64,000 nt of DNA from an uncultured bacterium (GTDB taxonomy: Bacteria; Verrucomicrobiota; Kiritimatiellia; CAIVKH01), in assembly GCA_937958885.1 (NCBI GenBank), contig CALGMT010000026.1, positions 32,468 through 96,467 on the forward strand, in the 5' to 3' direction. A program made the position numbers and the translations under genes. The notes under the pieces are model-generated. The model was not told the origin of the DNA. It saw only the letters and a list, made by a program, of their open reading frames with translations, and made no database searches. Below, one piece after another: positions 1 to 64,000 of this stretch; positions within the stretch are counted from its first letter, which is position 1; each line of letters begins with the position of its first letter.

Positions 1-98
1 GGTCTGTTGATGTGCCTGTTCATTCGGTTCGTTCCGATGATTGCCGGCTTCGAGCTTCGCGAATTGTTGCACAAGAAGAAATCGCATCACCACTAACC

Positions 99-692
99 AT
101 GAGCGCGCAGGCCCCCAACTCCGGAAAGATTTATGCGGCGGTAGCGGAATACGCGACACCCGAAGCGCTGCTGAAAGCGGCCGAGCGGGTACGCGACGCG
201 GGCTACAAACGCATCGATGCGCTCACGCCTTTTCCTGTTCACGGCATGGTCGAAGCGCTGGGCATCCCCAAAAGCAGGATGGCCGGTTTGGTGCTGTTTG
301 GCGCGCTGGCCGGCGCGGTCGGCGGCTTCGGGTTGCAGGTGTGGCAGTCGATGATCCAATACCCGCACGTCGTCTCCGGACGGCCGTATTTTAGCTGGCC
401 TAATTTCATCCCGATCGTGTTCGAATGCGCCATTCTCGCCGCGGGCATAACCGCCTTTGTCGGTATGCTGGTGCGCAACAACCTGCCGCGCCCGCATCAT
501 CCGGTGTTCTCCGCGCCTCGCGTCGAGAACACCACCGTCAGTACCTTCATGCTCGTCATCGAAGCAAGCGACCCTCTATTCGATGAGGTAAAAACCGCCG
601 AGCTGCTGAAGCAGACCGGCGCGGAATTTGTCGGCGTGGCCCCGGTGGAAGGGGACCCGGCCGATCCGCACGACGGACCCACCTTGAACTGA
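99..692 (+). CDS. Alternative complex III membrane subunit ActD-like (DUF3341 family)
   Basis: ORF 12..692; internal ATG at 99 (MSAQAPNSGKIYAAVAEY...). Two predicted TM helices, DUF3341-like sequence, followed directly by a cytochrome c and an NrfD-like subunit as in act operons. The window probably starts inside the upstream gene. Confidence 0.5.
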   Translation: MSAQAPNSGKIYAAVAEYATPEALLKAAERVRDAGYKRIDALTPFPVHGMVEALGIPKSRMAGLVLFGALAGAVGGFGLQVWQSMIQYPHVVSGRPYFSWPNFIPIVFECAILAAGITAFVGMLVRNNLPRPHHPVFSAPRVENTTVSTFMLVIEASDPLFDEVKTAELLKQTGAEFVGVAPVEGDPADPHDGPTLN

Positions 693-694
693 CC

Positions 695-1282
695 ATGCGA
701 AACCTGTTCACCATAGCCTTGATCGGCGCGGCGTTTGCCGGAACCGGATGCGAGCTCCGGCAGGCGATGTACGACCAGCCGAAGTACCGCCCGCTCCAAC
801 GCAGCGAGTTCTTTAGCGACCAGCGCGCCTCGCGTCCGTTGCCGGAGGGCACGGTTGCCCGCGGGTTGCTCAAGGACGACGAGCACCTCTACGACGGAAT
901 GGAAAACGGCGCGATGGCTCAAACATTTCCGTTTCCCGTGACGTCCGAGGTCCTCGCGCGCGGCCAGGAGCGCTTCAACATTTTCTGCGCTCCGTGCCAC
1001 GACATGGCCGGGTCCGGCAACGGGATGGTGGTTCAGCGGGGCTACAAGAAACCGGCATCATTCCATGAGCAGCGGCTTCGCGATTCCGCTCCGGGATATT
1101 TCTACGGCGCGATCAAAAATGGATTCGGCCAGATGCCGAACTATGCGGATCAGATTCCCGTGCGCGACCGGTGGGCGATCGTCGCGTACATCCGCGCACT
1201 TCAGTTGAGCCGAAACGCCACGATTGACGATGTGCCGCCCGAGGAGCGCGCTGCGCTGGAGACGGCAAAGGCAGGGCATTGA
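695..1282 (+). CDS. Mono-heme cytochrome c lipoprotein (ActE-like)
   Basis: CAPCH heme-binding motif; N-terminal lipoprotein-type signal (LIGAAFAGTGC); M-P-N-Y motif typical of class I cytochrome c; position in act-like operon. Confidence 0.6.
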   Translation: MRNLFTIALIGAAFAGTGCELRQAMYDQPKYRPLQRSEFFSDQRASRPLPEGTVARGLLKDDEHLYDGMENGAMAQTFPFPVTSEVLARGQERFNIFCAPCHDMAGSGNGMVVQRGYKKPASFHEQRLRDSAPGYFYGAIKNGFGQMPNYADQIPVRDRWAIVAYIRALQLSRNATIDDVPPEERAALETAKAGH

Positions 1283-1286
1283 TTTC

Positions 1287-2501
1287 ATGAACGAGCTGAT
1301 CCAATCGATTCGCGGCAAAGCGCTCGGCGTTGGCGTCCTCGGCACCGCCGCGACCGCTGCGGGTTATTTCATCGCAGGACCCGACCAATTTTTTCAGTCG
1401 TGGTTGATGGCCTTTTGTTTTGTGTTTGCCTTTGCCGCCGGCGGACTCGGCCTGCTGATGATCCATCATCTGGCGTCCGGCCGCTGGGGATTCTGCCTGC
1501 AACGCCCCTATGAAGCGGCGGCGAAGACCTTCCCGCTGATCGCCCTGTTGTTTGTTCCTCTGCTGTTCGGCATGGATCGGCTCTATGCCTGGGTGAACCC
1601 CGAAGCGCACCACGACCATGTGCTCGAACATGTGATGCACCATAAAGGCATGTATCTCAACGTGACCGGCTTTTATATCCGCGCGGCGGTGTATTTTGCC
1701 GTCTGGATCGGCCTTTCCTCGCTCCTGCTACGCTGGTCGCGGCTACAAGATGAGCACAAAGCGGATGCCGAGCTCTATGGACGCAAGATGCGCATGTTGA
1801 GCGGGATTGGTCTGGTGATTTTCGGATTGGCCGTCACATTCGCATCCTTTGACTGGGCCATGTCCGTAGAGCCCAAGTGGTATTCCGCCCTGTATGGCGC
1901 AACGTTCATGGTCGGGCAGGGCGTGGCCACGCTTTGCTTGATGGCATTTGTTGCGCGCATGCTCTCGCGCGATAAGCAATACGGCTCGGTAATCGGCGCG
2001 CAGCAATATCACGACATCGGCAACCTGATCTTTGCCTTTACGATTCTCTGGACGTATATGAACGTCGGCCAGTTCGTGATCATCTGGTCCGGCAACCTGC
2101 CCGAGGAAATTGAATACTACCTGCATCGCAGCCACTCCCCCTGGCCCGAACTGGTCACCGGCATCGCCATTCTCCATTTCGCGGCGCCGTTTGTCCTCCT
2201 GCTCTTCAAGGCGAACAAGAAGAACCCCAACATCCTCGTAAAAATCGCCGGCGGTTTGCTCGTGATGCGGTTTGTCGACTATTTCTGGACGCTGATGCCC
2301 GCGTTCCGCCACGATCATTTCCACGTGTCGTGGGTGGACATCGCCGCGCCAGTGGGTTTGATGGGCCTCTGGCTATACGTTTTCCTGGGCGCGCTGCAAA
2401 AACGGCCCTTCCTCCCGTTGAACGACCCCCGATTCGCCTCTATATTGTCTCACCCTGAAGAACGAGACACCGGTTGGGAGGCGGACGCTTCCGATGCATA
2501 G
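1287..2501 (+). CDS. NrfD/PsrC-like polytopic membrane subunit (ActF-like)
   Basis: ATG at 1287 just after the actE stop (1280-1282). About 10 TM helices with a NrfD-family pattern. Confidence 0.55.
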   Translation: MNELIQSIRGKALGVGVLGTAATAAGYFIAGPDQFFQSWLMAFCFVFAFAAGGLGLLMIHHLASGRWGFCLQRPYEAAAKTFPLIALLFVPLLFGMDRLYAWVNPEAHHDHVLEHVMHHKGMYLNVTGFYIRAAVYFAVWIGLSSLLLRWSRLQDEHKADAELYGRKMRMLSGIGLVIFGLAVTFASFDWAMSVEPKWYSALYGATFMVGQGVATLCLMAFVARMLSRDKQYGSVIGAQQYHDIGNLIFAFTILWTYMNVGQFVIIWSGNLPEEIEYYLHRSHSPWPELVTGIAILHFAAPFVLLLFKANKKNPNILVKIAGGLLVMRFVDYFWTLMPAFRHDHFHVSWVDIAAPVGLMGLWLYVFLGALQKRPFLPLNDPRFASILSHPEERDTGWEADASDA

Positions 2502-2904
2502 TCCATCCACAGATCCTGTCAAGAATCCGAGCGGCGCGGATTTCGCTGATCGCGATATTCCGGTCTCAAAGATTCTGGTCTTTGGGTTTTACATCGCGCT
2601 GTTCACCGCCGTCTCGTTTGTCGGGCTGCGCTTCCTTTACCTGGCGTTGGATCGCAAGGCGGAGCGCGCAGACGAGGCTGTTGCCGCGTTTGCGCGAGAG
2701 ACGCGCGTGCTGCCGCCGGAACCCCGCCTTCAAGTGGATGAACCCGCCACATGGGCGCGGGAAAAAGCGCGCCAGCAGGCGATGATCTCCGGCTACGAGT
2801 GGGTGGATGCCAATGCCGGCGTGGTGCGCATTCCGGTCGAGCGGGCGATGGAAATTCTCGCCGAGCGCGGTCTGCCCGCGCGCGCGGAAGGAGTGAGCCC
2901 GTGA
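2494..2904 (+). CDS. Hypothetical single-pass membrane protein (possible ACIII accessory subunit)
   Basis: 136-aa ORF with one hydrophobic helix. Overlaps neighbouring genes by 8 and 4 bp (operon-like). Confidence 0.35.
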   Translation: MHSPSTDPVKNPSGADFADRDIPVSKILVFGFYIALFTAVSFVGLRFLYLALDRKAERADEAVAAFARETRVLPPEPRLQVDEPATWAREKARQQAMISGYEWVDANAGVVRIPVERAMEILAERGLPARAEGVSP

Positions 2905-3749
2905 ACGCGCGGATCTTCATCGGCGCGATTTGCGCGTGGGCCGCAACGTCCGGCGTATATGCAGCCACTCGTTCGACTCCGATCGAGCAAAAAAACGAAC
3001 CGCCGCCGCCCGCTGTGTTGAAGCGAACCGGTTTCGATCAAAACCTCGGCGCGCAGTTGCCGTTGGATGTCAACGTGCGCGATGAAGAAGGCCGCGTGGT
3101 GCCGCTCGGGACGTTCTTCAAGGATCGCCCGGTCGTCTTCTCGCTCGTTTACTACAACTGCCCGATGCTGTGCACGTTGGTGCTCAATGGCATTGTGGAT
3201 GTGTTGAAGCAAATCGCGTTCGAGCCCGGACGCGATTACGACATCGTCACCTTGAGCTTCAATCACGAAGAAACGCACCTGCTCGCAGCGCAGAAAAAAG
3301 CCAACTACCTCGAAATGTTCAGCAAACCGGGCGCCGCGGCCGGATGGCACTTCCTTACAGCCGACGAGCCGGCCATCGCCGCGATTGCGGACACGGCCGG
3401 ATTCAAATTCGCGTGGGATGAAAAAGCGCAGGAATTCGCGCACGGCAGCGGCATCATGATTGCCACGCCGGATGGAAAGCTCTCTCATTATTTTTACGGC
3501 GTCATGTACAGCCCGCGCGATGTCCGTCTCGCGCTGGTCGAGGCCTCGTCCGGAAAGATCGGCAACCCAGTCGATCAACTCATGCTGCTCTGCTATCACT
3601 ACAATCCCACGATGGGCGGATACAGCGCGGCGGTGATGAACGTGGTCCGGCTAGGATGCTTTGCGACGATAATTGCGGTGGGCGGTTTTATCGCACTGTC
3701 GTGGAATCGCGAACGTAAAGCCATCGCACCCCAATCAATTCCCGCATAG
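2901..3749 (+). CDS. SCO1/SenC family copper chaperone
   Basis: GTG start at 2901 overlapping the previous stop (GTGA). Thioredoxin-like CPMLC (CxxxC) motif, N-terminal membrane anchor, sits between the ACIII and oxidase genes. Confidence 0.7.
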   Translation: MNARIFIGAICAWAATSGVYAATRSTPIEQKNEPPPPAVLKRTGFDQNLGAQLPLDVNVRDEEGRVVPLGTFFKDRPVVFSLVYYNCPMLCTLVLNGIVDVLKQIAFEPGRDYDIVTLSFNHEETHLLAAQKKANYLEMFSKPGAAAGWHFLTADEPAIAAIADTAGFKFAWDEKAQEFAHGSGIMIATPDGKLSHYFYGVMYSPRDVRLALVEASSGKIGNPVDQLMLLCYHYNPTMGGYSAAVMNVVRLGCFATIIAVGGFIALSWNRERKAIAPQSIPA

Positions 3750-3772
3750 GCGGATCGGGTGCGACACCAACT

Positions 3773-4720
3773 ATGAAAAGTGTTTTTAATATATTGCCCG
3801 AGCAGGCCTCGACGGTCGCGTCCCACGTAGACGCGATATACTTATTTCTGATTGCCATCAGCGTCGTTTTCACGCTGTTGGCCGCGGGTCTCGTCATCGT
3901 ATTCGGAGTGAAATTCCGCAGACGGCCGGACGGACCCGCGCCCGAAAAACCGCATGAGGATAGCCGCCTTGAAATGGCCGCCGGCGCTTTTCTTCTCGTG
4001 TTGCTCCTCGTGCTTTTTGGATGGGGCGCAAAGGTCTATTTCCAAAACACGCGCCCGCCCGCTGACGCGATGGAGATTCTGGTTACCGGCAAACAGTGGA
4101 TGTGGAAACTTCAGCACCCGAATGGCCGGCGCGAAATCAACACGCTCCACATCCCGGTGGGCAAGCCGGTTCAGCTCACCATGACCTCGGAAGACGTGAT
4201 TCACAGCTTCTTCATTCCGGCCTTTCGCGTGAAGCAGGATGTGCTTCCAGGGCGCTATACGCGCCTCTGGTTCCAGGCAACCAAGACCGGCCGTTACCGC
4301 CTCTTCTGCACGGAATACTGCGGGACCGAGCATTCCATGATGGGCGGATGGGTCAATGTCATGACCGCGGCCGATTATGAACGATGGCTCTCGGGCGAAG
4401 TCGCGGGCGCGGCTCAAGAGACGCCCGTGCAGGCCGGCGAGCGGCTCTTCACCCAACTCGGCTGTCAAACATGCCACAATGCAGGCTCCGGCGCGCTCGG
4501 TCCGAACCTGGCCGGCGTGTTCGGACACACCGTCAAACTCGCCGACGGCAGCGAGGTGATCGCCGACGAGGAATACTTGCGCGAATCGATCCTTAACCCG
4601 CATGCGAAACTCGTGGCGGGTTTTGCCCCCGTCATGCCGGTGTTCAAAGGCATTATCAACGAAGATCAACTCCTCCAGTTGATCGCCTACATCAAGAGCC
4701 TCAGCGGAGCGTCCAACTGA
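3773..4720 (+). CDS. ctaC: Cytochrome c oxidase subunit II with fused C-terminal cytochrome c domain (caa3-type)
   Basis: Two N-terminal TM helices; CuA motif H..CTEYCG.EHSMM; C-terminal CQTCH heme c site. Confidence 0.85.
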
Positions 4721-4721
4721 T

Positions 4722-6371
4722 ATGAGCGAAACGGCGACCATCGCGGCGACTGCCGAGCCGAAAAATTATCTAACGAACCGCCACACGATCCAGTCGTGGC
4801 TCTTCACGGTCGACCACAAACGGATCGCGATCCTCTATCTGATCAGCCTGACCGTGTTCTTCCTCCTCGGCGGCGCGGCGGCGGCCCTGTTCCGCCTCGA
4901 CCTGATGACGCCTCAGGCCGACCTGCTCCAGTCCGAGACCTACAATAAATTGTTCACGATGCACGGCATCGTGATGATCTTCTTCTTCCTTGTCCCGTCA
5001 ATCCCCGCCGTGATGGGCAACTTCCTCGTTCCCGTGATGATCGGCGCGAAAGACGTCGCCTTCCCCCGGCTGAACCTCTTGAGCTGGTACGTCTTCATGG
5101 CCGGCGGCCTTATCGCACTCGGCGCCATCATCAGCGGCGGGGTGGACACCGGCTGGACGTTCTACACGCCGTACAGCAGCATGTACGCAAATTCCCACGT
5201 GATCCTCGCCGTGGCGGGTGCGTTCATTGCCGGTTTCTCATCGATCATGACGGCTCTGAATTTCATCGTCACCATCCAGAAAATGCGCGCGCCCGGCCTC
5301 ACCTGGTTCCGCCTGCCGCTCTTTATCTGGGCGATGTACGCCACAAGCCTCGTCGTGATCCTCGGCACGCCGGTGGTCGCGATCACGCTGGTCATGATTT
5401 TCATCGAGCGCTTCTTCCAATTCGGCCTGTTCGATCCCGCGCTCGGCGGCGATCCGGTCCTCTTCCAACACCTCTTCTGGTTCTATTCGCACCCCGCGGT
5501 TTACATCATGATCCTGCCCAGCATGGGCGTGATCAGCGAGATTGTGTCCTGCTTCTCCCGCCGCCGGTTGTACGGCTACACCTTCGTTGCGTTCTCCTCG
5601 CTCGCGATCGCGGTGATCGGATTCTTCGTGTGGGGCCACCACATGTTTGTCAGCTCCCAATCGGCCTATGCGGGGCTCATCTTCTCGTTTCTGACCTTCT
5701 TCGTCGCGATTCCGACCGCCATCAAGATCCTCAACTGGATCATGACGATGTACAAGGGATCGATCTCCTTCGACACCCCGATGCTTTACGCATACGGCTT
5801 TCTCGGCCTCTTCACGATCGGCGGTCTGACCGGTCTGTTCTTGAGCACCATGGCGACGGATATCCATCTGCACGACACCTATTTCGTCGTCGCGCATTTC
5901 CACTACGTCATGGTCGGCGGCGGCGTGATGGGGTTCCTCGGCGCCTTGCATTTCTGGTGGCCCAAGATGACCGGTCGCATGTACCCGGAAGGCTGGGCCA
6001 AGTTCGCCGCCATCGTCATTTTTATCGGCTTCAATCTGACCTTTTTCCCACAATTCCAACTCGGCTACCATGGCATGCCGCGCCGCTACCACACCTACGC
6101 GGAGGAATTCCAGATTCTCCACGTCATGTCCACCGCCGGTGCGTCGGTGCTTGGGGCGGGATACCTCATCATGGCCGCCTACCTCGGCTGGTCCCTCTTC
6201 AAGGGCAAGCGCGCCTCCGCCAACCCGTGGGATGCGCGCGGCCTCGAGTGGGAGACCACCTCGCCGCCGCCCACCGAAAACTTCCTGTCCACACCGACCG
6301 TCACACAGGAGGCCTATGCGTATGACAAGCCTTCCGTGACGCATGTCCCTCCGGAGGAGAAACGTGTCTAG
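4722..6371 (+). CDS. ctaD: Cytochrome c oxidase subunit I
   Basis: 549 aa with canonical heme-copper oxidase motifs ([29 protein letters not shown]). Confidence 0.95.
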
Positions 6372-7083
6372 CCACGCCCACGCGCACGTCGCGCATCACT
6401 TCGAGAGCGCCGAGCAGCAGCGCCAATCCGCGCAGCTCGGCATGTGGATATTTCTCGTCACCGAGGTCATGTTTTTCGGCGGCCTCTTTGCCGCCTATGT
6501 CGTCTATCGTTCGCTGTATCCGGAGGCCTGGGTTGTCGGCAGCCACCTGTTGAGTATCGGGCTTGGCGGGTTCAACACCGCGGTGCTGCTCGCCTCGTCG
6601 CTCACAATGGCGCTGGCGGTGCACGCCGCGCAGACCGACAAGCGGAACGCCACCGCGATGTGGATTGTCCTCACGATGGTCCTCGGCTTTGTCTTCCTCG
6701 GCGTCAAAGTTGTCGAATACGCCGGCAAGTTCGAACACCACCTCGTACCCGGCGCGCATTTCCATGTCGATCCGATGGCCGAACTCGCGAAGCTGGAGGC
6801 GGCCGGCGTCCACGTGGGCCAGCACCTGCGCCACGCCTTTGAGACGGCGAACCCGAGCCATGTTCAACTCTTCTATTCACTCTACTTCGCGATGACCGGC
6901 ATGCACGCAGTGCACATGATCATCGGCGCCGGCCTCATGATCTGGCTGCTCGCCAACACGCTGAAGGGCCGCTATTCCTCCGCTTACTACAACCCCGTCG
7001 AAGTCACCGGCCTCTATTGGCACTTCGTGGACATTGTCTGGATTTTCCTGTTCCCCATGCTCTACCTGATCGGGAGACACTGA
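6343..7083 (+). CDS. ctaE: Cytochrome c oxidase subunit III
   Basis: HHFE...multi-TM COX3 pattern; start could alternatively be the GTG near 6364. Confidence 0.85.
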
Positions 7084-7418
7084 TGAGCGAACATCACGTC
7101 ATGCCTATCCGCGTCTACCTGACCATTATCGCTATTTTGATGGCGCTTACGGTCGCCACGGTCTGGGTCGCCTTCCTCGATTTCGGCTATCTCAACACCG
7201 TGATTGCCGTCGGCATCGCTGTCATAAAGGCCCTGCTCGTCGTCATGTATTTCATGCACCTGAAGTACGCGGCGCCGATTACCCGCCTCTTCGCCGGGGC
7301 CGGCGCCGTATTTTTCGTGATCCTCATTGCGATCACCCTGAGCGACTACCGATCCCGCGATTGGTTCCCATTCCCCGAGCCGTGGGAGCAAGCCCATGAA
7401 GCTCCCGCGTCGCACTAA
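7083..7418 (+). CDS. Cytochrome c oxidase subunit IV (prokaryotic caa3 small subunit)
   Basis: ATG at 7083 overlapping the ctaE stop; ~110-aa protein with three TM helices (COX4_pro-like). Confidence 0.6.
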   Translation: MSEHHVMPIRVYLTIIAILMALTVATVWVAFLDFGYLNTVIAVGIAVIKALLVVMYFMHLKYAAPITRLFAGAGAVFFVILIAITLSDYRSRDWFPFPEPWEQAHEAPASH

Positions 7419-8307
7419 ATCCAACTCAGCGGACGCGCCGAGCTGGTCCGACTACTATCAGCTCGCCAAGCCGCGCATCGTCGGCATGGTGCTGGTCACC
7501 ACCGCCACAGGCTTCTTCGTCGGCGGCGCGGGCATCGGATCCTGGGAGCGCACCCTCCTGCTCGTCCTGACCCTCCTCGGCACTGCCCTCGCCGCCGCGG
7601 GCGCAGCGGTTCTAAACAACTACCTCGAGCGCGACACCGACGCGCGCATGGAGCGCACCCGCCTGCGCGCCCTGCCCGCGGGCCGCATCGAGCCCGCCGT
7701 CGCGCTCGCGCTCGGTGTCCTGCTCGTCCTCGGGGGCGTCGCGATACTCGCGGCGCTGGTCAATCTTCTCGCCGCCTTTCTCGTCCTGCTCACGGCGTTT
7801 CTCTACGTGCTTGTGTACACGCCGCTCAAAAAAGTGACCTGGCTCAATACGCCGATCGGCGCGATCCCCGGCGCGTTGCCGCCGATGGTGGGGTGGGCGG
7901 CCGCCGCGAACGAACTGCATGTTGGCGCATGGATTCTGTTTGCCATTCTCTTTCTCTGGCAGCACCCCCACTTCTACGCCATTGCGTGGATGTACCGCAG
8001 CGACTACGCCGCCGCCGGCTACAAGATGCTCTCAACCATCGACCCCACCGGGCGCCGCGTCTTCCGTCAGGCCATCCTCTTCTCCCTCGCGCTGATCCCT
8101 GTATCCATTGCCCTCACCGGCTTCGGCCTCGCGGGCCGGACCTACCTCGTCGGCGCTGTATTCCTCGGATCGGCCTTGCTTGCCGCCAGCTTGCACCTCG
8201 CCCAGCACCAGCGCCTGGCCGACGCGCGCCGCGTTCTGCTCGCCTCCGTCGTCTATTTGCCCCTTCTACTCGCCCTCATCGTGCTCGACGCCGGACTCGC
8301 CCGCTGA
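7396..8307 (+). CDS. ctaB: Protoheme IX farnesyltransferase (heme O synthase)
   Basis: UbiA-family prenyltransferase pattern (YYQLAKPRI..., multiple TM helices); linked to the oxidase operon. Confidence 0.85.
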   Translation: MKLPRRTKSNSADAPSWSDYYQLAKPRIVGMVLVTTATGFFVGGAGIGSWERTLLLVLTLLGTALAAAGAAVLNNYLERDTDARMERTRLRALPAGRIEPAVALALGVLLVLGGVAILAALVNLLAAFLVLLTAFLYVLVYTPLKKVTWLNTPIGAIPGALPPMVGWAAAANELHVGAWILFAILFLWQHPHFYAIAWMYRSDYAAAGYKMLSTIDPTGRRVFRQAILFSLALIPVSIALTGFGLAGRTYLVGAVFLGSALLAASLHLAQHQRLADARRVLLASVVYLPLLLALIVLDAGLAR

Positions 8308-8318
8308 CGGCAAAAAAG

Positions 8319-8374
8319 TTCCATGCTCTGTAAAAACTTTTTTTCGCGCTTCCATACTCTGTAAATTACAGCGC
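8319..8374 (+). repeat. Two tandem copies (31-bp period) of the dispersed motif TTCCATGCTCTGTAAAAA
   Basis: Copy 1 at 8319-8336 (exact); copy 2 at 8350-8365 (TTCCATACTCTGTAAA). Lies immediately upstream of the ATG at 8375. Confidence 0.8.
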
Positions 8375-10150
8375 ATGGAAATAATAAGGAGACGCGCGCG
8401 CGGGCTGCTGGTCTTCGCGCTTCTCGCCGCGGGCTGTGCGGAAGCGCCGCGCGACGGCGATATCCTCCGCGCAAACACCCTCTATCTCGCATCGGCGCGT
8501 GTGCGGGGATTCGATCCCGCTAAAGTGTCGGATGTCGCGTCTGCCAAAGCCATCCAGCTCGTGTATGAACCGCTGCTGCAGATCGCGTATCTCGACCGCC
8601 CGTACCGCCTCCAACCGCTGCTTGTGGAATCAATGCCGGAGCGCTCAGGAGACGGCCTGCGCTACCTCTTTCGACTTCGACGCGGCATTTATTTCGCCGA
8701 CGCCCCCTGCTTCCCCGGCGGGCGGGGTCGCGAAATGACCGCGGACGATGTTGTCTATTCGATCAAGCGCATCGCCGATCGCAAGGTCGCTTCCAGCGGA
8801 TGGTGGGCGTTCGAAAACCGTATCGTCGGACTCGATGAATTCCGAGAGGCATCGGCGGGCGAGCAGCCGACGGACTATTCGATGCCCGTCGCGGGACTTG
8901 TCGCACGCGATCGATACACCGTGGAAATCGAGCTGGCCCGACCGTTCCCGCAATTTCTTTGGATTCTTGCGCTGCATTACGCCGCCGTCGTCCCGCGCGA
9001 AGCGGTGGAGCATTATGGCGAACGATTCGCAAGCCATCCGGTCGGCACCGGACCTTATCGCCTCGTGGAGTGGCGTCGCAATTACCGGATGATGTTCGAG
9101 CGCAATCCGAAGTGGAGCGAAACCGGACGGATTGATCGTTATCCTTCGTCAGGCGAGCCGGAAGATGAAGCCGCCGGCTTGCTTGCCGATGCCGACCGCC
9201 CGCTGCCGCTGATCGATCGCATCGTCATGTCCGTGATTGCGGATGGCGCAACGCAGTGGATGATGTTTCTCCGCGGGGAATTGGACGAGTCGGAGATTTC
9301 GCGCGACAACTGGGGCGCGGTTATGGATGAGAATGGCGCATTGCGCGCCGATCTCGCCGCGCGCGGCATCCGGCTTTCCGTCGCGCCGCAATTGCGCGTG
9401 AACTACATCGGGTTCAACATGGACGATCCGGTCGTCGGTCCGAATCGCGCGCTCCGGCAGGCGCTCACGTCGGCCTTCAACTCGGAGGAGTGGATTCGCC
9501 TCAACAACGGGCGCGTGAAGCGCGCGCTTGGACCCATTCCAAGTTCGTTGACGGGCTTCGAGCCGAATTATCAGCCATTCCCATTTGATTTGGATCGCGC
9601 GCGGGCGCTGCTCGCAGAGGCCGGCTATCCGGACGGCCGCGATCCGCGCACCGGACGCCGGCTCGAACTGACACTAGAGCTCGGGCGGGCCGACGATCTG
9701 GAGCTGCGCCAATCCGCGGAGCTCATCGCCGCCTTTTTCGAGCGCATCGGCGTGGTCCTGCGTTTGAGCTTCAACAACGGCCCTGCGTTTTTCGAGAAAC
9801 TCGAGCGCGGCCAAGCGCAATTGTTTTATGTCGGTTGGCTCGGCGATTACCCCGATGCCGAGAATTTTCTCCAATGTCTCTACGGCCCGAATGCCGATGG
9901 TGGCCCTAATCGCGCGAACTATCGAAACCCCGAATTCGATCGCCTCTTCGAGCAAGCCCGTGTGATGGAAGATTCGCCGGAGCGGACGGCCCTCTATTCG
10001 GCCCTCGCGCGAATCGCGATCGAAGACTGCCCATGGATCTTTGTCGCCGAACCGTTGAGCTACACGCTGCACCAGACGCGGCTGCTCAATCGCAAGCCTC
10101 ATCTGTTCCCGTATGGAATGGAGAAATACTATGCCCTCCGGCGCCCCTGA
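8375..10150 (+). CDS. ABC transporter substrate-binding protein, family 5 (oligopeptide/dipeptide/nickel type), lipoprotein
   Basis: ORF 8108..10150 with ATG at 8375 (MEIIRRRARGLLVFALLAAGCA lipobox); SBP_bac_5-like sequence throughout. Confidence 0.8.
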   Translation: MEIIRRRARGLLVFALLAAGCAEAPRDGDILRANTLYLASARVRGFDPAKVSDVASAKAIQLVYEPLLQIAYLDRPYRLQPLLVESMPERSGDGLRYLFRLRRGIYFADAPCFPGGRGREMTADDVVYSIKRIADRKVASSGWWAFENRIVGLDEFREASAGEQPTDYSMPVAGLVARDRYTVEIELARPFPQFLWILALHYAAVVPREAVEHYGERFASHPVGTGPYRLVEWRRNYRMMFERNPKWSETGRIDRYPSSGEPEDEAAGLLADADRPLPLIDRIVMSVIADGATQWMMFLRGELDESEISRDNWGAVMDENGALRADLAARGIRLSVAPQLRVNYIGFNMDDPVVGPNRALRQALTSAFNSEEWIRLNNGRVKRALGPIPSSLTGFEPNYQPFPFDLDRARALLAEAGYPDGRDPRTGRRLELTLELGRADDLELRQSAELIAAFFERIGVVLRLSFNNGPAFFEKLERGQAQLFYVGWLGDYPDAENFLQCLYGPNADGGPNRANYRNPEFDRLFEQARVMEDSPERTALYSALARIAIEDCPWIFVAEPLSYTLHQTRLLNRKPHLFPYGMEKYYALRRP

Positions 10151-11108
10151 CGCCACGCCCGCGCTGCTGAAGGTCGAGAACCTTTCGATCCATTTCGGGA
10201 CGGAAGCGCGCCCGGTCCGCGCGGTGGACGATGTTTCGTTTGAGGTGCGAGAGGGTGAAACGGTCGCGCTGGTCGGCGAGAGCGGGTGCGGCAAGAGCGC
10301 AACCGCGCTCGCGTTGGCACGCCTGTTGCCGGAGCCCGCCGCGCGCTACGTCGGCGGCTCGATCCGGCTGCTCGGCACGGACGTGCTGCGCGCGGATGAA
10401 GCGGAACTTTGCCGCCTGCGGGGCGGGCGAATCGCTTATGTGTTCCAAGAACCCGCGGTCGCTCTGAATCCGGTGTACACGATCGGATTTCAAATTCGCG
10501 AAGCCCTTGCCGCGCATCGATCCGGGATCGACCGCGCCGCCGAATGCGCCCGATTGCTGAGCGAAGTCGGATTGGATGCCCCCCGCGTCGCGGGAGCGTA
10601 TCCGCACGAATTGAGCGGCGGCATGCAGCAGCGCGCGGTCATCGCCATGGCGCTGGCCGGGAACCCGCGCCTGCTCGTGGCCGACGAACCGACCACCGCG
10701 CTCGACGTGACCGTTCAGGCGCAGGTGTTGGATGTGCTTGTCCGTGTGCAGCGCGCTGAGCGCGCGAGCATGCTGTTCATCACGCATAACCTGGGGTTGG
10801 TCGAGCGCATCGCCCAGCGCGTGTTGGTGATGTATGCCGGCCGCATTGTAGAGACCGGGCCGGTCGAGGACGTGCTGCGGCGACCGCGCCATCCCTACAC
10901 CCGCGCGTTGATCCGAGCGGTGCCGCGCCTGCGCGGAGGCGCCGCGCGGCTCGAGGGGATCCCTGGCGTGGTGCCGTCTGCAGCGGAATATCCGTCCGGA
11001 TGTCGATTCCATCCTCGGTGTGCGCATAAGCGAGCGCGCTGCGAAACGGATGAACCGGAAGACGACGATGGCGTGCGTTGTCACTTTTGGCGGGAGCTAC
11101 CGGCATGA
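10113..11108 (+). CDS. ABC transporter ATP-binding protein (OppD/DppD-like) with C-terminal oligopeptide-transporter extension
   Basis: Walker A GESGCGKS, LSGGMQQR signature, Walker B LLVADEPTTALD; alternative start at 10132. Confidence 0.85.
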   Translation: MEWRNTMPSGAPDATPALLKVENLSIHFGTEARPVRAVDDVSFEVREGETVALVGESGCGKSATALALARLLPEPAARYVGGSIRLLGTDVLRADEAELCRLRGGRIAYVFQEPAVALNPVYTIGFQIREALAAHRSGIDRAAECARLLSEVGLDAPRVAGAYPHELSGGMQQRAVIAMALAGNPRLLVADEPTTALDVTVQAQVLDVLVRVQRAERASMLFITHNLGLVERIAQRVLVMYAGRIVETGPVEDVLRRPRHPYTRALIRAVPRLRGGAARLEGIPGVVPSAAEYPSGCRFHPRCAHKRARCETDEPEDDDGVRCHFWRELPA

Positions 11109-11887
11109 ACAATGATCCCGCGCAAATTTCGGTTGATGCGCTGTCCGTCCTTTACCGCCGCGGGGGCCACACGGTTCGCGCGCTGGACAACGTTTCGTTG
11201 GCGATACACGGCGGCGAGGCCGTCGGCATTGTGGGAGAAAGCGGGAGCGGGAAAACGACGATGGCCCGCGTGCTGACGGGCTTGGTATCGCCCACGACGG
11301 GCTCGGCGCGCATCGAGGGCCGTACGATTGCCGACTGGCTTCGGTCGGATCCTATGCGTTTTCGACGGCGGGTGCAGATGATTTTTCAAGATCCATACGG
11401 TTCATTAAATCCGCGATTGACCGTGCGCCAAACCTTGGCGGAGGCGCTGCAGGTCCACCGCATCGTTCCGCGCGGCGCGGAGGGCGAGCGGATCGTCGAA
11501 CTGATGCGCGCGGTTGGGCTGGACCCATCGTATGCGGATCGCTATCCGCATGAATTCAGCGGCGGCCAGCGGCAACGGATCGGGATCGCGCGCGCGCTGG
11601 CGGTGGATCCGGCGATCTTGATTGCAGATGAACCGGTATCCGCGCTGGACGTATCGGTGCAGGCGCAGGTGTTGAATGTGTTGCGCGACCTGCACGCCGC
11701 GCGCGGCTTGACGCTGGTGCTGATCGCCCACGATCTTGCGGCTGTTCGGTACGTGTGCCGGCGAATTATCGTAATGCATCGCGGCCGGATCGTGGAAGAG
11801 GGAACGTCCGATGCGATCTGCGAAAATCCACGCGATGATTACACGCGTCAGTTACTCGCCGCTGTCCCCTCGCTCGGCGTGCAATAG
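11105..11887 (+). CDS. ABC transporter ATP-binding protein (OppF/DppF-like)
   Basis: Walker A GESGSGKT, FSGGQRQR signature, LIADEPVSALD; ATGA overlap with the previous gene. Confidence 0.85.
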   Translation: MNNDPAQISVDALSVLYRRGGHTVRALDNVSLAIHGGEAVGIVGESGSGKTTMARVLTGLVSPTTGSARIEGRTIADWLRSDPMRFRRRVQMIFQDPYGSLNPRLTVRQTLAEALQVHRIVPRGAEGERIVELMRAVGLDPSYADRYPHEFSGGQRQRIGIARALAVDPAILIADEPVSALDVSVQAQVLNVLRDLHAARGLTLVLIAHDLAAVRYVCRRIIVMHRGRIVEEGTSDAICENPRDDYTRQLLAAVPSLGVQ

Positions 11888-11928
11888 CGCGTGCCTGTCG
11901 TCCATTCGAGCGGCTGCGCCTAGTTGCG

Positions 11929-12855
11929 CTAGGGCATTGGATGCTTCAGGAAAAAATCCCACATCATGTCGTTCGCGGAAATGTCTCGCGTGCTGATACC
12001 CAGCTTTTTCGGATGTTCATTCTGGCCCGGCCAGGTATGTCCGCCGCCTTCGATCAGAATGAGGATCACCTCGGATCCTTGTCGCCCGCCGGCGTAGACC
12101 TTGCGGATCACCCGCGTTCCATCGGCCGCTTTGTCCGGCAGCGCTTCCACAATCGGCTCTTCTTTGCAACCGTTGGCGTTCACCCACGCGCGAATCGAGT
12201 ATTCGACGGAGATGAAGTCAGTTCCCGAGACCCCTTTCCCGACGCCACCGCCCAAGGGAAGATTCTCATCGGCGGTGCCGTGAAAATGAATAATGGGCAC
12301 AGGTCTTTTTGCATGAATCTTGGTCAACCCCATCGTCCCGGCCACCGGAGCGATGGCTGCGATCCGGTCAGCGAGTTCTGACGCGAGACGGTACGTCATC
12401 ATGCCTCCGTTGGACATGCCTGTTGCATAAATGCGCTTGGGGTCGATGTTCAATAGCGTCTCAAGTTCATTCAAGATGCGGCGCGTGAATGCAACGTCGT
12501 CGATCTTCTTATGCATCGCATAGCCGCAACAATTTCCGGCATTGAAGGTCAGTAGAGACGGCAAACGCCCCGCGCCGGACGGATAGACGACGATAAACCC
12601 GGCTTGATCCGATTTCTCATTGAGTCCGCTGAATGAGACCATCCGCTTCGCATTGCCGCCGCCTCCGTGAAACGCGAGAAGCACAGGGGTTGGCTTTGCC
12701 GGATCATAGGATGGCGGAATGTGGAGGAGATAGCTTCGTCGCATGCCATCGCTGACGATGGCACGAGTATGATCGCCCGGCCCCAGCACGGGCTCGCTAT
12801 GCGCGAAAGGATGCCAGCAGACCAGAATGCCCAGCGCGATTAACAATCGTATCAC
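11929..12855 (-). CDS. Secreted esterase of the poly(3-hydroxybutyrate) depolymerase / LpqC-like family
   Basis: Signal peptide; HGGGG oxyanion-type motif; GMSNGG nucleophile elbow (GxSxG). Confidence 0.6.
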   Translation of the reverse strand: MIRLLIALGILVCWHPFAHSEPVLGPGDHTRAIVSDGMRRSYLLHIPPSYDPAKPTPVLLAFHGGGGNAKRMVSFSGLNEKSDQAGFIVVYPSGAGRLPSLLTFNAGNCCGYAMHKKIDDVAFTRRILNELETLLNIDPKRIYATGMSNGGMMTYRLASELADRIAAIAPVAGTMGLTKIHAKRPVPIIHFHGTADENLPLGGGVGKGVSGTDFISVEYSIRAWVNANGCKEEPIVEALPDKAADGTRVIRKVYAGGRQGSEVILILIEGGGHTWPGQNEHPKKLGISTRDISANDMMWDFFLKHPMP

Positions 12856-13036
12856 GATCGACCCTCATATGTTCACGTCGATATCGAATGGGCCGCTCAA
12901 TCCATGTCGTGTTGCATGGCTTCACTTCATCAAACAACGCGGCGGGAGCCCAATTATTATTAGCCCGCATGCAAATTTTTGACGAAGCTGACGTGCGACC
13001 AGTCGGAACTGGATTTGAGGGCTGCGCAACGCGGTT

Positions 13037-13777
13037 TTACGTACCGGCGCGTGTGAAGGCGGCGATGCAGGGGGTGCCGAAGCGGCGGGTCAGACCGAGC
13101 CGGTCGGGGATCCACTCGAGGGCTTCGGATAGCGCGACGCGCTTGAGGGCGCGGTGCAGTACCATGGGGCAGATAAATTGTCCCGTCCGCCCGGCGGGCG
13201 CGAAGCCGGCCGCCGCGAATGCGCCCGCGACCTCTGCGTGTGTGAAATTGCGCCACGTGCGGGTGTTTTTTTCCAGCTTGCGCTTGGCGGAGAAGAGCCA
13301 CGGCGCTAGCGCGTTGAGCCCGCTTTTCACCGGATAATCCACAACGACCACCGTTCGCGCGACGCGGGCGCATTCTCGAATCAACTGCGGCCAGCGCGTG
13401 CAGTGCGGCAGCAGGCGCACCGTGACCACCGCATCGAACGATCGGTCGGGGAAGGGCAGGGCGACCACGCTGCCGACGATGAACCGGCAGCGGCCGGCGG
13501 CAACGAGGTCGGCGATACGCTCGGCGCAGACCGATTCGCTGCCCAGGACGGTGACCTCATAGCCCGCCGCCGCGAGCGGACGCGCGAGCTGTCCGTGGCC
13601 GCCGCCGACGTCCAGCACCGTTCGCGCGCCCGCGGCGCGCAAGCGCTCGAGCACGAGGCGTTCCTGACGCGCGAGCATCCACGCGCCGATGGGGCCTGCG
13701 AAGCGCGCGGCATAGGAGGCGGATGCGGTCTCAACATCGGCCAGTTCCGGCCCGTGTGATTCGCGGTCGTCATTCAT
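13037..13777 (-). CDS. Class I SAM-dependent methyltransferase
   Basis: ORF 13037..13900; the true start is probably the ATG at 13777 (MNDDRE...), because the upstream part of the ORF reads through the dispersed 23-bp repeats. VLDVGGGHG SAM-binding motif. Confidence 0.75.
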   Translation of the reverse strand: MNDDRESHGPELADVETASASYAARFAGPIGAWMLARQERLVLERLRAAGARTVLDVGGGHGQLARPLAAAGYEVTVLGSESVCAERIADLVAAGRCRFIVGSVVALPFPDRSFDAVVTVRLLPHCTRWPQLIRECARVARTVVVVDYPVKSGLNALAPWLFSAKRKLEKNTRTWRNFTHAEVAGAFAAAGFAPAGRTGQFICPMVLHRALKRVALSEALEWIPDRLGLTRRFGTPCIAAFTRAGT

Positions 13778-13798
13778 CCCCGCGCACGATGTCAAAAG

Positions 13799-13847
13799 TT
13801 CCATGCTCTGTAAAAACTTTGTTGGAAAGTTCCATGCTCTGTAAAAA
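13799..13847 (+). repeat. Two tandem exact copies (31-bp period) of TTCCATGCTCTGTAAAAA
   Basis: Copies at 13799-13816 and 13830-13847. Located in the divergent intergenic region between the methyltransferase and the GDPD gene. Confidence 0.85.
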
Positions 13848-13930
13848 ATTGTTCGCGGCCGGCCCTGATGTAGCGACGAGCGGGATCGGAGGGGACCCAT
13901 GCGCAGACCGCGTCGTTGATTGACGAAGAC

Positions 13931-14260
13931 AGCCTTGTAATTCCGCCGCTCTGCCGGCGGAAGTGCAGGGCCGATGACCTCCGGCGACCGCGCGCCGGAG
14001 CTACAGCAGTGCCGCAGCGTCGGCTGAAATTGCTAAAAAAGTGTCAGACCGCGTCATTTATAGACCTGCGACGGCTCTGTTCGTATGTCTCTCCGTATCT
14101 GTTCATGCTCTCATCTCATCTCGCATCAAGTCCAAGTGCACATACGTAGGGACTAACGCCACTGCCCCGACCCAGTTGGCATCCCGACGTTAACATTCAT
14201 CGTTTGACCCCTTTTGGTCTACGACGTTAACATTCATCGTTTGACCCCTTTTGGTCTACA
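13931..14260 (+). repeat. Copy A of a ~330-bp conserved non-coding element (candidate structured RNA / cis-regulatory leader); its 37-bp tail is tandemly duplicated
   Basis: About 85% identical over ~320 bp to the reverse complement of 28113-28440. The tail ACGACGTTAACATTCATCGTTTGACCCCTTTTGGTCT occurs twice (about 14186-14222 and 14223-14259). Oriented toward the GDPD start at 14309. Coordinates are approximate (+/-10 bp). Confidence 0.7.
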
Positions 14261-14308
14261 AGGGGGGGGTGGACGGGCGGGCTCGAGTTGAGTAGGCTAC
14301 TCCATTCA

Positions 14309-15061
14309 ATGAAAATTATTGCGCATCGCGGGGCCTCGCAGGAGGCGCCGGAGAATACGCTGTCGTCGGTTCACCTGGCGTGGCAGGAAAAGGCCGACGG
14401 GGTCGAGGTCGATGTGCGAATGACGGCCGATGGAAAGGTCGTCCTGCTGCACGATTCGAATACGATGCGCACGACCCGGCACTCGATGGAGGTGGCCGAT
14501 CAGACATGGGATGCGATCCGTCTACTAGACGCGGGGAGCTGGAAAAGCCCGCGCTTTCGGCTCTCGACGATTCCGCTGCTGCGGGATATTTTGAAAATGC
14601 TGCCGCCGGGCCGGCAGATGTGGATTGAAATCAAGTGCGGCGCGGAGATCATACCGGCGTTGCAGCGCGACTTGGATGTGCAGCGGCTGCCGCCGCAATC
14701 GATCGGTTTCCTCGGATTTAGTGCGCATGTGATGGGGCAGGTGAAGCGCGCGTTTCCCAAACATCCGGTGTTTCTCAATGTCGAGGCGCAGGGCCGGATC
14801 GGCGCGCCGCAGCCGTGGACAGCAGAAGTGATGGTTGACGCGGTTCGAAAAAACATGCTCGACGGATTGAGCGTCGGCCTGTCGGATGCCGTGGATGAGG
14901 CGTTCATTGCGCGGATTCGGCACGAGGGACTTGGATTGATGGGCTGGGTGTCGGACGACGAACACGTCGCGTTGCGCCTCGCGCGCGCGGGGCTTCCCGC
15001 GCTGATGACAAACCGGCCGGCGTATATCCGGCATCGGTTGCGCGCGCACGGGGCGCTATGA
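14309..15061 (+). CDS. Glycerophosphodiester phosphodiesterase (GDPD family)
   Basis: IAHRGAS..ENT and E.D...T.DG..V..HD motifs of GDPD. Confidence 0.8.
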   Translation: MKIIAHRGASQEAPENTLSSVHLAWQEKADGVEVDVRMTADGKVVLLHDSNTMRTTRHSMEVADQTWDAIRLLDAGSWKSPRFRLSTIPLLRDILKMLPPGRQMWIEIKCGAEIIPALQRDLDVQRLPPQSIGFLGFSAHVMGQVKRAFPKHPVFLNVEAQGRIGAPQPWTAEVMVDAVRKNMLDGLSVGLSDAVDEAFIARIRHEGLGLMGWVSDDEHVALRLARAGLPALMTNRPAYIRHRLRAHGAL

Positions 15062-15819
15062 GGGCCGCGGCGCGCGCCGCCGCGCTGGAGGCGAGTTATG
15101 CGCGCTGGCATCGCGCCGAAGAGATCGAGCGCGATCCGATCCTGTGGGCGCGCCGCTACGCGGACCCGCTCGACCGCGAGGTGGCCGGTTTGATCGCCGC
15201 GCTGACGGCTTTCGGCCGCATACAGCAGATCTTGGACAATGTCGCGCGCGCGGTCGCGCCGATGGGCGAGCATCCGGCGCAGTGGCTTCGGCATATCGGG
15301 GATCGCGGGCTGCGCGCGCATTGCATGGGGTGGCGTCATCGATGGGCGACGGCGGAGGAGCTGGCGGAGTTGATGGCGGCCGCGCGCGGGGTCGCGCGCG
15401 AATGGGGTTCGCTGGGGGCCGCGTGGAGCGCCGTGCGCCGGCCGGAGGACCGCGATGCGCACGATACGCTGCGGCGTTGGATCGCGCTGTTCGACGCGCA
15501 CGGTCTTTCGCGCGACAACTCGCTGGCGCCGCGGCCGGAGCGCGGGTCGGCGTGCAAGCGCTGGCATCTGTATTTGCGGTGGATGATCCGCTGCGATGAC
15601 GTGGACCCGGGCGGGTGGGCCGATGCGCCGGCGAGGTTGCTCTATCCGCTGGACACGCACATTCACCGGTTCGCGCGCGCGCACGGTTTCACGCGGCGGC
15701 GCGCGGCAGACCTGCGCACGGCGCGCGAGATCACCGCGCGGTTTCGCCAGATCGATCCGGCGGACCCGGTGCGGTTCGATTTCTCGCTGATTCGGCACGG
15801 GATCGCGCGCGGGTCGTAA
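15058..15819 (+). CDS. Conserved hypothetical protein (resembles TIGR02757/DUF2400 family)
   Basis: 253-aa ORF overlapping GDPD by 4 bp (ATGA). The family assignment is from memory and weakly supported. Confidence 0.4.
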   Translation: MRAAARAAALEASYARWHRAEEIERDPILWARRYADPLDREVAGLIAALTAFGRIQQILDNVARAVAPMGEHPAQWLRHIGDRGLRAHCMGWRHRWATAEELAELMAAARGVAREWGSLGAAWSAVRRPEDRDAHDTLRRWIALFDAHGLSRDNSLAPRPERGSACKRWHLYLRWMIRCDDVDPGGWADAPARLLYPLDTHIHRFARAHGFTRRRAADLRTAREITARFRQIDPADPVRFDFSLIRHGIARGS

Positions 15820-15881
15820 AATCTATTGGCTCGCCGCGCGCGGGTCTGATACCGTGCAGTTCTCTTTTGGGAGGCGTCTAC

Positions 15882-18059
15882 ATGCTTCAGCACGGCCTTG
15901 TCCGCGGTCTCTGTTTGTTCTTGTTCGCTGCTTGTTGCGTCAACGCACAGGCGCCCGCGCGGGCGTCCAAAGAAATCGACATTACGGCGGACAGCCTTGA
16001 ATACCTCGCCGACCAGCGGCTGGTCGTCGGCGCGGGGAACGTGGTGGTGCGCGAGGGCGAGGATCTGCTGCAGGCGGACTACATTTCGGTGCATCGCGAC
16101 ACGCGCGATGTCTATGCGCGCGGCAGCGTGGTGCTGCGTCGGGGCGGCACGCTGTGGCAGGGCGAGGAATTGCGCTATAACCTGCTGACGAGGCAGGGCG
16201 ATTTCGGATCGTTCCAAGCGTATTATGATCCGTACTACATCCGAGCGGAAGGTTCGAAGCGGGTCGGCACGAATGTGATTGTGTTGAGTCGGATGACGCT
16301 GTCCACCTGCGAGGGCGATCCGCCGGATTTTTCGGTGCGCGCGCGAGAGGCGACGCTGATCGAGGGGCAGCGCGTGATCGGCAAGGGGGTTACGGTCAAT
16401 TTCGGCAATGTGCCGGTTTTGTGGTTCCCGCGGTTGTCGCGAGGGTTGACGGACCGCCGGACGTATTGGGTGTTCGAGCCGGGATTCAATTCCCGGATGG
16501 GGGCGTTCCTGCGGTCGTCTTATAACATTCGGTGGGTGCCCGGGTTCCGCAGCTCGACGGACGTCGATTTGTTTTCCAAGAAAGGCGTCGGACTCGGGCA
16601 GGGATTCCACTGGGATTCCACGACCAATAGCGAGCAACGATACTCGGGATTCATCAAGGGGTACTACATCGACGATCAGGAGCCGTTCCGCAACGAGGCC
16701 GAGCGTGAGCGGGAGCAGGACTTGGTCAGCAATGAGCGCTACCGCATCAAACTCGCGCACAACCAAACCTTCTCGCCGCGCGATTTCCTGATTTCGGAGT
16801 TCAACTACGTCAGCGACCCCGAGTTCCTGAAGGACTTTTTCCGCGCGGAGCATATCGGCGGGGTGCAGCCGGAAAACCGCGCGACGCTGACGCACATGGG
16901 CGACAACTTCGTCGCGGCGCTGCAGCTCAACGTCCGGCTGAACGATTTTTACGAAAACGTCAATCGAATGCCCGAGCTGACCTTGAAGGCGAATCGGCAG
17001 GAGCTCGGCGACAGCGGGCTGTACTACGAAAGCGACAACAGCGCCGCCTATCTCGAGCGCGTGTTCCCGGACGGTTCCACCCGCGAGGACTATGACGCGT
17101 TCCGAATCGACTCGCGCCACACGGTATTCTACCCGACCCGCCATTTTGGCTTTCTGAACGTCACGCCGCGCGCCGGTTATCGCGGCACGTATTATTCGGA
17201 TACCTTCAAACAGGAGACGGTCACGAACCAGGTGGTCAACACCGACACGAACGGGGTGGTGACGGTCGAAGACGAGGTCGTCACCGTGAAGCGCGATACG
17301 GGCGCCGATCTGCGCAATGTCTATGAGCTCGGGGCGGAGGTTTCGTTCAAAGCGTTCCGCACGTGGGACGATCTCGTCGTGCTGGAGGACGGCGACGGTC
17401 TGCGCCATGTGGCGGAGCCGTTTGTGCGCCACACGTATGTTCCGGAACCGAACCTGCTGCCGGAAAATCTCCCCCAGTTCGACCGCGTAGACCAAGTGAC
17501 AGATCAACATACGCTGCGGCTCGGCATGCGCAATAAATTCCAGACACGCCGCGATGGGACGCCGGTTGATCTGGTCAATGCACTTGTCTTCACGGATTTC
17601 CGCATTGAGAAGCGGGAGGATCAGAACGATTTCACCGACATTTTCTTCGATGTCGATCTCCGCTTGAGTCGCCGCTTGCCGATCGATTTCGACGGCGCCT
17701 ACGACCCGTATGAGAGCGAGTTGTCCCGGTTCAGTCTCCAGGCGGCGTTCTTCGCCGACGACATGAGCGTACTGAGCGTGGACTACAACTACGCGCGCGA
17801 GCAGTACCAGCAGGTCGGCGCGCAGCTCAAGTTGTTTCCGAACAACAAGTGGTCGTTCCTGACCTATGCGCGTTGGGACATTGACGGCGACGGTCTGCAG
17901 GAACATTCCTATTTCATTCAGCGGCGCACGCCTTGCCTCGGCTACGGCATCGGGTTCCGTCAGATTCGCAAGGATCAGGGCGAGGACGACGACAATACGA
18001 TCTGGGTGCAGCTCTGGCTGTCGGCCTTCCCCGAATCCGTCATGCAGCTCGGCGGATGA
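15882..18059 (+). CDS. lptD: LPS-assembly protein LptD (OstA/Imp family outer-membrane protein)
   Basis: ATG at 15882 (MLQHGLVRGLCLFLFAACCVNAQA signal); N-terminal OstA-like domain; large beta-rich C-terminal region. Confidence 0.7.
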   Translation: MLQHGLVRGLCLFLFAACCVNAQAPARASKEIDITADSLEYLADQRLVVGAGNVVVREGEDLLQADYISVHRDTRDVYARGSVVLRRGGTLWQGEELRYNLLTRQGDFGSFQAYYDPYYIRAEGSKRVGTNVIVLSRMTLSTCEGDPPDFSVRAREATLIEGQRVIGKGVTVNFGNVPVLWFPRLSRGLTDRRTYWVFEPGFNSRMGAFLRSSYNIRWVPGFRSSTDVDLFSKKGVGLGQGFHWDSTTNSEQRYSGFIKGYYIDDQEPFRNEAEREREQDLVSNERYRIKLAHNQTFSPRDFLISEFNYVSDPEFLKDFFRAEHIGGVQPENRATLTHMGDNFVAALQLNVRLNDFYENVNRMPELTLKANRQELGDSGLYYESDNSAAYLERVFPDGSTREDYDAFRIDSRHTVFYPTRHFGFLNVTPRAGYRGTYYSDTFKQETVTNQVVNTDTNGVVTVEDEVVTVKRDTGADLRNVYELGAEVSFKAFRTWDDLVVLEDGDGLRHVAEPFVRHTYVPEPNLLPENLPQFDRVDQVTDQHTLRLGMRNKFQTRRDGTPVDLVNALVFTDFRIEKREDQNDFTDIFFDVDLRLSRRLPIDFDGAYDPYESELSRFSLQAAFFADDMSVLSVDYNYAREQYQQVGAQLKLFPNNKWSFLTYARWDIDGDGLQEHSYFIQRRTPCLGYGIGFRQIRKDQGEDDDNTIWVQLWLSAFPESVMQLGG

Positions 18060-18862
18060 GCGACGCCGCCGCCACGTCGGACGCGCTGCTCGCCTGCGCC
18101 GTGGAAGCCGCCCGCCGCGCGGGCGCGCATGCCTGCTCGAATCTGCATCGCCGCGCCGAGCACGTGGCCCGAACGGCGCATGATGTGAAACTCGCGCTGG
18201 ACCACGAGTGCCAGCGCGAAATCGAGCGCACGATCAAACGTCATTTTCCGGATCATGCGATTTTGGGGGAAGAGGGGAATAGCGATGGGGACGCCGCCGG
18301 CTGGCTGTGGGTGGTGGACCCGCTCGACGGCACGGTGAATTTCTCGCACGGCATTCCGTATTGGTGCCACTCCATCGCCGTGCAGCACAATGGCGAGACG
18401 CGGGCGGCGGCGGTTTATGCGCCGATTTTTGACGAGTTGTTCACCGCGACCGCGGAGGGTCCCGCGCTGTGCAACGGCGAGACGATCCGCGTGTCGGAAA
18501 CGCCCTCGCTGCGCGAGGCATTGCTGCTGACGGGGCTGGAAAAGAATTTCGATCAGTATTCCGATTCGCTCGACGTTGCGCGGGCGGTGGCGTCGAGCGC
18601 GCAGAAGATGCGCCTGCTGGGCGCGGCCGCGCTCGATCTGTGCCAAGTCGCCTGCGGGCGGGCGGACGGCTTCTACGAGTCGGGCTTGAATGTGTGGGAC
18701 GTTGCGGCGGCCGACCTCATTTGCAGGCGCGCGGGCGCGACCACGCGCACGATTGCGCAGCTCGCTCCGCACAAGCGCCGCTACATCGCGACAAACGGAC
18801 GGATCGATGCGGAATTGCTGGCGCTGCTCGGCCGCTATCCATCGTGGATGTCCGGCAGTTGA
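18056..18862 (+). CDS. Inositol monophosphatase family protein (SuhB-like)
   Basis: GEEG and WVVDPLDGT motifs of the IMPase family; start overlaps the lptD stop. Confidence 0.8.
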   Translation: MSDAAATSDALLACAVEAARRAGAHACSNLHRRAEHVARTAHDVKLALDHECQREIERTIKRHFPDHAILGEEGNSDGDAAGWLWVVDPLDGTVNFSHGIPYWCHSIAVQHNGETRAAAVYAPIFDELFTATAEGPALCNGETIRVSETPSLREALLLTGLEKNFDQYSDSLDVARAVASSAQKMRLLGAAALDLCQVACGRADGFYESGLNVWDVAAADLICRRAGATTRTIAQLAPHKRRYIATNGRIDAELLALLGRYPSWMSGS

Positions 18863-18938
18863 TTTTATCCTCCTTCGCCTTAACGTATTGCCGGTTTTAG
18901 GCGTCGACGGGAATCGTGTCGCGGCGCCATGAGCCGAC

Positions 18939-19478
18939 ATGGAAGATCGCATGATGCGCGAACGACAGGTATTGAGGGGGATATATGCGCTTTCCGCGGT
19001 TCTGGTGGCGGCGGTCGCCGTTATCTATAACCTGCCCAAAGCGGAGCACGTGCCGGATTTTGTGCCGTGGCTGCCCCGCCTCAATGCAGGCATCAATACT
19101 GTTTGTACGATCTTCCTGATTTGCTCGTTCGCCGCGATCAAGCGGGGTCGGGTGGAGCTCCACAAGCGGTTGAACATCGCGACGTTCGCACTGTCGGCGC
19201 TCTTTCTGATGTCGTATGTGACGTTCCACACGTTCGGCGTCGAGACGCGCTTCCCGGCGGACAATCCCTGGCGTCCGATCTACCTGTTCATTCTCATCAC
19301 GCACATCGTGCTGGCGGCGGTGGTATTGCCGCTGGTGTTGGCGACCTTCTATCGCGGGCTCGCGGGCCCGGTGGCGGCGCACCGGCGCATCGCGCGCTGG
19401 ACGCTCCCAATCTGGCTGTATGTCACGGTGACGGGTGTGATCGTGTATCTGATGATCTCGCCACACTATTCGTTCTGA
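18939..19478 (+). CDS. DUF420 family membrane protein
   Basis: About 4 TM helices; resembles the YozB/DUF420 family. Confidence 0.55.
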   Translation: MEDRMMRERQVLRGIYALSAVLVAAVAVIYNLPKAEHVPDFVPWLPRLNAGINTVCTIFLICSFAAIKRGRVELHKRLNIATFALSALFLMSYVTFHTFGVETRFPADNPWRPIYLFILITHIVLAAVVLPLVLATFYRGLAGPVAAHRRIARWTLPIWLYVTVTGVIVYLMISPHYSF

Positions 19479-19558
19479 AACGCGTCGCGCTCGTTGACAG
19501 GGCGCGCGCTTGAACGGTAGGGTATGTCCTGTTTTCCGAATCCTCCGCCGGGTGTTTC

Positions 19559-21268
19559 GTGACTGCCAACGACGAATACATCATTGAAATTCTCGAAAGC
19601 GTCGGGCTGATCACCCATCAGCAAGGCGCGGAAGCGCTGCAGAAGGCGCAGCAAGCGGACAGGGCGGTCGTCGATGTACTCGCCGATCTCCACTATGCGG
19701 CGAAGACGGACGTCCTCAAGGCGCTCGCCAATCAGTTTGGGATGGAATTCATTAGTCTCTCCGGGGTCGAGATCGACCAGGAGGTTGTCGACCTGGTGCC
19801 GGGCGAGGTGGCGCGCCGCTATCGCATCGTCCCGGTGTACCGCATGGAGAACACGATCACGGTGGCGCTGAGCGATCCGCTCGACGTGGAGACGCTGGAC
19901 AGTCTGCGCTACGTATTGCGCTGCGACGTCGGCGGCGTAGTCGCGATTCCGGAGGAGATCGAGGCGGCGATCGCGCGGTATTATCCCGCGACCGGCACCA
20001 CGGTGGCGTCGATGTACGACGAACTGACCGAAGGTTCCGTGCAGACGCCCGGCGAAAAGCCGCCCAAACTCGAGGGCGAGGACGAAGTCACCGACGCGGA
20101 TGCGCCGATCATCAAGCTGGTAAGCTTGATCATCCTGGAGGCGTTCCGAAGCCGGGCCTCGGACATCCACCTTGAACCGTTGGAGCGCAAGTTCCGCGTG
20201 CGCTACCGCATCGACGGCGTGCTGCACGAGGTGGAAAGCCCGCCGAAGCGCCTGCAATCGGCGATTATCAGCCGCGTAAAGATCATGGCGAACATGAGCA
20301 TCGCGGAGAAGCGCCTGCCGCAGGACGGACGCATTCAGATCAATGTGATGGGCCGCGATCTCGATTTGCGCGTATCGTCGGTCCCGTCGAATCACGGCGA
20401 GTCGATCGTCATGCGTATTCTCGACAAGGACAGCCTCTCGCTGGGTCTGCCGAAACTCGGATTCTTCTCTGACGACCAACAGACATTCGAGCGGCTGATC
20501 GGATTGTCTGACGGGATCATCCTCGTCACCGGCCCGACAGGTTCGGGCAAGACGACCACGCTATACGCCTGCCTGAACCACATCAACAAGCCGGACCGCA
20601 AGATCATCACGGTTGAAGATCCGGTCGAATATCAAATTACCGGCATCAACCAGGTGCATGTGCGGTCGGATATCGGGCTGACCTTTGCGGCGGCGCTCCG
20701 ATCGATCCTTCGCCAGGCGCCGAACATCATCATGATCGGCGAAATTCGCGATTTGGAAACGGCGGAAATCGCCGTGAACGCGTCGCTGACCGGCCACCTG
20801 GTGTTTTCCACACTGCACACGAACGACGCGCCGAGCGCGGTCACGCGGTTGATCGATATCGGCGTGAAGCCTTTCCTCGTCGCGTCGTCCACGCGCGCGA
20901 TCATGGCGCAGCGGCTCGTGCGCAAAATTTGCGAGCGGTGCAAGGAACCGGTGCAGCCGACCGACGCCGAGCTGCGCATCCTGGGCGGGTTGGCGGGGTC
21001 GGTGGCGTCCGCGCAGCTCTATCGGGGGCGCGGGTGCGCGGACTGCAACCACACGGGGTATCGCGGCCGCCTCGGCATCTTCGAAATTTTCCTGATCACC
21101 GACGAGGTCCGGCACATGATCTACGAGCGGGTTTCCGCGTCGCAGCTGCGCGCCCGCGCGCGCGAACTCGGCATGCGGACGCTGCGCGAGGACGGCGTCC
21201 GAAAAATCATCGCGGGCCAGACCACGCTGGAAGAAGTCGTGCGCACGACGATGGGGGATGCGAACTGA
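19559..21268 (+). CDS. pilB: Type IV pilus assembly / T2SS ATPase (PilB/GspE family) with N-terminal T2SSE_N domain
   Basis: Walker [11 protein letters not shown]; Asp and His boxes; tetracysteine C..C....C..C zinc motif; N-terminal GspE-N domain. Confidence 0.85.
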
Positions 21269-21270
21269 CC

Positions 21271-22359
21271 ATGACCATGTCCGCCGCCCAGATTCAAATG
21301 AACGATCTTCTCGATCTGGTGATCGAGGAGGGCGCATCGGATCTGCACATCGGCATCGGGCTTCCGCCGGTGCTGCGCCTGCACGGGCGCCTGCAGCCGA
21401 TCGATACGGAGCCGTTGAAGCCGGAGGACACCGAACGCCTGATGGCGTCGTTCACGCCGGAGGAGCATATCAAACGACTGCGCGACAACGGCGGCACGGA
21501 CTTCGGGTTCGGCCACGGGAACAAAGGGCGGTTCCGCGTCAGCGTGTTTCGCCAGAAGGGCGCGGTCGGCATGGTGCTGCGCCTGATTCCATCGCGGCTT
21601 CTTTCGCTGGAGGAGATCGGATTGCCGCCCGGCCTGCGGGATTTATTGTTCAAGCCGCGCGGGTTGATCCTGGTGACCGGCCCGACGGGTTCGGGCAAGA
21701 CGACCACGCTCGCGAGCATGCTGAACGTGATTAATGAGACACGGGATGTGCACATCATCACCGTCGAGGACCCGATCGAGTACTACCACCCGCACAAGAA
21801 AAGCGTCATCACGCAGCGCGAGGTCGGCGTGGACGTGCCGAGCTTCAGCGAGGCGCTCAAGCGCGGATTGCGCCAGGACCCGGACGTGATCCTCGTCGGC
21901 GAGATGCGCGATCTCGAGACGATTCAGGCCGCGATCACCGCCGCGGAGACCGGCCACCTCGTTTTTGCGACCCTCCACACCACCGGCGCGGCGCGCACGG
22001 TGGACCGCATCGTGGATGCGTTTCCGATGGAGCAGCAGAACCAGGTGCGCACCCAGCTCGCGGCCAGCCTCGAGGCGGTCATCTCACAGTTGCTGCTCAT
22101 TCGCCATGATCGCCCCGGCCGCGTGGCCGCCTTCGAGATCATGGTGGCGACGCCCGCGATCCGCGCGCTGATCCGCGACAACAAGACCTTCCGGATCACC
22201 TCGGACATTCAGACCGGCGCGAAATACGGTATGATGACCCTCGACGACCATCTCGTGAGCCTCTTCGAGCAGGGGATCATCAACTACGAGGAGGTCGTCA
22301 CGAGCGCGCAGGATATCGAGTCGGTAATGCAGAAAATCCAACCCAAGGGACGCCGCTAG
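21271..22359 (+). CDS. pilT: Twitching-motility / pilus retraction ATPase PilT
   Basis: ATG at 21271; PilT-type sequence without the N-terminal domain; [10 protein letters not shown] Walker A; HLVFATLHT. Confidence 0.9.
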
Positions 22360-22367
22360 GAGACGCC

Positions 22368-24077
22368 ATGTCGGACGCGGAATTCAAAGATCCGTTTCTC
22401 CAGCAGTTGGTTGACGACGGGCTCATTAATCGTCAGCAGGCCGAGGAGGTCGCCGACGAGCACGAGCGCACCGGCAAGCCGGTGCGCGAAGTCCTCATCG
22501 ATATGGAGATCATCGATGAGATGACTTTGTTGCAGGCGATTGCGAGTCACCTGGGTACGCGCGTCATCGATCTTAGCCGCACGGAAATCAGTCCGTTTGT
22601 GCTCAAGTCGATTCCCGCGAGCGTCGCGCGGATGTACAACGTGGTGCCGATCGAGGCGGACGCGCATTCGGCCACACTGGCCACGTATGATTTGTTGACG
22701 CCGGACGTGGTGGACGAGCTCAATTTCGTGCTTACGCGCGATGTCTCGTTCGTCGTGGCCCGCGAGTCGGATATCCGCACGTATCTCAACCAACACTATG
22801 GCGACGCCAGCGAATCGGTGAACGACATGCTGTCGGCGCTGGAGAGCGAACTGGAGCACGTCGGCGAGACGGTGGGGCATGCCGGCGGCGATCAGACAGC
22901 CGAAATCGAGGAAATGGCGAATCAGGCGCCGGTCATCCGGTTCGTGAATCTCGTGCTGTTCCAAGCGGTCAAGGACCGCGCGTCCGACATTCATTTCGAG
23001 CCGTTCGAGACCGAATTCAAGATTCGCTATCGCGTGGACGGCGCGCTTTATGAGATGGCGCCGCCGCCGAAGCATCTCGCACTTCCAGTGATTTCGCGCA
23101 TCAAGGTCATTTCAGGGTTGAACATTGCAGAACGCCGCCTGCCGCAGGATGGGCGCATCCAGTTGCCGGTGGGAGGGCGGCAAATTGATTTCCGCGTCTC
23201 CACGCTGCCCACGCAGTTCGGCGAGAGCGTCGTGCTCCGCGTGCTCGATCGCAGCTCGGTTCAGCTCGACCTGCAGAACCTCGGGATGCCGGACGACGTA
23301 TTCAACGCCTTCTGCGCGGACATCGACAAGCCGAACGGTATCGTCGTCGTCACCGGTCCGACGGGTTCCGGCAAGACCACCACGCTGTATTCCGCGCTGC
23401 GACGCCTGAACACGATCGATTCGAAATTGCTCACCGCGGAAGAGCCGGTCGAATACGACATCGAAGGCATCATTCAGATTCCGGTTCACGATGCCATTGG
23501 ACTGACCTTCGCGCGCGTGCTGCGCGCCTTCCTGCGCCAAGATCCCGACATCATCATGGTCGGCGAAATTCGCGATAAGGAAACCGCGGAAATCGCCATC
23601 CAGGCCTCCCTCACCGGCCACTTGGTGTTTTCGACACTGCACACCAACGATGCGCCCGGCGCGGTGACCCGCTTGATCGACATGGGCGTCGAACCGTTCC
23701 TCATCTCGTCCACAATGGAAGGCGTGCTGGCGCAGCGGCTTGTCCGCACCATCTGTCAGGATTGCAAGGAACCGTATACGCCGGATAATGAGGTGCTGGA
23801 ACTCCTCGGGTTGCGCCGGGATCAGGTGCAGGACCGCCCCTTTTTCCACGGAACCGGCTGTGTGAAGTGCAACGAAACGGGATACCGCGGGCGTCGCGGC
23901 GTCTATGAGTATTTGCGGGTCACCGATCCGATTCGCGACCTGATCAACGAGCGGAAGCCGACCATCGTCATTCGCGACAAGGCGATGGAACTCGGCATGC
24001 GGACCCTGCGGCAGGACGGGATTCGCTGCATCTTGGACGGCTATACCACTGTCGAGGAAGTGTTGAAGTACACATAA
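22368..24077 (+). CDS. Second PilB/GspE-family assembly ATPase paralog
   Basis: Same domain architecture as 19559..21268 (T2SSE_N, Walker A, tetracysteine motif) but only moderate identity to it. Confidence 0.85.
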   Translation: MSDAEFKDPFLQQLVDDGLINRQQAEEVADEHERTGKPVREVLIDMEIIDEMTLLQAIASHLGTRVIDLSRTEISPFVLKSIPASVARMYNVVPIEADAHSATLATYDLLTPDVVDELNFVLTRDVSFVVARESDIRTYLNQHYGDASESVNDMLSALESELEHVGETVGHAGGDQTAEIEEMANQAPVIRFVNLVLFQAVKDRASDIHFEPFETEFKIRYRVDGALYEMAPPPKHLALPVISRIKVISGLNIAERRLPQDGRIQLPVGGRQIDFRVSTLPTQFGESVVLRVLDRSSVQLDLQNLGMPDDVFNAFCADIDKPNGIVVVTGPTGSGKTTTLYSALRRLNTIDSKLLTAEEPVEYDIEGIIQIPVHDAIGLTFARVLRAFLRQDPDIIMVGEIRDKETAEIAIQASLTGHLVFSTLHTNDAPGAVTRLIDMGVEPFLISSTMEGVLAQRLVRTICQDCKEPYTPDNEVLELLGLRRDQVQDRPFFHGTGCVKCNETGYRGRRGVYEYLRVTDPIRDLINERKPTIVIRDKAMELGMRTLRQDGIRCILDGYTTVEEVLKYT

Positions 24078-24163
24078 GACGCTCATGCGGGTAAAACGAT
24101 TAAGCGTTTGCCATCTCTTGAGCGAGCGGCTAGCATTGGGCCAACTGTTTCGGATTATATAGC

Positions 24164-25474
24164 ATGCCGAAATTCAACTTTATAGCGCTTGATTCGCGCG
24201 GCCGCGAGAGCCAGGGCGAGGTCGAAGCGGACAACCAGACCATGGCGCTGGCCCGCATACGCGAGCGCGGCCTGTTCCCCACCAGCGTGACCGAGGCCGG
24301 AGCCAAGGCTCGCAAACCGGCGCCCGGCAAGCGCGCCACTGCAAAAGGCGGCGGCTCCGCGCTGAACATGAACATTGAGATCAAGATGCCCTCGTTCATG
24401 ATGAGCGTGAAGCCGAAGGAACTCATGGTGTTCACACGCCAGCTCGCGACGCTGGTGGACGCCGGGCTTCCGCTGGTCCGCAGCCTCGAAGTGCTCGGCA
24501 AGCAGGAGCGGAATCCATTGCTGCGCAAGGCGCTTCGCGAAATGGCCGAGGCCATTCAGTCCGGCAGCACCTTTGCCGAGGCCCTCGCGCAACACCCGAA
24601 AGTGTTCAACAAGCTCTATGTGAACATGGCCAAGGCAGGCGAAGTCGGCGGCGTGCTCGACAAGGTGCTGATCCGCCTCGCGGAGTTCATGGAGAAGGGC
24701 CAGAAGATCAAGAACAAGGTCACCAGCGCGATGGTCTATCCGATCGTCGTCATGGTGATGGCCGTAGGTATTCTGGCGTTCCTCATGGTGTTCATCATCC
24801 CGAAGTTCAAAGAGATCTTCTCCGAACTGCTGGAGGGCCAGGCGCTGCCGGGCCTTACGGAGTTTGTGATGGGCATCAGCTCCACGGTTGCGGGCATGGT
24901 GGACCTCGGCTTCATCCGTGTGCCCGGTATAATTCTGGTTATCACCGGCGTCTTTTTCCTCGTGTCGATCCTCAAGCTCGCGGCGAAAACGCAGACGGGC
25001 GCGTACATGCTCGACAATTTCAAACTGAACATGCCCGTGTTCGGGACGCTCGTGAAGAAAACGGCCGTAGGCCGGTTCACGCGAACGCTCGGCACGCTGA
25101 TGTCGTCCGGCGTGCCCGTGTTGCAGGCGCTCAATATCGTGCGCGACACGGCGGGCAATGAGGTGCTGGCCCGCGCGGTATCGAGCGTGCATGACGCGGT
25201 GAAAGAGGGCGAAAACATGGCCCCGCCGATCGAGGCGACGAAGGTCTTTCCTCCGATGGTCATCAGCATGGTACAGGTCGGCGAAGAAACCGGCGAGTTG
25301 CCCGAGATGTTGATGAAGATCGCCGACAACTACGACGATGAGGTGGACAACGCCGTCGCCGGCCTCACCTCCGTGATCGAGCCGCTGCTGATTGTCTTTC
25401 TCGCGCTCGTGGTCGGCACCATTGTGATCGCGCTGTTCCTTCCGCTGATCTCGATCATCGGCAAACTGAGCTGA
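24164..25474 (+). CDS. pilC: Type IV pilus / T2SS inner-membrane platform protein (PilC/GspF family)
   Basis: Two T2SSF repeats; about 3 TM segments. Confidence 0.85.
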   Translation: MPKFNFIALDSRGRESQGEVEADNQTMALARIRERGLFPTSVTEAGAKARKPAPGKRATAKGGGSALNMNIEIKMPSFMMSVKPKELMVFTRQLATLVDAGLPLVRSLEVLGKQERNPLLRKALREMAEAIQSGSTFAEALAQHPKVFNKLYVNMAKAGEVGGVLDKVLIRLAEFMEKGQKIKNKVTSAMVYPIVVMVMAVGILAFLMVFIIPKFKEIFSELLEGQALPGLTEFVMGISSTVAGMVDLGFIRVPGIILVITGVFFLVSILKLAAKTQTGAYMLDNFKLNMPVFGTLVKKTAVGRFTRTLGTLMSSGVPVLQALNIVRDTAGNEVLARAVSSVHDAVKEGENMAPPIEATKVFPPMVISMVQVGEETGELPEMLMKIADNYDDEVDNAVAGLTSVIEPLLIVFLALVVGTIVIALFLPLISIIGKLS

Positions 25475-25483
25475 TCCGCCGCC

Positions 25484-26083
25484 GTGCAACCGGACGGCCA
25501 GCGTGCGAACGATACCCCCGCCGCTTCGCCCGCGCGCGCGCGCTGGACCCGCGCCGAGTGGGTGATTGTCGCCGCATTGCTGCTGGCCGCGCTCTCGACG
25601 GTTTGGCCCGCGATCGCCGTGTTCCGTAGCCGACAACGCATTGCGATGGCGCGCCACGATGTGTTCGCCCTGCAGCGCGCGATCATGCGCTATCACCGGG
25701 AATACGGCGCATGGCCGGCGGACGCCGGCGGTCGCAACGTGGACTTGCGATTCGGCGGGCGACGCCCGAACGCGGAGGTTCTGCGCGTCCTTCGCGCGGA
25801 GGCCGGACCGGGAAACACGGACCATGAAATGAACGCGCAGCGGATGATCTTCATCGAGGTGGAGCCTTATGTGCGCGGCTACTCCGGGCTGGATGCGACC
25901 GGCGAATTTCTCGACCCTTGGGGCACGCCCTACCAGATCGTGCTCGACACCAGTTACGACAACGCCGCGCAGGTGGACAACAGCGTGTATGGCCGCGTGC
26001 CCGGCGTCGGCGTCCTCGTCTGGTCCCTCGGGCCCGACCGGAAATCCGAAACGCGCGACGACATCCTGTCGTGGAAGCGGTGA
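25484..26083 (+). CDS. GspG-like pseudopilin domain protein with a non-canonical N-terminus
   Basis: C-terminal DPWGTPYQ and SLGPD motifs matching T2SS GspG (DPWGNPY / SLGADG). N-terminal hydrophobic helix with E at +5, but no G at -1 and no FTLIE consensus. Confidence 0.5.
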   Translation: MQPDGQRANDTPAASPARARWTRAEWVIVAALLLAALSTVWPAIAVFRSRQRIAMARHDVFALQRAIMRYHREYGAWPADAGGRNVDLRFGGRRPNAEVLRVLRAEAGPGNTDHEMNAQRMIFIEVEPYVRGYSGLDATGEFLDPWGTPYQIVLDTSYDNAAQVDNSVYGRVPGVGVLVWSLGPDRKSETRDDILSWKR

Positions 26084-26101
26084 GCGCAAGTCCAGCGCGA
26101 T

Positions 26102-27049
26102 CTATCCGTCGATCGACGTCACACGCACCCGCGATAGCAGCGCTTCCACATCGGCGCGATCGAAGAGCGCGGGGATTTCCGACATCGCATTCGCGGAACC
26201 GCATGCGATCCCCCATACGGCGGACGCGATGGCCGAACGCCCGGTCGTCAACCCATGTAGAAGGCCCGCCGTCACCGAATCGCCGCTGCCGATCGGGTTG
26301 AGCGCCTTCACGGTAGGCGGCTGGATGCGCCATGACGATTCGCCCGCGAGCAGGCAGCATTCATCCGCGCCCGCAGTGACCAGCACATTCTGCGCGCCTC
26401 GTGCGCGAAGCGCGCGCATGGCCGCCATGCAAGAGGTCGGATCGCGCGCGGGCAAGCCGGTGGTGATCTCCAATTCCTCGCTGTTGAGCTTCACCCAGTC
26501 GGGCTTCGTGTCCAGGGCCGCGCGAAGCGGCGCGCCTTGCGAATCGATCAGCAGCGCGAGTCCGGCCTTGCGCGCGCCGCGGGCGATCTCCATCAGACGC
26601 TCGGCCGGCGCGCCCGGCGGCAAGGCGCCGCTGATTGCGAGCCAGGAGCACTCCGGCGCTTGTTCCGCGAAAAGCCGATCGAACGTCGCCCACTCGCCGA
26701 GCGTGGGCGGTGCGGCCTCCTCCACCCACTCGGTTACGCGCGTACCGTCGCCCTCGACCGCGGTGTGGCAATGCCGCGTTTCCGCCTCCGTCTCGATCCA
26801 GTGGGCATCCACACCGAGATCGTTCAGGGCGCGCGCGATGAATGCGCCAGACGGGCCGCCCCGAAATCCGATAAGGCGCGGGCGCGCGCCGAGCCGCGCG
26901 AGGGCGGCGGCGACGTTGACCCCCTTGCCGGCGGCAGATATTCGGGTTCGTCGCGCGCGGTTCACCTCGCCTGGGCGCATGGCCTCCATAAACAGAGTGC
27001 GCTGAACCGCCGGGGTCAGCGCGAGACAGAGAATCGGGCCGACGCTCAT
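26102..27049 (-). CDS. PfkB-family carbohydrate kinase (1-phosphofructokinase/tagatose-6-phosphate kinase-like)
   Basis: N-terminal LTPAVQRT...PGEVNRA and C-terminal GSGDS motifs of the PfkB family. Confidence 0.75.
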   Translation of the reverse strand: MSVGPILCLALTPAVQRTLFMEAMRPGEVNRARRTRISAAGKGVNVAAALARLGARPRLIGFRGGPSGAFIARALNDLGVDAHWIETEAETRHCHTAVEGDGTRVTEWVEEAAPPTLGEWATFDRLFAEQAPECSWLAISGALPPGAPAERLMEIARGARKAGLALLIDSQGAPLRAALDTKPDWVKLNSEELEITTGLPARDPTSCMAAMRALRARGAQNVLVTAGADECCLLAGESSWRIQPPTVKALNPIGSGDSVTAGLLHGLTTGRSAIASAVWGIACGSANAMSEIPALFDRADVEALLSRVRVTSIDG

Positions 27050-28023
27050 TGCGCGCGCGGGGTCGCACGGATCATCGGTTCCATAGCGTGTAAAAGTTGG
27101 ACCTCGCGAAAGTCCTCGATCACCTCGTCAAAAAGTCGCCACGCCTCCGTGTGAACGGCGCGCGCGCCGGGTTTGAGCGCGGTCAACGGGGCGAGTGTTT
27201 CCAGTTCCAGAATCTCGCTGTTCGTGAAGACCTCGGCATTGCACCCCATGTCCGGATAAACGGCCTGCGGGTCATGCGTATGCCGCTTGATGAACGTGCC
27301 GAAGGGCAGGGCGTAGGCCATCCACGCGGGCGAGGAGCGAAACCCAATCTTCTGCGGCAGCTCGGCGCGCGGGTCTTGGCGCAGTTGGATAAAATTCTCC
27401 CCCCACGTCCAGCGGGGATCGTTCATCTTGGTGTACTTCCAAAGGACCAATGGGCGGGCGGGCAGCAGATGGCGCGTGTGCGATCCGTAGGGTTCCTGGG
27501 GCAGCACAGCGATGCCGCCGGGCGCCATCACCGAGAGCGCCCACGGCGCGACGGACTGCGTCGTGCGGCCTCGATTGATGAGCGTGTGGGTCAAGTGGAC
27601 CGCGCCGCCGACGAGACGGATATCGAGCTGCTTCTGAAGTCCGCTTGGCTTATCGGGCTTTTGAATCAGGCGAAGCGTATTCCCGTCCCATTCCCATGGC
27701 ACGGGATCGTTGTCCGGGACGTATGTCAGCGGTTTAGACTCCGGCGCAATCCAGAACCGGTGACCGCCGAAAATGCGCCATTTCGACCCGCGCGTCTGAC
27801 CGAGCTGATTTTCGAACTCGCGGAAAACATTTTTGCCGTCCACGCGGCCGAATCGGATCACCCGCGGTCCGACATCCGCGGTGACGATCAACTCCGTTCG
27901 GCCGTCTGAGAGACGAAGACAATTCGGCCAGCCGGCATATTCGATGAGGGAAAGATTTGTTTTCATAAAGCGTATTGGGACGGCGCCACGTTCATTCATC
28001 GGAATCTGCATCTCAATCGGCAT
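27046..28023 (-). CDS. Hypothetical protein (325 aa)
   Basis: ORF with good codon structure; 4-bp overlap with the PfkB kinase; no motif recognised. Confidence 0.4.
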   Translation of the reverse strand: MPIEMQIPMNERGAVPIRFMKTNLSLIEYAGWPNCLRLSDGRTELIVTADVGPRVIRFGRVDGKNVFREFENQLGQTRGSKWRIFGGHRFWIAPESKPLTYVPDNDPVPWEWDGNTLRLIQKPDKPSGLQKQLDIRLVGGAVHLTHTLINRGRTTQSVAPWALSVMAPGGIAVLPQEPYGSHTRHLLPARPLVLWKYTKMNDPRWTWGENFIQLRQDPRAELPQKIGFRSSPAWMAYALPFGTFIKRHTHDPQAVYPDMGCNAEVFTNSEILELETLAPLTALKPGARAVHTEAWRLFDEVIEDFREVQLLHAMEPMIRATPRAQ

Positions 28024-28112
28024 CGCGCCCGAGCGATGGCGTTGTATATCGGATGTGGACGAAAATGCAAAAGAATGGCTTTGGATGCCAGCCCATTTGC
28101 GCAGCCTCGCTC

Positions 28113-28440
28113 GCCCCCAAAAGGGGTCAAACGATGAATGTTAACGTCGGGAAAATCGGGATGCCAACGGGGTCCGGGCAGAGCGTCAGTCCGTGTGTAT
28201 GGGCATTTGGACTTGATGCAAGAGGAGATGAGAGCATGAACAGATGCTGAGAGGCATGCGAACAGCGCCGTCGCAGGTCTATGCATGACGCGGTCTGGCG
28301 TTTTCTGTGCGATTTCAGCGGACGAAGCGGCGCTGCTGCAGCTCCGGCGCTCTGCCGCCGGAGATCAACGGCCCTGCACTTCCGCCGGCAGAGCGGCGAA
28401 ACTGCAGCGTGGAATCGCACTCGATATTCGCCGACAAGGC
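28113..28440 (-). repeat. Copy B (inverted) of the ~330-bp conserved non-coding element
   Basis: Reverse complement aligns to 13931-14260. The tail motif CGACGTTAACATTCATCGTTTGACCCCTTTTGG is present once, adjacent to the start of the minus-strand gene 27046..28023. Confidence 0.7.
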
Positions 28441-28522
28441 AGCGTAAATACAGCTTGGTCTGAAAACGCCACTCAGCCCTCAACGCCGCTGTAATGGCGC
28501 CGCGACATTCATCTTCGCAGCG

Positions 28523-29326
28523 TTGCGACACCGAACTGTTCCGGCTATGCTGTCCACCATGTTTTGGCGCCGCCTGTTCCTTCTGCCGGCCGCGCTCCTC
28601 GCGATCGGAGCGCTGTCCGCGCGCGCCTCGGGCGATGCGGCGTATGCGCGCCTGCTCGCCGCTCATGTTCGCGACGGATTGGTCGATTACAAGGGCCTCA
28701 AGGCGAACCGCATGGACCTCGATGCCGCGCTTCGCGCGTACGCAGATGTCTCTGAGCGCGAGTTTGCCGGGTGGACCGTCCCGCAGCGACTCGCATACCT
28801 CATCAACTTATACAACATGACAGTCCTCAAGATTGTGGTGGACGATTACCCGCTCTCCAGCATCCGCAAAGCCGGCGGTTGGTTCAGCGGCGACCCGTTC
28901 GAGTGGAAAGCCGTCTCCCTCTTCGGCCATCGCATCTCGCTCAATCTCCTGCTGCGAAACTACATCCGGCGCGATTACGCCGAACCCGGCGTACACTTGG
29001 CGCTCTGCCAGGGCGCGCGCGCGAGTCCGCCGCTCCGCGCGGAGCCGTACGACGGGGAGCGCTTCTATGAGCAGATCGCCGATCAGGCCCGCGTCTTTCT
29101 CGCTCGCGCGCCGCACAACCGCATCGACACGCAGCGGCGCCGGATGCATCTTTCCCCCGTGTTCAAATGGTACGCATCCGATTTCGCGCGCCAGACGGGC
29201 GGCGTCGAGGGCTACGTGCGCATGATCGCGCCTGCAGAGTGGGGCGTGCGCGACGTGGCCGGGCGGTTTTCCATTTCCTATTCTGATTTCGACTGGCGTC
29301 TGAATGACCTCGCGCCCCGCCGCTAA
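28523..29326 (+). CDS. DUF547 domain protein (secreted/periplasmic)
   Basis: LAYLINLYN and FKWY motifs characteristic of DUF547; N-terminal signal. Confidence 0.55.
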   Translation: MRHRTVPAMLSTMFWRRLFLLPAALLAIGALSARASGDAAYARLLAAHVRDGLVDYKGLKANRMDLDAALRAYADVSEREFAGWTVPQRLAYLINLYNMTVLKIVVDDYPLSSIRKAGGWFSGDPFEWKAVSLFGHRISLNLLLRNYIRRDYAEPGVHLALCQGARASPPLRAEPYDGERFYEQIADQARVFLARAPHNRIDTQRRRMHLSPVFKWYASDFARQTGGVEGYVRMIAPAEWGVRDVAGRFSISYSDFDWRLNDLAPRR

Positions 29327-30900
29327 TGAGCGCGCCGACACCCACCGCTGCCCCCGTCGAAGAATCCGCGATCCCCGCGTTCCCGGCGATGCGCCTCGCG
29401 CAGCCGGTGACGATTACGATTCTCGGCGCGTCGGGCGACCTCACGCGGCGCAAGTTGCTGCCCGCCCTTTATGCGATGTACGCGCAGGGCCTGCTGCCGA
29501 AGGAATTCGCCATCGTCGGCGTCGCTCGACGCGAGCACGACGATAACTCATTTCGCGCCTTCGCCGAGGAAGCGCTGCGCGCGTTCGCGCGGCTGCCGGT
29601 CCGCGACGAAGTCCTGCGCAGCTTCTGCGCGCGACTTCACTACCACCGCGGCGACATCGAACAATACGAGGCCTATCGCAGCCTGCATGCGCGCCTGTTC
29701 GACCGCCGCCTGTTCCCGCCCCATCGACTCTTCTATCTGTCCATCCGCCCTGAGCTGTTTTCCCCGGTGCTCGGCCACATGAAGGCTGCAGGCCTAGTCG
29801 AACCGCACGACGCGGAACACTGGACGCGCGTGGTCATCGAGAAGCCCTTCGGCCATGACCTCGACTCCGCGCGCGCGCTGAACCGCGACGTCCTCACGCA
29901 CCTGCACGAGTCGCAGGTCTTTCGCATCGACCATTATCTCGGCAAGGAGACGGTCCAGAACATCCTCTCATTCCGGTTCGCCAACGCGATTTTCGAGCCG
30001 CTCTTCAACAGCCACCTCGTGGACCACATCCAAATCACTGCCGCCGAGACTGTCGGCATGGAGAGCGGGCGCGGCGCCTACTACGATGCCAGCGGCGCGC
30101 TGCGCGACATGCTGCAGAACCACCTGCTCCAGTTGATGTGCCTCGTCACGATGGAGCCGCCCGCCAGCCTCACCGCGGAGGCGCTGCACAACGAGAAGGT
30201 CAAGGTGCTGCAATCGATCCGCCCGCTCGATGAAGCGACCTTGCCTGCGGCGGTCGTGCGCGCGCAGTACCGCGCGGGCGTCCAAAACGGCGCAGCCGTG
30301 CCCAGCTATCGCGAGGAGGAGCGCATCGCCCAGGACTCGAAGACTGAGACCTACGTCGCGCTGCGTTTGCACATCGATAATTGGCGCTGGGCCGGCGCGC
30401 CGATTTATCTGAGAACCGGCAAGCGCCTCGCCCGCCGCGTCACCGAGATTGCGGTGCAGTTCAAGAAACCGCCGCTGCAGTTGTTTCAACTCGTCGAATG
30501 CGAAGGCGACGTCTGCGATTTGACCGGCGCGAGTCCGAACCAACTGGTGTTTCGCATCCAGCCCGACGAGGGCATTTCGCTTCAGTTCGCCGCCAAGCGG
30601 CCCGTGATGCAACTGCAGGTGGAAAACGTCGCGATGGATTTCTCCTATTCCGCCACCTGGCGCAAGCAGTTGCCCGAGGCCTACGAGCGGCTGCTGCTCG
30701 ACGTGTTGCGCGGCGACTCGACGTTGTTCACACGATCCGACGAGGTGGAGGCCGCCTGGCGCGTCGTCGATCCGATCTTATCCGCGTGGTCCTCGAACCC
30801 CGACTTTCCGCTCGCGTTCTACGCCCCCGGAAGCTGGGGCCCCGCCGAAGCCGACGCGCTGTTCACCGGCCCGGATCAGTCGTGGCGCAATCCGGCGTAA
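29326..30900 (+). CDS. zwf: Glucose-6-phosphate 1-dehydrogenase
   Basis: GASGDLTRRKL NADP-binding site; RIDHYLGKE active-site signature. Confidence 0.95.
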   Translation: MSAPTPTAAPVEESAIPAFPAMRLAQPVTITILGASGDLTRRKLLPALYAMYAQGLLPKEFAIVGVARREHDDNSFRAFAEEALRAFARLPVRDEVLRSFCARLHYHRGDIEQYEAYRSLHARLFDRRLFPPHRLFYLSIRPELFSPVLGHMKAAGLVEPHDAEHWTRVVIEKPFGHDLDSARALNRDVLTHLHESQVFRIDHYLGKETVQNILSFRFANAIFEPLFNSHLVDHIQITAAETVGMESGRGAYYDASGALRDMLQNHLLQLMCLVTMEPPASLTAEALHNEKVKVLQSIRPLDEATLPAAVVRAQYRAGVQNGAAVPSYREEERIAQDSKTETYVALRLHIDNWRWAGAPIYLRTGKRLARRVTEIAVQFKKPPLQLFQLVECEGDVCDLTGASPNQLVFRIQPDEGISLQFAAKRPVMQLQVENVAMDFSYSATWRKQLPEAYERLLLDVLRGDSTLFTRSDEVEAAWRVVDPILSAWSSNPDFPLAFYAPGSWGPAEADALFTGPDQSWRNPA

Positions 30901-31057
30901 TGAATTCGGGAAACGGAAGACGGAAAACAGAAGAATTTCCAGGTCTTTTGTGCTGCAGGCGCGGGCGCAAGAACCCGCCGAGATCGGATCAACGCATGCC
31001 CTGCGTGCGGCTATCGGGCCGTAAATCGAAACCCTAACCCCGGCCCTATTCCGCGCG

Positions 31058-31170
31058 GCGGGAGGGGGAGGGGGAGGGAGAGGGAGAGGGAGAGGGAGCG
31101 GGAGCGGGAGAGGGAGAGCGAGAGGGAGAGGGAGAGGGAGAGCGAGAGGGAGGAAGAGCGAGGGAGAGGG
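31058..31170. repeat. Homopurine hexanucleotide microsatellite (GGGAGA/GGGAGC/GCGAGA), about 19 units
   Basis: Read directly: ~113 bp of G/A with occasional C, hexamer period. Lies between the convergent zwf and rubredoxin genes. Confidence 0.9.
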
Positions 31171-31173
31171 CAT

Positions 31174-31253
31174 TTCCATGCTCTGTAAAAACTTTTTTAA
31201 GAACTTCCATGCTCTGTAAAAAATTAATTTGCGGCTTCCATGCTCTGTAAAAA
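31174..31253 (+). repeat. Three tandem exact copies (31-bp period) of TTCCATGCTCTGTAAAAA
   Basis: Copies start at 31174, 31205 and 31236; directly follows the hexanucleotide tract. Confidence 0.9.
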
Positions 31254-31274
31254 ATTTGTTTGCCGCGCGCGCCG

Positions 31275-31463
31275 TCAAAACGGCTCGAAGGCTTTCTTGA
31301 GCGCGAGGCAAAGAGGGCAGACCCAGCCGTCGGGCAGCGCCTGGAACGGTGTGCCGGGCGCGATGCCGTGTTCGGGATCGCCCATTTGCGGGTCGTACAC
31401 ATACCCGCAGCAGGTGCAGACCCAACGCTCCGCCGTAACCGGGGTTTCGTCTTTCGTTGTCAT
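31275..31463 (-). CDS. Rubredoxin
   Basis: [12 protein letters not shown] and GWVCPLC motifs; probable start at the internal ATG (MTTKDE...). Confidence 0.85.
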
Positions 31464-31524
31464 GGCTTCGGCACCATAATACAAGACGCGCGCGGGTCAA
31501 GCGATCCCAGGGAGAAAAGGTCCG

Positions 31525-32331
31525 ATGAAGAAGAATGCACAGATCATCACCGGTTTGGGCGAGGGCGAGGTCGCGGGATACGCTTTCCTGCCGGGCGACC
31601 CCGGGCGCGTGCCGAAAATCAGCGAGGGGTGGGACGATCTGCAGGAGGTGTGCCGCGTTCGGGAATACGTGGTGCACACGGGCCGTGTGCAGGGCGTCCG
31701 AATGACCGCCGCATCCACAGGCATCGGCGGGCCGTCGCTCGCGATCCTCGTCGAGGAACTCGCGAAACTCGGCACGCACACGTTCATCCGCGTCGGCAAC
31801 AGCGGCGCGATTGCGGATGAAGTGGAATTGGGCGATTACGTCATCTCGACCGGCGCGGTTCGCGACGAGGGCACCTCGCGCACGTACGTCGGCCTCGAAT
31901 ATCCGGCCGTCGCGGACTATCGCGTGGTGTCGGCGCTGGTGGAGGCCGCGCGCGAGTCGGGGCAGCGGTATCACACGGGGGTCACGGTTTCTACAGATGG
32001 TTTCTATTCCCGCAACAAAGTGGTCGGGGAGGGCGGGCGCATCCTGCCGATGTCGTTCGGCGGCTATGAGCAACTCGGCATGAACGATGTGTGCGCGAAT
32101 TGGAAGCGCGCGCGGGTGCTGAATGTGGAGATGGAGTCGGCGACGTTGTTCACGATGTGCAATCTCTTCGGCCTTCGCGCGGGCACGATCTGCACCGTTT
32201 CGGATCGCACGCCGTGGACCGCGCCCGGACAGGACGCGTTGTCGCTCGACAAAAATATCCGCGGCGCAATCCAGATCGCGATCCAGGCCGCCTTGATACT
32301 TGAACGCGCAGGGACCCGCGATTCAGCATGA
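31525..32331 (+). CDS. Nucleoside phosphorylase (PNP/UDP phosphorylase family)
   Basis: PNP_UDP_1-like sequence (GIGGPS, EMESA motifs). Confidence 0.7.
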
Positions 32332-33122
32332 AGCCCTATCTCGATCTACTGCGTCGGGTGCGCACTGAAGGCGTGCGGAAATCAGATCGCACCGGCACCG
32401 GCACGTTGAGCGTATTCGGGCATCAAATGCGTTATGACCTCGCGGCGGGGTTTCCGGCGGTGACGACGAAGAAACTGCATTTTCGCTCCATTATTCACGA
32501 GTTGCTCTGGTTCCTGAAGGGCGACACGAATATCGCGTATCTCAAAGCCAACAAGGTCACGATCTGGGATGAATGGGCGGATGCCAACGGCGATTTGGGG
32601 CCGGTGTACGGCGCGCAGTGGAGATCGTGGAGGGCGGCGGACGGGCGGACGGTGGATCAGATCGCACAGGTCGTGGAGCAAATTCGGACGAATCCGGATT
32701 CCCGTCGCCTCGTTGTGACGGCGTGGAATCCCGGCGAGATCGACCGGATGGCGCTCGCGCCGTGCCATTGTCTTTTCCAGTTTTACGTCGCCGAGGAGCG
32801 GCTGTCGTGCCAGCTCTATCAGCGCAGCGGCGATGTGTTTCTCGGGGTGCCGTTCAACATCGCATCGTATGCGCTGCTGACGATGATGATGGCGCAGGTG
32901 ACGGGTTTGCGTCCGGGCGAATTCATCCACACGCTCGGCGACGCGCATTTGTATCTGAACCACCTTGAGCAGGCCGATCTTCAGCTCGCGCGCGAGCCGT
33001 TTCCGCCGCCGACGATGCGCCTGAATCCCGCCGTGAAATCGATCTTCGATTTTCGCTACGAGGACTTTTCGCTTGAGCATTACCAGTGCCACCCGGCGAT
33101 TCCCGCCCCGATTGCGGTGTGA
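32328..33122 (+). CDS. thyA: Thymidylate synthase
   Basis: Canonical ThyA sequence (DRTGTGT, PCH..FQFYV). Confidence 0.95.
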
Positions 33123-33130
33123 GCACGCGC

Positions 33131-33634
33131 GTGAACATTATCGTGGCCGTTTCGGACAACGGCGTGATCGGACGCGGCGGCGGGCTGCCGTGGCGGCTGC
33201 CGGACGATCTGCGCCGGTTCAAAGCATTGACCATCGGGCATCCGGTCATCATGGGCCGGCGGACGTGGGAATCGCTGGGGCGTCCGTTGCCCGGTCGGCG
33301 CAACATCGTGGTCACGCGCAATCGAGCGTATGCCGCGCAGGGGGTTGAAATTGCGGGTTCATTGCAGAAGGCCCTGGCGCAGGTCGCCGACGCCGCGGAG
33401 GTCTTTGTGATCGGCGGCGCATCGCTCTATGCCGACGCGTTGCCGCTTGCCCATCGGCTGTATCTGACGCGCGTTCACGCCGAGGTGGAGGGGGACGTGC
33501 GATTTCCCGCGTGGTCGCCCGACGACTGGCAGGAGGTTGAAGCCGACGCGCATCCGGCGGATGCGCAACATCCTTTCGCGTTCACCGCACTGGTCTTCGA
33601 ATCTCGCCGCAATCGGCTTGATAAGCGCATTTGA
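33131..33634 (+). CDS. folA: Dihydrofolate reductase
   Basis: GTG start; IVAVS.NGVIG..G.LPW and GR.T.ES motifs; classic thyA-folA pair. Confidence 0.85.
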   Translation: MNIIVAVSDNGVIGRGGGLPWRLPDDLRRFKALTIGHPVIMGRRTWESLGRPLPGRRNIVVTRNRAYAAQGVEIAGSLQKALAQVADAAEVFVIGGASLYADALPLAHRLYLTRVHAEVEGDVRFPAWSPDDWQEVEADAHPADAQHPFAFTALVFESRRNRLDKRI

Positions 33635-33652
33635 CGCGCGTATTGTCTCATC

Positions 33653-34039
33653 GTGTCCCGCGCCGTCCATTTCATCGTCGCCGTTGCCCTATTTGCCGCG
33701 TCCAATTTGCATCTGCCCGTGCTGCAGGTGGTGGCGTGGACGGGCATGATTGTCTCCTACAGCCAGGGCCGAACGGTTTCAGAGGCGGTTCGCATGACCT
33801 TCGACGGCGAGCATCCGTGCCCGATGTGCAAAGCCATTAAGAAGCAGCAAACGGAGCAACCGCAGCAACTTCAAGTTGCGTCGCCCACAATGAGATTGAT
33901 GGCCGTTTGGGAACCCCCTGACGGTTACGAGCATATCCGCATTATGGTGGATCGTCTGGGCGATTTTACTAACGCCTGGGCTTCATTTTCATGGCCGCCC
34001 GAGCGGCTTCCTCCGCGCGTACACGCCATCTTCGGCTAG
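33653..34039 (+). CDS. Hypothetical small membrane-anchored protein with an HPCPMC (CxxC) motif
   Basis: N-terminal TM helix; single CPMC motif; no family recognised. Confidence 0.4.
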   Translation: MSRAVHFIVAVALFAASNLHLPVLQVVAWTGMIVSYSQGRTVSEAVRMTFDGEHPCPMCKAIKKQQTEQPQQLQVASPTMRLMAVWEPPDGYEHIRIMVDRLGDFTNAWASFSWPPERLPPRVHAIFG

Positions 34040-34130
34040 CCGTACGACGATCGTTCAAGAGCGCACAACCCGTCCAACTCTCGGCGGGCGGAGTGCGCCG
34101 TCCAATAAAATCAATTCGGAGGAATCTTTT

Positions 34131-34928
34131 GTGAAGAAAGTTTTACTGTGTGTCTTAGCTCTGCCGCTTGCTGTTCAAGCGGCCACCATTACCAACGTCC
34201 CGATGCAGGGCGGCATGATCATGCCGATGTTCGAATATCACGACGATCACGGGCATCTTCATGTGATGATGCCGACGAATGTCCCCCAGTTGACCCCCTT
34301 GTTGGTCAGTCATCCGGCGGACAATTTCGATCCGGCCGATCCGTGGTTCAACAACCTGGATCCCAGCGCGCAGGGATATTCATTCAGCCGCCGGTATGGC
34401 TGGGTGATGAGCGGCATGAGCGATCCGCTCCCGCCCAACACAGCAATATGGATTCGAAAACTTTCCGGCTCGCCTGAGCTGGGGTTTTATCGCTACAGCG
34501 GGTCCATGCCCAAAGCGTGGGAGCCGATCTACGGCACTGACGGTTCGCCTATGGCGCGGATGTGGAACGGCATGATGTTCCATCCGGGCGTCTCTGCGCC
34601 GCCCGGAACAAACCCGCTGTCGGCGACGTTCGAGGCCTATCTGGTGGATACCGTCACGTCGAACGAAGTCGCCGGCTCCAGCACAGGGCCGTTCGTCCTC
34701 AACTTCACGAATGTGGGGGATGGGCGTCCGGTGTTGGATGCAGCGATGAAGTTTGCCGTGCAATGGGATCCTGCTGCGACAAACTGGGGCTTGGAGTGGG
34801 CGCATTCGCCTACATCCACCGTGTGGAATGCTGTGACCAATATGCCTGTTGAGATCGACGGTTCCGCTACCGTGATCCAGGACCCGAGCGCAGGCTCGCG
34901 CGTCTATCGGCTGCGCAGATTGCCATAA
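34131..34928 (+). CDS. Secreted hypothetical protein with a Met/His-rich N-terminal region (candidate metal-binding)
   Basis: Signal peptide MKKVLLCVLALPLAVQA; MQGGMIMPMFEYHDDHGHLHVMMP segment; Trp-rich. Confidence 0.45.
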   Translation: MKKVLLCVLALPLAVQAATITNVPMQGGMIMPMFEYHDDHGHLHVMMPTNVPQLTPLLVSHPADNFDPADPWFNNLDPSAQGYSFSRRYGWVMSGMSDPLPPNTAIWIRKLSGSPELGFYRYSGSMPKAWEPIYGTDGSPMARMWNGMMFHPGVSAPPGTNPLSATFEAYLVDTVTSNEVAGSSTGPFVLNFTNVGDGRPVLDAAMKFAVQWDPAATNWGLEWAHSPTSTVWNAVTNMPVEIDGSATVIQDPSAGSRVYRLRRLP

Positions 34929-34992
34929 CGCACTCGTCCGGCCTCGACCCCGCAACGGGTCGAGGCCGGATTCGTGCGGCGAGGATGTAGTC

Positions 34993-35658
34993 ATGCGAAG
35001 GGGGAATGCGGCCGCTAATGCGTTCACGCTGATCGAGTTGCTGGTCGTGCTGGCGATCATCGCGATTCTGGCCGGCCTGGTCGTGCCGTCCTTGTTGCGC
35101 GCGCGCGAGCAAGCGTTCCGGGCGGCGTGTTCATCCAATATGCGGCAGATCGCCATCGCAACGTTGTCGTTTGCGGATGATCGCGACGGGCGGTTTCCCC
35201 GAAGCCAGCATTCGGCTTTTACCCATGGCGAGCGTCCATGGGCGCGCGCAGTGGCCACGTATCTCGGATCGGATGATCGACGCTGGACGAATCTGCTCAA
35301 GGGCGTGTATCGATGCCCGCGCGACGGCCGCCGGAATATGTTGAGCTACGGCTTGAATGTCTATTTTGAACTGGGGCCTGAAGACGATTATGAAGGGCGG
35401 CCGGCCATGTGGCGTACCCGCGATGCGGTGCCGCGGCCGTGGGCCACGATTTTATTGGGGGAGAATGACAGCGACGCGGACCATATCATGCCCAATTTCT
35501 GGGGTTCCATTTCGGACGTCGCCGATCTTGCCTTCGACCGGCACGGGGAGGGCGCGAATTATGTGTTTGTGGACGGGCACGTCGAATTTCGAGCTTTGAA
35601 TCGGGTGTTTGACCCTCAACGAAATGTCGACGCATGGAACCCCCTTAAAGCAGAATAA
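34993..35658 (+). CDS. Prepilin-type N-terminal cleavage/methylation domain protein with C-terminal H-X9-DG (DUF1559) domain
   Basis: NAFTLIELLVVLAIIAIL class III signal; FVDGHV motif near the C-terminus. Confidence 0.8.
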   Translation: MRRGNAAANAFTLIELLVVLAIIAILAGLVVPSLLRAREQAFRAACSSNMRQIAIATLSFADDRDGRFPRSQHSAFTHGERPWARAVATYLGSDDRRWTNLLKGVYRCPRDGRRNMLSYGLNVYFELGPEDDYEGRPAMWRTRDAVPRPWATILLGENDSDADHIMPNFWGSISDVADLAFDRHGEGANYVFVDGHVEFRALNRVFDPQRNVDAWNPLKAE

Positions 35659-35678
35659 CAAACCAGGAGCGTATCGAT

Positions 35679-37076
35679 ATGCAGACGAGAACCTCTGCGA
35701 TAACGGCATTGGCTGAAGAACAGGCGCGGGCGACGGCGCCGCGGATCGGATGGGTCGGCTTACACGGGTGGCTCATCGCAGCGGCGATGGCGCTTGCGGT
35801 AGCTGCGGGGCTCGCCATGCGCGTGGAATGGCTTACGCCGCAACTGGACGCGATGCAGGCCCGGACCTTTGGCGTAGCGCTTACGGCACACGGCGCGCTT
35901 TCGTTTTACTTTGTGCTGATCCCGTCCGCGTTCATTATCCCCATGCTGATGATCGCGCAACGCGGGCGCGCGGATGGAACTATGCCATTTCCTCGACTGG
36001 TGCGCACAGCCGCGTATTTGCAAGCCGCGGGATTGCTTGCGCTGTTGATGCTCGTCCTGACAGGAGGGAGCGAGGCGGGCTGGAATGGCGCGTCAATTTT
36101 TGGCGGGTCGTTTAATGATGCGTCTCTAATCGGCTTGGCCGGCCTCCTGGCCGCGCTGGCGATGGTGGCGCAGGGTGTGCACGCCGCGATGGTCGGCGCG
36201 ATGGCCAACGGCACGGATCAAGACCGCACGGTTTCGCGCGTGGCGTTATTCACCTCCGGCGTGATGGCCTTGCCGACGGGCGGTGTTCTGGCGCTGTGCA
36301 TGGCGAGTGTGCTGATGGATGGTTTGGGCGTTGCCTCCATGTTCAACGCGGCGTTCGGCGGCAATCCGGCCCTCTATGAGCGCTTATTTCAACTCTTCAA
36401 GGTTTCCGCGCTCGCGCTGTGTTGCGTGACGCCCGCCTTTGCGTTTGCGGCCTTGGCGAGCCGCGACCCGCTTGGCGCTCGCGCGCAGATCGCGCTCAGA
36501 GTGCTCGCGGCCGTTGCACTCGTTGCCGCCGTTCCGATCGGCGGCATTCTGCTGTCTTGGAAATACGCGATGGCTGCGGCGGTCTTTTTCGGGTTGGGCG
36601 TGTTTTCGATGAGGCGCAGTCGAGGCGCTCCCGAACACTGGGCGACATACGGCATTTGGGCAATGTTTTGGATTTCCGGCATTCAGGGCTTGATGGCCGG
36701 ATTCATGACCTCGCTTCCGGGCGCACTGTCCATCTTCAGCCAGACCACCCTGGAGAGCGCGGCGCTGCACATGACCGCGCTCGCGGCGTTCGGGTTCGGC
36801 CTGCCCGCCGTGTGGCTGGCAAGCGATGAAGCGGCAGGGCGCGCGAGCAGAGCGCCGCGGATATTTTTCTGCGCCCTCGTGCTTTTTGCCGGCGTTCAAC
36901 TGACGTTTTTGCCGGATGCCTTGCTCGGATTGCGAGGACTCTCATACCGCGCAAACGCGTATCCAGCCGAGTTTCAGGTGCTCAAGATTTTTGGGACAGC
37001 GGGGTCAACAGTCATGGTGACCGGTCTCGCGCTGGTGTTCGGGTCCCTGCTTTTCAGGAAACCGCGCGCGGAGTAG
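35679..37076 (+). CDS. Heme-copper oxidase subunit I-like polytopic membrane protein lacking the canonical CuB histidines
   Basis: Direct comparison with the ctaD product in this window: LTPQ.D..Q..T......T.HG..(S)F.F.L.PS / FPRL / AGL.AL....GG...GW / GG.P.L...LF / LTF.P blocks are conserved, but WFYSHP reads QLFKVS and GHHMF is absent. 465 aa, about 12 TM helices. Confidence 0.55.
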   Translation: MQTRTSAITALAEEQARATAPRIGWVGLHGWLIAAAMALAVAAGLAMRVEWLTPQLDAMQARTFGVALTAHGALSFYFVLIPSAFIIPMLMIAQRGRADGTMPFPRLVRTAAYLQAAGLLALLMLVLTGGSEAGWNGASIFGGSFNDASLIGLAGLLAALAMVAQGVHAAMVGAMANGTDQDRTVSRVALFTSGVMALPTGGVLALCMASVLMDGLGVASMFNAAFGGNPALYERLFQLFKVSALALCCVTPAFAFAALASRDPLGARAQIALRVLAAVALVAAVPIGGILLSWKYAMAAAVFFGLGVFSMRRSRGAPEHWATYGIWAMFWISGIQGLMAGFMTSLPGALSIFSQTTLESAALHMTALAAFGFGLPAVWLASDEAAGRASRAPRIFFCALVLFAGVQLTFLPDALLGLRGLSYRANAYPAEFQVLKIFGTAGSTVMVTGLALVFGSLLFRKPRAE

Positions 37077-37211
37077 CGGCATCATTTCCGGCAAACGGTG
37101 ATTGCTGGCTGAACGACGCGCCGGCATGCGCCAGCGCGCGCGATGAGCTCAGCCCTCTTGCATTGCTCAATTAGCCTTCATTATATAAAAATATTTTCTC
37201 AATAAAAACGC

Positions 37212-37228
37212 TTTACTAAATTAGTAAA
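37212..37228. promoter_or_regulatory. Perfect palindrome TTTACTAA-A-TTAGTAAA (candidate operator) in an AT-rich island upstream of the amylase gene
   Basis: Read directly; the surrounding 37150-37240 is strongly AT-rich in a 65% GC genome. Confidence 0.4.
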
Positions 37229-37241
37229 TCGTTTTACTTTT

Positions 37242-37278
37242 GCCCTTCAGAAGTCGGGACGCGTTCAAACTGAAGGGC
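37242..37278 (+). promoter_or_regulatory. 5'UTR hairpin (9-bp stem GCCCTTCAG/CTGAAGGGC, 19-nt loop) ending 6 nt before the amylase ATG
   Basis: Inverted repeat read directly from the sequence. Confidence 0.4.
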
Positions 37279-37284
37279 ATAAGC

Positions 37285-40200
37285 ATGAGTACACGGACGT
37301 TGAAATGGATGCTTTTAGGGGGATGGATTGGATTGGCCTTGGGCCTTTCGGCGGTCGCGGGACCGCACGATATCATTTCCCGGTTGGAGGGGAATCCGGG
37401 ATACTCGTTTTTCCCAAGTCCGTCAGACTGGCGCGATGTGAACATGTATCAGTTGTTCACCGACCGTTTTTACGACGGCAATCAGGCCAACAACCTCGCG
37501 CGCCAATCGACCGCCGGCGTGCCGTGGTACAACGTGTCCGGCAGCAACCATGAGACGAACCGACATTTTGCGCAGGGCGGCGACTGGGCGGGGATCAAGC
37601 AGAAGCTGCCCTATCTCAAGGGAATGGGGGTCAATGCGATCTGGATATCCGGCGTTCAGATCAACGAGCAGGGGATCGACAAGCGCTTCACGCCGTATCA
37701 CGCGTATCACCCGTCCGATTTCTACAAAGTCGAGCCGCTCTTCGGCACGTTCGCCGAGCTGAAAGACCTGATCGACACCGCACACAGCAACGGCGTCTAT
37801 GTGATCATCGATGTGGTGGTCAACCACATGGCGGACTTGCTGAAGTACACCGATTGCAACTGCAACTATGCGGGCTATTGCGCCAACAACTGCGGGCAGC
37901 TCGCCTATTGGGACAACAACGTCCGATTCGGCGCGCCGTTCGACAACCCCGCGCTGTTCCACAACAACGGCACGATCGGCGACAGCGACTGGGACACCTA
38001 TCCGCGCTACATCAACGGCGCGTTTCTCGGCACGGAGGATTTGAAGACGGAAGACCCGTTCGTTCAAAGCGAGCTCAAGAAGGCGTTCAAACATCTGATC
38101 GACGCGACGGATTGCGACGGCTTCCGCGTGGATGCGATCAAGCACATGGAATACAATTTCATCAAGGATTGGGCGCACGAGATGCGCGTGCACGCGGCCG
38201 CGCGCGGCAAGACGAATTTCATCCTGTTTGGCGAGTATTTCTCCTACGACGACAACACGCAGGCGTCGTACTGCAAAGACGAGGGCTATTCGTTCAACTC
38301 GACGCTTTGGTTTCCGATGCAGATGACGCTGAAGAATGTCTTCGCGTTCGAGCAGGGGACGGTCCAGCTCGAGCAGCGCATGAACGCGATGAACCTCTAC
38401 GGCGAGGCGAAGGACAAGCTCGTCGCCTTCCTCGACAACCACGACGTGGACCGCATCGCGCTGGAGGCGGGTCCGCAGTGGGAGGCGAAATTGCGCCCCG
38501 GCCTGACGTTCCTCTACACCGCGCTGCCGGTGCCGTGCCTGTTTTATGGCACGGAGCACGGCTTCAATCAGGGCGAGCGCCGGAACGGATCGCCGGTGCT
38601 GGGCCTGGCCGATTTTCAGCGCGAGAACATGATGAACTTCGGCTTTCAATGGGGCAACGCATACGGCGACAAGTTTTTCGCGAGCCCGCTTTACAACCAC
38701 ATCAAGAAGCTCAACGAGCTGCGCGCGCAGTATCCGTCGCTCCGGCGAGGCGCGATAACGCAGCGCTGGTCTGAGGGCGGCAAAGGGTTGTTCGCATTTA
38801 CGCGCACGCTCGGGCAGGAGGAGGCGCTCGTCGCGTTCAATACCGATTGGACCAGCAAGTCGATGAACCCGCAGGTGGCCAAGCCGAACGGCACCGTGTT
38901 CGTGAATGCGCTGAATCCGTCCGAGCAGGTGACGGTGGCGGGCGGACGCCTGTCGTTCTCCGTGGCGGGCAAGGAGTCGAAAATCTTTGTCGCCGGCGCG
39001 GGCTCTTCCTCCGTCAGCACGACGTGCAACGCGACGACCTTGAACATCACCTACACGCCGAACGCGGGCCCCCTGGCCGCGCCGGTGGGGAATGTGCGTT
39101 TGGGGCTCGTCCGCAATTCGGACACGGGGCATATCGATGTGGTGATGACGAAGGTGGCGAACGATTGGATTTACGCGTATCCGCTCACCTCCGGCACGAC
39201 CAGCGTTCGCTTTTGGTTTCGGGATGAGGCCGTCCCTCCGACGTACGACAATCGCGGCGGACAGGATTGGATCGTGGACACCAGCGGCTGCGGGTTGCCG
39301 ACGGTGGATCTCGCGTGGATCGGCAATGAGTATCACTGGCCGCCGAACGGCGATCTCGACGCGGGCGAGACGCTGTGGATCAACGTCGAGTCCTGGCCGC
39401 AGGGCGCGGCGATTGATGGGCAAGTGGTCTATCAAGTCAATGGCGGCGCGTGGAATTCGGTTCCGCTGGTCTGGAATGGCACCGCGGGGAATAACGATGC
39501 CTGGCATCGAAACCTCGGTTCATTCCCCGGCGGCGCGACGATCAAATACGCGATCAGCCTGCGCGGTCGAAACGGCGACCTCTGGCTGAACAACAACAAC
39601 CAGGACTACACGGCGACCGTCAATGCCAGCCCGAACGGCGTGCAGTGGATCGGCAACACGCATCACTGGCCGGAAAACGGCGCGATCGAGCCGGATAGCG
39701 ATCTATGGATCAACATCGAATCCTGGCCGATCGGCGCGGCGGTCACCGGCGAGGTGGTGTATTCCTATGACGGCGGCGCGACCTGGTTCGCGCGGGGCTT
39801 GAGGAAGAACGGGACTATCGCGAACAACGATTGGCTAAACAGCAACCTTGGTCAATTCCCGCCGAGCGCGACCGTGCGCTACGCGGTGAAGGTCACCGAC
39901 GGCGATGGCGTCGATCACTGGGACAACAACAACGGCAGCAACTTCGTCGCGTTGATCAACGCCGCGTCGTCGTCGCTGCGATGGTTCGGCAACACCAAGC
40001 CCGGCGGTGTGAGAAAGCCGGAGGCCGGCATCGGTATGAACCCGGCCACGCGCAAGGTGCAGGTCGAGATGGAAAACCTGACCAGCAACGCGCTTTACAG
40101 CATCCTCGTTTCGCAAAATCTGATGACCTGGTCGAATCTCGCCTCCGTCGCGGCGGATGAACCGGTCGAAATCATGGAATTGCTGAATGATCCCGTGCAG

Positions 40201-41721
40201 GGCCCCTTCGCGGCCTTCGCCATTCGCGTCGATTGGACGCCTGCCGTCGCGGTCTATGACGGCGAAGAAGCGATGGTTAGCGTGGAAACGTGGCCTATCG
40301 GCGGCGCGACAGGCGCGACCATCGTGTTCAGCTCGGATGGCGGGACGAACTGGCACGCGCGTCCGATGCGCAAGTCCGGCACGCGCGGCAACAACGACGT
40401 CTGGACCGTCTCGCTCGGCAACTTTCCGATCGGAACGACCGTTCGCTATGCCATTGAAATCATGGACGACCAGGCGCAGGCCCAGTGGGACAACAATAAC
40501 GGACAGGACCACCGCTTTACGGTGCTCGACCCGAACCAGACGGACTTCAATCCGCCGACGACGGGCTACAGTCCGTCCAATCTGACGACGTCGGCGTCGA
40601 CGTTGGGCGTGACCTTGACCGCGTCGGACGACATCGATCCTAACCCGACGATCTACTACACGACGAACGGTTCCACGCCGACGACCGGCAGCGCGGTCTA
40701 TTCGGGGCCGATTCTGGTGACCGACCAAGGTTCGGGCATCGACATGACCATCAAGTTTTTCGCGCGCGACGCGTCGGGCAACAACTCGGCCGTCGTCACG
40801 CTGGACGTGCGCGTCAACCATACGACCGCATTCGGCGCCGACAAACCGTATTCGACCAACCCGACGCTCGGCCGCCGGGTGCCCAACGGGTCGATCACCA
40901 TCGATGGCGCGAACAGCGGCGAGTGGACCACGAATAATCTGATCGCGCTCGACATGGCAAACGACGACCCTCGTTCGCTCGGGTCGAACTGGACGATGCA
41001 CGAAGCGCCGATCGACCTCACGCATATGTGGGCGGCGTGGGACGACAACTATCTCTATCTCGCCTGGCAGTACGTCGATGTGACGGACATCATCGATCCG
41101 GCAAATGCCGGCAGCGCCGGCGGCGGGAAAATCTCCAATAACGACGGCATCTTGCAGTGGATCGTCCTCGACACGATTCCCGGCGCGGGCTCGACGAACG
41201 ACATGTGGAACAAGAAGAACCACTGGGCCGGGTCGCATCGGCCGGACTATCAAATCTATCTCGCGGGCAGTCTGTGGCAGGGCTACATCTCGCGCGCGGT
41301 GGGCGGCGTGTTTCCGGTCGATGACGGCGGCGTGAACTACCGCACCATTGCGGGCGCGGGGATCACGGTGGCGAAGGGCAACCTTTTCGCGGCAAACGCG
41401 CTTTGGGGGGTGGGTGACGCGGATGACCGTTTCAATCCGGGCGCGCCGAACCGCAATTTCCTCGCGGAGGGCCACAACACCGCGCGCGACAGTTTCTATG
41501 AGATGCGCATACCGCTGTCCTACCTGAACGTGACCGCCGCGCAGTTGGAGGCCGGCGGAATCGGTGTGATGATTGGCGGCGGATCCTTGTCGACGATGGA
41601 TTCGATTCCAAACGATCCGGCCACGTCCGACACGCCCGGCGTCGAGTCCTACAACTCGTCCTTTGAGTGGGCTGATCGGGACGTCTTCACCGTTCCGTTC
41701 GCGCGCATAGGCGCGGACTGA
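37285..41721 (+). CDS. Secreted multidomain GH13 alpha-amylase with four tandem CBM25-like starch-binding repeats and a C-terminal chitobiase/Fn3-like region
   Basis: Signal peptide after ATG 37285. GH13 regions DVVVNH, GFRVDAIKH, GEYF, FLDNHD. Four ~100-aa repeats each ending in ...WDNNNG. TIYYTTNGSTPT CHB_HEX_C-like segment. Confidence 0.85.
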   Translation: MSTRTLKWMLLGGWIGLALGLSAVAGPHDIISRLEGNPGYSFFPSPSDWRDVNMYQLFTDRFYDGNQANNLARQSTAGVPWYNVSGSNHETNRHFAQGGDWAGIKQKLPYLKGMGVNAIWISGVQINEQGIDKRFTPYHAYHPSDFYKVEPLFGTFAELKDLIDTAHSNGVYVIIDVVVNHMADLLKYTDCNCNYAGYCANNCGQLAYWDNNVRFGAPFDNPALFHNNGTIGDSDWDTYPRYINGAFLGTEDLKTEDPFVQSELKKAFKHLIDATDCDGFRVDAIKHMEYNFIKDWAHEMRVHAAARGKTNFILFGEYFSYDDNTQASYCKDEGYSFNSTLWFPMQMTLKNVFAFEQGTVQLEQRMNAMNLYGEAKDKLVAFLDNHDVDRIALEAGPQWEAKLRPGLTFLYTALPVPCLFYGTEHGFNQGERRNGSPVLGLADFQRENMMNFGFQWGNAYGDKFFASPLYNHIKKLNELRAQYPSLRRGAITQRWSEGGKGLFAFTRTLGQEEALVAFNTDWTSKSMNPQVAKPNGTVFVNALNPSEQVTVAGGRLSFSVAGKESKIFVAGAGSSSVSTTCNATTLNITYTPNAGPLAAPVGNVRLGLVRNSDTGHIDVVMTKVANDWIYAYPLTSGTTSVRFWFRDEAVPPTYDNRGGQDWIVDTSGCGLPTVDLAWIGNEYHWPPNGDLDAGETLWINVESWPQGAAIDGQVVYQVNGGAWNSVPLVWNGTAGNNDAWHRNLGSFPGGATIKYAISLRGRNGDLWLNNNNQDYTATVNASPNGVQWIGNTHHWPENGAIEPDSDLWINIESWPIGAAVTGEVVYSYDGGATWFARGLRKNGTIANNDWLNSNLGQFPPSATVRYAVKVTDGDGVDHWDNNNGSNFVALINAASSSLRWFGNTKPGGVRKPEAGIGMNPATRKVQVEMENLTSNALYSILVSQNLMTWSNLASVAADEPVEIMELLNDPVQGPFAAFAIRVDWTPAVAVYDGEEAMVSVETWPIGGATGATIVFSSDGGTNWHARPMRKSGTRGNNDVWTVSLGNFPIGTTVRYAIEIMDDQAQAQWDNNNGQDHRFTVLDPNQTDFNPPTTGYSPSNLTTSASTLGVTLTASDDIDPNPTIYYTTNGSTPTTGSAVYSGPILVTDQGSGIDMTIKFFARDASGNNSAVVTLDVRVNHTTAFGADKPYSTNPTLGRRVPNGSITIDGANSGEWTTNNLIALDMANDDPRSLGSNWTMHEAPIDLTHMWAAWDDNYLYLAWQYVDVTDIIDPANAGSAGGGKISNNDGILQWIVLDTIPGAGSTNDMWNKKNHWAGSHRPDYQIYLAGSLWQGYISRAVGGVFPVDDGGVNYRTIAGAGITVAKGNLFAANALWGVGDADDRFNPGAPNRNFLAEGHNTARDSFYEMRIPLSYLNVTAAQLEAGGIGVMIGGGSLSTMDSIPNDPATSDTPGVESYNSSFEWADRDVFTVPFARIGAD

Positions 41722-41746
41722 TTATGGAATTCAGAAGGACTAACGG

Positions 41747-43222
41747 TCAGCGCCAGACGGTCAGGTCGGGGCGGGGCGGGCGGTAGGGCAGGACAAAACT
41801 GCCGACGTAGCCCACGGCAAGTGTAACGAACAGCGAGAGCGGGAAATAGTAAATCCAGTGCACCTCGGTGCGGTGTTGGACCAGCAGGTTCGCGCCCACC
41901 GCGAGCAGCGCGCCGATCAGCCACGGGACGAATTGCGCGCGGCGCGTGAGCATCCCGAGCAGGAAGAGCGCGAGGATCGGCGCGTTGAAGAGGCTGATGA
42001 GGCTTGTATAGGCCTTGATCAGATGACCGAAACTCGCGATGTAAAACGAAACGCCCGTGGCGAAAATCCCCAGCGCAAAGGTCAGGGTTCGCGCGAGGCG
42101 GAGGTCGCGCCGCTCATCCGCCGGGCCCGCGCGGAGCGGCTTGACGAAATCGTTGATGATGACGGTTGAAATGCAACTGATGCCGGAATCCATGCTCGAC
42201 ATTGCGGCGGCGAAAAGCGCGGTGATCAGCAGCCCGGAGACGCCGTCGGGCAGGGCGTGAATGATGTAGTAAGGGAGAATCTGGTCGCGCGCGAGGCCGT
42301 CGGGCAGGCGTTCCGGAAATGCGGCGTGGTAGGCGAAGAGCCCGAGTCCGATGAACAGCAACGCTGCGATGATGACGAAGTCCACGACTGCATTGAATAC
42401 GAGCGCCTTGCCGACCCCGCGCATCGTCGGCACCGCCATCATGCGTTGCACGGTGGTCTGATCGGTGCCGTAGTCCTGCATCAGTTGGAAGAAATACGTG
42501 ACGGCCACAATCACGCCGCTCATCGCATAGAGATCTAAATCGAGATTGAGCACGTGCAGCCGGCCGGTTTCGGAAGCCAGCCGAAGGATGCCCGCCGCGC
42601 CGTCAGGCACGCGCGTCACGAGGGTGGCGATCAGCCACGCGACGCCGCCGATCATGATCACGAATTGAATCACGTCCGTCCAAATGTCGGCCGCGAGACC
42701 GCCGAGCGTGGTGTAGAGCGTTGCCAGCAAGCCCATGGCGAGCAGACAGAACGCGAGGGGAATGCCGGTCACCACGGAGAGCGCGAGCGCGGGGGCGTAG
42801 ATGACGGTGCCGAGCCAGCCGAGACGCGCCAGGATGAAGAGCGCCGATACGGAGAAGCGCGCGGCGCGTCCGAAGCGGTGGGCGACGTATTCGTACGAGG
42901 TCGTCACGCGCAAGCGTTGATAAAACGGATAAAACAGCACAATCAGGAACGGCGCGACCAGCGGGCTCACCAGGCTGACAACCAGGAAGGAGATGTTCTC
43001 CTGATATGCCGTCGCCGGGAGGGCCATAAACGTGATCGCGCTGGTGAGCGAGGCGTACATGCTCATCGCGACGACCAGCCAGGGCATGCGGCGTCCGGCG
43101 AGGAAGAAATCCTCCGTGTTCCGCTGGCGGCGCGCGAACCGGATCCCGACGCCGATCATCGCCGCGAGATACACGGCCAGGATGGCATAGTTCAACGGAC
43201 TGAAACCGGCGTGATCGTTCAT
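41747..43222 (-). CDS. Sodium:solute symporter family (SSF) transporter
   Basis: 13-14 TM helices; SSF-type N-terminus (GR.M....VA.S..AS). Confidence 0.85.
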   Translation of the reverse strand: MNDHAGFSPLNYAILAVYLAAMIGVGIRFARRQRNTEDFFLAGRRMPWLVVAMSMYASLTSAITFMALPATAYQENISFLVVSLVSPLVAPFLIVLFYPFYQRLRVTTSYEYVAHRFGRAARFSVSALFILARLGWLGTVIYAPALALSVVTGIPLAFCLLAMGLLATLYTTLGGLAADIWTDVIQFVIMIGGVAWLIATLVTRVPDGAAGILRLASETGRLHVLNLDLDLYAMSGVIVAVTYFFQLMQDYGTDQTTVQRMMAVPTMRGVGKALVFNAVVDFVIIAALLFIGLGLFAYHAAFPERLPDGLARDQILPYYIIHALPDGVSGLLITALFAAAMSSMDSGISCISTVIINDFVKPLRAGPADERRDLRLARTLTFALGIFATGVSFYIASFGHLIKAYTSLISLFNAPILALFLLGMLTRRAQFVPWLIGALLAVGANLLVQHRTEVHWIYYFPLSLFVTLAVGYVGSFVLPYRPPRPDLTVWR

Positions 43223-43244
43223 GGGTCCACCGTGTGAGAGGTCT

Positions 43245-44159
43245 TCATGGGCTGTTTCCGAGTGAAATCTCGATCATCTGGCGTCGGTGATCGCTCAACG
43301 GGGCGCTGCGCAGGCGGTAGCGGTGGATGGCGAGTTCGGGCGTCAGCCATGCATGATCGATCGCATAGAGCGGGATGGGCAGCGGCCAGGTGTACGGCCA
43401 TCCGCGGCCCGCCGCTTCATACGCGTGGCGCATATGCCGGCGGATTTCGCGGAACGCGCGGGAGTCGCGCGGCGTATTGAAATCGCCGATCAGCAACAGG
43501 GGGACGTTCTCCTCGCGCTCGGCGATCCAGCGCGAGAGTGGCGCGAGCGCGGCAGCGCGATCGATGGCCGGATGCGAGAGAATATCCACGATCACCAGAT
43601 CCAGCGCGCCTGTTGGCGTTTCGATTCGCACACCCCATGCGAAGCCGTCTTTGATCGGCACCTGCTCCATCGGCGCGAACGGGTAGCGGGACAGCACCAC
43701 CATGCCGTGCGCCTGCTTCGTATGCGAAAGACCCAGCTCACGCTCGGAGAAAAAGGGGATGTCCTGCGATTGCCGCGCCTCCGACAGGACGACGAGGTCG
43801 GGCCTGTACGGCGCAAGCGTCTCCAACAGCGGCACGAAGCCGAAATTGGCGTGTGCGACATTCCAGTGGGCCACGCGCAGCGCGTGCGGCGGAGGCGGAG
43901 TGGGGCGATTCCAGCGGCTGTCCACGGCGAGCGTTTTGACGAGCGCGATGCCGGTCAGCGCGAGGACCGCGATATTGCGCGCGCGCGTGACGCGGCGCAT
44001 GCGCACAAGCCACTCGATCACTCCATACGCCGCGACCGCGGGCGCCGGAATGAAATACAGCCACAACAACGGCGGCGGCCGATCGCCGAGAATCCAGCCC
44101 GCGAGCCATGCGAGCGCGCACATCGGAAACAAGGAGCGTCTCAGAACTCGCATGGGCAT
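43245..44159 (-). CDS. Membrane-anchored endonuclease/exonuclease/phosphatase (EEP) domain protein, paralog 1
   Basis: N-terminal TM helices; C-terminal EEP motifs (GDFN...DH). Start chosen at the internal ATG (MPMRVL...) to avoid overlap with paralog 2. Confidence 0.55.
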   Translation of the reverse strand: MPMRVLRRSLFPMCALAWLAGWILGDRPPPLLWLYFIPAPAVAAYGVIEWLVRMRRVTRARNIAVLALTGIALVKTLAVDSRWNRPTPPPPHALRVAHWNVAHANFGFVPLLETLAPYRPDLVVLSEARQSQDIPFFSERELGLSHTKQAHGMVVLSRYPFAPMEQVPIKDGFAWGVRIETPTGALDLVIVDILSHPAIDRAAALAPLSRWIAEREENVPLLLIGDFNTPRDSRAFREIRRHMRHAYEAAGRGWPYTWPLPIPLYAIDHAWLTPELAIHRYRLRSAPLSDHRRQMIEISLGNSP

Positions 44160-44169
44160 GCCCGTCCGT

Positions 44170-45090
44170 CTATCGCGAATCCGCGCGCGACAGGATGGCG
44201 AAATGGCGCAAATGCGTCGCATGGCGCGACCACCGATACCCGACGCCGTGCGCCGTCCACTCGCCGGACATCCACAGATGATCCCGGCCATACAGGGGCA
44301 GGCGGGCGGGATAAGAATAGGGCCAGCCGAACCCGGCCTTTTCATACGCAGGTTGCATGAGGCGTCGGAGGGGACGCCAAACGGCGTCCGTGCGCTCGCG
44401 GGCGTTGCCGCAGGCCAGGATCAGCGGTCGCGCCTCGGGATGTGTCCGGATGAACTCCTCCAACGCGCGGACCTGCGGCGCGCCGAGGGTCTCGCCCTCG
44501 GCGTCGAGGGCGAGCAGATACACCGCGCCAGCCGGATCGTTCACGCGCAGAAAGATCGTCTCGATCGCGCCGAACTGCGGCGGCGTCAGCGGGTCCATCG
44601 GGAATCGCGATATGACGAGGATAGCGTCGCGGCGTATCGCGAAATTCAAGCGGAGCCGCCGCGCGATGTCGAGTTGACGAAGCGTCGCGAGATTCTCCGG
44701 CGGATGATGAAACACGACAACATGCGGGCGCTCGCGGTCCAGTTCGGATAGGAGTCGATCGCCCGCGATTCCCGTGGCAAGCGTCCACTGCACGATGCGG
44801 AAGGTGGGGCGATCCGAAGGGTCGATGCGGCGATGCAGCCCGGCGTCGCGCGCGAGGGCCGCCGCGAGCAGCGCCGCCGCAAGTCCGCCCGCGAAGCGCG
44901 CGCGGGATCCTGCGGTCCACAGCCAGAGAACCGCGGCAACAAGCGACACGGGAACCGGAAGGAGGCGCGGCCACGCGGGCGCGGTCGAAGAGAGCATCGG
45001 CCACCAGACCGACAATCCCGCGACGGCGACGAGTCCGGCCAGCCAGGCGACCGCCCGGCGAAGCGGGCGCGTCTGACTTGGCGCGGTCAC
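44170..45090 (-). CDS. Membrane-anchored EEP domain protein, paralog 2
   Basis: Similar architecture and shared GWPY(S/T)(Y/W)P motif with paralog 1. Confidence 0.55.
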   Translation of the reverse strand: MTAPSQTRPLRRAVAWLAGLVAVAGLSVWWPMLSSTAPAWPRLLPVPVSLVAAVLWLWTAGSRARFAGGLAAALLAAALARDAGLHRRIDPSDRPTFRIVQWTLATGIAGDRLLSELDRERPHVVVFHHPPENLATLRQLDIARRLRLNFAIRRDAILVISRFPMDPLTPPQFGAIETIFLRVNDPAGAVYLLALDAEGETLGAPQVRALEEFIRTHPEARPLILACGNARERTDAVWRPLRRLMQPAYEKAGFGWPYSYPARLPLYGRDHLWMSGEWTAHGVGYRWSRHATHLRHFAILSRADSR

Positions 45091-46376
45091 AGCAGGTTGG
45101 CCGCGAGCTCCGCGACTTCAGACCGCACGCCGCGCCCGAGCACGATGTGCGCGGCGACATTATGCGGGCGGAATTTCTCGACGACGGAGGAGAGTCCGTT
45201 GGACATGCTGTCGAGGAACGGATTGTCGATCTGATAAATGTCGCCCGTGAGCACGATCTTCGTGCCGGGGCCGACGCGGGTCAGCACGGTCTTGGCTTCG
45301 AGCGGCGTGAGGTTCTGCGCTTCGTCCACAACGATGAACTGGTTCGGAATGCTGCGCCCGCGGATGTAGGTTAGCGGTTCGATGCCGATCCGATCGTCCT
45401 CGTCCTTGTTGCCGTCCCTGCTGCGTTTCCAGATGCGGCCGCCGGTCGAAAGGAAATCGAGCGCGTCGTAAATCGGCTGCATCCACGGATTGAGTTTCTC
45501 CTCCAGCGTGCCCGGCAGAAACCCGATATCCTTGCCCATCGGAATCGTGGGTCGGCAGATCAACATGCGCCGGTAGCGTTTTTCGTGCATGGTCTTGAAC
45601 ACTGCTGCGGCGACAGCGAGCAGCGTCTTGCCGGTGCCGGCCTTGCCGATAATCGTGACGACTTTGATATTGTCGTTCAGCAGCTCGTCCATCGCGTAGT
45701 GCTGTTCCTTGTTGCGCGGCTGGACGGGTTTGACCTCGTCGGGGCAGGGGATCAGCGGCACGAGCAGCTTGGATTCGCCGTCGAATCGCACCAGCACGGT
45801 GTGGTTGGGATCCGTCTCGGACCGCAACAAAACATATTGGTTCGGAGAAAGCGAAGCGCCTTCCGGCGGCGCGATCTTTCCGTCGCGGCGGAAGGTCTCC
45901 AGCGCCTCCGCGGGCGCGGTGACCTCGGTGTGGCCGGTGTAGAGTTCGGAGATGTCGACGCGATCGTTTTCGTAGTCCTCCGCCTCCAGTCCGAGCGCGT
46001 CGGCCTTCAGGCGCAGGTTGATGTCCTTGCTGACGACGATGCAGGGCAGGGGCTCCGACTTGGAGAGCTGCATCGCCAGTTCGAGAATCTGGTCGTCCGC
46101 GCTGAGCCCGTTTTTGTAGGTCTGACCCGGAAAAGCGATTCGCAGCGTGCCGCCATACGACAGCTCGACGCCTTTATTGAGCTTGCCGTGCTGGCGAAGT
46201 TCGTCGAGCAGGCGGGACACATGGCGGGCGTTGCGGCCGAGTTCGCTCTGGTCCTTCTTGAAGTGGTCGATTTCCTCGATGACCTTCAGCGGGATGATGA
46301 CATTGTTATCCGTGAAACGCTGGATGGCCGTGGCTTCGTGCAGCAGGACGTTGGTATCGAGAATAAAGTTTTTCTT
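45087..46376 (-). CDS. PhoH2-type protein (N-terminal PIN domain fused to PhoH-like P-loop ATPase)
   Basis: ILDTNVLLHE PIN motif; Walker A GKAGTGKT; PhoH-family C-terminus. Confidence 0.85.
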   Translation of the reverse strand, partial: KKNFILDTNVLLHEATAIQRFTDNNVIIPLKVIEEIDHFKKDQSELGRNARHVSRLLDELRQHGKLNKGVELSYGGTLRIAFPGQTYKNGLSADDQILELAMQLSKSEPLPCIVVSKDINLRLKADALGLEAEDYENDRVDISELYTGHTEVTAPAEALETFRRDGKIAPPEGASLSPNQYVLLRSETDPNHTVLVRFDGESKLLVPLIPCPDEVKPVQPRNKEQHYAMDELLNDNIKVVTIIGKAGTGKTLLAVAAAVFKTMHEKRYRRMLICRPTIPMGKDIGFLPGTLEEKLNPWMQPIYDALDFLSTGGRIWKRSRDGNKDEDDRIGIEPLTYIRGRSIPNQFIVVDEAQNLTPLEAKTVLTRVGPGTKIVLTGDIYQIDNPFLDSMSNGLSSVVEKFRPHNVAAHIVLGRGVRSEVAELAANLL

Positions 46377-46402
46377 CATGCGGAATCGCCATACTCCTTG
46401 GG

Positions 46403-47383
46403 TCAGAGCCAGTTCTTTTTGCGCAGGAACCAATAAATCAAGCCGGTGATCAGGGCGTTCAACCCCAGGATATACGCATAGGCGTAGGGCCACGAAGGCC
46501 ACTCTTCATTCGGGAAGTGCTGGATGTTCATGCCGTAGAAGCTGCTGATCACGACGATCGGCAGCGACAGCGTCGCGAGCACCGTCAGCACCTTCACGAC
46601 CTGGTTGGTCTCGGCCTGCTGCATGTTCAACTGCACCGTGATCAAATTCGTCAGGGCGTCGCGATAGCCGTCCGTCTGTGCGCCGAGCCGGATCATGGTG
46701 TCGTGCAGATCGCGGAAGTAGGGGACCAGATGCGCGCGGATGATCTTGAACTCGCCGCGCGCGATGCGCCCCAGCGTTTCCCGTTGCGGGCCGAGAATGG
46801 TGCGGAGCCGGGCCACCTCGCTTTTCGCGCGCAGCACATTGGCGAGAAAGTCCCGGCTCTTCGTGTTGACGGCGTCGGCCTCGATTTCGGCGATTTCGCT
46901 TGAGAGGCGCTCAATGGCCGGGTTGTATCCATCCAACATGAAATCGAGGATCGTATAGGTCAGCCGGTCCGGGGCGCGGGCGACGGTGGAGGAATGCTTG
47001 AGCACGCGGTCGATCGTTTGCGCGATGCACCGCATCGGGCGGTCGTGATAGGTGACGAGGAAGTTTTTCCCGATGAAAATGTTCAGTTCGTTCGTCTCGA
47101 AGCGATGAGCGGCGGCGGAAAAGTCCACCGCGTGCATGACAAGGAACAGATAGCCCTCGTATTCCTCCACCTTCGGCTGTTCGGAGACCGACACGCAGTC
47201 TTCGATCGCGAGCGGGTGAAAGTTGAACATGCCCTCGAGCAGGGTCTTGTTTTCCTCCGGCGTGGCCTGCTCGACATCGACCCAGATTTGGGCGTCCTCG
47301 TCGATCAACATGACCTTGAGGAAGTCCAGCCCGAGATCCTGCCCCACCAGCTTGCCGTGGCTGAATACAAACGATCGGATCAT
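46403..47383 (-). CDS. corA: Magnesium/cobalt transporter CorA
   Basis: YGMNIQHFPNE (GMN motif) before two C-terminal TM helices. Confidence 0.85.
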   Translation of the reverse strand: MIRSFVFSHGKLVGQDLGLDFLKVMLIDEDAQIWVDVEQATPEENKTLLEGMFNFHPLAIEDCVSVSEQPKVEEYEGYLFLVMHAVDFSAAAHRFETNELNIFIGKNFLVTYHDRPMRCIAQTIDRVLKHSSTVARAPDRLTYTILDFMLDGYNPAIERLSSEIAEIEADAVNTKSRDFLANVLRAKSEVARLRTILGPQRETLGRIARGEFKIIRAHLVPYFRDLHDTMIRLGAQTDGYRDALTNLITVQLNMQQAETNQVVKVLTVLATLSLPIVVISSFYGMNIQHFPNEEWPSWPYAYAYILGLNALITGLIYWFLRKKNWL

Positions 47384-47389
47384 CGCGGT

Positions 47390-47731
47390 TTACGGCGTTG
47401 TGCGATTGGTTTCGCGCACGTCAGACTGCGGGGCGCGCGCAGTTTTGGCAAGGTCATTTTCCGCGCTCATCGAATTCGCATCGAGCGAGGTGTAGCGCGC
47501 TTGTCGCATCTTGAATCTGCGAAAGGGGCGCATCGATCCGCGCAGGCTCGGGAAATGTTTGTGGAACCATGCCGACATCCGGCGAAAGGACTTCACATAG
47601 GGCGCCAGCAGCAGCGCGCCGACGGCGAGGAACAACGACCCCGGCACCATCGGCACGAGCATTCCGACGGCGCCGGCGCCGATCAGCGCCCAGCCCGCGG
47701 CTTGCCGCACGATGGGGGAGAGGTGCTTCAT
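47390..47731 (-). CDS. Small hypothetical membrane protein (PGPGW-like?)
   Basis: ATG overlapping the crcB stop (ATGA); two hydrophobic helices. The enclosing 425-aa ORF-track entry 47390..48667 is read-through through crcB on another frame and was not used. Confidence 0.3.
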   Translation of the reverse strand: MKHLSPIVRQAAGWALIGAGAVGMLVPMVPGSLFLAVGALLLAPYVKSFRRMSAWFHKHFPSLRGSMRPFRRFKMRQARYTSLDANSMSAENDLAKTARAPQSDVRETNRTTP

Positions 47732-48108
47732 ACGATCCACCGCCCGATCGCGACACCGGCAAACAGCATCAGAATCCCGATCGCATTCTGGCCCGCGATG
47801 TTCAGCGCGGCGGCGAACCAATCCGAGGCGCGCAGCAGCGCGGCGGTGTCGTGCGTGAAACTCGAAAAAGTGGTGAACGAGCCGAGAAATCCGATCAGCA
47901 CCACCGTGCGCCACGCCCCCAGCGCCGCGTGCCGCTGCTCGATCACGCTCCACAGCAAGCCGAAGAGAAAACAGCCCGTGATGTTCACCGCGAACGTGCC
48001 CCACGGGAATCCGTGCCCGGCCCATCGCTGGATCGCATGCGACAGGCCGTAGCGCGCGAGGGTGCCGCACGCGCCGGCGAAGGCCAGCCATGACAGGTGC
48101 GCGATCAC
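47728..48108 (-). CDS. crcB: Fluoride ion channel CrcB/FluC
   Basis: GFLGSFTTFSSF signature. Confidence 0.85.
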   Translation of the reverse strand: MIAHLSWLAFAGACGTLARYGLSHAIQRWAGHGFPWGTFAVNITGCFLFGLLWSVIEQRHAALGAWRTVVLIGFLGSFTTFSSFTHDTAALLRASDWFAAALNIAGQNAIGILMLFAGVAIGRWIV

Positions 48109-48111
48109 GGC

Positions 48112-49401
48112 TCAAAGGCTCACATAGCGGAAGCCCAGCTTGCGCGCCTGGTCGCGGTTGAAGAAGTGCTTCGCATCCACGATCACCGGCGTGCGGCAGA
48201 CCTTCCGAAGGCGGGCGAGCGTGAGCGGCTTGTACGCGTCGTGCTTGTTGATCAGGACGATCGCGTCGATGTCGCGCGCCTGCTGCGGTGTGACGGTTTC
48301 GATATCGAATTTCCGTTTGAGCGTCTCGGGCTCGCCGAGCGGCTCCCACGTCGTCACGTTGCAGCCGAAGCCGCGCAGGTAGGCGACCACATCCTCCGCG
48401 CGCGAGTTGCGGAAATCCGGCACGTTCTCCTTGAAGGTCATGCCGAGAATCCAGACGTTCGCGTTCTTCGGCAGACGGCCCGCCGCGATCATCTCGCGGA
48501 TGCACAGCTCGCCGACGTACGAACCCATCGAATCGTTGATGCGCCGTCCCGCGAGGATCACTTCCGGATGATAGCCCAGCATCAGCGCGCGATGCGTGAG
48601 ATAATACGGGTCCACGCCGATGCAGTGGCCGCCGACAAGACCGGGATGGTATTTGTGGAAGTTCCATTTCGTGCCCGCCGCCTCGATCACCTCGTGCGTG
48701 TCGATCCCGATCCGCGCGAAAATTTTCGACAGCTCGTTCATCAACGCGATGTTCAGATCGCGCTGCACGTTTTCGATCACCTTCGCCGCCTCGGCCGTTT
48801 TGATGTTCGACGCGGGATGCACGCCCGCCTTTACGATCGAGCGATAAAGCGCGGCACAGCGCTGGAGGGCCTTCGCGTTGTGGCCGCTGACGATCTTGAT
48901 CACGTTCGTGACGGTGTGCTCTTTGTCGCCCGGATTCACGCGCTCCGGCGAATAGGCGAGGTCGAACTCGCCGAGCTTCAGGCCGGAATGCTTTTCCAGC
49001 AGCGGCAGACAGACATCTTCGGTGACGCCCGGATAGACGGTGCTTTCATACACCACCATCGTTCCGCGCCGCATCACCTTGCCGATCATTTCGGAGGAGC
49101 GGATCAGGGGATCGAGGTCCGGCTCCTTCGCGATGTTCACCGGGGTCGGCACGGCGACGATGATCGTCGTGCAGCGCGCGAGGTCCTGAGGGTCGCTCGT
49201 AAAGTGCAGGTTCGGATGCTTGAGGTCTTTCGGATCCGCCTCGCCCGTGTGATCGCGGCCCGCGCGCAACTCGTCCACACGAACCGGACGAATGTCATAG
49301 CCCACGACCTCGGTTAATTTGGAAAACGCGACGGCCAGGGGCATCCCCACGTAGCCGAGGCCGACCACTCCGACGATTTCACGCCGCGCCGACTTCGCCA
49401 T
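48112..49401 (-). CDS. Nucleotide-sugar 6-dehydrogenase (UDP-glucose/UDP-GlcNAc dehydrogenase family)
   Basis: N-terminal GLGYVGMPLA Rossmann motif; central catalytic-Cys region (GGHCIGVDP); start at ATG 49401. Confidence 0.85.
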   Translation of the reverse strand: MAKSARREIVGVVGLGYVGMPLAVAFSKLTEVVGYDIRPVRVDELRAGRDHTGEADPKDLKHPNLHFTSDPQDLARCTTIIVAVPTPVNIAKEPDLDPLIRSSEMIGKVMRRGTMVVYESTVYPGVTEDVCLPLLEKHSGLKLGEFDLAYSPERVNPGDKEHTVTNVIKIVSGHNAKALQRCAALYRSIVKAGVHPASNIKTAEAAKVIENVQRDLNIALMNELSKIFARIGIDTHEVIEAAGTKWNFHKYHPGLVGGHCIGVDPYYLTHRALMLGYHPEVILAGRRINDSMGSYVGELCIREMIAAGRLPKNANVWILGMTFKENVPDFRNSRAEDVVAYLRGFGCNVTTWEPLGEPETLKRKFDIETVTPQQARDIDAIVLINKHDAYKPLTLARLRKVCRTPVIVDAKHFFNRDQARKLGFRYVSL

Positions 49402-49452
49402 AAACCCTCCGATGAACAAATAAAGTACAGGGTCTGTAATGAACAGAGCGCG

Positions 49453-49503
49453 CAATTTACAGCGGATGGAAGTCCGCGGAAACTCTTTTTACATCGGATG
49501 GAA
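49453..49503 (-). repeat. Two degenerate copies (32-bp period, minus orientation) of the TTCCAT..TGTAAA motif
   Basis: Minus-strand reading: TTCCATCCGATGTAAAAAG and TTCCATCCGCTGTAAATTG. Located 50-100 bp upstream of the dehydrogenase start. Confidence 0.6.
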
Positions 49504-49515
49504 GGTTTCAGGGCG

Positions 49516-49737
49516 CTAGGCGCCGGGGCTGCTCTTCAGCAAGCGGTCGATCAGCACGAACGCGAGCGCGGCGCGCTCGTTGCGCGAGAGTTTGGATTCG
49601 AGCGCGGCCAGTTCAGTTTGGATTCGCGGCGCGGCGTCTGGGTCCTCGTGGGCCAGGCGGAATGCGCTCCTGAGCTGGCTCTCGTTGATGCAATAGACGG
49701 ATTCGCCGCCGAGCAGCTCGATGGGTTTTACAGCCAT
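49516..49737 (-). CDS. Hypothetical small protein (73 aa)
   Basis: Internal ATG (MAVKPIELLG...) of ORF 49516..49818; no motif recognised. Confidence 0.3.
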   Translation of the reverse strand: MAVKPIELLGGESVYCINESQLRSAFRLAHEDPDAAPRIQTELAALESKLSRNERAALAFVLIDRLLKSSPGA

Positions 49738-49744
49738 GGCCGGC

Positions 49745-50065
49745 TCAGACCGCGAAGCTGGAGCCGCAGCCGCAGGCCTTGACCGCCTTTGGGTTTTTGA
49801 ATCGGAACCCGGATGCAATCAGATCGTCGGAATAATCGATCTGGAGCCCGTCGAGGAACATGGCGCTGTTCGGGTCCGCAATCACACGGAGATCGCGCTC
49901 TTCGAAAAGGACTTGATCCGTGTCTGACAGGGTGTTGTCGATGCAGGCGGAATAGGTCATTCCAGAGCAGCCGCCGGAAACTACAGAAATCCGCAGAAAA
50001 TTGGGTCCGGTCGCCTCGAGTTTCGCCAGCTCACTCTTGGCTTTTTCACTGATCTGAATCGTCAT
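49745..50065 (-). CDS. erpA: Iron-sulfur cluster insertion protein (ErpA/IscA, HesB family)
   Basis: C-x(n)-CGCG three-cysteine HesB signature; 106 aa. Confidence 0.8.
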   Translation of the reverse strand: MTIQISEKAKSELAKLEATGPNFLRISVVSGGCSGMTYSACIDNTLSDTDQVLFEERDLRVIADPNSAMFLDGLQIDYSDDLIASGFRFKNPKAVKACGCGSSFAV

Positions 50066-50349
50066 ATGCACACGCCTCCAACAAACGCCGACAAAATACG
50101 TCGGGAATGCCAGGTTGTCAAGGATTGCGCTGCCGCTAAACAAGCGATAGAGGCTGGCGCGTCGGAAGGCAGCGCCCTGGAAGAAAGGTAGGGCGGGGCC
50201 TCCGGACACGCCGGCCGATCAAGACCGGCGCCGCACTAAAACGTGTATATTCTTCACATAGCATTTGCCAAACGGGCTGTTGATAGAAGTTCTTTTTATT
50301 CGTTCGGCAAATGTCGGTTCGGGTCCGGACAAAACACCCCCCCGCTGCG

Positions 50350-50422
50350 CGGGCCCCTCCCAGGAGGGGACCTGAATACGACTCCCCTCCTCCGGAGGGG
50401 TGCCCGAAGGGCGGGGTGGGTA
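50350..50422 (+). repeat. G-rich double-hairpin element (CCCCTCC..GGAGGGG x2 + GTGCCCGAAGGGCGGGGTGGGT), copy 1
   Basis: Near-identical to 61240-61307; contains four G-runs (G-quadruplex-prone). Confidence 0.7.
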
Positions 50423-50588
50423 AAACCGCAAAAGTGTCCAAGGGGCGTAGTGTTTTTTGGGGCCATGATTTTGGCAACTGCCCCTTCACACGACCATTGC
50501 CGGCCGTTCCGTTCACGTCTGTTTCAATTTTGATGGCACGCGTGCGCCGCTTGAAGTTGGGATAAGGCACGAGTACGGTTGCAACCCG

Positions 50589-51161
50589 ATGAGCTCAATC
50601 ACCACCAAAGTGGGCGACAAAGGGACGACATTTCTGTTTTCCGGCGAGGAGGTGTCGAAGGATTCGCCGCGCACGATGGCGTACGGCGATCTCGATGAGC
50701 TGGTCAGCGTATTGGGCGTCGCGCGCTGCCATGCGCGGCTGGAAGAGATCAAAGAAGATATTCTTACGATCCAACGCGATTTATTCGTTGCTGGGGCGGA
50801 GCTGGCGACTGCGCTGGATCACGTGGGGTTGCTCAAGCAGCGGATTGGCGCGGTTGAGTTGAAGCGATTCGAGGCCCGGCGCGACGCGCTTGAAGCGCGC
50901 ATCAAAATGCCGGACGGGTTTATCATTCCCGGCGGAAGCGGCTCGATAGGCGCGGCGCACCTCGATCATGCGCGTACGATTGCGCGCCGCGTCGAGCGGC
51001 GCGCGGTGACGTTGCAGCGGGCGGGATTGATCGATAACGCCCATCTCCTCGTCTGGTTGAACCGGCTTTCCGATTATCTGTGGCTGCTGGCTCGATTGGA
51101 GGAGGGCGAGTCGCTCTCGCTGCGCGAAGTGCGGCGCCGAAAGGAGTCGGCCTCCACATGA
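50589..51161 (+). CDS. ATP:cob(I)alamin adenosyltransferase, PduO/MMAB type
   Basis: KVGDKGTT N-terminal motif and overall PduO-type sequence. Confidence 0.8.
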   Translation: MSSITTKVGDKGTTFLFSGEEVSKDSPRTMAYGDLDELVSVLGVARCHARLEEIKEDILTIQRDLFVAGAELATALDHVGLLKQRIGAVELKRFEARRDALEARIKMPDGFIIPGGSGSIGAAHLDHARTIARRVERRAVTLQRAGLIDNAHLLVWLNRLSDYLWLLARLEEGESLSLREVRRRKESAST

Positions 51162-52078
51162 GCGAGTATCGGCCTGGCGCGGCGCGCCGGAAAATGGGGC
51201 CGCGCCTCGCGGAGTTCACCACATTTCGACTGGGCGGTCCGTGCCGCGGGCTCACGACGTGCGCGACCCGCCTCGAATTGCGGCGCGCGATCGAACAATT
51301 GGGCGAAGCGGGCGAACCGTTTGTCCTGATGGGCGGCGGATCGAATCTGCTCGTCAGCGACGCGGGGGTCGATGCGCACGTGATCCGCTATTTCAGCGAA
51401 AAACCGTTGATCGCGCGCGCGGGCAACGACCTGTCCGTGCAGGCGTCCACGCGGCTCGACGACCTCGCGGCCTATACGGTGTTGAACGGGCTCGACGGGC
51501 TGATTTGTTGCACCGGCATTCCGGGCACCGTCGGCGGCGCGATTGTCGGAAATGCGGGCGCGTTTGGAGAGCAAATCGGCGACCGCGTCGTGAGCATTAC
51601 GGCGATGGACCGCTCAGGAAACGAGCGCGAGATGACAGCGGACGAGCTGTCCTTCGGGTATCGCCGTTCCGCGCTGGCGGATACCGACATCATCGTGGTC
51701 GCCGCGCGGTTGCGCCTGCGTCCGGGGGACCGCGAGCGCCTGCGCGCGCGGCGGCAGGAGATCCTCGCGCTGCGCGCATCGAAACATCCCGATTGGCAGC
51801 GCATCCCGACTGCGGGCAGTTTCTTCAAGAACATTGAGCCGACTTCGAGCGCTGAACGCCGCCAGGCGGCAGGATGGTTTCTTGAACAGGCGGGCGCGAA
51901 GTCGATGAGGGTTGGCGGCGCCCGTACGTTTGAGAAGCACGCCAACATCATCATCGCCGAACGCGGCTGCAAGGCGGCGGACGTGCTCGAACTCGCTCGC
52001 CAGATGGCGGCGCGGGTGAAAGAGAAGTTCGGGATCGATTTGCACCGCGAGGTGCGGCTGCTGGGCGCGTTCGAATGA
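51158..52078 (+). CDS. murB: UDP-N-acetylenolpyruvoylglucosamine reductase
   Basis: FAD-binding GGGSN motif; MurB C-terminal domain; ATG at 51158 overlapping the previous stop. Confidence 0.85.
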   Translation: MSEYRPGAARRKMGPRLAEFTTFRLGGPCRGLTTCATRLELRRAIEQLGEAGEPFVLMGGGSNLLVSDAGVDAHVIRYFSEKPLIARAGNDLSVQASTRLDDLAAYTVLNGLDGLICCTGIPGTVGGAIVGNAGAFGEQIGDRVVSITAMDRSGNEREMTADELSFGYRRSALADTDIIVVAARLRLRPGDRERLRARRQEILALRASKHPDWQRIPTAGSFFKNIEPTSSAERRQAAGWFLEQAGAKSMRVGGARTFEKHANIIIAERGCKAADVLELARQMAARVKEKFGIDLHREVRLLGAFE

Positions 52079-52752
52079 GTGAGTTTCGGGAAATTCGGAA
52101 CGTGCTGGCCGTTCGGGCCGTCGGCCCCGACATCGCCGCGATCGAGATCGAACGGCATGACTTGGCGTTCACCCCCGGCGACTGCATGGCGCTGTATGCG
52201 GACGACGGCCGGGTGTCGCGCCCATACAGCATCGCGTCGGGCACGGCGGATCCGATTTTGCGGTTCATCGTGCGCCGGATGCCGGGCGGCGATGTCAGCC
52301 CGTTTCTCTGCAGTCGGCAACCCGGCGACGAAGTGCGCGTGAGTCCGCCGTTCGGCTGGTTTCGGCCCGGCGCGAACGCGGCGCAACGGCCGTTCGTTTT
52401 TTTGGCGACGGGCACAGGTGTCGCGCCGTTTTTCGCCTATTTGCGCAGCCCCGGCGCGCGCCGACCGGCGTTGTTCCGGTACGGCTGCCGCGCGGCGGCC
52501 GACTTGGTGGAGCCCGACTGGCTGCGCGCGCATGGCGGTGCGGTATGTTATGTCTCGCGCGAGCGCGCGCCGGGCTGCGCTCACGGGCGTATTACCGACG
52601 GCATGGACGATCTGCCGCTGGGCGACTACGATTATTATTTATGCGGGTTGGATGCGATGATCGACGAGGCGACGCGGTACTTGCAGTCCCGCGGCATTCC
52701 GATCACTGCGATTCACCGGGAGTGTTTTTTCAATGCTTCTGCCGCGGGGTGA
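52075..52752 (+). CDS. FAD/NAD(P)-binding oxidoreductase (ferredoxin-NADP reductase-like)
   Basis: RPYSIAS FAD-binding motif; GTGVAPF NAD-binding motif. Confidence 0.6.
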   Translation: MSEFREIRNVLAVRAVGPDIAAIEIERHDLAFTPGDCMALYADDGRVSRPYSIASGTADPILRFIVRRMPGGDVSPFLCSRQPGDEVRVSPPFGWFRPGANAAQRPFVFLATGTGVAPFFAYLRSPGARRPALFRYGCRAAADLVEPDWLRAHGGAVCYVSRERAPGCAHGRITDGMDDLPLGDYDYYLCGLDAMIDEATRYLQSRGIPITAIHRECFFNASAAG

Positions 52753-52755
52753 GCA

Positions 52756-53442
52756 ATGAAGAAATGGCTATTGACTTATCCTGAAGACGGTCTGTCGGTT
52801 TTGCGCTACAAAGAATTTGTGCGGCTGTGCGGCGCGGAGCCCGTCTTGTTGGACGAACGGTGGGTTGCGCCGCCCGACCTTGATGCGTTTGACGCATTGC
52901 TGCTATCTGGCGGCGGAGATGTCGATCCGGCTCTATATGGCGCCGCTGAACGGCATCCCAAGGTTTACGACGTGGATCCCGCGCGCGACGAGTTGGAGCT
53001 GCAATTAATCGACGCCTTTTGTTCGAGCGGCCGCCCGGTCTTCGGCATTTGCCGCGGAGTTCAGATACTCAACGTCTATGCCGGCGGCGGGTTGATCCAG
53101 CACGTCCCCGACATCTGCCCGGAACAAGACGAACGCCATGAGCGACTGAATACATATGACGCGATGCACGCGCTTCGTCCTGTCCCGGAAACCCGGCTGG
53201 GCGCGGTGCTGGCATCGGTTAACGAAAGCAACAGCGCGCACCATCAGGCATTGGACCCACAGCGGATCGGACGGGGGTTGCGCGTGGCAGCGCTGAGCGG
53301 GGGCGGCGTGATCGAAGCCGTGGAGTCTGCCGAACCCGCGGCTCGACTCTCCGCCGTTCAATGGCATCCCGAGCGGCTGCCGCCCGATCATCCGGCGGCG
53401 GCCGTCCTTGCCGCATACTGGCGCGCACTCGGCGCCGAATGA
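52756..53442 (+). CDS. Class I glutamine amidotransferase-like hydrolase (gamma-glutamyl-GABA hydrolase / peptidase C26 family)
   Basis: GICRGVQ catalytic Cys context; HH...P near the C-terminus. Confidence 0.75.
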   Translation: MKKWLLTYPEDGLSVLRYKEFVRLCGAEPVLLDERWVAPPDLDAFDALLLSGGGDVDPALYGAAERHPKVYDVDPARDELELQLIDAFCSSGRPVFGICRGVQILNVYAGGGLIQHVPDICPEQDERHERLNTYDAMHALRPVPETRLGAVLASVNESNSAHHQALDPQRIGRGLRVAALSGGGVIEAVESAEPAARLSAVQWHPERLPPDHPAAAVLAAYWRALGAE

Positions 53443-53471
53443 ACCTGCCGCGATCGCTCGTTTCGCGCGGA

Positions 53472-53804
53472 TCAGGCTGCCGGGGCCGGTTTGGTGTAGG
53501 TTGCACTGCCGAACGCAAGAATCGGGTAAAAGACGATCGGCAGCAAAATCATCCCGGCCGCGAAGCCGCCGCCCTTTCCAAATGCCTTTGCGATGGCGAC
53601 TGTCAAAAGAATCCCAACGACGATGTTCACAAAGGGGATGAGGAACAGCGCGATCCACCAAAGCGGCTTGCCCGCGATCTGGATCATGACAATAATATTG
53701 TAGATGGGAATGATGCACGCCCAGCCGGGTTGCCCCGCTTTGGTGAATATTTTCCACATCGATACAATGCCGACCACAACCAGCGCCAGCCACACGATCA
53801 ACAT
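53472..53804 (-). CDS. Conserved small membrane protein (DUF-type, WKIF.KAG.PGW...IPIYN family)
   Basis: Three TM helices; the motif pattern is recalled from a widespread uncharacterised family. Confidence 0.5.
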   Translation of the reverse strand: MLIVWLALVVVGIVSMWKIFTKAGQPGWACIIPIYNIIVMIQIAGKPLWWIALFLIPFVNIVVGILLTVAIAKAFGKGGGFAAGMILLPIVFYPILAFGSATYTKPAPAA

Positions 53805-54010
53805 GCCGGCGCCGATCGATGCCGGCCGCCGCGTCCGCGTTATACGGTTCCATATCAGCTCCTCCTGTGGATTCGTACAGTATCGAAATAATGCGGAACG
53901 TACATCATTAGAGCGCCGCTGCCGCTACGCGAGGGTCGCGGCGCGCTTTTGACTTGCGCCGATTCCGAGGCTGGGTAAGGGTTTCCGCGCTGTTTTGAGG
54001 GGATGCTGGC

Positions 54011-54778
54011 GTGGATTCCAATTTGACACTGGATTTGACCATTTTCGTGCCTTGCTTCAACGAGGCGAAATTGATCGAGCGCACGCTCGATACTATCCGC
54101 GCTGCGGCGGAGGGGTTCCCGTTCACGTATGAGATTCTCGTGTATGACGATGCGTCCACCGACGGCACGTCCGATGTCGTGAAGGCCTACATCGAGAAGC
54201 ATCGCATACCGCCCGACCAGATCATCCTCGAGCGGTGCGAGACGAACGCCGGAATCGGGATCAATTACTTTCGCGCGGCGGAGCGGGGGCGCGGCGAGTA
54301 TTTCATTGTGCTGTTTGGCGACAACTCGGAGCCGGTGTCGTCGATCCGGAAAATTTTCGACCTGCTGGGCAAGGCGGATGTGATCATTCCCTACATCGAC
54401 AGCCGGTTGTTCGGCGGACGATTCAACAGCGATCATCGCAGCTTCTTTCGTCGCTTTTGCTCAATCAACTTTGCCCGTCTTGTGCGCTTGTTCAGCGGCC
54501 ATCGCATCCACTATTTCAACGGGTTTGTGATGCATCGCCGCCGAAATGTGCTGATGCACCGCATCCGAACGTATGGCCTGGGTTATCAGGCGGAGCTGTT
54601 GTGCCGCGTCCTGAACGATCCCAATGTGACGTTTCTCGAGGTGCGGGTTCCCTGCGCGACACGCGAGGAGGGGGCGTCCACCGCGTTCCGTCTTAAAAAT
54701 GTCATTTCGGTGGCCGGCTCGCTGCTTCGGATCTTGAAGCATCGCCTGGTTGGGCCCAAGCCCGCGTCGGCGGCTTGA
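54011..54778 (+). CDS. Family 2 glycosyltransferase
   Basis: VPCFNEA...YDDASTDGT GT2 motifs; GTG start. Confidence 0.75.
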   Translation: MDSNLTLDLTIFVPCFNEAKLIERTLDTIRAAAEGFPFTYEILVYDDASTDGTSDVVKAYIEKHRIPPDQIILERCETNAGIGINYFRAAERGRGEYFIVLFGDNSEPVSSIRKIFDLLGKADVIIPYIDSRLFGGRFNSDHRSFFRRFCSINFARLVRLFSGHRIHYFNGFVMHRRRNVLMHRIRTYGLGYQAELLCRVLNDPNVTFLEVRVPCATREEGASTAFRLKNVISVAGSLLRILKHRLVGPKPASAA

Positions 54779-54859
54779 GCCCCCGACATTCGCTGTTGAA
54801 ACGCCGGGGCGATCCGTGTATGAAGCGCGGGTTACGGAATTGAAGGAAGGGTAACGGTC

Positions 54860-55072
54860 ATGGCGGTCAAACACATTCGCAACAAGCATCTTCGGCGCAA
54901 GCGCAAGGGCGCGGCGGAAAAACTCCGCCGCCAGAAGCTCCAGAAAAAACGCGTCGTGGCCCTGGGCGTGCCGGAGGAAAAAGCGGCGAAAATGAACGCC
55001 AAGGAAATCCGCACCCTGCTTCGGAAGCCCAAGAAGACGGCCAAACGCTTCGCGAAAAGCGCGGCGGCCTGA
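54860..55072 (+). CDS. Hypothetical small highly basic protein (70 aa, about 40% K/R)
   Basis: ORF with Lys/Arg-rich composition; no family recognised. Confidence 0.3.
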   Translation: MAVKHIRNKHLRRKRKGAAEKLRRQKLQKKRVVALGVPEEKAAKMNAKEIRTLLRKPKKTAKRFAKSAAA

Positions 55073-55098
55073 TCCGCGCGCGACGCGAAGGCCGCCTC

Positions 55099-56019
55099 AT
55101 GCCGGTCCGCTGGCGCCATCGGGTCGAATACGTGCTGCTACGCGGGTGCGCGGCGCTGTTCCGCCGGTTGCCGTTTTGCATATCATTTGTTTTGGCGGCG
55201 GGCCTGGCGGCGCTGGCTTATCGGCTCTTTCCGAAGCGTCCTGCGGAGGCGCGCCGCCGGATCGCGCAGGTGTTTCCTCACAAGTCCCTGTCTGAAGTCC
55301 GCGCGATTGCCAAGATCGGATTGCGCAATTTGTTTTTCAGCGCGATCGAGACCATTCGATTCCAGAAATTGCCGGCTCGCTGGATCGAGCGGCATGTGGA
55401 GGTGGGCAACTTCCCTGAAAACGTCGAGGCCCACATCCAGAAGGGGCGGGGCGCGCTCTTCGTAATTCCGCACATGGGCAACTGGGAATTGGCCGGCTTG
55501 GTGGCGGGTCGTCGCGGCTTGCCCTTATTTTTTCTGGTGGGGCGCCAGCGGAATCCGCTCTCGGAGGCGTATTTGAACCGTGTTCGCAGGGCGACTGGAC
55601 TGGAGTACATTCCGCGAGACCATAAGTCCACTCGCATCCTGCTGCGGCGGCTCCGGGAGGGCAAAATCTTTGGCATCCTTCCGGATGTTCGGATGAAAAC
55701 ACCGGGCGTGCCGGTGCGGCTGTTCGGAGTCAACGCCGATATGCCCGGCGGCGTCGCCATGCTGGCCCGGCATTCGGATGTGCCGATTTTTCTCGGACAT
55801 GTCCGGCGTGTGGGGTGGTGGCGGCATGTCTGGGAATTCGAGCCGCCGATAAAAGTCGATCCTGCCGCCGACCCGGATCAGGAATCCTTGCGCATCCATC
55901 AGCGCATCGCCGATTATTTCACGGAGGTCGTGCGCAGGTATCCGGACCAGTATTTCTGGTACAACAGGCGTTGGGTCCTTGAGCCGCGCGCGCCGGGCGC
56001 GACGACCGCTGCACGCTGA
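55099..56019 (+). CDS. Lipid A biosynthesis (Kdo2-lipid IVA) acyltransferase, LpxL/HtrB family
   Basis: N-terminal TM helix; PHMGNWE (H-x4-E/D) motif; LPS-acyltransferase family pattern. Confidence 0.65.
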   Translation: MPVRWRHRVEYVLLRGCAALFRRLPFCISFVLAAGLAALAYRLFPKRPAEARRRIAQVFPHKSLSEVRAIAKIGLRNLFFSAIETIRFQKLPARWIERHVEVGNFPENVEAHIQKGRGALFVIPHMGNWELAGLVAGRRGLPLFFLVGRQRNPLSEAYLNRVRRATGLEYIPRDHKSTRILLRRLREGKIFGILPDVRMKTPGVPVRLFGVNADMPGGVAMLARHSDVPIFLGHVRRVGWWRHVWEFEPPIKVDPAADPDQESLRIHQRIADYFTEVVRRYPDQYFWYNRRWVLEPRAPGATTAAR

Positions 56020-56871
56020 TCACGTCTTCGCAGGCTGAAGCGCGTTCAGTCGACGGCCCAGCAGCCAGTCGTATGCGCACGTGGGGAGCAGCGCGCGCAA
56101 CAATGGCGCGACTTTTGCCGGCAATGTGACTCGGTACCGCGCGCGTGGACGCGTCGATTCCAGCGCGTGCGCAATCGCCTCTGCAACGGCATCCGGCGGA
56201 AGCGAAAAGCGATTGGCAGAGGATGCCTGCGCTGCATACAGTTCCAGATCGAATCGCGTCCCGCGCCGCAAGGTCGCCTCGCCGATCGCGCGCGCGTTGC
56301 GGTGGAATTCCGTCGTAATAGGGCCGGGCTCAACCAGCGCGACGCCGACACCGGTGCCGCGGAGTTCGATGCGCTGCGCATCGGCCAGCGCCTCGACCGC
56401 ATGTTTGGTCGCGCAGTAGGCCCCCATCATCGGGATCACGGCGCGGCCGAGCACGGAGCTGAGGTGGACCACACGGCCGGCGCCGGCATTGATCATCGCC
56501 GGTAGCACGCGATTGGTCAGGTCTTGCAGTCCAAAGACGTTCACCTCAAATTGGCGGCGTATCGCGTCACGCGAAACATCCTCCAGCGCGCCGGGCTGCC
56601 CATAGCCCGCGTTGTTCACCAGCGCACCGAGCGCGCCGCCGACGAGCGCGAGTGCGCGCGCCGCCCCGTCCTTCACCGACGCGTCATCAGCGACATCGAG
56701 GAGAAAGGACTCGAAGCCCTCGGCGGCGAGCGCCTCGACATCGGCGGCTTTTCGCGCGGTGGCCAGCACGCGCCACCCGCGCGCGCGCAGCAGCTTCGCC
56801 GCCGCGCGACCGATGCCCGTCGAACATCCGGTGATGAGGACGGAACGATTCGGAACAGGAGGTAATTTCAT
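56020..56871 (-). CDS. Short-chain dehydrogenase/reductase (SDR)
   Basis: TGCSTGIG cofactor motif; Y...K catalytic pair region. Confidence 0.85.
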   Translation of the reverse strand: MKLPPVPNRSVLITGCSTGIGRAAAKLLRARGWRVLATARKAADVEALAAEGFESFLLDVADDASVKDGAARALALVGGALGALVNNAGYGQPGALEDVSRDAIRRQFEVNVFGLQDLTNRVLPAMINAGAGRVVHLSSVLGRAVIPMMGAYCATKHAVEALADAQRIELRGTGVGVALVEPGPITTEFHRNARAIGEATLRRGTRFDLELYAAQASSANRFSLPPDAVAEAIAHALESTRPRARYRVTLPAKVAPLLRALLPTCAYDWLLGRRLNALQPAKT

Positions 56872-57053
56872 TTCTGATCAGTACGCGATGCATCCTGTGT
56901 GTGTCAAATGAGCGCCGCGCAGCACCGGCCTTGGGGCGGCGATTCTGCTGCCGATTCCGATCGCGATGGCGCTTCGGATTATGGCGGCGGCGCAAATGGT
57001 GCGCGCCGATTCGGGTTGCGAAAGAGGAGGCTGGGACGATACATCTTTGAGGA

Positions 57054-57866
57054 ATGAAACTGCGGATACTGCTTCTTTTGCTACCGCTCTTCGCGGTCGG
57101 ATGCGCAACGGTCGATCCGGTGACCGGGCGGAGGGTGAACAATCTCTATTCCATCGACGACGACATTCAGATGGGCCGCGAGGTCCTGGGCGAAGTCGTC
57201 AAAACGATGCGTGAGGGCAAGGTGCCGATCAATCGCGACGGCAAGAAGGTCGCCAAGCTGCAGGAAATGGTCAATCGAATCGCCGCCGTCTCGCATTTGC
57301 CGGACCTGCCGTACGAAATCTATTTGTTCGAGACCAACATCGTGAATGCCTTCGCCGCGCCGGGCGGCCAGATGGGCGTCTTTTCGGGGCTTTACCATCC
57401 CGAAATGGGACTGGTTCAGGACGACGACGAGCTCGCGGCGGTCATCGCGCACGAAATCGCGCACGTGACGTGCCGCCACACGACAGAGTCGCTCACGCGC
57501 GAATTGCCGGTGCGCCTCGCGTTGATCGGAGGCGCGTTGTATGCGGAAGCCCGCGGAAACGACGATCTGGCCCTCGCCCTCGGGGCGGGCTTCCTGGTGT
57601 ATGAAGGACTCATCCTGCCGCGATACTCGCGACGCGACGAGACGGAGGCCGATGCCGTTGGTTTAATGTACATGGCGAAGGCGGGCTACGACCCGCGCGC
57701 GGCGGTGCGGCTTTGGGAACGCGCGGCGGCGCGCTCGAAGGACCCCAAGCTGTTTGCGCTGTTTTCGTCGCACCCGACCGACCGCCAGCGCGCCGAGGCG
57801 CTGCGGAAATTGTTGCCGCAAGCCATGGAAGAATACGAGCGCGCGAAGGCCGTCCGCGCGCCCTGA
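57054..57866 (+). CDS. M48 family zinc metallopeptidase lipoprotein
   Basis: Lipobox LFAVGCA; HEIAHV zinc motif. Confidence 0.8.
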   Translation: MKLRILLLLLPLFAVGCATVDPVTGRRVNNLYSIDDDIQMGREVLGEVVKTMREGKVPINRDGKKVAKLQEMVNRIAAVSHLPDLPYEIYLFETNIVNAFAAPGGQMGVFSGLYHPEMGLVQDDDELAAVIAHEIAHVTCRHTTESLTRELPVRLALIGGALYAEARGNDDLALALGAGFLVYEGLILPRYSRRDETEADAVGLMYMAKAGYDPRAAVRLWERAAARSKDPKLFALFSSHPTDRQRAEALRKLLPQAMEEYERAKAVRAP

Positions 57867-57873
57867 GGGCGGC

Positions 57874-59226
57874 CTATTTCGCCAACTTGAGCAATTGATC
57901 GTAGGGATAAATCGAGGAGGAATGGCCGTCGCTCCAACTGATCGCCACCGCATAGTTTCCCATAGGGGTGATGCTGCGCGGATAGATGTTGTCAGGGACG
58001 GATGCGGGATCGAGCAACGGTCTGCCGGAAAACTCTTCGATACAATGCGCGCACCGGCAGGCGCGGCGCACGTCGGCCGGCGCGGCGATTCGTTCCTCGC
58101 CGCCCGCCAATGTCAGCACTATTCCACGCCCCGCGGAAAAGGAGACCTTGGGCCGCGCCAACCCGCCGTGCTCGATCCTCGCGACTTCGCGCACGACGGA
58201 GGAGGCGATGTCGAGATACAACTTCGCTAACCTGCCGTCAGGGTCCGCGAGCACCACGGGCGTTCCGCTGTCGCTCAAACGTGAAATCTCCGGCTCGAGC
58301 GGAATTTCGAATGAATTTTGGATGCCGAACTGGTCGATCAACTTCTGTCGGGCGCCCTGTCCGAATACATAGTACTTCTTTCCGTTGTCCGGGCAGAGGA
58401 AGTAGCTCATGTTTTCGACGACCGCGACGGTCGGCACCTTGAGTTTGTCGAACATCTGAATTCCTTTGACCACGTCGACGAAACTCAATTGCTGCGGCGT
58501 CGTGACGATGACCGCGGCGGTGATCGGGATAAGTTGCGTGAGCGTGAGTTGGATGTCGCCGGTACCCGGCGGAAAATCGATCACGAGATAGTCGAGTTCG
58601 CCCCACTCGGTTGTGGTCAGCAACTGATTGATGACCTGCGTGACCATCGGTCCGCGCATGATGGCCGCGCCGCCGCCGGGTCCGGCGGGAACGAAGCCAA
58701 ACGACATCAAGCGAATGCCCTCGAATTCAAGCGGCTGGATCAGTTCGTTCCGCATGAACAGCTCGCGATTCTTGGGCGACACCAGCGTGGGCAGGCTGGG
58801 GCCATACACATCGGCATCGAAGATGCCGATTCGTCCGCCCAGTCGCGCGAGGCTGTAGGCGAGATTCACCGCAGTCGTCGATTTCCCGACGCCTCCCTTG
58901 CAGCTCGACACGGCGATAATGTGCCGCACCTTTTCAAGTCCCGGCGCGCGCGCAAGCAGCGGATTCGCGCCCGCTTCGCGGGCGCGCGCGGACAAGGCGA
59001 CTTCGACGGCCGTGACCCAGGGCAGAGCGCGTATGGCCTCCTCGCAGCGCGTCTTGAATTGCTCCTTGATCGGGCAGGCGGGCGTGGTCAGCTCGACGGT
59101 GAACGAGACGCGTCCCGCCTCATCGTGTCGCAGATTCTTGATGAAACCGAGCGACACGATATCCTTGCCGAGGTCGGGATCGATGATGCTTCGGAGTTGA
59201 TCGAGGATTTCGGCTTCGCGGCTCAT
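57874..59226 (-). CDS. apbC: Mrp/NBP35 family Fe-S cluster carrier ATPase (ApbC) with N-terminal DUF59 and C-terminal DUF971-like extension
   Basis: CKGGVGKST deviant Walker A; CP..C and CxxC motifs; start at the internal ATG (MSREAEI...). Confidence 0.9.
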   Translation of the reverse strand: MSREAEILDQLRSIIDPDLGKDIVSLGFIKNLRHDEAGRVSFTVELTTPACPIKEQFKTRCEEAIRALPWVTAVEVALSARAREAGANPLLARAPGLEKVRHIIAVSSCKGGVGKSTTAVNLAYSLARLGGRIGIFDADVYGPSLPTLVSPKNRELFMRNELIQPLEFEGIRLMSFGFVPAGPGGGAAIMRGPMVTQVINQLLTTTEWGELDYLVIDFPPGTGDIQLTLTQLIPITAAVIVTTPQQLSFVDVVKGIQMFDKLKVPTVAVVENMSYFLCPDNGKKYYVFGQGARQKLIDQFGIQNSFEIPLEPEISRLSDSGTPVVLADPDGRLAKLYLDIASSVVREVARIEHGGLARPKVSFSAGRGIVLTLAGGEERIAAPADVRRACRCAHCIEEFSGRPLLDPASVPDNIYPRSITPMGNYAVAISWSDGHSSSIYPYDQLLKLAK

Positions 59227-59303
59227 GGGTATTCCTTTCGAGTAGTCACACAATAGCCGCGCCGCTCGCTGCTGCAAGCTCGCGCGCGCATCGGGAGGTC
59301 AAT

Positions 59304-59717
59304 ATGCCGGTCGAAATCAATGCTCGGTACGACGGAGCGCTGCGCTGCAAGCTGACGCATATGCCGTCGGGTTCAGTAATCGAAACGGACGCGCCAACGG
59401 ACAATTGCGGGCGGGGCGAGCGGTTTTCGCCGACCGACCTGGTCGCCTCGGCGCTGGCCACCTGCATATTGACGACAATCGGAATCGTGGCACAGCGCAA
59501 GGGATGGGACGTGTCCGGCATGCGCGCGCGAGTTGTGAAAGAAATGAGCGCCGAGCCGCCGCGCCGGATCGCGCGGTTGCCGGTCGAGTTGTGGATGCCG
59601 CCGTCAGTTCCGCTTGAGGCGCGTCAGCAGATTGAGAACACCGCCCGCGCGTGTCCGGTGCACAAAAGCCTTCACCCCGATATTGAGGCCCCTGTTCATA
59701 TTCACTGGGCCTCCTGA
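59304..59717 (+). CDS. OsmC/Ohr family peroxiredoxin-like protein
   Basis: OsmC family pattern with conserved Cys (ATC, ACP). Confidence 0.8.
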   Translation: MPVEINARYDGALRCKLTHMPSGSVIETDAPTDNCGRGERFSPTDLVASALATCILTTIGIVAQRKGWDVSGMRARVVKEMSAEPPRRIARLPVELWMPPSVPLEARQQIENTARACPVHKSLHPDIEAPVHIHWAS

Positions 59718-59728
59718 CGCGGACGGTA

Positions 59729-61057
59729 ATGAATCGTTTTTGGGCGAGTTATTTTGCGAGCAAGTGGCGACCCGCGCTTGTGTTCCTGATCGTACTCGCG
59801 TGTATGACGGGTGCGGCCATCTCCCGCATCCCTTTCCTCGTCATGGCCGCGAATGGATTGTTCATTCTTGCCCTCATCGCCTTGCTCGGCGTTGTCGCCG
59901 CCGCCATTTGGAATTTGCTGAAAAAGCGATGGTCCGAGGGCATCGTCAACGTGTTGATGATTGTCGCATGCGCGGTGGCGGCTTGTATGGCGTTTGCGGC
60001 GATCATGTTCGCAAGTTTGTTCGGTCCTAGCGAAGATGGATTTGCCGACGAGTTAGCCATCCCGGAAGGCCTGGAATGTGCCATTCCTGATCCAAAAGAG
60101 ACCTATTTTTGGGCAGACAGGTCTTTTATGGGAAGCGATGCATTTCAATCTGCGGTCCGAAATGCGCTCGCTGTTCCGGGCAACGGCGATCCATCCATCA
60201 CGCCCGCCATGCCTTCGCTGCGGAAAGCATCGACAGATCATGCGGCGGCCTTTCTCGACTATCTTGAAGCCTCGCCGGACTGGCACGTGTTTTTCGATCG
60301 GGGAAATCGCTTTGCTGCGCGTCGTTGGAGCTACAACGAAGAGCCTCAAGAAACATTGCATGGCTACATCTCGGAGTTCGGAGGTCCGACCATTTTTCAG
60401 ACGCGCTGCCTGCTGTGTTTGGATCGCCGGCCGTGGAGCCGATATGCGGTTCAGCATATTCAGGAAGGCGTGGATCCATCCGTACCCGAGATCAAGAAGG
60501 GGAACGATCTTTACGAGAGCAGGGTGATGATCGAGTGCGGTGGGGTGTGGGTGGAGCTCTTTGAGCAGTCCGACAATCCCGAAAGGCGCGTGACGAAGGC
60601 GACCATCAAACTATTGGAGGAAGAGTTTGCCTCATTTTTGACGGATCCAGAAGGCGCCGTCGAATCAGCGCGTTCATGGTCGATCGCATGGACTCAGCGT
60701 TTTGCCGGCGGCGATGAAGTTCCGTTTCGATTGGTGGATGGCCTGCAACCGGGCATTTACGATGTTGTCTATTTTCTGAATCCGGGCGAACCCGGAACGG
60801 TTTACTTGAAGGCGTACGAAGTCACGCGCGGCACGCCATTATCGGTGAACCGTCTAAAGGCGCGCTCTGCAACTCGAATGGCGTGGTCAACGAATGCGAC
60901 GGAGCGATTTGCGGCCAAGTCGGGATTTACGATTTATGAAGGCGATTGGGGGAAGCCTTATGCCGCGCGATTCGAGGTCTGGTTCGAACCTGATTCAGGC
61001 GCATCCGCGCGAAAGCTAGCCGAGCGTGTATACAAAATTGAGGGGTGGCAGCGGTAG
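59729..61057 (+). CDS. Hypothetical membrane-anchored protein (442 aa)
   Basis: Three N-terminal TM helices followed by a large soluble domain; noticeably lower local GC; no family recognised. Confidence 0.45.
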   Translation: MNRFWASYFASKWRPALVFLIVLACMTGAAISRIPFLVMAANGLFILALIALLGVVAAAIWNLLKKRWSEGIVNVLMIVACAVAACMAFAAIMFASLFGPSEDGFADELAIPEGLECAIPDPKETYFWADRSFMGSDAFQSAVRNALAVPGNGDPSITPAMPSLRKASTDHAAAFLDYLEASPDWHVFFDRGNRFAARRWSYNEEPQETLHGYISEFGGPTIFQTRCLLCLDRRPWSRYAVQHIQEGVDPSVPEIKKGNDLYESRVMIECGGVWVELFEQSDNPERRVTKATIKLLEEEFASFLTDPEGAVESARSWSIAWTQRFAGGDEVPFRLVDGLQPGIYDVVYFLNPGEPGTVYLKAYEVTRGTPLSVNRLKARSATRMAWSTNATERFAAKSGFTIYEGDWGKPYAARFEVWFEPDSGASARKLAERVYKIEGWQR

Positions 61058-61110
61058 GCCAACAGCCGCGCCGCGTCAAACTTTTGGATGCGAGCCGAAG
61101 AGAAGTGTAA

Positions 61111-61307
61111 TCCCCTACTTTGGAGGGATGTCCGAAGTGCGGTAGAGTCTTGGGTGACGGGAAACGGAACACGGAGTTGTTCAAATCCATCAGTTTGAAA
61201 TCGGAACGAATGCTTAAAAACCAACTCCCCCGCTTCGCGGACCCCTCCGGTGGAGGGGACCAAGAGAGTCCCCTCCTTTGGAGGGGTGCCCGAAGGGCGG
61301 GGTGGGT
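61111..61307 (+). repeat. G-rich double-hairpin element, degenerate copy (61111-61143) plus full copy 2 (61240-61307)
   Basis: Same TCCCCTCCTYYGGAGGGGTGCCCGAAGGGCGGGGTGGGT core as at 50350-50422. Confidence 0.7.
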
Positions 61308-61330
61308 CTTCGCTTCCTAATAAAAAAAGA

Positions 61331-61358
61331 AAACCGCATTAGCTGTGCGGTTTTCTTT
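61331..61358. terminator. Bidirectional rho-independent terminator between convergent genes
   Basis: AAACCGCA-TTAGCTG-TGCGGTTT stem-loop flanked by an A-run on one side and a T-run on the other. Confidence 0.6.
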
Positions 61359-61457
61359 CAACCCTCCCGTCACTCCTCGGCGTGAGAAATTCAAATCTCT
61401 ATCGATATGATGTAGTATCGATAAATAATGTCAATCAAACGTTTTCGGTTCGTCGTG

Positions 61458-61880
61458 TCACGCGAACGACAATTGAAGCGCCAGCGCCGATTTTGCCGTC
61501 CACGCTACCGTACGAATCCAGTTGGTGTGGATGAGTCGGTTGATCGTCGCGTTATCCCAGCCCTGTGCCAACTGGTGATGGAGGGGGACCTGAATAGCGA
61601 AAGTGGAAAACCAAATGACGGCGAGGAGCGCAATCTGCATTCTTTGGCCATCTTGCGAAAGAATGAGCAGGGCAATGCCGGAAAAAAGTTCGGCAAGCAT
61701 CAAGGGCAAGACAATGAAACTGATTGAGCGCGTATGATGTCGGTGGTAGTCCAGCCATGCGGACTCATGAATTCGCCTGAAGGCCGGATAAACCAGCAAT
61801 TGTACTACCCAGATCACGCCGGTCATGGCGCACGCGCTGAATTGCTGAATGTGAATCAAATGTAGCGTCGTCATTGACAA
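61458..61880 (-). CDS. Hypothetical membrane protein (4 TM, DUF1772/DoxX-like?)
   Basis: Four hydrophobic helices; the family assignment is uncertain. Confidence 0.45.
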   Translation of the reverse strand: MSMTTLHLIHIQQFSACAMTGVIWVVQLLVYPAFRRIHESAWLDYHRHHTRSISFIVLPLMLAELFSGIALLILSQDGQRMQIALLAVIWFSTFAIQVPLHHQLAQGWDNATINRLIHTNWIRTVAWTAKSALALQLSFA

Positions 61881-61974
61881 CCCGGCAAAAAGTCGTAGCG
61901 TACATCGTATCAGCCCAATAGTCTTAACTGATTTTTTTTACGTCAAATGGCGACATCTGTTGTCGGGAATTGAA

Positions 61975-62400
61975 ATGCTTACGCTGAGCAAACGAGTGGA
62001 ATATGCGCTGATGGCGATTCTGCACATGGCGGATTCGCCTTCGGGCGAGTGGTTGTCGTCGAAGGGCATCGCCGAGCGCTACTCGATTCCGTCCGAGCTG
62101 TTGGGCAAGGTGCTGCAATCTCTCGCGCGCGCTTCGATTGTCGCGTCCGCGCCGGGCGTCAACGGCGGCTATCGGTTGCAGACGCCAATCGGTCGCATCA
62201 ATCTGGGCATGGTGATCGAAGCGGTAGAGGGCCCCGTCGTTCTCGCGAATTGCCAGCAGGACCCGGACCGGTGCGATCAATTTCACGCGTGCTCGATCAA
62301 GGAGCCGATCAATCAATTGCGCACGCAATTGGTGCAGTACATCCATTCCATTTCGCTGGGGCAGTTTCGCGCGCCCCAACCGTTGGAGACATTGCGATGA
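61975..62400 (+). CDS. Rrf2 family transcriptional regulator (IscR/SufR-like)
   Basis: MLTLSKRVEYALMAILHMA winged-helix N-terminus and a cysteine cluster (C..C.....C) typical of Rrf2; directly upstream of suf genes. Confidence 0.8.
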   Translation: MLTLSKRVEYALMAILHMADSPSGEWLSSKGIAERYSIPSELLGKVLQSLARASIVASAPGVNGGYRLQTPIGRINLGMVIEAVEGPVVLANCQQDPDRCDQFHACSIKEPINQLRTQLVQYIHSISLGQFRAPQPLETLR

Positions 62401-62756
62401 GTGATCAACCGGAACAAGCATCGTCCACGCCTGCGACGCCGGAGCCTGCACTGGTTTGGACCCCCGACCAGGTACGCGAGGTCTTGCGCGGGGTCTTCGA
62501 CCCCGAGCTGCACATGAACATTGTCGATCTTGGGCTGGTTTACGACGTGCGAATTCCCGGCGAGGTTGTCGAGGTCGATATGACGCTGACGTCGCCCGGC
62601 TGTCCGTACGGACCCTATTTGATCCATCAGGTGAAAGATACATTGCAGAGCCTGAAAGGCATACGGGACGCCAAGGTCACGGTGGTATGGGAGCCGCCTT
62701 GGGGTCCGGACAAGATGACGGAAGAAGCGCGGCTGGAACTGGGATTCGATTTGTAA
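62397..62756 (+). CDS. DUF59 (MIP18/SufT-like) Fe-S assembly protein
   Basis: DPEL.MNIVDLGLVY and TSPGCP motifs of DUF59. Confidence 0.75.
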   Translation: MSDQPEQASSTPATPEPALVWTPDQVREVLRGVFDPELHMNIVDLGLVYDVRIPGEVVEVDMTLTSPGCPYGPYLIHQVKDTLQSLKGIRDAKVTVVWEPPWGPDKMTEEARLELGFDL

Positions 62757-62788
62757 TCGGATGCGAGGTTTTTCGATAGGAGCGAACC

Positions 62789-63562
62789 ATGAGTGAGCAA
62801 ACGCCATTTTTTGAAATCCGAAATTTGCATGCGAGCACGGAAGACAAGCCCATCTTGAAGGGCGTGGACCTGACGATTCAGCCCGGCGAGACGCACGCGC
62901 TGATGGGGCCGAACGGGTCCGGCAAAAGCACGCTTTCCAACGTGATCATGGGCCATCCGGCTTACGAGGTGACGGCCGGTGAAATTTTGTTCCGCGGCCA
63001 GAACATTCTCGAATTGGAACCGGACGAGCGCGCCCGACTGGGCCTCTTCCTCGCGTTCCAGTACCCGGTTGCGATCCCCGGCATCACCGTGGCGAAGTTT
63101 TTGAAGAGCGCGGCCGACGCGCGGTTCGGCCAAGGCGCGGTCAAGCCTTCGGACTTCATCAAGCGAATGCGCGAAAACCTGGCTTTCCTTGAAATGAGCG
63201 AGCAGTTCCTCAACCGGTTTCTCAATGACGGATTTTCAGGCGGCGAGAAGAAGCGGATGGAAATCCTCCAGATGCTCACGCTCAAACCGTCTCTCGCGGT
63301 GATGGACGAAACGGATTCCGGCCTCGACATCGACGCGCTGCGTATCGTTTCGAAAGGCGTGAATCGTTTAGTCGGCCCCGAGTTCGGTTTGCTGGTCATC
63401 ACGCACTACGAGCGGATTTTGAACTACATCAAGCCGGATCACCTGCACGTGTTGATCGACGGACGGATCGCGATGTCCGGCGGACCGGAGCTGGTCAAGG
63501 AAGTCGAGAAGAACGGCTACGACTGGATCCGCGAGCGATTCGGAAAGGAAGTGCTGGTCTAA
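62789..63562 (+). CDS. sufC: Fe-S cluster assembly ATPase SufC
   Basis: Walker A GPNGSGKST; FSGGEKKR signature; SufC-typical length. Confidence 0.9.
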   Translation: MSEQTPFFEIRNLHASTEDKPILKGVDLTIQPGETHALMGPNGSGKSTLSNVIMGHPAYEVTAGEILFRGQNILELEPDERARLGLFLAFQYPVAIPGITVAKFLKSAADARFGQGAVKPSDFIKRMRENLAFLEMSEQFLNRFLNDGFSGGEKKRMEILQMLTLKPSLAVMDETDSGLDIDALRIVSKGVNRLVGPEFGLLVITHYERILNYIKPDHLHVLIDGRIAMSGGPELVKEVEKNGYDWIRERFGKEVLV

Positions 63563-63587
63563 AGATACTGCACTGGAAAGGTCCACC

Positions 63588-64000
63588 ATGAACCAGACCG
63601 AAACCACCCACAAACTCGAAACGGACAGCAAGCTGGTGCGCGAGTACCAGTATGGTTTTGTCACCGACGTTGATACGGACGAGCTGCCGAAGGGGCTGAA
63701 CGAAGACATCATCCGCGCGATCTCGCAAAAGAAGAACGAACCCGTATGGATGACCGAGTGGCGCCTCAAGTCATTTCGTCGCTGGCAGACCATGCGCGAG
63801 CCGCGCTGGGCAAAGGTGACGTATCCAGAGATCGACTATCAGGACATCCGCTACTACTCGGCCCCCAAATCCGCCTCGTCCGGCGCGGCCCAAGCGGACC
63901 CGGAGCTGCTCAAGACCTTCGAGCGGCTCGGCATCCCTCTATATGAGCGCGATCGATTGGCGGGCGTCGCGGTGGACGCCGTGTTCGACAGCGTGTCCGT
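63588..64000 (+). CDS. sufB: Fe-S cluster assembly protein SufB (5' partial, runs off the window end)
   Basis: Manual translation from ATG ~63588: MNQTETTHKLETDSKLVREYQYGF...YYSAPK...DPELLKTFERLGIPL...GVAVDAVFDSVS. Open-ended, so absent from the ORF track. Confidence 0.8.
   Translation, partial: MNQTETTHKLETDSKLVREYQYGFVTDVDTDELPKGLNEDIIRAISQKKNEPVWMTEWRLKSFRRWQTMREPRWAKVTYPEIDYQDIRYYSAPKSASSGAAQADPELLKTFERLGIPLYERDRLAGVAVDAVFDSVS

Follow-up and report, generated by a model that had tools for sequence, protein, structure and literature searches.

Helically phased arrays of a 15-bp pseudo-palindrome in Kiritimatiellia and phage DNA: candidate operators for a putative dimeric regulator

The window considered here, by which we mean the whole 64-kb stretch of DNA that was analysed, encodes among other things an alternative complex III/cytochrome oxidase cluster, LptD, type II/IV secretion ATPases, G6PD, ThyA, DHFR, CorA and PhoH. 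The closest named homologues of its proteins are in MAGs of Kiritimatiellae/Kiritimatiellia, and its G+C content is about 62%; judged in this way, it is a piece of ordinary chromosome from a Kiritimatiellia MAG. The Kiritimatiellota, which degrade polysaccharides, are a PVC phylum of wide distribution, and most of what is known of them comes from MAGs.

The initial annotation of this DNA drew attention to an 18-mer, TTCCATGCTCTGTAAAAA, as recurring with a period of 31-32 bp in four arrays, all of them intergenic and three of them just upstream of a gene. A search of both strands allowing up to three mismatches found eight matches across the window, namely six exact copies on the + strand (starting at 8319, 13799, 13830, 31174, 31205 and 31236) and two copies with three mismatches (8350, +, and 49486, -), compared with none in 100 dinucleotide-preserving shuffles searched at the same stringency, which confirms the four periodic arrays. 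A looser search added a second minus-strand copy ending at 49471 (49454/49456-49471; TTCCATCCGCTGTAAA), and also an inverted copy on the minus strand at 8366-8380 (TTCCATGCGCTGTAA), overlapping the start codon of a solute-binding protein (SBP) gene; the annotation had correctly placed copies at 8319 and 8350, but had overlooked this third one. In total, there are six exact and three degenerate copies in four intergenic arrays, plus the tenth, inverted copy (Table 1). Copies are 31 bp apart in the three + strand arrays and 32 bp apart in the minus-strand array, and Tandem Repeats Finder reports a 31-bp period at 31174-31263. The intergenic location was borne out, as 10 of the 11 zero-mismatch sites for the 15-mer described below lie within the non-coding c. 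12.5% of the window (a fraction that rests on an approximate gene map); likewise, the 'translations' of the motif, which the annotation had set aside as artefacts, belong to long spurious ORFs. Three of the four arrays do indeed lie upstream of a gene, but the fourth belongs to DNA recently inserted between two convergent genes, and the orientation of arrays to the downstream gene is variable.

Table 1. Coordinates of the site arrays in the window and of the genes next to them
Feature	Position	Strand	Remarks
Distal site of the SBP array, TTCCATGCTCTGTAAAAA	8319..8336	+	Starts 11 nt past the UbiA stop codon (8307)
Proximal composite of the SBP array, 31-bp palindrome	8350..8380	.	Forward site + 1 base (A) + inverted site
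SBP_bac_5 lipoprotein gene (Opp/Dpp/Nik-type solute-binding protein; MEIIRRRARGLLVFALLAAGC...)	8375..10150	+	Conserved target gene of the array
Two ABC ATPase genes	10113-11887		Downstream of the SBP gene
Methyltransferase gene	13037-13777	-	Start at 13777; left neighbour of array 13799-13847
Two exact copies, 31 bp apart	13799-13816 and 13830-13847	+	22 bp from the methyltransferase start
Lone zero-mismatch site, TTCCATAGCGTGTAA	27079..27093	+	3' end of a minus-strand gene
Three exact copies	31174..31253 (31174, 31205, 31236)	+	Between the (GAGGGA)18 microsatellite and the rubredoxin 3' end
Nucleotide-sugar (UDP-GalNAc/ManNAc-type) dehydrogenase gene	48112..49401	-	Second conserved target
Two degenerate copies, 32 bp apart	49486-49503 (TTCCATCCGATGTAAAAA) and 49454-49471 (TTCCATCCGCTGTAAATT)	-	

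When all the window copies are set against those of relatives, the repeated unit is seen to be a 15-bp pseudo-palindrome, TTCCAW-N3-WTGGAA (6-3-6), often extended to about 19 bp by a run of T on the left and a run of A on the right: (TTT)TTCCAW-N3-WTGGAA(AAA). A/T tracts flank the sites. In the lineage of the window, the right arm is usually CTGTAA, not ATGGAA (TTCCAT-GCT-CTGTAA), which makes the site asymmetric there. The arms are invariant; the N3 centre and the spacers differ between loci. Between lineages, the half-site switches on both arms together, being TTCCAT...ATGGAA in some and TTCCAA...TTGGAA in others. Taken together, invariant arms, variable centres and spacers and a joint change of both arms form the pattern that would be expected of a site for a dimer. 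The centres are G+C-rich (GCT, ACT, CCG, GCC, GGC, CGA, GGG and CCC), and those of neighbouring sites are correlated, being identical, as in direct duplication, in c. 11 arrays and reverse-complementary in five. This correlation, which counts against an operator function, is unexplained by simple dimer binding; it may have come from local duplication, gene conversion, quasipalindrome correction or selection for a hairpin.

Distances of up to 100 bp between neighbouring sites were collected over the credible host loci (63 sites in 271 kb) and over the phage loci discussed later (29 sites in 74 kb). For the host loci, they were 16 bp (three cases, all of the composite kind described in the next paragraph), 20-24 bp (seven), 30-32 bp (20), 38 bp and 60 bp; for the phages, they were 19, 22, 31-32 (11 cases), 41 and 63 bp. 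The composite apart, these distances are near two, three, four and six turns of B-DNA (c. 21, 31-32, 41 and 62 bp), and the spacers, of unrelated sequence in different arrays, are fixed in length. Whole-turn spacing of this sort is the mark of proteins that sit on a single side of the DNA, and the prevailing 31-32 bp fits the three turns that the annotation had proposed for the window.

The array at 8319-8380 has a UbiA gene as its left neighbour and the SBP gene, followed by the two ABC ATPase genes, on its right. In its proximal composite, a forward site (8350-8364, TTCCATACTCTGTAA) is joined through a single A to the inverted site (8366-8380, TTACAGCGCATGGAA). The centre of the composite, CTGTAAATTACAG, carries a -10-like TAAATT, and the CATGGAA of the inverted site includes the SBP start codon (ATG, 8375-8377), so placing the start of the gene inside the array. 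Gene callers adopt this same ATG (P0001, 591 aa, 100% identical), which has no Shine-Dalgarno sequence before it. Gene-proximal copies end in TGTAAATT or TGTAAAGT (TAnnnT, -10-like), 6-8 nt before the SBP ATG, and distal copies end in AAAAA. The composite layout was seen in six lineages, and its inner CTGTA-N3-TACAG is kept even where the outer arms have become TTCCAA/TTGGAA; in the TTCCAA lineages, TACCTT stands in place of the -10-like TAAATT.

Orthologues of the SBP gene in L069 (86% amino acid identity), L070 and L071 (84%) and L072 (79%) all have two direct sites 31 bp apart and an inverted site over the in-frame ATG. The distal site is identical in L069 and takes the forms TTCCACAGCATGTAAAAA in L070 and TTCCATGCTCTGGAAAAA in L072. 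The more distant orthologues in L122 (73%) and L123 (70%) are preceded by three and four sites, respectively, at 32 bp; these have the half-site TTCCAA...TTGGAA and retain the composite proximal unit (TTCCAACGTCTGTACCTTACGAGTTTTGGAA). Since the upstream neighbour of the SBP gene varies (UbiA, TamB or SecG), the array belongs to the 5' region of the SBP gene and travels with it. With the window copy as reference, the 62-bp array is 98% identical in L069, against 73-79% for the flanking coding DNA and 54% for the third codon positions of the SBP gene; the corresponding values are 75%, 66-71% and 50% for L070, and 79%, 52-53% and 43% for L072. An array that is better conserved than its coding flanks appears to be under purifying selection.

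The second conserved target is the dehydrogenase gene. In the window, its array begins 12 nt past the stop codon (49516) that closes an ORF of 100 aa, and 54 nt separate the end of the array from the dehydrogenase ATG (49401). Orthologues with 86% identity (L118 and L119) have two sites in the same place, 32 bp apart, and those with 77% identity (L120 and L121) have a diverged variant (TTCAACGTCTGCAAA / TGCAACGTCTGTAAT). At the orthologue with 90% identity, L117, the sites have decayed; in the same DNA, two reverse-orientation sites, found unsought, occupy the 56-bp purL-purQ spacer. The orientation of an array to its downstream gene is therefore not fixed, being reversed at L117 purQ and also at the window methyltransferase, where the array has c. 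460 bp of non-coding DNA to its right and then a GDPD gene. Such mixed orientation is acceptable for a site on DNA, but not for an RNA signal.

The remaining window array, with three copies, is bounded on the left by G6PD, 160 bp of spacer and (GAGGGA)18, and on the right by the 3' end of the minus-strand rubredoxin gene; it thus lies between convergent genes and upstream of no gene, which counts against an operator function at this place. Its second and third units are identical at 27 of 31 positions, suggesting that they were produced by tandem duplication. In four relatives, G6PD is directly followed by a PNP gene, and the DNA corresponding to window positions 30901-31524 is absent. Hence this segment (spacer, microsatellite, array and rubredoxin gene) is a lineage-specific insertion, and the three-copy array is not ancestral. 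The only contig matching the window G6PD is 2.9 kb long and ends at the microsatellite.

Other arrays came to light at loci that had not been targeted. In L124-L127 (four assemblies representing two lineages), two perfect palindromes lie between an aconitase gene and a small zinc-ribbon gene and make up a third conserved array. Multi-site arrays were seen in two metagenomic contigs, in L083 upstream of a gene for an RNase-J-like protein and in L091 in the space between mtnA and ddl. About three non-targeted arrays in c. 190 kb suggest, as a rough estimate, one array per 60 kb or so and tens of arrays per genome. Broader scans were less productive. Among the matches listed in a 17-mer scan of genome contigs there were only single chance matches in unrelated genomes, and a metagenome scan for the exact tandem pattern gave no matches; a degenerate version of that scan gave mostly chance matches in low-GC DNA. 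Three of the loci from the degenerate scan (L083, L091 and L081) look related to the window arrays, as perhaps do L077, L112 and L087. We rejected L095, L109 and L104, minisatellites with a unit of 31-32 bp that lie in DNA poor in ORFs and are probably unrelated, and L139 from the viral scan, which is a 33-nt coding repeat. No regulator gene was found beside the arrays in the window or in the neighbourhoods of L083, L112 and L077, which counts against an operator function.

Scans of IMG/VR revealed the same arrays in viral contigs of 51-61% G+C, and genes for terminase, portal, protease and major head proteins were recognised in one of them (L132); these phages probably infect the Kiritimatiellia clade. 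Phage arrays occupy short spacers between structural genes, as in L131, where the array begins 7 nt past a stop codon and ends 12 nt before the next ATG. They are also found in coding DNA: at 14358-14466 of L132, four sites separated by 32, 31 and 31 bp lie inside a tail-fibre-like ORF, in three different reading frames, and in L133, a site pair lies inside an ORF of 2549 aa. Phased sites read in three frames imply a constraint at the level of nucleic acid, independent of protein sequence. A small HTH protein whose similarity to NUMOD-like domains is sub-threshold is encoded by three of the viral contigs with arrays; no homologue of it was found in the host loci searched.

Do the arrays act as DNA or as RNA? 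Those at 13790, 31168 and 49445 fold as RNA no better than shuffles on either strand (z from +1.2 to -1.4; +1.2 and +1.0 for the array at 13799-13847), and there is conservation of the very TGTAA arm whose asymmetry interrupts the hairpin. The SBP composite is the only window array that folds (z -3.8, minus strand). Rfam covariance models, run at gathering thresholds over the whole window, gave no matches, and a consensus scan of positions 8000-14500, a stretch that includes the two arrays furthest to the left, detected no terminator-like or sigma-70-like site at either. The negative result for sigma-70 counts against the operator reading; intrinsic terminators (a G+C-rich hairpin plus a T run) were therefore set aside as an explanation, canonical ones occurring elsewhere in the clade.

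We lean, with modest confidence, towards the idea that the arrays are operators on double-stranded DNA, for cooperative same-face binding by a putative dimeric regulator of Kiritimatiellia. From the sites, their phasing, their conservation at orthologous positions and the unstructured state of the window copies, we infer protein binding, cooperativity and a sign of regulation along the following lines. The binder might be a global regulator or a nucleoid-associated regulator. With two to four sites lying two, three or four turns apart (mostly 31-32 bp), bound dimers would be brought to the same side of the helix, where they could contact each other, leading to cooperative binding and to bending or wrapping of the DNA, a behaviour known for Lrp/AsnC-type regulators on evenly spaced semi-palindromes of 15 bp. 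As arrays fill short spacers just upstream of genes, their occupancy would most likely repress or gate the initiation of transcription of the downstream gene. At the SBP gene, repression of initiation seems the likeliest outcome, because the proximal site covers both the -10-like TAAATT and the start codon. The annotation had suggested either an arrayed binding site or a REP-like element; of these, the binding site is favoured, indirectly but from several independent sides, by the orthologous positions, the conservation and joint change of the arms and the whole-turn spacing, and likewise by conservation above that of the coding flanks, attachment to the 5' ends of given genes, free orientation and occurrence in coding DNA. 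The REP-like element is disfavoured for the window copies, which have no structure beyond that of shuffles, repeat in one direction instead of alternating, and do not resemble the genuine RAYT-flanked REPs of a relative.

A REPIN-like hairpin element is nevertheless the main rival, though we consider it unlikely overall. A palindrome of the REPIN/REP kind would be spreading or duplicating, as singlets and as direct and inverted doublets, through intergenic DNA of host and phage, and any function it had would be that of a hairpin in RNA or DNA (an mRNA 3'-end stabiliser, an attenuator or a cruciform), the spacing reflecting the unit copied and not the DNA helix. REP, BIME and REPIN elements are short intergenic palindromes, often just past stop codons, which occur as singlets, doublets and clusters with sharp spacing, and whose inverted doublets can form long hairpins. 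Their units, each a stable hairpin, are conserved together with the linker, go with a RAYT (Y1 transposase), and number hundreds per genome, varying from strain to strain. Several of the present arrays begin 2-14 nt past a stop codon between co-directional genes, just where REP-like elements also occur, and this counts against the operator reading. So do the inverted pairs of other lineages, which are exact reverse complements even at the centre (GGG/CCC, GCC/GGC, CCG/CGG and AGG/CCT) and form perfect stems of 15-17 bp in L126 (-28 kcal/mol, z -6.6), L131 (-33.9, z -5.6) and L118 (-20.7, z -3.6); a hairpin or REPIN-like role may apply to these perfectly palindromic pairs. A further point of the same kind is that in L132, a GC-rich hairpin occupies the position of the array pair of the related phage L131. 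The correlated centres of neighbouring sites (as after duplication), the six identical 18-mers in the window, and the recent arrival of the three-copy array beside a microsatellite between convergent genes would also suit such a palindrome. Against this, the window-type arrays are A+T-rich, run as direct repeats, have an interrupted palindrome and lack structure, yet are better conserved than their coding flanks. Spacers are unrelated in sequence but fixed in length, and spacings of c. 21, 41 and 62 bp are found in addition to the common one; arrays persist at orthologous loci over 70-86% amino acid identity, moving with the downstream gene; and some lie inside intact coding regions. Finally, no RAYT or other Y1 transposase gene was found near the arrays, the sole RAYT seen (in L122) being flanked by unrelated, GC-rich REPs.

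The second rival shares with the operator hypothesis a protein bound to DNA, but dispenses with specific gene regulation: the dispersed palindromes of chromosome and phages would be used by a nucleoid-organising or partition-type protein (ParB/Noc/KorB-like, or some other architectural protein). The genes adjoining arrays (those for the peptide/nickel-type SBP, the sugar dehydrogenase, purQ, ddl/mtnA, the RNase-J-like protein and the methyltransferase) have no common function, which counts against operators and would be natural for such a protein, as would the presence of the same arrays in phage genomes, including coding regions. The A/T tracts at the flanks and the in-phase layout would suit bending, and a ParB_N-like gene lies near the L145 array (a weak match, E = 0.02). 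We nevertheless think this distinctly unlikely, since rearrangements have left arrays attached to the 5' ends of the same genes, the specialised SBP composite overlaps a start codon, the sites come in pairs to quadruplets and not singly, and the site resembles neither parS nor NBS.

It is still less probable, and in our view very unlikely, that we are looking at a promoter element (a high-information promoter read by an alternative sigma factor, or else an UP/-10 module), present in tandem and common to host and phage genes. The TAnnnT ends of proximal copies, close to an SBP ATG without a Shine-Dalgarno sequence, and the AAAAA ends of distal copies could be viewed in this light, and so could the position of arrays in short spacers directly upstream of genes, as with phage promoters; but palindromic sites in either orientation to the gene, TTCCAA-type arrays with no -10-like hexamer, the lack of sigma-70-like matches at the arrays scanned, and the tandem copies and the copies in coding DNA that it leaves unexplained all speak against it. 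Least credible of all are RNA-level sites in 5' UTRs or intercistronic RNA (bound by a translational regulator, or forming a hairpin that sequesters a GGA-type ribosome-binding site): even though ATGGAA or TTGGAA is often beside a start codon (at the SBP gene, at purQ, where it is 2 nt away, and in L122) and palindromic versions can fold, the orientation to transcription is mixed, helical-turn spacing is meaningless for RNA, loops are not conserved, and the window copies are unstructured and match no Rfam family.

If the arrays are indeed operators, do they belong to a known family? Their closest known layout is that of the Lrp/AsnC arrays (of BarR, Ss-LrpB and E. coli Lrp), with imperfect semi-palindromic sites in clusters of two to five, same-face spacing and a global regulon. 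The opp peptide transporter is among the targets of E. coli Lrp. Targets of the Lrp family have clusters of 13-15 bp semi-palindromic sites, two or three helical turns apart (PMC2995911), and BarR binds four or five regularly spaced 15-bp sites with spacers of 15-17 bp (PMC10201364), a geometry identical to ours. The arrays described here likewise have a 6-3-6 pseudo-palindrome, with neighbour distances of 20-24 and 30-32 bp dominating; Lrp/AsnC sites, however, are A+T-rich at the centre, whereas ours are G+C-rich (a difference that counts against the operator reading), and the half-site is unrelated to known Lrp sites. A tblastn search with E. coli Lrp and AsnC found no homologue in 800 kb, a negative that counts against operators of this type but is weak, being confined to these 800 kb. 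Because of the G+C-rich centres and the lack of an Lrp gene in the 800 kb searched, membership of the Lrp/AsnC family is not established.

Other comparisons are more partial. An oligomerising repressor binds the NrdR boxes, 16-bp palindromes found in promoters as tandem pairs at a distance of 31-32 bp. The present arrays have only this pairing in common with them: the NrdR consensus is acaCwAtATaTwGtgt and is found only upstream of ribonucleotide reductase genes, and no nrd gene adjoins the arrays. Phage and plasmid iterons, such as those in the lambda origin within gene O, are dyad-symmetric sites of c. 19 bp with fixed spacing, sometimes in coding DNA, on which dimers wrap the DNA. The four-site array in the L132 tail-fibre-like gene resembles lambda-type iterons; our arrays differ from them in being many, dispersed over the chromosome at gene starts, and without an adjacent A+T-rich unwinding region or initiator gene. 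For the IclR family, the operators of IclR (TGGAAATNATTTCCA) and AllR (KTTGGAAWAWTWTTCCAAC) are documented, and same-face tandem sites are common (PMC8222616). These operators have the same half-site letters as ours in the opposite order (TTGGAA...TTCCAA or TGGAAA...TTTCCA, compared with TTCCAA-N3-TTGGAA here), and tandem sites in the family are mostly 18-22 bp apart, compared with mostly 31-32 bp here; moreover, IclR-type regulators are usually local and encoded beside their targets, whereas there is no adjacent regulator gene here. DnaA boxes (the asymmetric 9-mer TTWTNCACA) were rejected: TTTTCCA fits the first seven positions in some copies, the CA of positions 8-9 is seen only in L083 and L081, and the sites are palindromic pairs. 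CueR/MerR operators have the same TTCC-N7-GGAA spacing, but are single sites between -35 and -10. Among other motif families, we also set aside, on grounds of sequence or spacing, sigma-54 (-24/-12), ECF-type and Bacteroidetes-type (-33/-7) promoters, the sites for LexA, HexR, TyrR, BirA and LacI/GalR, parS/NBS, integron attC sites and the end arrays of Tn7- or Mu-type transposons.

Full-text searches of the literature yielded no description of a regulatory motif or global regulator in Kiritimatiellota, of this motif, or of operators of the TTCCAT/ATGGAA type, and what we have here is probably an ordinary sort of regulatory motif that has not been described before. A bolder view, which we regard as doubtful, would see in the arrays a clade-specific code of phased palindromes, common to Kiritimatiellia and their phages and read by a putative wrapping protein outside the Lrp, NrdR and IclR families. 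This would control tens of unrelated promoters, with a half-site doubling as a start codon, and phages would have copied arrays (even in coding DNA) to plug into the host circuit; or else, a new REPIN-like palindrome might have been domesticated as operators. Whatever their origin, the arrays are easily recognised, rich in information, and conserved across the class as well as present in phages. If they are operators, they open a direct way to the binding protein, through DNA pull-down or through a comparison of recognition helices for changes that accompany the T/A switch of the half-site. They could also help in outlining a regulon with metagenomic data alone and, possibly, in assigning uncultured phages to hosts among the Kiritimatiellia. 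Should the rival hairpin interpretation be true, the arrays would represent an unusual REPIN-like family.

Two minor points concern the window itself. A replication origin at c. 8-9 kb, where GC skew has its minimum, was considered and rejected, as the skew follows genes for membrane proteins (COX, UbiA) and no more than 67 bp lie between the genes there. The lone zero-mismatch site at 27079-27093, which is without a partner 31 bp to either side, may be a chance match; it lies about 30 nt upstream of the start (27049) of a pfkB-family kinase gene.

The most conserved piece of the proximal unit upstream of the SBP gene, which encodes an SBP_bac_5 solute-binding lipoprotein, is in all lineages an inner palindrome, CTGTA-N3-TACAG (CTGTAAATTACAG or CTGTACCTTACAG). 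Elements resembling it (CTGTTCATTACAG, CTGTAATTTACAG) come after the dehydrogenase arrays, both in the window and in L120, a relative in which this array is variant. The inner palindrome may be bound by a second, different factor. Upstream of the variant array, L120 also has a different short tandem repeat (GGTCATTCCGTCATTCGTCATTGGTCATTCCGTCATTGGTCATTTCC).

Only two ABC ATPase genes come after the SBP gene in the window (8375-11887), and permease genes are absent both from the window and from the relatives L069-L072. In L122 and L123, which carry more distant SBP orthologues, BPD_transp_1 permease genes are located 3' of the SBP gene. The point between these and the SBP gene is, in L122 (Kiritimatiellia MAG GCA_039807095.1), the site of an insertion: a gene for a RAYT-like Y1 transposase of 160 aa (a weak PF01797 match), with GC-rich REP hairpins (GTAGCCGCGGTCGTTGACCGCGG...GACCGCCCTCAGCGAGGGCGGCTACAG) on either side. 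The REP sequence bears no relation to the TTCCAW-N3-WTGGAA motif of the arrays.

An intact, tail-fibre-like phage ORF in the viral contig L132 contains four phased sites, which occupy three different reading frames and encode SNDWK, VQWLEG, SNDWT and FQRLES; downstream of them, the ORF has long 'SNLATEAATRLA'-type protein repeats. Three array-bearing viral contigs encode an HTH protein of 62-69 aa (LGVSxxHLWxVLxGxR), whose similarity to the NUMOD-like domain PF22083 is only sub-threshold. It is possible that this protein is a phage-side array binder, or that it merely marks one phage family.

The metagenomic contig L081 (1.2 kb, 50% G+C) has 12 motif sites (TTCCATACTGTGGAA and variants), in both orientations and 19-30 bp apart, packed into about 275 bp. 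The cluster might represent an origin-like or very strong control region.

An Rfam search gave zero matches in the non-coding stretch of about 530 bp (13778-14308) that precedes the GDPD gene. This contains a perfect tandem repeat (37 bp x 2; CGACGTTAACATTCATCGTTTGACCCCTTTTGGTCTA), about 50 bp from the gene, inside which a consensus scan found a sigma-70-like match, TTGACC-18-TAACAT. Tandem Repeats Finder gives a score of 144 to a (GAGGGA)n microsatellite, imperfect and of about 18 units, that immediately adjoins the three-copy array. The microsatellite is enclosed in a lineage-specific insertion of about 620 bp. A Logan contig whose G6PD gene is identical breaks off about 190 bp past the G6PD stop codon, just within the (GAGGGA)n repeat.

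Coordinates of the features discussed
Feature	Contig	Position	Strand	Remark
Inner palindrome	window	8357-8372		SBP upstream region
Inner palindrome	L122, L123	~9972-9986		SBP upstream regions
Y1-transposase gene and flanking REP hairpins	L122	11770-12640
Tail-fibre-like ORF	L132	13804-14979
Phased sites	L132	14358, 14390, 14421, 14452		within ORF
HTH protein gene	L130	2920-3114	minus
HTH protein gene	L134	9000-9185	minus
HTH protein gene	L145	8684-8893	minus
Site cluster	L081	900-1175
Short tandem repeat	L120	9830-9905
37-bp tandem repeat	window	14185-14259
Insertion	window	30901-31524
(GAGGGA)n microsatellite	window	31062-31170
Rubredoxin gene	window	31275-31484	minus	also within insertion

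Follow-up and report, generated by a model that had tools for sequence, protein, structure and literature searches.

A repeat in the upstream regions of two unrelated operons

The best-supported account of the sequence preceding the GDPD gene is that it belongs to a new family of interspersed intergenic repeat, found in the gene-proximal upstream region of two unrelated operons. We read the repeat as non-coding and lineage-specific, and most likely as a non-autonomous mobile element or the scar of one; we put the probability of this reading at about 0.5. The mobile part of the reading is limited by the number of visible copies, which is only two, and by their position within 14 kb of each other. 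The window (the whole stretch of DNA analysed, 64 kb long) contains the two copies, A and B, as follows.

13932-14267, plus strand: copy A, whole inserted segment; the core homologous to copy B is 13936-14254
14185-14221, plus strand: tail unit 1 of copy A (37 nt), with a 36-nt tail 100% identical to copy B 28117-28152
14222-14258, plus strand: tail unit 2, an exact tandem duplicate present in copy A only
28117-28408, minus strand: copy B, with a single tail; it points at the 325-aa DUF4380-like gene, with the PfkB gene behind
27046-28023, minus strand: the 325-aa DUF4380-like gene (longest ORF); the true start is probably near 27966 (MKTNLSLIE)

The copies lie in inverted orientation and share 84% identity. 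A repeat search of the window returned arms of 224 nt at 84% (13936-14159 and 28183-28406), and a MAFFT alignment of the copies over 13931-14258 has 248 of 297 positions identical (83.5%). Scanning the 64 kb with nhmmer and a two-copy profile recovered each copy with an E value of about 1e-135 and revealed no third one. The element measures ~290 nt, or 336 nt in copy A when the duplicated tail is included. The outer boundaries of copy A are precise to about +/-5 nt; in copy B, homology stops near 28408-28412. An earlier note on this DNA had reported a ~330-bp element recurring in inverted orientation at ~85% identity. The recurrence stands, at 84%, but the end given there for the second copy (28440) lies ~30 nt too far.

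The 36 nt of the 3' tail (14182-14217 in copy A, 28117-28152 in copy B) are 100% identical between the copies. In copy A only, a 37-nt unit, CGACGTTAACATTCATCGTTTGACCCCTTTTGGTCTA, is duplicated in tandem (14185-14221 and 14222-14258), the two units being 100% identical, and a G8 run at 14262-14269 lies 39 nt before the GDPD ATG (14309). Both the duplicated 37-bp tail and the G8 run, placed about 40 bp before the ATG, had been described in the earlier note and are found as described. Independent Logan contigs from the same genome begin within the tail, L001 at 14225 and L002 at 28145; they confirm the gene-side junctions only, not the bodies of the element nor the tandem duplication. Since the tail is present three times in the window, which suffices to break a k=31 assembly graph, these breaks are no sign of further copies.

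Both copies are intergenic, lie between divergent genes and direct the conserved 3' tail toward the adjacent gene. Copy A is located between a methyltransferase gene (minus strand) and a plus-strand operon in which GDPD is followed by DUF2400, LptD-like, inositol monophosphatase, DUF420 and type IV pilus genes. Copy B is located between the DUF4380-like and PfkB kinase genes (minus strand) and the DUF547 and glucose-6-phosphate dehydrogenase genes (plus strand). Homologues of the 325-aa protein are ~305 aa long, which places its start near 27966. For the methyltransferase ORF (13037-13900, minus strand) the start of the longest ORF is probably too far upstream, and a start near 13777 is likelier; the methyltransferases of relatives are 245-286 aa long and start about 20 nt from the motif array described below. 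Once the DUF4380-like start is re-placed near 27966, the distance from tail to start codon is about 150 nt for copy B, as against about 50 nt for copy A.

The host genome is Kiritimatiellae-like, within the PVC superphylum. The best named relative of the GDPD protein comes from a Kiritimatiellae MAG (61% identity), and the window encodes a DUF1559/N-methyl protein, of a kind typical of the PVC group.

Putative mobile promoters (PMPs) have been defined as upstream regions of one genome that share >50 nt at >=80% identity and precede non-homologous genes (Matus-Garcia, Nijveen and van Passel 2012, PMC3488235). The genes downstream of the two copies, GDPD and the DUF4380-like protein, are non-homologous (BLASTP E = 1.1, different Pfam families), and so are the upstream ones, the methyltransferase and the DUF547 protein (BLASTP E = 0.21). 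Because identity is at least 80% over more than 50 nt and neither pair of genes is homologous, the definition fits, and the element can be called, in an operational sense, a "putative mobile promoter" (PMC3488235), with promoter activity itself putative. Among the possibilities raised in the earlier note, the mobile promoter module is the one that fits best, given an insertion upstream of two non-homologous genes and the agreement with the PMP definition.

The whole window was compared with Rfam 15 at gathering score and gave no match. When both copies were searched at E <= 10, Rfam returned generic hairpin matches only (microRNA precursors, for example) and no match of the omega-RNA type; the Rfam search for a known RNA family that the earlier note had proposed was thus run and no family matched. 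ARAGORN detected no tRNA or tmRNA. A 20-mer from the tail had 0 matches in GTDB representative genomes and 4 in JGI metagenomes, the latter being chance matches of 20-23 nt on unrelated low-GC contigs. A 19-mer from hairpin H1 (described below) had 43 matches in GTDB genomes, none of which reached past the seed when checked with nhmmer. The tail, the H1 block and a central block had no match in IMG/VR viral contigs, and plasmid and phage collections searched with blastn in distant mode yielded none. The family is known from 64 kb of genome and the scans of collections rely on exact seeds; as far as these searches reach, it is confined to this lineage, relatives with 88% GDPD identity being without the element at site A.

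The element is absent from orthologous sites in relatives

Contigs from relatives were chosen by their GDPD orthologue, at 88, 84, 76, 72 and 69% identity (L008, 88%; L009, 84%; L010, 76%; L060 and L061, 72%; L058 and L059, 69%). The divergent methyltransferase-GDPD pair is kept in these 7 contigs, with a gap of 104-224 bp between the genes, and a search with the two-copy nhmmer profile did not detect the element at site A in any of them (7/7), nor anywhere else in the loci examined from relatives. A further contig, L007, has the same upstream sequence as L008 and begins inside the spacer. At site B the element is absent from L011 and L012, which carry the orthologous 305-aa/PfkB operon (68-70% identity); there, the region upstream of the operon spans 134 bp and 102 bp, respectively.

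Two native landmarks frame copy A.

13799-13847, plus strand: native left flank, outside the element; two copies of TTCCATGCTCTGTAAAAA, 31 bp apart, an array conserved in relatives
14268-14279, plus strand: native right flank, outside the element; GGTGGACGGGCG, where similarity to L008 and L010 resumes

On the right, the landmark GGTGGACG(G/C)GCG begins at the same distance upstream of the ATG, exactly 41 nt, in the window, L008 and L010. On the left, the landmark held in common with relatives is the array of TTCCATGCTCTGTAAAAA motifs, whose end lies 461 nt from the GDPD ATG in the window versus 121-123 nt in L008 and L010. The window sequences flanking the element measure 83 nt (13849-13931) and 41 nt (14268-14308), adding up to 124 nt. 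As this sum is close to the 121-123 nt spacer of the relatives, the arrangement is that expected of a clean ~336-bp insertion occupying 13932-14267. Since no significant alignment links the left flank of copy A to the spacers of relatives, the left edge of the insertion was placed by comparing lengths. Likewise, the flanks of A and B show no significant similarity to each other or to these spacers. Judged by the comparison of orthologous sites, the element is an insertion relative to the relatives, not a conserved leader. With copy A standing between GDPD and the conserved upstream motif array, the GDPD operon would be transcribed either through the element or from it.

The 18-nt motif TTCCATGCTCTGTAAAAA, which copy A separates from GDPD, is arranged in head-to-tail arrays of 2-3 copies with an exact 31-bp spacing, all on the plus strand and all intergenic. 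Arrays are found at 8319-8367, 13799-13847 and 31174-31253 in the window, at 975-1052 in L008 and at 6089-6229 in L010. Allowing up to 3 mismatches, the window has 8 matches, 6 of them exact, where 0 are expected. The methyltransferase-GDPD array comprises 3 copies in L008 and 5 in L010, in the latter as the near-palindrome TTTCCATGCTATGGAAA; degenerate forms of the motif (...GTCTGTAAAAA) occur in L058 and L060. The array looks like an operator, upstream activating or promoter array of the clade. Between the glucose-6-phosphate dehydrogenase gene and the third array of the window lies a purine-rich tandem repeat (31050-31172) with a 12-nt period and about 10 units of the GAGGGAGAGGGA type.

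Ends of the element and the question of mobility

Terminal inverted repeats common to both copies were not found: copy B has none of >=6 bp at its ends, and only in copy A are the inferred ends of the insertion marked by a perfect pair, CCTTGTA/TACAAGG, of 7 bp. As to target-site duplications, direct matches of 5 nt occur at chance level and none sits at the boundaries of either copy. The left junctions differ (...GACAGCC/TTGTAA in A versus ...TTCCACG/CTGCAG in B, the slash marking the junction) and have no tetra- or pentanucleotide target in common. Pfam searches of ~38 predicted genes revealed no transposase, integrase or TnpB, and none was identified in the rest of the 64 kb. In being short, non-coding, absent at orthologous sites and multi-copy (two copies seen), the element resembles a MITE; the inverted ends and target duplications by which the earlier note would have recognized one were looked for without success, and a strict MITE is rejected on these two tests.

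A segment of the native left flank of copy A (13904-13924, CAGACCGCGTCGTTGATTGAC) matches an internal block of the element (14045-14065, CAGACCGCGTCATTTATAGAC) at 18 of 21 positions, an exact 11-mer included. The left flank of copy B has a weaker resemblance, CAGACC...ATTTA, about 50 nt upstream. The match between flank and interior could reflect chance, a shared protein-binding site, or microhomology used in insertion.

Conservation between the copies is concentrated at the ends. The two longest identical runs, namely the 36-nt tail and a 30-nt tract in hairpin H1, are both terminal (joint permutation P = 0.002). This distribution is expected for the cis-acting ends of a mobile element; gene conversion could also yield it. 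Under the mobile-element reading, the repeat would have been copied into two or more intergenic regions, each flanked by divergent genes, and the two portions conserved best (the hairpin at the 5' terminus and the 3' tail) would serve as cis-acting ends.

A serious rival, although we consider it clearly less likely than a mobile element, is a one-off recombinational or segmental duplication of intergenic DNA, immobile and functionless, with the identical tracts explained as patches of gene conversion. In its favour, the repeat is seen just twice, at a distance of 14 kb, and neither inverted ends nor a target duplication nor a transposase accompanies it; the 18/21 match between flank and interior could be microhomology. 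Families of two members are, moreover, the majority among PMPs and have been attributed to recombination (PMC3488235). However, neither site looks like a source, since relatives have only a short spacer without the element at each; no fragments of flanking genes came along with the insertion, which is clean; and the clustering of conservation at the extremities fits cis-acting ends better.

Hairpins, composition and coding potential

The transcript that would be read from the forward strand of the element has three recognizable parts.

13932-13971, plus strand: hairpin H1, at the extreme 5' end; 17 pairs and 1 mismatch in A, 14 pairs and 1 mismatch in B
13979-14000, plus strand: hairpin H2, CTCCGGCG-ACCGCG-CGCCGGAG; the 8-bp stem is invariant and the loop is GCAGAG in B
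14049-14256, plus strand: C-rich, G-poor, pyrimidine-rich body and tail; C/G ratio 1.6-2.0 in A, up to 2.3 in B

H1 includes the 30-nt tract identical in both copies. Its 5' arm contains three T/C differences, all of them opposite G, so that pairing is preserved on the forward strand of the element only. In H2 the changes are confined to the loop, which bears out the hairpin CUCCGGCG-N6-CGCCGGAG of the earlier note. Both hairpins are kept in a two-sequence comparison, where 2 double changes occur among 75 predicted pairs. Outside them, the picture is different: in single-copy folds, substituted pairs are broken in 17 of 23 and 14 of 24 cases (14-18 of 19-25 on either strand). The tail forms only a weak 6-pair stem, GUUAAC/GUUUGAC. 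Conserved structure is limited to the two 5' hairpins H1 and H2, as seen in two sequences only. The C-rich tract extends over ~180 nt in both copies, and its C/G ratio falls around the 95th-99th percentile when compared with 78-nt windows from the whole 64 kb. In a forward transcript, the structured 5' part would precede a stretch of C-rich, G-poor RNA about 180 nt long. This composition resembles that of a Rho loading site, and read-through from upstream may be attenuated as a result.

The protein-coding capacity of the element was assessed from the pattern of substitutions. The 49 differences fall 14/19/16 by frame position, with no bias toward the third; this count leads to the same outcome as the rougher 5/14/9 from which the earlier note had concluded that the sequence is non-coding. 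One frame is open in both copies, with amino-acid identity (67%) lower than nucleotide identity (84%), and its translation has no homologue among 5.8 billion predicted proteins. Fragments of >=52 aa from the six frames (8 of the 12 of >=35 aa) gave no significant Pfam match, and thus no hint that a gene of a known family has decayed here. Neither copy is protein-coding, and a protein-coding origin is rejected on the absence of third-position bias, the 67% versus 84% identity and the absence of a protein homologue.

Some of these features would suit a structured cis-regulatory RNA, that is, a riboswitch-like 5' leader sensing a signal and co-regulating the GDPD and DUF4380-like/PfkB operons. 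Both copies are sense-oriented upstream of a gene; in the two conserved 5' hairpins the changes either fall in a loop or give G-U pairs; the succession of structured domain and C-rich tract recalls an aptamer with a Rho-dependent expression platform; and folding z-scores are about -2.6 to -2.7. We nevertheless regard this explanation as improbable. The element is missing upstream of the orthologues in L008-L010, L058-L061, L011 and L012, Rfam offers no family even at E <= 10, most substituted pairs are broken in the single-copy folds, and the distance from tail to start codon differs between the copies (about 50 nt in A, about 150 nt in B). A riboswitch-type leader is therefore rejected, being neither conserved with the gene nor matched in Rfam nor, as far as two sequences can show, supported by covariation, and with it falls the riboswitch or conserved-leader option of the earlier note.

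Even less probable is a small family of independently transcribed sRNA genes lodged in the two intergenic regions. The element would qualify as a non-coding, intergenic, two-copy family with conserved hairpins. Against this, its 5' end shows no conserved promoter-like match and neither strand an intrinsic terminator; conservation is highest in the 3' tail, which abuts the gene; and the element was not found in relatives.

A candidate promoter at the tail

Each of the two intergenic regions contains a sole sigma-70-like match, and in each case it falls at the tail.

14204-14233, plus strand: sigma-70-like match in copy A, TTGACC-18 nt-TAACAT, formed at the junction of the two tail units
28138-28167, minus strand: sigma-70-like match in copy B, TTGGCA-18 nt-TAACAT, its 18-nt spacing resulting from a 9-nt insertion

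The 9-nt insertion, TCCCGATTT (28153-28161), is present in copy B and missing from copy A. The two matches occupy an equivalent place in A and B and arise from different indels, in the absence of which TTGGCA would lie only 9 nt from TAACAT. That two different small duplications should produce the same spacing is suggestive. By placing a -35-like hexamer 18 nt before TAACAT, the tail duplications (37 bp in A, 9 bp in B) may create an outward promoter. We infer rather than assert such an outward-facing tail promoter, since matches of this quality (9 of 12 consensus positions) occur at chance frequency, 6 having been found in 20 kb versus 5.3 expected.

A more elaborate version of these ideas would make the element a mobile regulatory RNA cassette, a portable 5' leader whose structured 5' domain, C-rich Rho-loading tract and promoter-forming tail would bring unrelated operons under common control; or else a non-autonomous derivative of an RNA-guided recombinase whose internal sequence matches the target flank, as the 18/21 match between 13904-13924 and 14045-14065 hints. 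We give either form little credence. Finally, that the copies mediate inversion of the 14-kb GDPD-type IV pilus-PfkB segment, or bound it, is hardly credible even though they are inverted and bracket 13.9 kb: gene order at both junctions is as in relatives (methyltransferase-GDPD-DUF2400-LptD-IMPase-DUF420 in L007 and L010, 305aa-PfkB / 200aa-PilC-PilB in L011 and L012), copies that are 84% identical and share no uninterrupted identity beyond 36 bases make a poor recombination substrate, and there is no recombinase nearby. The match of gene order with relatives on either side leads to rejection of a composite transposon as well as of an invertible segment.

Comparison with known systems

The element resembles MITE-type repeats, such as Neisseria Correia/CREE, enterobacterial ERIC/IRU and pneumococcal BOX, in being small, non-coding, intergenic and polymorphic by insertion; these repeats can carry partial promoters at their ends. 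BOX elements contain a sub-unit in variable tandem copy number, and the 37-nt tail of the present element varies in tandem copy number in the same way. Unlike MITE-type repeats, it has no terminal inverted repeats or target duplication common to both copies, is seen in two copies and has no partner insertion sequence within the 64 kb.

With PATEs derived from IS200/IS605 and with REP/REPIN sequences, the element has in common the lack of inverted ends and target duplications and the presence of a strong hairpin at one end. It differs from them in lacking a convincing 3' hairpin and a conserved target tetranucleotide at the left end, in that the copies are opposite in orientation within 14 kb, and in that the window is without TnpA, TnpB or RAYT genes. 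Riboswitches and Rho-attenuated 5' leaders share with the element the sense orientation and the succession of a structured 5' part and a C-rich, G-poor tract; in contrast to them, it does not accompany the gene across relatives, finds no support from covariation in its two sequences, and matches no Rfam family.

As in PMPs, homologous upstream sequence precedes non-homologous genes, and here the upstream neighbours are non-homologous as well. Two-member families are typical of PMPs, for which non-autonomous mobile elements and recombinational duplication have been proposed as origins (PMC3488235). The element, at ~290-336 nt, is unlike them in size, PMP pairs having a mean of 66 nt (PMC3488235). 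Applied to it, the PMP label is operational and silent on mechanism, and promoter activity stays putative.

Other features of the window

A second dispersed repeat was noticed in the window. It is a GC-rich sequence of 42 nt, GACTCCCCTCCTCCGGAGGGGTGCCCGAAGGGCGGGGTGGGT, REP-like and with internal palindromes, present in 3 copies (50380-50421, 61108-61149 and 61266-61307) at 67-93% identity.

The type IV pilus / type II secretion cluster at 19559-26083 includes three T2SSE ATPase paralogues, two of them PilB-like with MshEN domains and one PilT-like, followed by PilC. In L007 and L010, the genes after DUF420 are different ones, encoding a 300-310-aa protein and CorA. This difference in the neighbours of DUF420 indicates a rearrangement breakpoint near 19480-19560, unrelated to the element. 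Extending the same genome by means of the genes at the window edges gained about 0.9 kb, on the left side only.

Significance

The practical value of these results is mainly negative: the element does not belong in catalogues of candidate riboswitches. Such repeats are, moreover, the very places at which short-read assemblies break. Should the mobile-element reading be true, a little-studied uncultured lineage would offer a clear case of a non-coding module that has come to separate a gene from its ancestral upstream control region. This would show how operons become rewired and, possibly, how promoters are rebuilt by small tandem duplications.

Follow-up and report, generated by a model that had tools for sequence, protein, structure and literature searches.

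The 64 kb of DNA analysed here (the window) contains two copies of a sequence of about 300 bp, designated A and B. The copies are inverted with respect to each other and lie 14 kb apart. Each sits between divergently transcribed genes: copy A is flanked by a methyltransferase gene and a GDPD gene, and copy B by a mutarotase-like gene and a DUF547 gene. Downstream of the mutarotase-like gene is a PfkB-family gene which exceeds the TIGR03168 hexose-kinase cut-off. The initial annotation reported a 4-bp overlap between ORFs 27046-28023 and 26102-27049, which is correct, and the genes downstream of the two copies (GDPD versus mutarotase-like) are indeed unrelated. The source organism is a relative of Kiritimatiellae, the name carried by a GDPD homologue with 61% identity.

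Several of the gene assignments needed adjustment. The gene 27046..28023 had been called uncharacterised; an NCBIfam model relates it to the TTE1925 family of mutarotases (E 1e-86, short of the equivalog cut-off). Homologous proteins have 305-307 aa and their alignment begins at residue 20-21, which makes ATG 27966 the probable start. The longest ORF is thus probably 19 codons too long (27967-28023), as the homologous sequences start at the Met of MKTNLSLIEY. The methyltransferase ORF 13037-13900 probably starts at 13777 rather than at the first codon of the longest frame, because the longer ORF would cross an array of short repeats that is described below. Elsewhere in the window (19559-24077) there are three consecutive paralogous T2SS/T4P ATPase frames (GspE/MshE-like); these are the source of direct-repeat families D2, D4 and D6.

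Positions ~28113-28412 on the minus strand are a copy of ~13932-14266 on the plus strand, with 83.9% identity over 286 nt (blastn, E 1e-86). A repeat scan of the window gives inverted arms at 13936-14159 and 28183-28406, which are 224 nt long, ungapped and 84% complementary; two MAFFT alignments agree with blastn. All three approaches bear out the earlier description of copy B as the reverse complement of copy A. Element boundaries are known to about +/-10 nt. A further ~40 bp of similarity had been noted at the 5' end; it is present, but it is weak (about 60% with indels in the alignments), and in copy A this stretch may be native flank. The GC content of the element is 56-60%, versus 62% for the window. 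A search of the 64 kb with an nhmmer model built from both copies found no third copy, and the additional matches in the window involve only the self-complementary 5' part of the element. In the left flank of copy A there is a 21-nt direct repeat of the element interior (13904-13924 and 14045-14065, CAGACCGCGTCGTTGATTGAC and CAGACCGCGTCATTTATAGAC, 18/21 identical), for which copy B has no equivalent. This repeat may reflect microhomology that served in the insertion, or it may be a 5' continuation of the element that has diverged.

Read 5' to 3' on the plus strand for A and the minus strand for B, the element consists of two GC palindromes, a body of ~200 nt that is less rich in GC and includes invariant blocks such as ATCTGTTCATGCTCTCATCTC, and an invariant tail with the terminal hairpin at its end (Table 1). 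The 33-nt tail CGACGTTAACATTCATCGTTTGACCCCTTTTGG is present exactly once in copy B and twice in copy A (14185-14217 and 14222-14254, plus strand), with 0 such matches expected by chance. These exact matches confirm that the tail is single in B and duplicated in A, and the CCCC-TTTT-GGGG hairpin annotated at the tail of B is also present. In copy A, the CCCC is able to pair with a G-run across a 7-nt insertion, TCTACAA (14245-14266). Copy B has a 9-nt insertion upstream of the tail which is absent from A in the alignment.

The GC palindromes have 8-bp arms and 6-nt spacers, and take the form TTCCGCCG-N6-CGGCGGAA and CTCCGGCG-N6-CGCCGGAG. In copy B they are mutually complementary, forming an imperfect palindrome of ~74 nt (28335-28408) in which the 28-nt arms 28335-28362 and 28381-28408 are 86% complementary; the arrangement is less perfect in copy A. 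The stems of palindrome 2 are identical in A and B, and its loop differs at 3 of 6 positions. Over both palindromes, the 32 stem positions contain 1 substitution versus ~5 expected (P~0.03). This suggests some constraint on the 5' palindromes, which may act as binding sites for a protein or as hairpins.

Table 1. Coordinates of the repeat copies, their parts and neighbouring features (window numbering, unless a relative's contig is given)
Feature	Position	Strand	Remarks
Copy A	13932..14266	+	Insertion relative to orthologous loci L122/L123/L124; native GGTGGACGGGCG resumes at ~14267
Copy B, high-identity core	28113..28412	-	5' end uncertain by ~10-30 nt; weak similarity to ~28440
Palindrome (hairpin) 1 of copy B, TTTCGCCG-CTCTGC-CGGCGGAA	28380..28401	-	A equivalent 13941-13962
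Palindrome (hairpin) 2 of copy B, CTCCGGCG-GCAGAG-CGCCGGAG	28342..28363	-	A equivalent 13979-14000
Invariant central 21-mer, ATCTGTTCATGCTCTCATCTC	28225..28245	-	From alignments
Invariant 33-nt tail of copy B, CGACGTTAACATTCATCGTTTGACCCCTTTTGG	28117..28149	-	Carries -10-like TAACAT
Two exact tandem 37-nt tail units of copy A	14185..14258 (14185-14221, 14222-14258)	+	
Terminal CCCC-TTTT-GGGG hairpin of copy B	28113..28128	-	From sequence
Sigma-70-like site, copy A, TTGACC-18 nt-TAACAT	14204..14233	+	Toward GDPD gene
Sigma-70-like site, copy B, TTGGCA-18 nt-TAACAT	28138..28167	-	Toward mutarotase-like gene
GDPD gene downstream of copy A	14309..15061	+	True start ATG 14309; outside repeat
Mutarotase-like gene downstream of copy B	27046..27966	-	TTE1925-like, weak DUF4380 match; outside repeat
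PfkB-family hexose kinase gene	26102..27049	-	4-bp overlap with mutarotase-like gene; outside repeat
TTCCATGCTCTGTAAAAA arrays	8319-8367, 13799-13847, 31174-31253	+	Before SBP_bac_5 gene, element A/GDPD and PNP_UDP_1 phosphorylase gene, respectively
TTCCATGCTCTGTAAAAA arrays in relatives	L122:975-1057, L121:1-57, L124:5833-5884		Conserved at orthologous methyltransferase/GDPD spacer

The orthologous loci of relatives do not contain the element. The three nearest GDPD orthologues have 88% (L122), 84% (L123) and 76% (L124) amino acid identity. In each case the divergent methyltransferase and GDPD genes are retained, followed by DUF2400 and then LptD where the contig reaches that far. The spacer between methyltransferase and GDPD is 223 nt in L122, 155 nt in L123 and 162 nt in L124, versus 531 nt here (13777 to 14309). 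No trace of the element was found in these three spacers with nhmmer or blastn. Native boxes which flank copy A are conserved: on the upstream side a tandem array of TTCCATGCTCTGTAAAAA, and on the downstream side GGTGGACGGGCG, at ~45 nt from the start of GDPD. The excess spacer length of ~339 nt equals the size of element A. By this comparison, copy A is an insertion at about 13932-14266 that splits the native methyltransferase/GDPD spacer.

At copy B the comparison is with L003, L004 and L005. The spacer upstream of the mutarotase-like gene is 92-134 nt long in these relatives and the element is absent from it; the order mutarotase-like/PfkB/T2SS is retained in L003 and L004. The divergent neighbour in all three is a conserved Pro-rich secreted protein that is encoded nowhere in the window. 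Since the upstream neighbour differs, copy B lies at a synteny breakpoint.

The Jukes-Cantor distance between A and B is 0.175, versus dS values to the nearest relatives of 0.94-1.28 for GDPD and 0.95 for T2SSE. The distance between the copies is far below these values, so the duplication is considerably more recent than the divergence from the relatives sampled. Because it is absent at the orthologous loci, the element is not part of an ancestral leader or control region of either gene. As judged by these comparisons it is a young, lineage-specific insertion; an ancestral acquisition with later loss from the relatives is a conceivable alternative at one of the two sites.

The reading that we favour, and consider fairly probable, is that the element is a young, lineage-specific, non-coding dispersed repeat of ~300 bp, known from two copies in one Kiritimatiellota-like genome. 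Each copy would have been added to a pre-existing divergent promoter region: A within the spacer, and B upstream of the mutarotase-like/PfkB operon. Copying may have occurred by non-autonomous transposition, using an enzyme encoded elsewhere, or by recombination-mediated duplication. No transposase was found among the window ORFs scanned.

The arrangement of the two copies also bears on a different explanation, namely that they are functionless rearrangement debris: the footprint or substrate of an inversion or ectopic recombination of the 14-kb segment. The inverted orientation and the 14-kb distance are consistent with such an event. Copy B is located exactly at the synteny breakpoint, at which DUF547/G6PD have taken the place of the ancestral Pro-rich protein, and protein identity to L003 drops toward it, from 96% for T2SSE to 68% for PfkB and 70% for the mutarotase-like protein. 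However, the junction at copy A is ancestral, as methyltransferase and GDPD are adjacent in three relatives; the segment between A and B is thus not currently inverted. The mutarotase-like gene of the relatives does not have the methyltransferase as its neighbour either, and an inversion that had separated an ancestral pair of these two genes was rejected on this gene order. Conservation is also higher in the stems of the palindromes and in the 33-nt tail than elsewhere in the element, which hints at constraint. We regard debris as rather unlikely.

The fall in identity to L003 extends along the block 22368-28023 (T2SSE 96%, T2SSF 93%, a 199-aa protein 70%, PfkB 68% and mutarotase-like protein 70%). 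Values of dS to L003 are 0.95 for T2SSE and 1.75 for the mutarotase-like gene, and the drop in identity ends at the copy B breakpoint. This suggests a recombination or replacement event adjoining copy B.

Coding capacity was also considered. No frame of the element beats permutation; the best has P=0.055, and that frame contains stops in both copies, so a coding element was rejected. Only one frame, on the forward strand, is open in both copies, and it differs by 7 synonymous versus 23 non-synonymous codon changes. A small protein could in principle be encoded by this frame, or by a mini-ORF on the reverse strand (MNVNVG..MPTGSGQ) that starts after AAGGGG. The mini-ORF has its ATG and the Shine-Dalgarno-like AAGGGG inside the invariant 33-mer; over its first 14 codons, neither of the two substitutions changes an amino acid and the 9-nt indel preserves the frame. 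However, it loses its frame after ~14 codons and its end differs among the three tail units (15, 15 and 38 aa), and the changes in the open frame are as for neutral change. The nine ORFs which overlap or adjoin the element have no exact entry in a collection of 15 billion proteins (ORFs with TTG or GTG starts were possibly missed), and 5.8 billion protein clusters, searched with a profile built from the open frame, yielded no homologue. A small protein is accordingly very improbable.

The initial annotation proposed a shared cis-regulatory leader. In support of this, both copies were said to be oriented the same way toward a downstream gene. The tail of B does face the minus-strand gene pair; however, the argument is uninformative, because between divergent genes either orientation points the tail at a gene start, and both sites are divergent intergenic regions. 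Given this, the orthologous spacers without the element and the lack of an Rfam family, the shared leader is not upheld. The phosphate or sugar-phosphate signal suggested for it is pure guesswork.

More generally, a structured RNA may be transcribed from the plus strand of A and the minus strand of B, either as a cis leader or from a duplicated sRNA gene of ~300 nt, and could control GDPD and the mutarotase-like/PfkB genes in response to a common signal. Folding z-scores relative to shuffled sequences are in line with this: they are -2.9 and -3.4 on the forward strand of the two copies, versus -1.8 and -1.4 on the reverse strand. The stems of the hairpins are conserved, in contrast to the variable loop in hairpin 2, and CCCC...GGGG pairing is retained in both copies despite the differing intervening sequence. 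In hairpin 1, each of the three one-sided changes exchanges G-C and G-U on this strand, but three G-U-compatible changes have a probability of ~0.25. RNAalifold, with two sequences only, gave the same energy on either strand and equally few compensatory pairs (2-3). Rfam offers no family: 4227 models gave 0 matches at gathering score over the window, and at E<=10 the best hits on the two copies had E-values of 0.7-1.4 and concerned models with no relation to the element (miRNA and gntR-DTE). The window also lacks tRNAs and tmRNAs. The signals of an sRNA gene are missing in both copies: there is neither a promoter-like site ahead of the 5' hairpins nor a terminator-like site in the repeat or directly after its tail. 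None of the six orthologous loci examined contains the element, and its roughly uniform 84% identity is typical of a recent copy rather than of old paralogous riboswitches. A structured RNA of this kind is improbable. A CsrB-like sponge RNA rich in GGA was rejected, since there are only about 3 GGA motifs.

A DNA-level cis effect of the element on the adjacent genes is possible. The TAACAT of the invariant tail is the -10 hexamer of the only sigma-70-like sites in either intergenic region, and the -35 hexamers derive from different indels. In copy A the site arises at the junction of the two tandem tail units; in copy B the 18-nt spacing depends on the 9-nt insertion that A does not have. An 18-nt spacer is suboptimal and TAACAT agrees with the consensus at 4 of 6 positions. 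The promoter scan is poorly specific in this genome, with 10 matches in 20 kb versus 3.6 expected, most of them intragenic. On the strength of these motifs the tail is a possible promoter, although a doubtful one. A sigma-54 promoter, proposed for the tail by eye, was discarded since its spacing is unfit.

The two adjacent genes differ in how far they might depend on the element. Copy A separates GDPD from most of its native upstream sequence; GDPD therefore either uses such a promoter or is reached by transcription that crosses the element. In copy B the tail was placed about 90 bp from the gene start, which is true of the longest ORF (28023), but for the probable start at 27966 the distance is ~147-150 nt. 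The ~150 nt between tail and start are non-repeat sequence and as long as the whole spacer of the relatives, so the mutarotase-like gene may not need the element.

For the dispersed repeat that we favour, the most likely consequence would be that of a 'mobile promoter'-type cassette, in which the tail provides the -10-like TAACAT, with a different -35-like hexamer in each copy. Transcripts of the adjacent genes may then start in the tail, and the mRNA would begin with a CCCC-UUUU-GGGG stem-loop. At copy A, transcription might instead begin in the native upstream region and cross the element. Should the tail prove to be a functional promoter, the two copies would give a clear example of regulatory DNA that was copied from one gene to another, unrelated one, with the 'before' states kept in relatives. 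It would also include two independent repairs of spacing, a 37-nt tandem duplication in one copy versus a 9-nt insertion in the other, and would be useful for the study of regulatory rewiring in PVC-group bacteria, which have received little attention. Without promoter activity in the tail, the element would simply belong to the many small two-member intergenic repeat families of bacterial genomes, and its main practical effect would be that it breaks short-read assemblies.

A stronger version can be formulated, in which the element is either a portable cassette (operator-like palindromes, an outward promoter and a 5' stem-loop) recently copied before two unrelated catabolic units, or a new structured RNA of ~300 nt. 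We think this unlikely, and of its two variants the RNA is the less likely. If the cassette were real, a glycerophosphodiesterase gene and a sugar mutarotase/hexose-kinase operon would be under one regulator. Each copy would have been re-tuned by its own indel, so that the -35 is kept 18 nt from the common -10. It would then represent a natural and datable case in which the spread of a promoter has rewired metabolism within an uncultured phylum.

The window contains other intergenic repeats. Three intergenic regions contain arrays of the 18-nt motif TTCCATGCTCTGTAAAAA, each with 2-3 tandem copies at a 31-nt period; chance would give none. Of these, the one next to copy A is native sequence and lies outside the 300-bp element. 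In L124 the array is a near-perfect palindrome, TTTCCATAcTATGGAAA. The arrays may serve a small regulon as operator or promoter. Directly before the third array, in the G6PD/PNP_UDP_1 intergenic region, is a purine-rich tandem repeat (31050-31172; (GAGGGAGAGGGA)n, 12-nt period, about 10 units). A second small repeat family, of ~80 nt, is found at 50340-50421 and 61228-61307, with a degenerate copy at 61108-61149. It has CCCCTCC-N3-4-GGAGGGG hairpins together with GTGCCCGAAGGGCGGGGTGGGT, its two good copies are 93% identical, and it has a REP-like look.

Searches for a wider family of the ~300-bp element gave only chance matches or none. Its central 20-mer matched one locus in a genome collection, by chance, in an Anaerolineae MAG where the matching words are a ribosome-binding site and start codon. 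In a metagenome collection the 23-mer from the tail had no match, and the 19-mer from the hairpin matched 112 loci, all of which were chance matches according to nhmmer. Two 18-mers gave 3 chance matches and none, respectively, in a viral collection; plasmid and phage collections had no blastn match to the element. Short-read assemblies of the same organism (Logan ERR9287890) break within the 33-nt tail on both sides (L001 and L125). Breaks at this place are to be expected, as the tail is the only exact shared stretch longer than 31 nt.

MITEs are characterised by terminal inverted repeats and target-site duplications, and usually occur in tens to hundreds of copies. Correia elements of Neisseria are MITEs with outward promoters. 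The element described here resembles MITEs of this kind in its short length, its intergenic location, the lack of coding sequence and the capacity for stable hairpins, and it may likewise supply the promoter of a neighbour. However, neither copy has terminal inverted repeats between the element ends, and there is no target-site duplication in the form of a direct repeat abutting both ends, as placed to about +/-10 nt. The only repeat shared by flank and interior, CAGACCGCGTC at 13904 and 14045, is non-terminal and absent at B. Lacking both features, it is not a MITE in the strict sense; its copies number 2 in the 64 kb.

REPINs and BIMEs are paired REP palindromes mobilised by RAYT transposases; they are ~100 nt long and abundant. 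Their resemblance to the 5' ~74 nt of the element is evident, as this part consists of two GC-rich hairpins which are mutually inverted and form one long hairpin in B. In contrast to REPINs, the hairpin module makes up only a quarter of the element. When up to 3 mismatches were allowed, the palindrome was found in the 64 kb only inside the two copies, and there is no RAYT gene among the window ORFs scanned. The paired palindromes are thus the one feature in common, abundance is not, and assignment to REPIN/BIME was rejected. A palindromic element derived from IS200/IS605 was also rejected; such an element would have related subterminal hairpins at its two ends for recognition by one TnpA, whereas the GC palindromes at the 5' end share no sequence relationship with the CCCC/GGGG hairpin at the 3' end. 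With riboswitch and leader families in Rfam, the element shares a location upstream of metabolic genes and a predicted stable structure. It differs from them in that it matches none of the 4227 models and is absent from the orthologous leaders of the relatives.

The closest parallel is with putative mobile promoters. These are non-coding sequences of at least 50 nt with at least 80% identity, located before non-homologous genes which also have non-homologous upstream neighbours (Matus-Garcia, Nijveen & van Passel, Nucleic Acids Res 2012, PMC3488235). Families with two members account for 68% of the more than 4000 families described, and non-autonomous elements and recombination-mediated duplication have been proposed as routes of copying (PMC3488235). 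The repeat described here has 84% identity over 286 nt; the genes downstream are GDPD and mutarotase-like, and those upstream are methyltransferase and DUF547. Putative mobile promoters were defined on a window of -50 to -150 (PMC3488235). The tail of copy A is at -55 to -125, whereas that of copy B is inside this interval only if the gene starts at 28023, and begins at about -147 if it starts at 27966; agreement with the interval is thus clear for A and borderline for B. In further contrast, the element is ~300 bp long, and with the start at 27966 most of copy B is beyond -150. Promoter activity is putative in both cases. The best-supported and ordinary explanation is that the element is a tiny family of dispersed intergenic repeats of the mobile-promoter-like kind.

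Follow-up and report, generated by a model that had tools for sequence, protein, structure and literature searches.

A conserved three-gene cassette of Verrucomicrobiota headed by a candidate copper-sensing arrest peptide

The window, by which we mean the whole 64,000-nucleotide stretch of DNA that was analyzed, carries folA followed on the plus strand by four open reading frames, here called ORF1 to ORF4 (Table 1). The gaps are 18 nt between folA and ORF1, 91 nt between ORF1 and ORF2, 64 nt between ORF2 and ORF3, and 20 nt between ORF3 and ORF4. The original prediction described three co-oriented genes closely spaced downstream of folA, and their coordinates, strand and gaps all hold, as do the motifs quoted from the translations (DGEHPCPMCK at ORF1 residues 51-60 and MQGGMIMPMFEYHDDHGHLHVMMP at ORF2 residues 25-48). 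ORF2 has at least 749 homologues, with about 1,750 relatives detectable, all of them unannotated, while a word search returned 31 homologues of ORF1 and 80 more were found adjoining ORF2. Given these many homologues, ORF1 and ORF2 are genuine genes rather than chance reading frames.

Table 1. Genes and sequence features of the cassette and its surroundings (window coordinates; a slash marks a cleavage site).
Feature	Position	Strand	Description	Basis
ORF1	33653..34039	+	128 aa, GTG start; first cassette gene; candidate copper-sensing leader/arrest peptide, CutF/CruR-like architecture	
ORF1 residues 5-36	33665..33760	+	N-terminal hydrophobic export/anchor segment with conserved QxxAWxxM	sequence, AF2, alignment
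ORF1 residues 54-59	33812..33829	+	HPCPMC; invariant H-x-C-x-x-C, candidate Cu(I) site	alignment
ORF1 residues 118-122	34004..34018	+	RLPPR (CGG CTT CCT CCG CGC); arrest-like proline motif, 6 residues before stop	
Anti-Shine-Dalgarno strand, predicted	34008..34015	+	UUCCUCCG, within ORF1 Pro-Pro codons	
Stem-loop, predicted	34061..34098	+	ORF1-ORF2 spacer; GCGCAC...GUGCGC, inner CCGUCC/GGCGGG	MFE fold
ORF2 Shine-Dalgarno region	34117..34124	+	CGGAGGAA, predicted to be sequestered by 34008-34015	
ORF2	34131..34928	+	265 aa, GTG start; secreted, all-beta; candidate Cu(I) binder of the periplasm, new family	
ORF2 residues 1-17	34131..34181	+	Signal peptide, MKKVLLCVLALPLAVQA/A, site AVQA/A	sequence; AxA/A conserved in alignment
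ORF2 residues 25-33	34203..34229	+	MQGGMIMPM; conserved Met motif	
ORF2 residues 148-152	34572..34586	+	MMFHP; conserved Met/His motif	
ORF2 residues ~200-265	34728..34925	+	C-terminal beta-sandwich domain, repeat module	
Strong stem-loop, predicted	34929..34978	+	ORF2-ORF3 spacer, without U-tract	
ORF3	34993..35658	+	221 aa; dedicated prepilin-type DUF1559/H-X9-DG protein	
ORF3 residues 9-30	35017..35082	+	Prepilin cleavage/methylation signal NA/FTLIELLVV..., Glu at +5 (A/FTLIE)	PF07963, TIGR02532
ORF3 residues 184-195	35542..35577	+	H-X9-DG motif HGEGANYVFVDG, H184-x9-D194-G195	TIGR04294
ORF4	35679..37076	+	465 aa; COX1-like membrane protein; clade-specific downstream neighbour, outside conserved cassette	

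ORF1, ORF2 and ORF3 form an unannotated cassette in about 80 species, and all 81 related loci belong to Verrucomicrobiota. Cultured carriers are Limisphaera sp. VF-2 and 4302-co (L036 and L049). Homologues of ORF1 and ORF2 are present in 81/81 loci each and of ORF3 in 78/81; genes in these loci were called with a cassette-trained codon log-odds model seeded by HMM hits. Order and strand are cleanly 1-2-3 in 68 loci, four further loci carry tandem or extra copies of ORF2, and the remainder are truncated at contig ends or interrupted; ORF1 is always the first gene of the cassette. The association holds even among homologues of about 30% identity, where the order is rearranged or genes are fused (L091, L092 and L093). 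The three genes are inherited as one unit, and the conservation of gene order in relatives that had been proposed as a check on treating them as one set is borne out. A literature search found no description of an ORF1-ORF2-ORF3 cassette.

Of the six canonical histidine ligands in subunit I of heme-copper oxidases, two bind the low-spin heme, one binds the high-spin heme and three bind CuB. ORF4 matches COX1 weakly (PF00115, 55 bits; TIGR02891, 71 bits where the cutoff is 671) and belongs to a family of only eight members, in which only H71 and H364 are conserved and the positions of the CuB histidines of canonical P0308 hold other residues or deletions. We rejected ORF4 as a genuine heme-copper oxidase subunit I because of its sub-cutoff TIGR02891 score and the loss of the CuB histidines; its earlier description as a degenerate COX1 paralogue following ORF3 is accurate for the window. 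The same description had joined this gene to the cassette in a single copper/heme module, whose members might for example be assembly factors for the degenerate paralogue. Such a module would fit the co-orientation and 20-nt gap in the window, the position of all family members with a readable upstream region after ORF3 or its remnant (window, L083, L089 and L087), and the copper genes that fill the downstream slot in other loci. Against it, the COX1-like gene lies 3' of the cassette only in the window, L083 and L089 (one of the 81 genome loci, the window and one metagenome contig), and the nearest relatives carry DUF2237 in its slot. L087 retains folA and the COX1-like gene despite having lost the cassette apart from an ORF3 remnant, and 27 kb upstream the window encodes an entire caa3 oxidase operon that includes a Sco-like gene of its own. 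The absence of CuB histidines from ORF4 also means that it offers no copper site for the cassette to serve. Because the pairing is confined to three loci and L087 kept the COX1-like gene without the cassette, the heme/COX1 part of the module is unsupported. The distribution largely refutes the joint module, which we consider very improbable, and the cassette and the COX1-like gene are linked only locally. Scanning metagenomes with ORF4 returned no match, and genomic context was taken from exact look-ups.

The proposed connection to copper fared better and is supported by gene context. Pfam annotation of 134 genes at positions +1 and +2 relative to the cassette identified SCO1-SenC in 18, CusF_Ec in seven, HMA in seven, HlyD_D23 in four and ACR_tran in three, and the 128 genes at -1 and -2 included fewer than two members each of SCO1, CusF and HMA. 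At least one copper gene is present within the four downstream genes in 23/73 loci, in every case on the same strand, and the types encountered are Sco1, CusF-Sco fusions, periplasmic HMA proteins and CusBA. Copper chaperone and efflux genes have repeatedly been appended 3' of the cassette on the same strand, with Sco1, CusF, HMA and CusBA enriched downstream and not upstream. Recognizable copper genes lie nearby in only about one third of loci.

Closer inspection of ORF2 revealed a Cys-free mature protein with 6% Met and an AF2 model of pLDDT 88. Of 89 sequences, all have M29 and M31 of the Met motif, 78 have M25 and 70 have M33; M149 and H151 each occur in 88. Among distant homologues (26-39% identity) M29, M149 and H151 are invariant and M31 is often replaced by His. 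The Met/His segment singled out by the original prediction is therefore conserved in its invariant M29 and M31 but not in its His cluster, since H37, H40, H42 and H44 occur in only 21-48% of homologues. Many unrelated proteins contain repeats that match profile positions 205-270, and in distant homologues a PEP-CTERM signal replaces this C-terminal module. Pfam yielded no domain for ORF2 and 22 relatives at E<=10, NCBIfam yielded no family for ORF2, and the PDB returned no profile hit, the best Foldseek match having E=7.6e-3 and TM<=0.32. ORF2 resembles CusF (PF11604) and PCuAC (PF04314), which are likewise secreted, Cys-free beta proteins with Met/His ligands (a candidate site in ORF2) and whose genes adjoin Sco1 or CusBA, as ORF2 often does. 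It differs from them in being a 265-aa protein of two beta domains, and it matches neither the family models of CusF, PCuAC and CopC (PF04234) nor any solved fold.

Single genomes of Planctomycetota and Verrucomicrobiota encode very large numbers of DUF1559/H-X9-DG pilin-like proteins, and a literature search found no function for DUF1559. ORF3 is such a protein, its prepilin N-terminus and H-X9-DG motif having been proposed originally, and scores above cutoff for N_methyl (PF07963, 28.6 bits against 21.2; TIGR02532, 27.4 against 16.3), DUF1559 (PF07596, 32.9 against 23.3) and H-X9-DG (TIGR04294, 27 against 19). Its N-terminus resembles the first helix of pilins and GspG, and FTLIE is preceded by G in 42 orthologues and by A in 34. 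While ORF3 shares three family models (PF07963, PF07596 and TIGR04294) with DUF1559 proteins at large, it differs from them in forming a tight orthologous group tied to ORF1 and ORF2, with orthologues directly 3' of ORF2 (E=1e-60 to 1e-97) and motifs of its own, namely FPRSQHS, DH and four His. H73, H164, H184, H196, C46 and C108 are each at least 90% conserved.

These features could also belong to a unit for pilin-dependent secretion, adhesion or uptake, as DUF1559 proteins may form in PVC bacteria, that has nothing to do with metal. The Met-rich motif of ORF2 would then serve in recognition or sorting, and clustering of envelope genes would account for the copper neighbors. Such a unit would accommodate the failure of ORF2 to match a copper family or fold, its generic C-terminal repeat domain, the PEP-CTERM sorting signals of its distant homologues and the two thirds of loci that have no copper gene nearby. 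We nevertheless regard it as improbable, given that the enrichment of Sco1, CusF, HMA and CusBA is specific to the downstream side and the same strand, that ORF2 proteins spanning 26-100% identity share two invariant Met and one invariant His, plus a Met/His swap, and that ORF1 contains an invariant HxCxxC.

We examined ORF1 through an alignment of 24 sequences, in which Q25, A28, W29, M32, T49, F50, H54, P55, C56, C59, P116 and P121 are invariant. The hydrophobic segment follows an N-terminal Arg and is modeled by AF2 as two helices (residues 2-16 and 20-36), a split that could place the CxxC on the cytoplasmic side, and the family alignment exhibits no consistent AxA cleavage site. Across 80 sequences TFDGEHPC averages 87% column identity, and both it and QxxAWxxM persist in the distant loci L092 and L093. 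The intervening linker is variable, with an identity of just 18-32%, and AF2 predicts no compact fold for the protein (pTM 0.31; pLDDT 52-56 over residues 70-115). At the other end of the protein PP falls within the last 20 residues in 79/80 sequences and PPP occurs in 50/80, the proline motif lies 1-13 residues from the stop, and the distance from CxxC to PP is confined to 55-68 residues with a median of 59. Pfam searches were negative for ORF1 (E<=0.1), for 24 members of its family (E<=10) and for two distant ORF1-like proteins (E<=1), and NCBIfam returned no family match for ORF1. ORF1 had been characterized as a CxxC membrane protein with DGEHPCPMCK as its sole motif; the motif is present, but QxxAWxxM and RLPPR are equally conserved, and this simple description overlooked the hallmarks of a regulatory arrest peptide. 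Judged by its sequence, ORF1 resembles a stalling peptide that senses copper and would turn on the gene that follows.

Two DUF2946 proteins provide the closest precedents. CutF of Rhodobacter capsulatus is a copper-sensing nascent exported protein that controls cutO (PMC9973294; bioRxiv 10.1101/2025.02.05.636593), with GPPPRL-stop as the arrest motif (bioRxiv 10.1101/2025.02.05.636593). CruR (Bp2923) of Bordetella pertussis is encoded by an upstream ORF with CXXC and RAPP, and the hallmarks of DUF2946 (PF11162) are an export signal, CXXC and RAPP (PMC9426467). ORF1 shares with CutF its place as the small first gene of a copper operon, a Cys pair as Cu site (a candidate site in ORF1), a C-terminal PPPR-type motif near the stop, a short spacer, and a Shine-Dalgarno (SD) sequence of the next gene that is masked, by prediction in our case, through RNA pairing that would open when a ribosome stalls. 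Where CutF has its N-terminal export signal, ORF1 has a hydrophobic segment that may be one. With CruR it shares the CXXC, an R-x-P-P a few residues before the C-terminus (R-L-P-P in the window), constrained motif spacing, a position at the head of a copper-related operon and, in the long-spacer clades of the cassette, a long structured intergenic region. ORF1 thus has the Cys pair (C56/C59 after H54-P55), the C-terminal proline motif and the operon-first position of CutF/CruR-type upstream ORFs, whereas it neither matches the DUF2946 model nor has the spacing of about 45 residues.

ORF1 has no homology to CutF or DUF2946 detectable with Pfam, carries HPCxxC where CutF has CxxxC, and separates its cysteines from its prolines by about 59 residues (55-68) rather than about 45, a distance that is constrained but longer. 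Unlike CutF, it has a highly conserved N-terminal segment that may remain uncleaved. In ORF1 the arrest codons themselves form the predicted masking strand, in CutF an intergenic stem-loop does the masking, and the cargo comprises a new secreted Met-rich protein and a pilin-like protein as opposed to a multicopper oxidase. CruR differs in working through Rho-dependent termination, in that copper relieves its arrest, and in controlling a TonB-dependent transporter. Separately, a 118-aa gene upstream of czcCBA on Xanthomonas pLH3.1 has no Pfam match.

The start of ORF2 lies 7 nt downstream of the SD sequence GGAGGA, and in the minimum-free-energy fold positions 34008-34015 pair with 34117-34124 at a pairing probability of 0.99. 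We considered SD sequestration alone as the distinguishing mark of ORF2 and rejected it, because a control revealed that high pairing probabilities are common in this GC-rich window (median 0.74, with 4/24 genes at 0.95 or above). The argument therefore rests on cognate/non-cognate and synonymous-site tests. Cognate tail-SD duplexes are stronger than non-cognate ones both in 18 short-spacer loci (p=0.0002) and in 79 loci (p=0.0012), and synonymous recoding weakens tail-SD pairing at p<=0.02 in L011, L013, L014, L081, L083 and the window (p=0.02). CCUCC occurs at the tail PP in 11/18 short-spacer loci against 4.7 expected (P ~0.001), and CCU makes up 8% of Pro codons in the genome of the window. 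The flanks covary, with CCUCCG:CGGAGG in the window and CUCCUCGA:UCGAGGAG in L013, L014 and L083. This anti-SD codon pattern is limited to about 11/18 short-spacer loci and is absent in the long-spacer clades, which have no SD. Within the clade of the window, the modeled pairing of Pro-Pro-Arg codons with the SD suggests stall-dependent unmasking of the ORF2 SD.

Before adopting a regulatory role, we weighed whether ORF1 is instead a stable Cys protein anchored in the membrane that acts as a metal relay or as a thiol-disulfide partner and complexes with secreted ORF2 and pilin-like ORF3 through its proline tail as a docking motif, in which case the cassette would still handle copper. Strict conservation of QxxAWxxM and TFDGEHPC extends to distant loci, and for QxxAWxxM it is more than one would usually see in a plain export signal and fits a stable membrane protein. 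Co-inheritance of the three genes and occasional fusion of ORF2 with ORF3 suggest physical interaction, and ORF1 has no DUF2946 match. A stable protein would not, however, account readily for a 45-residue linker whose length is constrained despite its poor conservation and low AF2 confidence, or for a proline motif 1-13 residues from the stop that matches the proven CutF arrest motif PPPR; nor would a purely structural role explain synonymous-site selection for pairing with the ORF2 SD. On balance we think a stable, non-regulatory ORF1 rather unlikely.

We give an even chance to the reading in which the three genes form a self-contained, Verrucomicrobiota-restricted cassette that handles envelope copper, with ORF1 as a nascent-chain sensor of the CutF/CruR type for ORF2 and ORF3. 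In this mechanism the hydrophobic N-terminus of ORF1 would engage the membrane and its invariant HPCxxC would bind copper, such that when the ribosome reaches the PP(P)R about 59 residues later, pausing would depend on the metal state of the emerged chain. In the clade of the window, the rare codons CUU CCU CCG would pair with the ORF2 SD 100 nt downstream, and a ribosome held on these arrest codons would free the ORF2 ribosome-binding site. ORF2 would be secreted and bind Cu(I) via a Met/His site formed by M29, M31, M149 and H151, with ORF3 as its membrane-anchored pilin-like partner. Copper may turn the cassette on for detoxification, as with CutF, or off for acquisition, as with CruR.

To our knowledge, the copper-sensing arrest peptides CutF and CruR were described between 2022 and 2025, within DUF2946 only and mostly in Proteobacteria. 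The proposed regulation would be of this known kind, while the protein families carried by the cassette appear to be new. More tentatively, and with some doubt, we propose that the cassette represents an independent, non-DUF2946 lineage of arrest peptides in Verrucomicrobiota, in which the polyproline arrest codons CCU CCN would double as the anti-SD strand of the next gene, the spacer of other clades would form an undescribed three-way-junction RNA, and control would extend to a new Met/His copper-binding family and a dedicated DUF1559 pilin-like protein. If so, CutF/CruR architecture in a sequence-unrelated PVC family would imply that the mechanism is either wider in scope or a product of convergence. 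Arrest codons that also act as anti-SD strand would make an unusually compact switch, and ORF2 would add a new periplasmic copper-binding family. It would also bring the first functional assignment for any member of the greatly expanded DUF1559 family of PVC bacteria, for which ORF3, as a conserved orthologue tied to copper genes, offers a first experimental handle.

Finally, both spacers of the window contain predicted stem-loops (Table 1). Searching Rfam with the window spacer gave no match, the one SAM-III hit being at chance level (19 bits against a cutoff of 45), and the intergenic RNA motif of other loci likewise had no Rfam match. The hairpin between ORF2 and ORF3 has a folding energy of -42.9 kcal/mol (z=-5.15), with 0/200 shuffles folding as well, and a comparable hairpin (z<=-2) is present in 37/72 loci.

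All four open reading frames lie on the + strand where the original prediction placed them, and the peptides it quoted are right. ORF1 (a CxxC protein), ORF2 (a secreted Met/His protein), ORF3 (a prepilin/H-X9-DG protein) and the COX1-like ORF4 follow folA with gaps of 18, 91, 64 and 20 nt. ORF3 exceeded the cutoffs for the prepilin N-methylation motif, DUF1559 and the H-X9-DG domain and ORF4 weakly matched COX1; neither ORF1 nor ORF2 matched Pfam or NCBIfam. ORF1 has a GTG start without a Shine-Dalgarno (SD) sequence; it may be leaderless or share a transcript with folA. A promoter-like site, TTGATA-17-TATTGT, falls within the folA 3' end and stops 6 nt before this start.

Features of the window and of related loci (L numbers: other genomes or metagenome contigs)
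Feature	Position	Strand	Remark
caa3-type oxidase operon	695-8307		complete
cytochrome c	695-1282		caa3 operon
Sco-like CxxxC protein	2751-3749		caa3 operon; local HMM only, no Pfam match
COX2 with cytochrome c domain	3773-4720		caa3 operon
canonical COX1	4722-6371		caa3 operon; 494 bits
COX3	6343-7083		caa3 operon
heme O synthase	7396-8307		caa3 operon
tandem repeats, both	31062-31263		G6PD-rubredoxin intergenic
repeat 1	31062-31170		~18 copies of GAGGGA
repeat 2	31174-31263		~3 copies of a 31-nt AT-rich unit
promoter-like site	33618-33646
folA	end at 33634	+	upstream neighbour of ORF1
ORF1	33653-34039	+	128 aa
UUCCUCCG	34008-34015		in RLPPR codons of ORF1
CGGAGGAA	34117-34124		ORF2 SD region
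ORF2	34131-34928	+	265 aa
stem-loop	34929-34978		ORF2-ORF3 junction, after ORF2 stop
ORF3	34993-35658	+	221 aa
ORF4, COX1-like	35679-37076	+	465 aa
ORF3 remnant	L087:5795-5950
ORF2-like/ORF3-like ORF	L092:6783-8222		479 aa
CzcI/CutF-like candidate	L090:17328-17684		118 aa
long-spacer RNA	L043:3122-3215; L032:4451-4537; L044:7886-7972; L012:7085-7176		17 more loci

A 5.8-billion-protein collection contains at least 749 homologues of ORF2, none of them annotated, and a word search returned 31 homologues of ORF1. When scanning one genome per species for ORF2 relatives, we found 91 and kept 80 loci, a few with evidently mislabelled MAG titles, all from Verrucomicrobiota (Kiritimatiellia, Verrucomicrobiales and Limisphaerales, two of the Limisphaerales being cultured Limisphaera strains). 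We added L006 and ran six-frame HMM searches on this set, which detected relatives of ORF1 and ORF2 in 81/81 and of ORF3 in 78/81, on a shared strand and in 1-2-3 order in every case, showing that the order of the three genes is conserved. Seeded gene calls recovered 1-2-3 in 68 loci and extra tandem ORF2 copies in four, the remainder reflecting contig-end cuts or an insertion; in L082, L084, L085 and L086, two to three extra divergent ORF2 paralogues stand in tandem between ORF1 and ORF2. The ORF3 orthologues matched at E=1e-60 to 1e-97, far beyond generic DUF1559 similarity, and therefore form one dedicated orthologous group. The association also outlasts great divergence: beside ORF2 homologues of ~30% identity, L091 carries an ORF3-like gene, L093 an ORF1-like gene ending in PPVPPPRMA-stop, and L092 both a fused ORF2-like/ORF3-like gene and an ORF1-like gene whose product contains TFSGKAPCSKC. 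The fused gene of L092 reads as a single ORF, an ORF2-like domain with a PEP-CTERM-like end joined directly to an ORF3-like prepilin protein; it may be a true fusion, or a gene boundary may have been missed.

The COX1-like gene is outside this conserved unit, and the COX1/heme link of the original prediction is not supported, since only L083 of the 81 genome loci has the gene 3' of the cassette, the gene is kept where the cassette is lost, and the encoded protein has none of the three CuB histidines (H71 and H364 are its only conserved His). Its family has only eight members. Metagenome contig L089 has the same arrangement as the window, L088 contains COX1-like, DUF2237 and amylase genes, and the window's nearest relatives, L007 and L009, have DUF2237 and an amylase-like gene directly 3' of ORF3. 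The cassette loss is seen in L087 (Kiritimatiellae MAG, GCA_025054615.1), which shares the window's G6PD-rubredoxin-udp-thyA-folA synteny and continues from folA through a decayed ORF3 C-terminus remnant (tblastn E=1e-5) to the retained COX1-like gene. The window's caa3-type oxidase operon sits 27 kb upstream.

The predicted copper association, for its part, is backed by comparative genomics. For every locus, we predicted the genes flanking the cassette and searched the nearest two on each side against Pfam. The 134 downstream genes included SCO1-SenC (18), CusF_Ec (7), HMA (7), HlyD_D23, the CusB barrel-sandwich (4), and ACR_tran (3); among the 128 upstream genes we observed response regulators (7), ACR_tran (3) and HlyD_D23 (2), and none of SCO1, CusF and HMA came up to two members. 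When neighbours were clustered, several arrangements recurred, each with its genes on the same strand as the cassette; in these the cassette is followed by a membrane-anchored Sco1 (CxxxC) and a CusF-Sco fusion lipoprotein (14 loci), by a periplasmic MxCxxC HMA protein (7 loci), or by CusB and CusA (4 loci). A copper-family gene lay within four positions of the cassette in 23 of 73 evaluable loci. These neighbourhoods support a copper link that is guilt by association, yet is directional and Cu(I)/Ag(I)-family specific.

AF2 confidently modelled ORF2 as an all-beta protein (pLDDT 88, pTM 0.71) with the Met motif on a flexible N-terminal arm; Foldseek against the PDB returned generic beta-sandwiches only (best E=7.6e-3, TM<=0.32), and profile searches of PDB and Pfam gave no match. 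An exhaustive profile search collected 1,751 relatives. The family core is the N-terminal domain of ~180 residues, and the C-terminal domain, ~65 residues long, is a repeat module of wide occurrence, in whose place distant relatives have a PEP-CTERM signal. The Met part of the predicted Met/His segment is conserved (M29 and M31 in 89/89 sequences, M25 in 78/89, M33 in 70/89), but the His cluster is not (H37, H40, H42 and H44, 21-48%); M149 and H151 occur in 88/89. Across 23 sequences of 26-53% identity, only M29, L76, M149 and H151 are invariant, with position 31 alternating between Met and His. Such conservation would be expected of a Cu(I) Met/His site, suggesting a candidate site.

CruR (CXXC and C-terminal RAPP; PMC9426467) and CutF (Sec signal, CxxxC and C-terminal GPPPRL-stop; PMC9973294; bioRxiv 10.1101/2025.02.05.636593) are copper-responsive upstream ORFs in which the nascent chain senses copper and proline-motif ribosome arrest controls the downstream gene. 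The ORF1 family has the same architecture: a conserved hydrophobic N-terminus with QxxAWxxM, a TFDGEHPC block that is 87% identical, with H54, C56 and C59 invariant, a linker of only 18-32% identity but constrained length, and a C-terminal proline motif. Proline makes up 31% of the last 15 residues versus 7% elsewhere, and PP (79/80 sequences) or PPP (50) lies 1-13 residues before the stop. The second Cys and last PP are 55-68 residues apart (median 59), longer than the ~45 reported for DUF2946, the family of CruR and CutF, and Pfam, run on 27 sequences in all, did not detect ORF1 as a member of that family. The main rival explanation makes ORF1 a stable membrane subunit, not a regulator; its AF2 model has no compact fold (pTM 0.31; pLDDT 52-56 over residues 70-115). 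Separately, on Xanthomonas perforans plasmid pLH3.1 (L090), a hypothetical gene directly 5' of czcCBA-like genes encodes a protein with a signal-like N-terminus and C-terminal PFRPPIAG that also has HVHIH and a CC pair; it has no Pfam match and looks CzcI/CutF-like.

The RLPPR codons of the window's ORF1 (CGG CUU CCU CCG CGC) contain UUCCUCCG, complementary to CGGAGGAA at the ORF2 SD, and this pairing is present in the minimum-free-energy structure with probability 0.99; SD sequestration is common in this GC-rich window (median pairing probability 0.74; >=0.95 in 4/24 genes). Relatives use CCU CCU CGA; in these genomes CCU accounts for 4-16% of the Pro codons and CGA for 1-15% of the Arg codons. 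In L013, L014 and L083 the SD flanks match the tails, CUCCUCGA(U) with (A)UCGAGGAG. Cognate tail-SD duplexes were stronger than non-cognate ones across 18 loci with ORF1-ORF2 spacers <=135 nt (permutation p=0.0002) and over all 79 loci (p=0.0012), and synonymous tail recodings seldom paired equally well (p=0.02 for the window; p<=0.01 for L011, L013, L014, L081 and L083). CCUCC occurs at the tail PP in 11/18 loci versus 4.7 expected (P about 0.001, relatedness ignored); the pattern is absent from the other seven, and in all three of these that we examined the SD pairs inside the spacer. Together, these comparisons support selection for tail-SD pairing. By stalling at the proline codons, a ribosome would occlude the anti-SD strand and make the ORF2 start accessible, much as the CutF model proposes. 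Collectively, these data are best explained by a copper-responsive envelope cassette, a reading to which we give about an even chance and every functional step of which we infer: ORF1 would be a CutF/CruR-like nascent-chain sensor, ORF2 a new secreted Met/His protein and ORF3 its dedicated pilin-like partner.

Spacers of ~200-250 nt lack the SD and instead carry a conserved RNA element, which a covariance model derived from 12 sequences located in 21 loci (E<1e-4), always between ORF1 and ORF2; it is absent from the window and has no match in Rfam. In this Limisphaerales-type RNA, three helices meet at a junction, and the CCGG and GCCGG blocks, both unpaired, are invariant. We observed 86.7% of cells paired versus 34-50% with partners slid, and compensatory change in 14/15 pairs, scores reached by 0/500 shuffles.

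At the ORF2-ORF3 junction, the window has a 20-bp stem-loop (-42.9 kcal/mol, z=-5.15) without a U-tract. It might determine the ratio of ORF2 to ORF3 or else act on a short transcript, as a terminator or a stabiliser, and single-operon transcription is therefore only putative; attenuator, processing site and stabiliser are its candidate roles. A comparably strong hairpin (z<=-2) occupies this junction in 37/72 loci. Elsewhere in the window, the tandem repeats between G6PD and rubredoxin give rise to PL/SP-repeat pseudo-ORFs on both strands.
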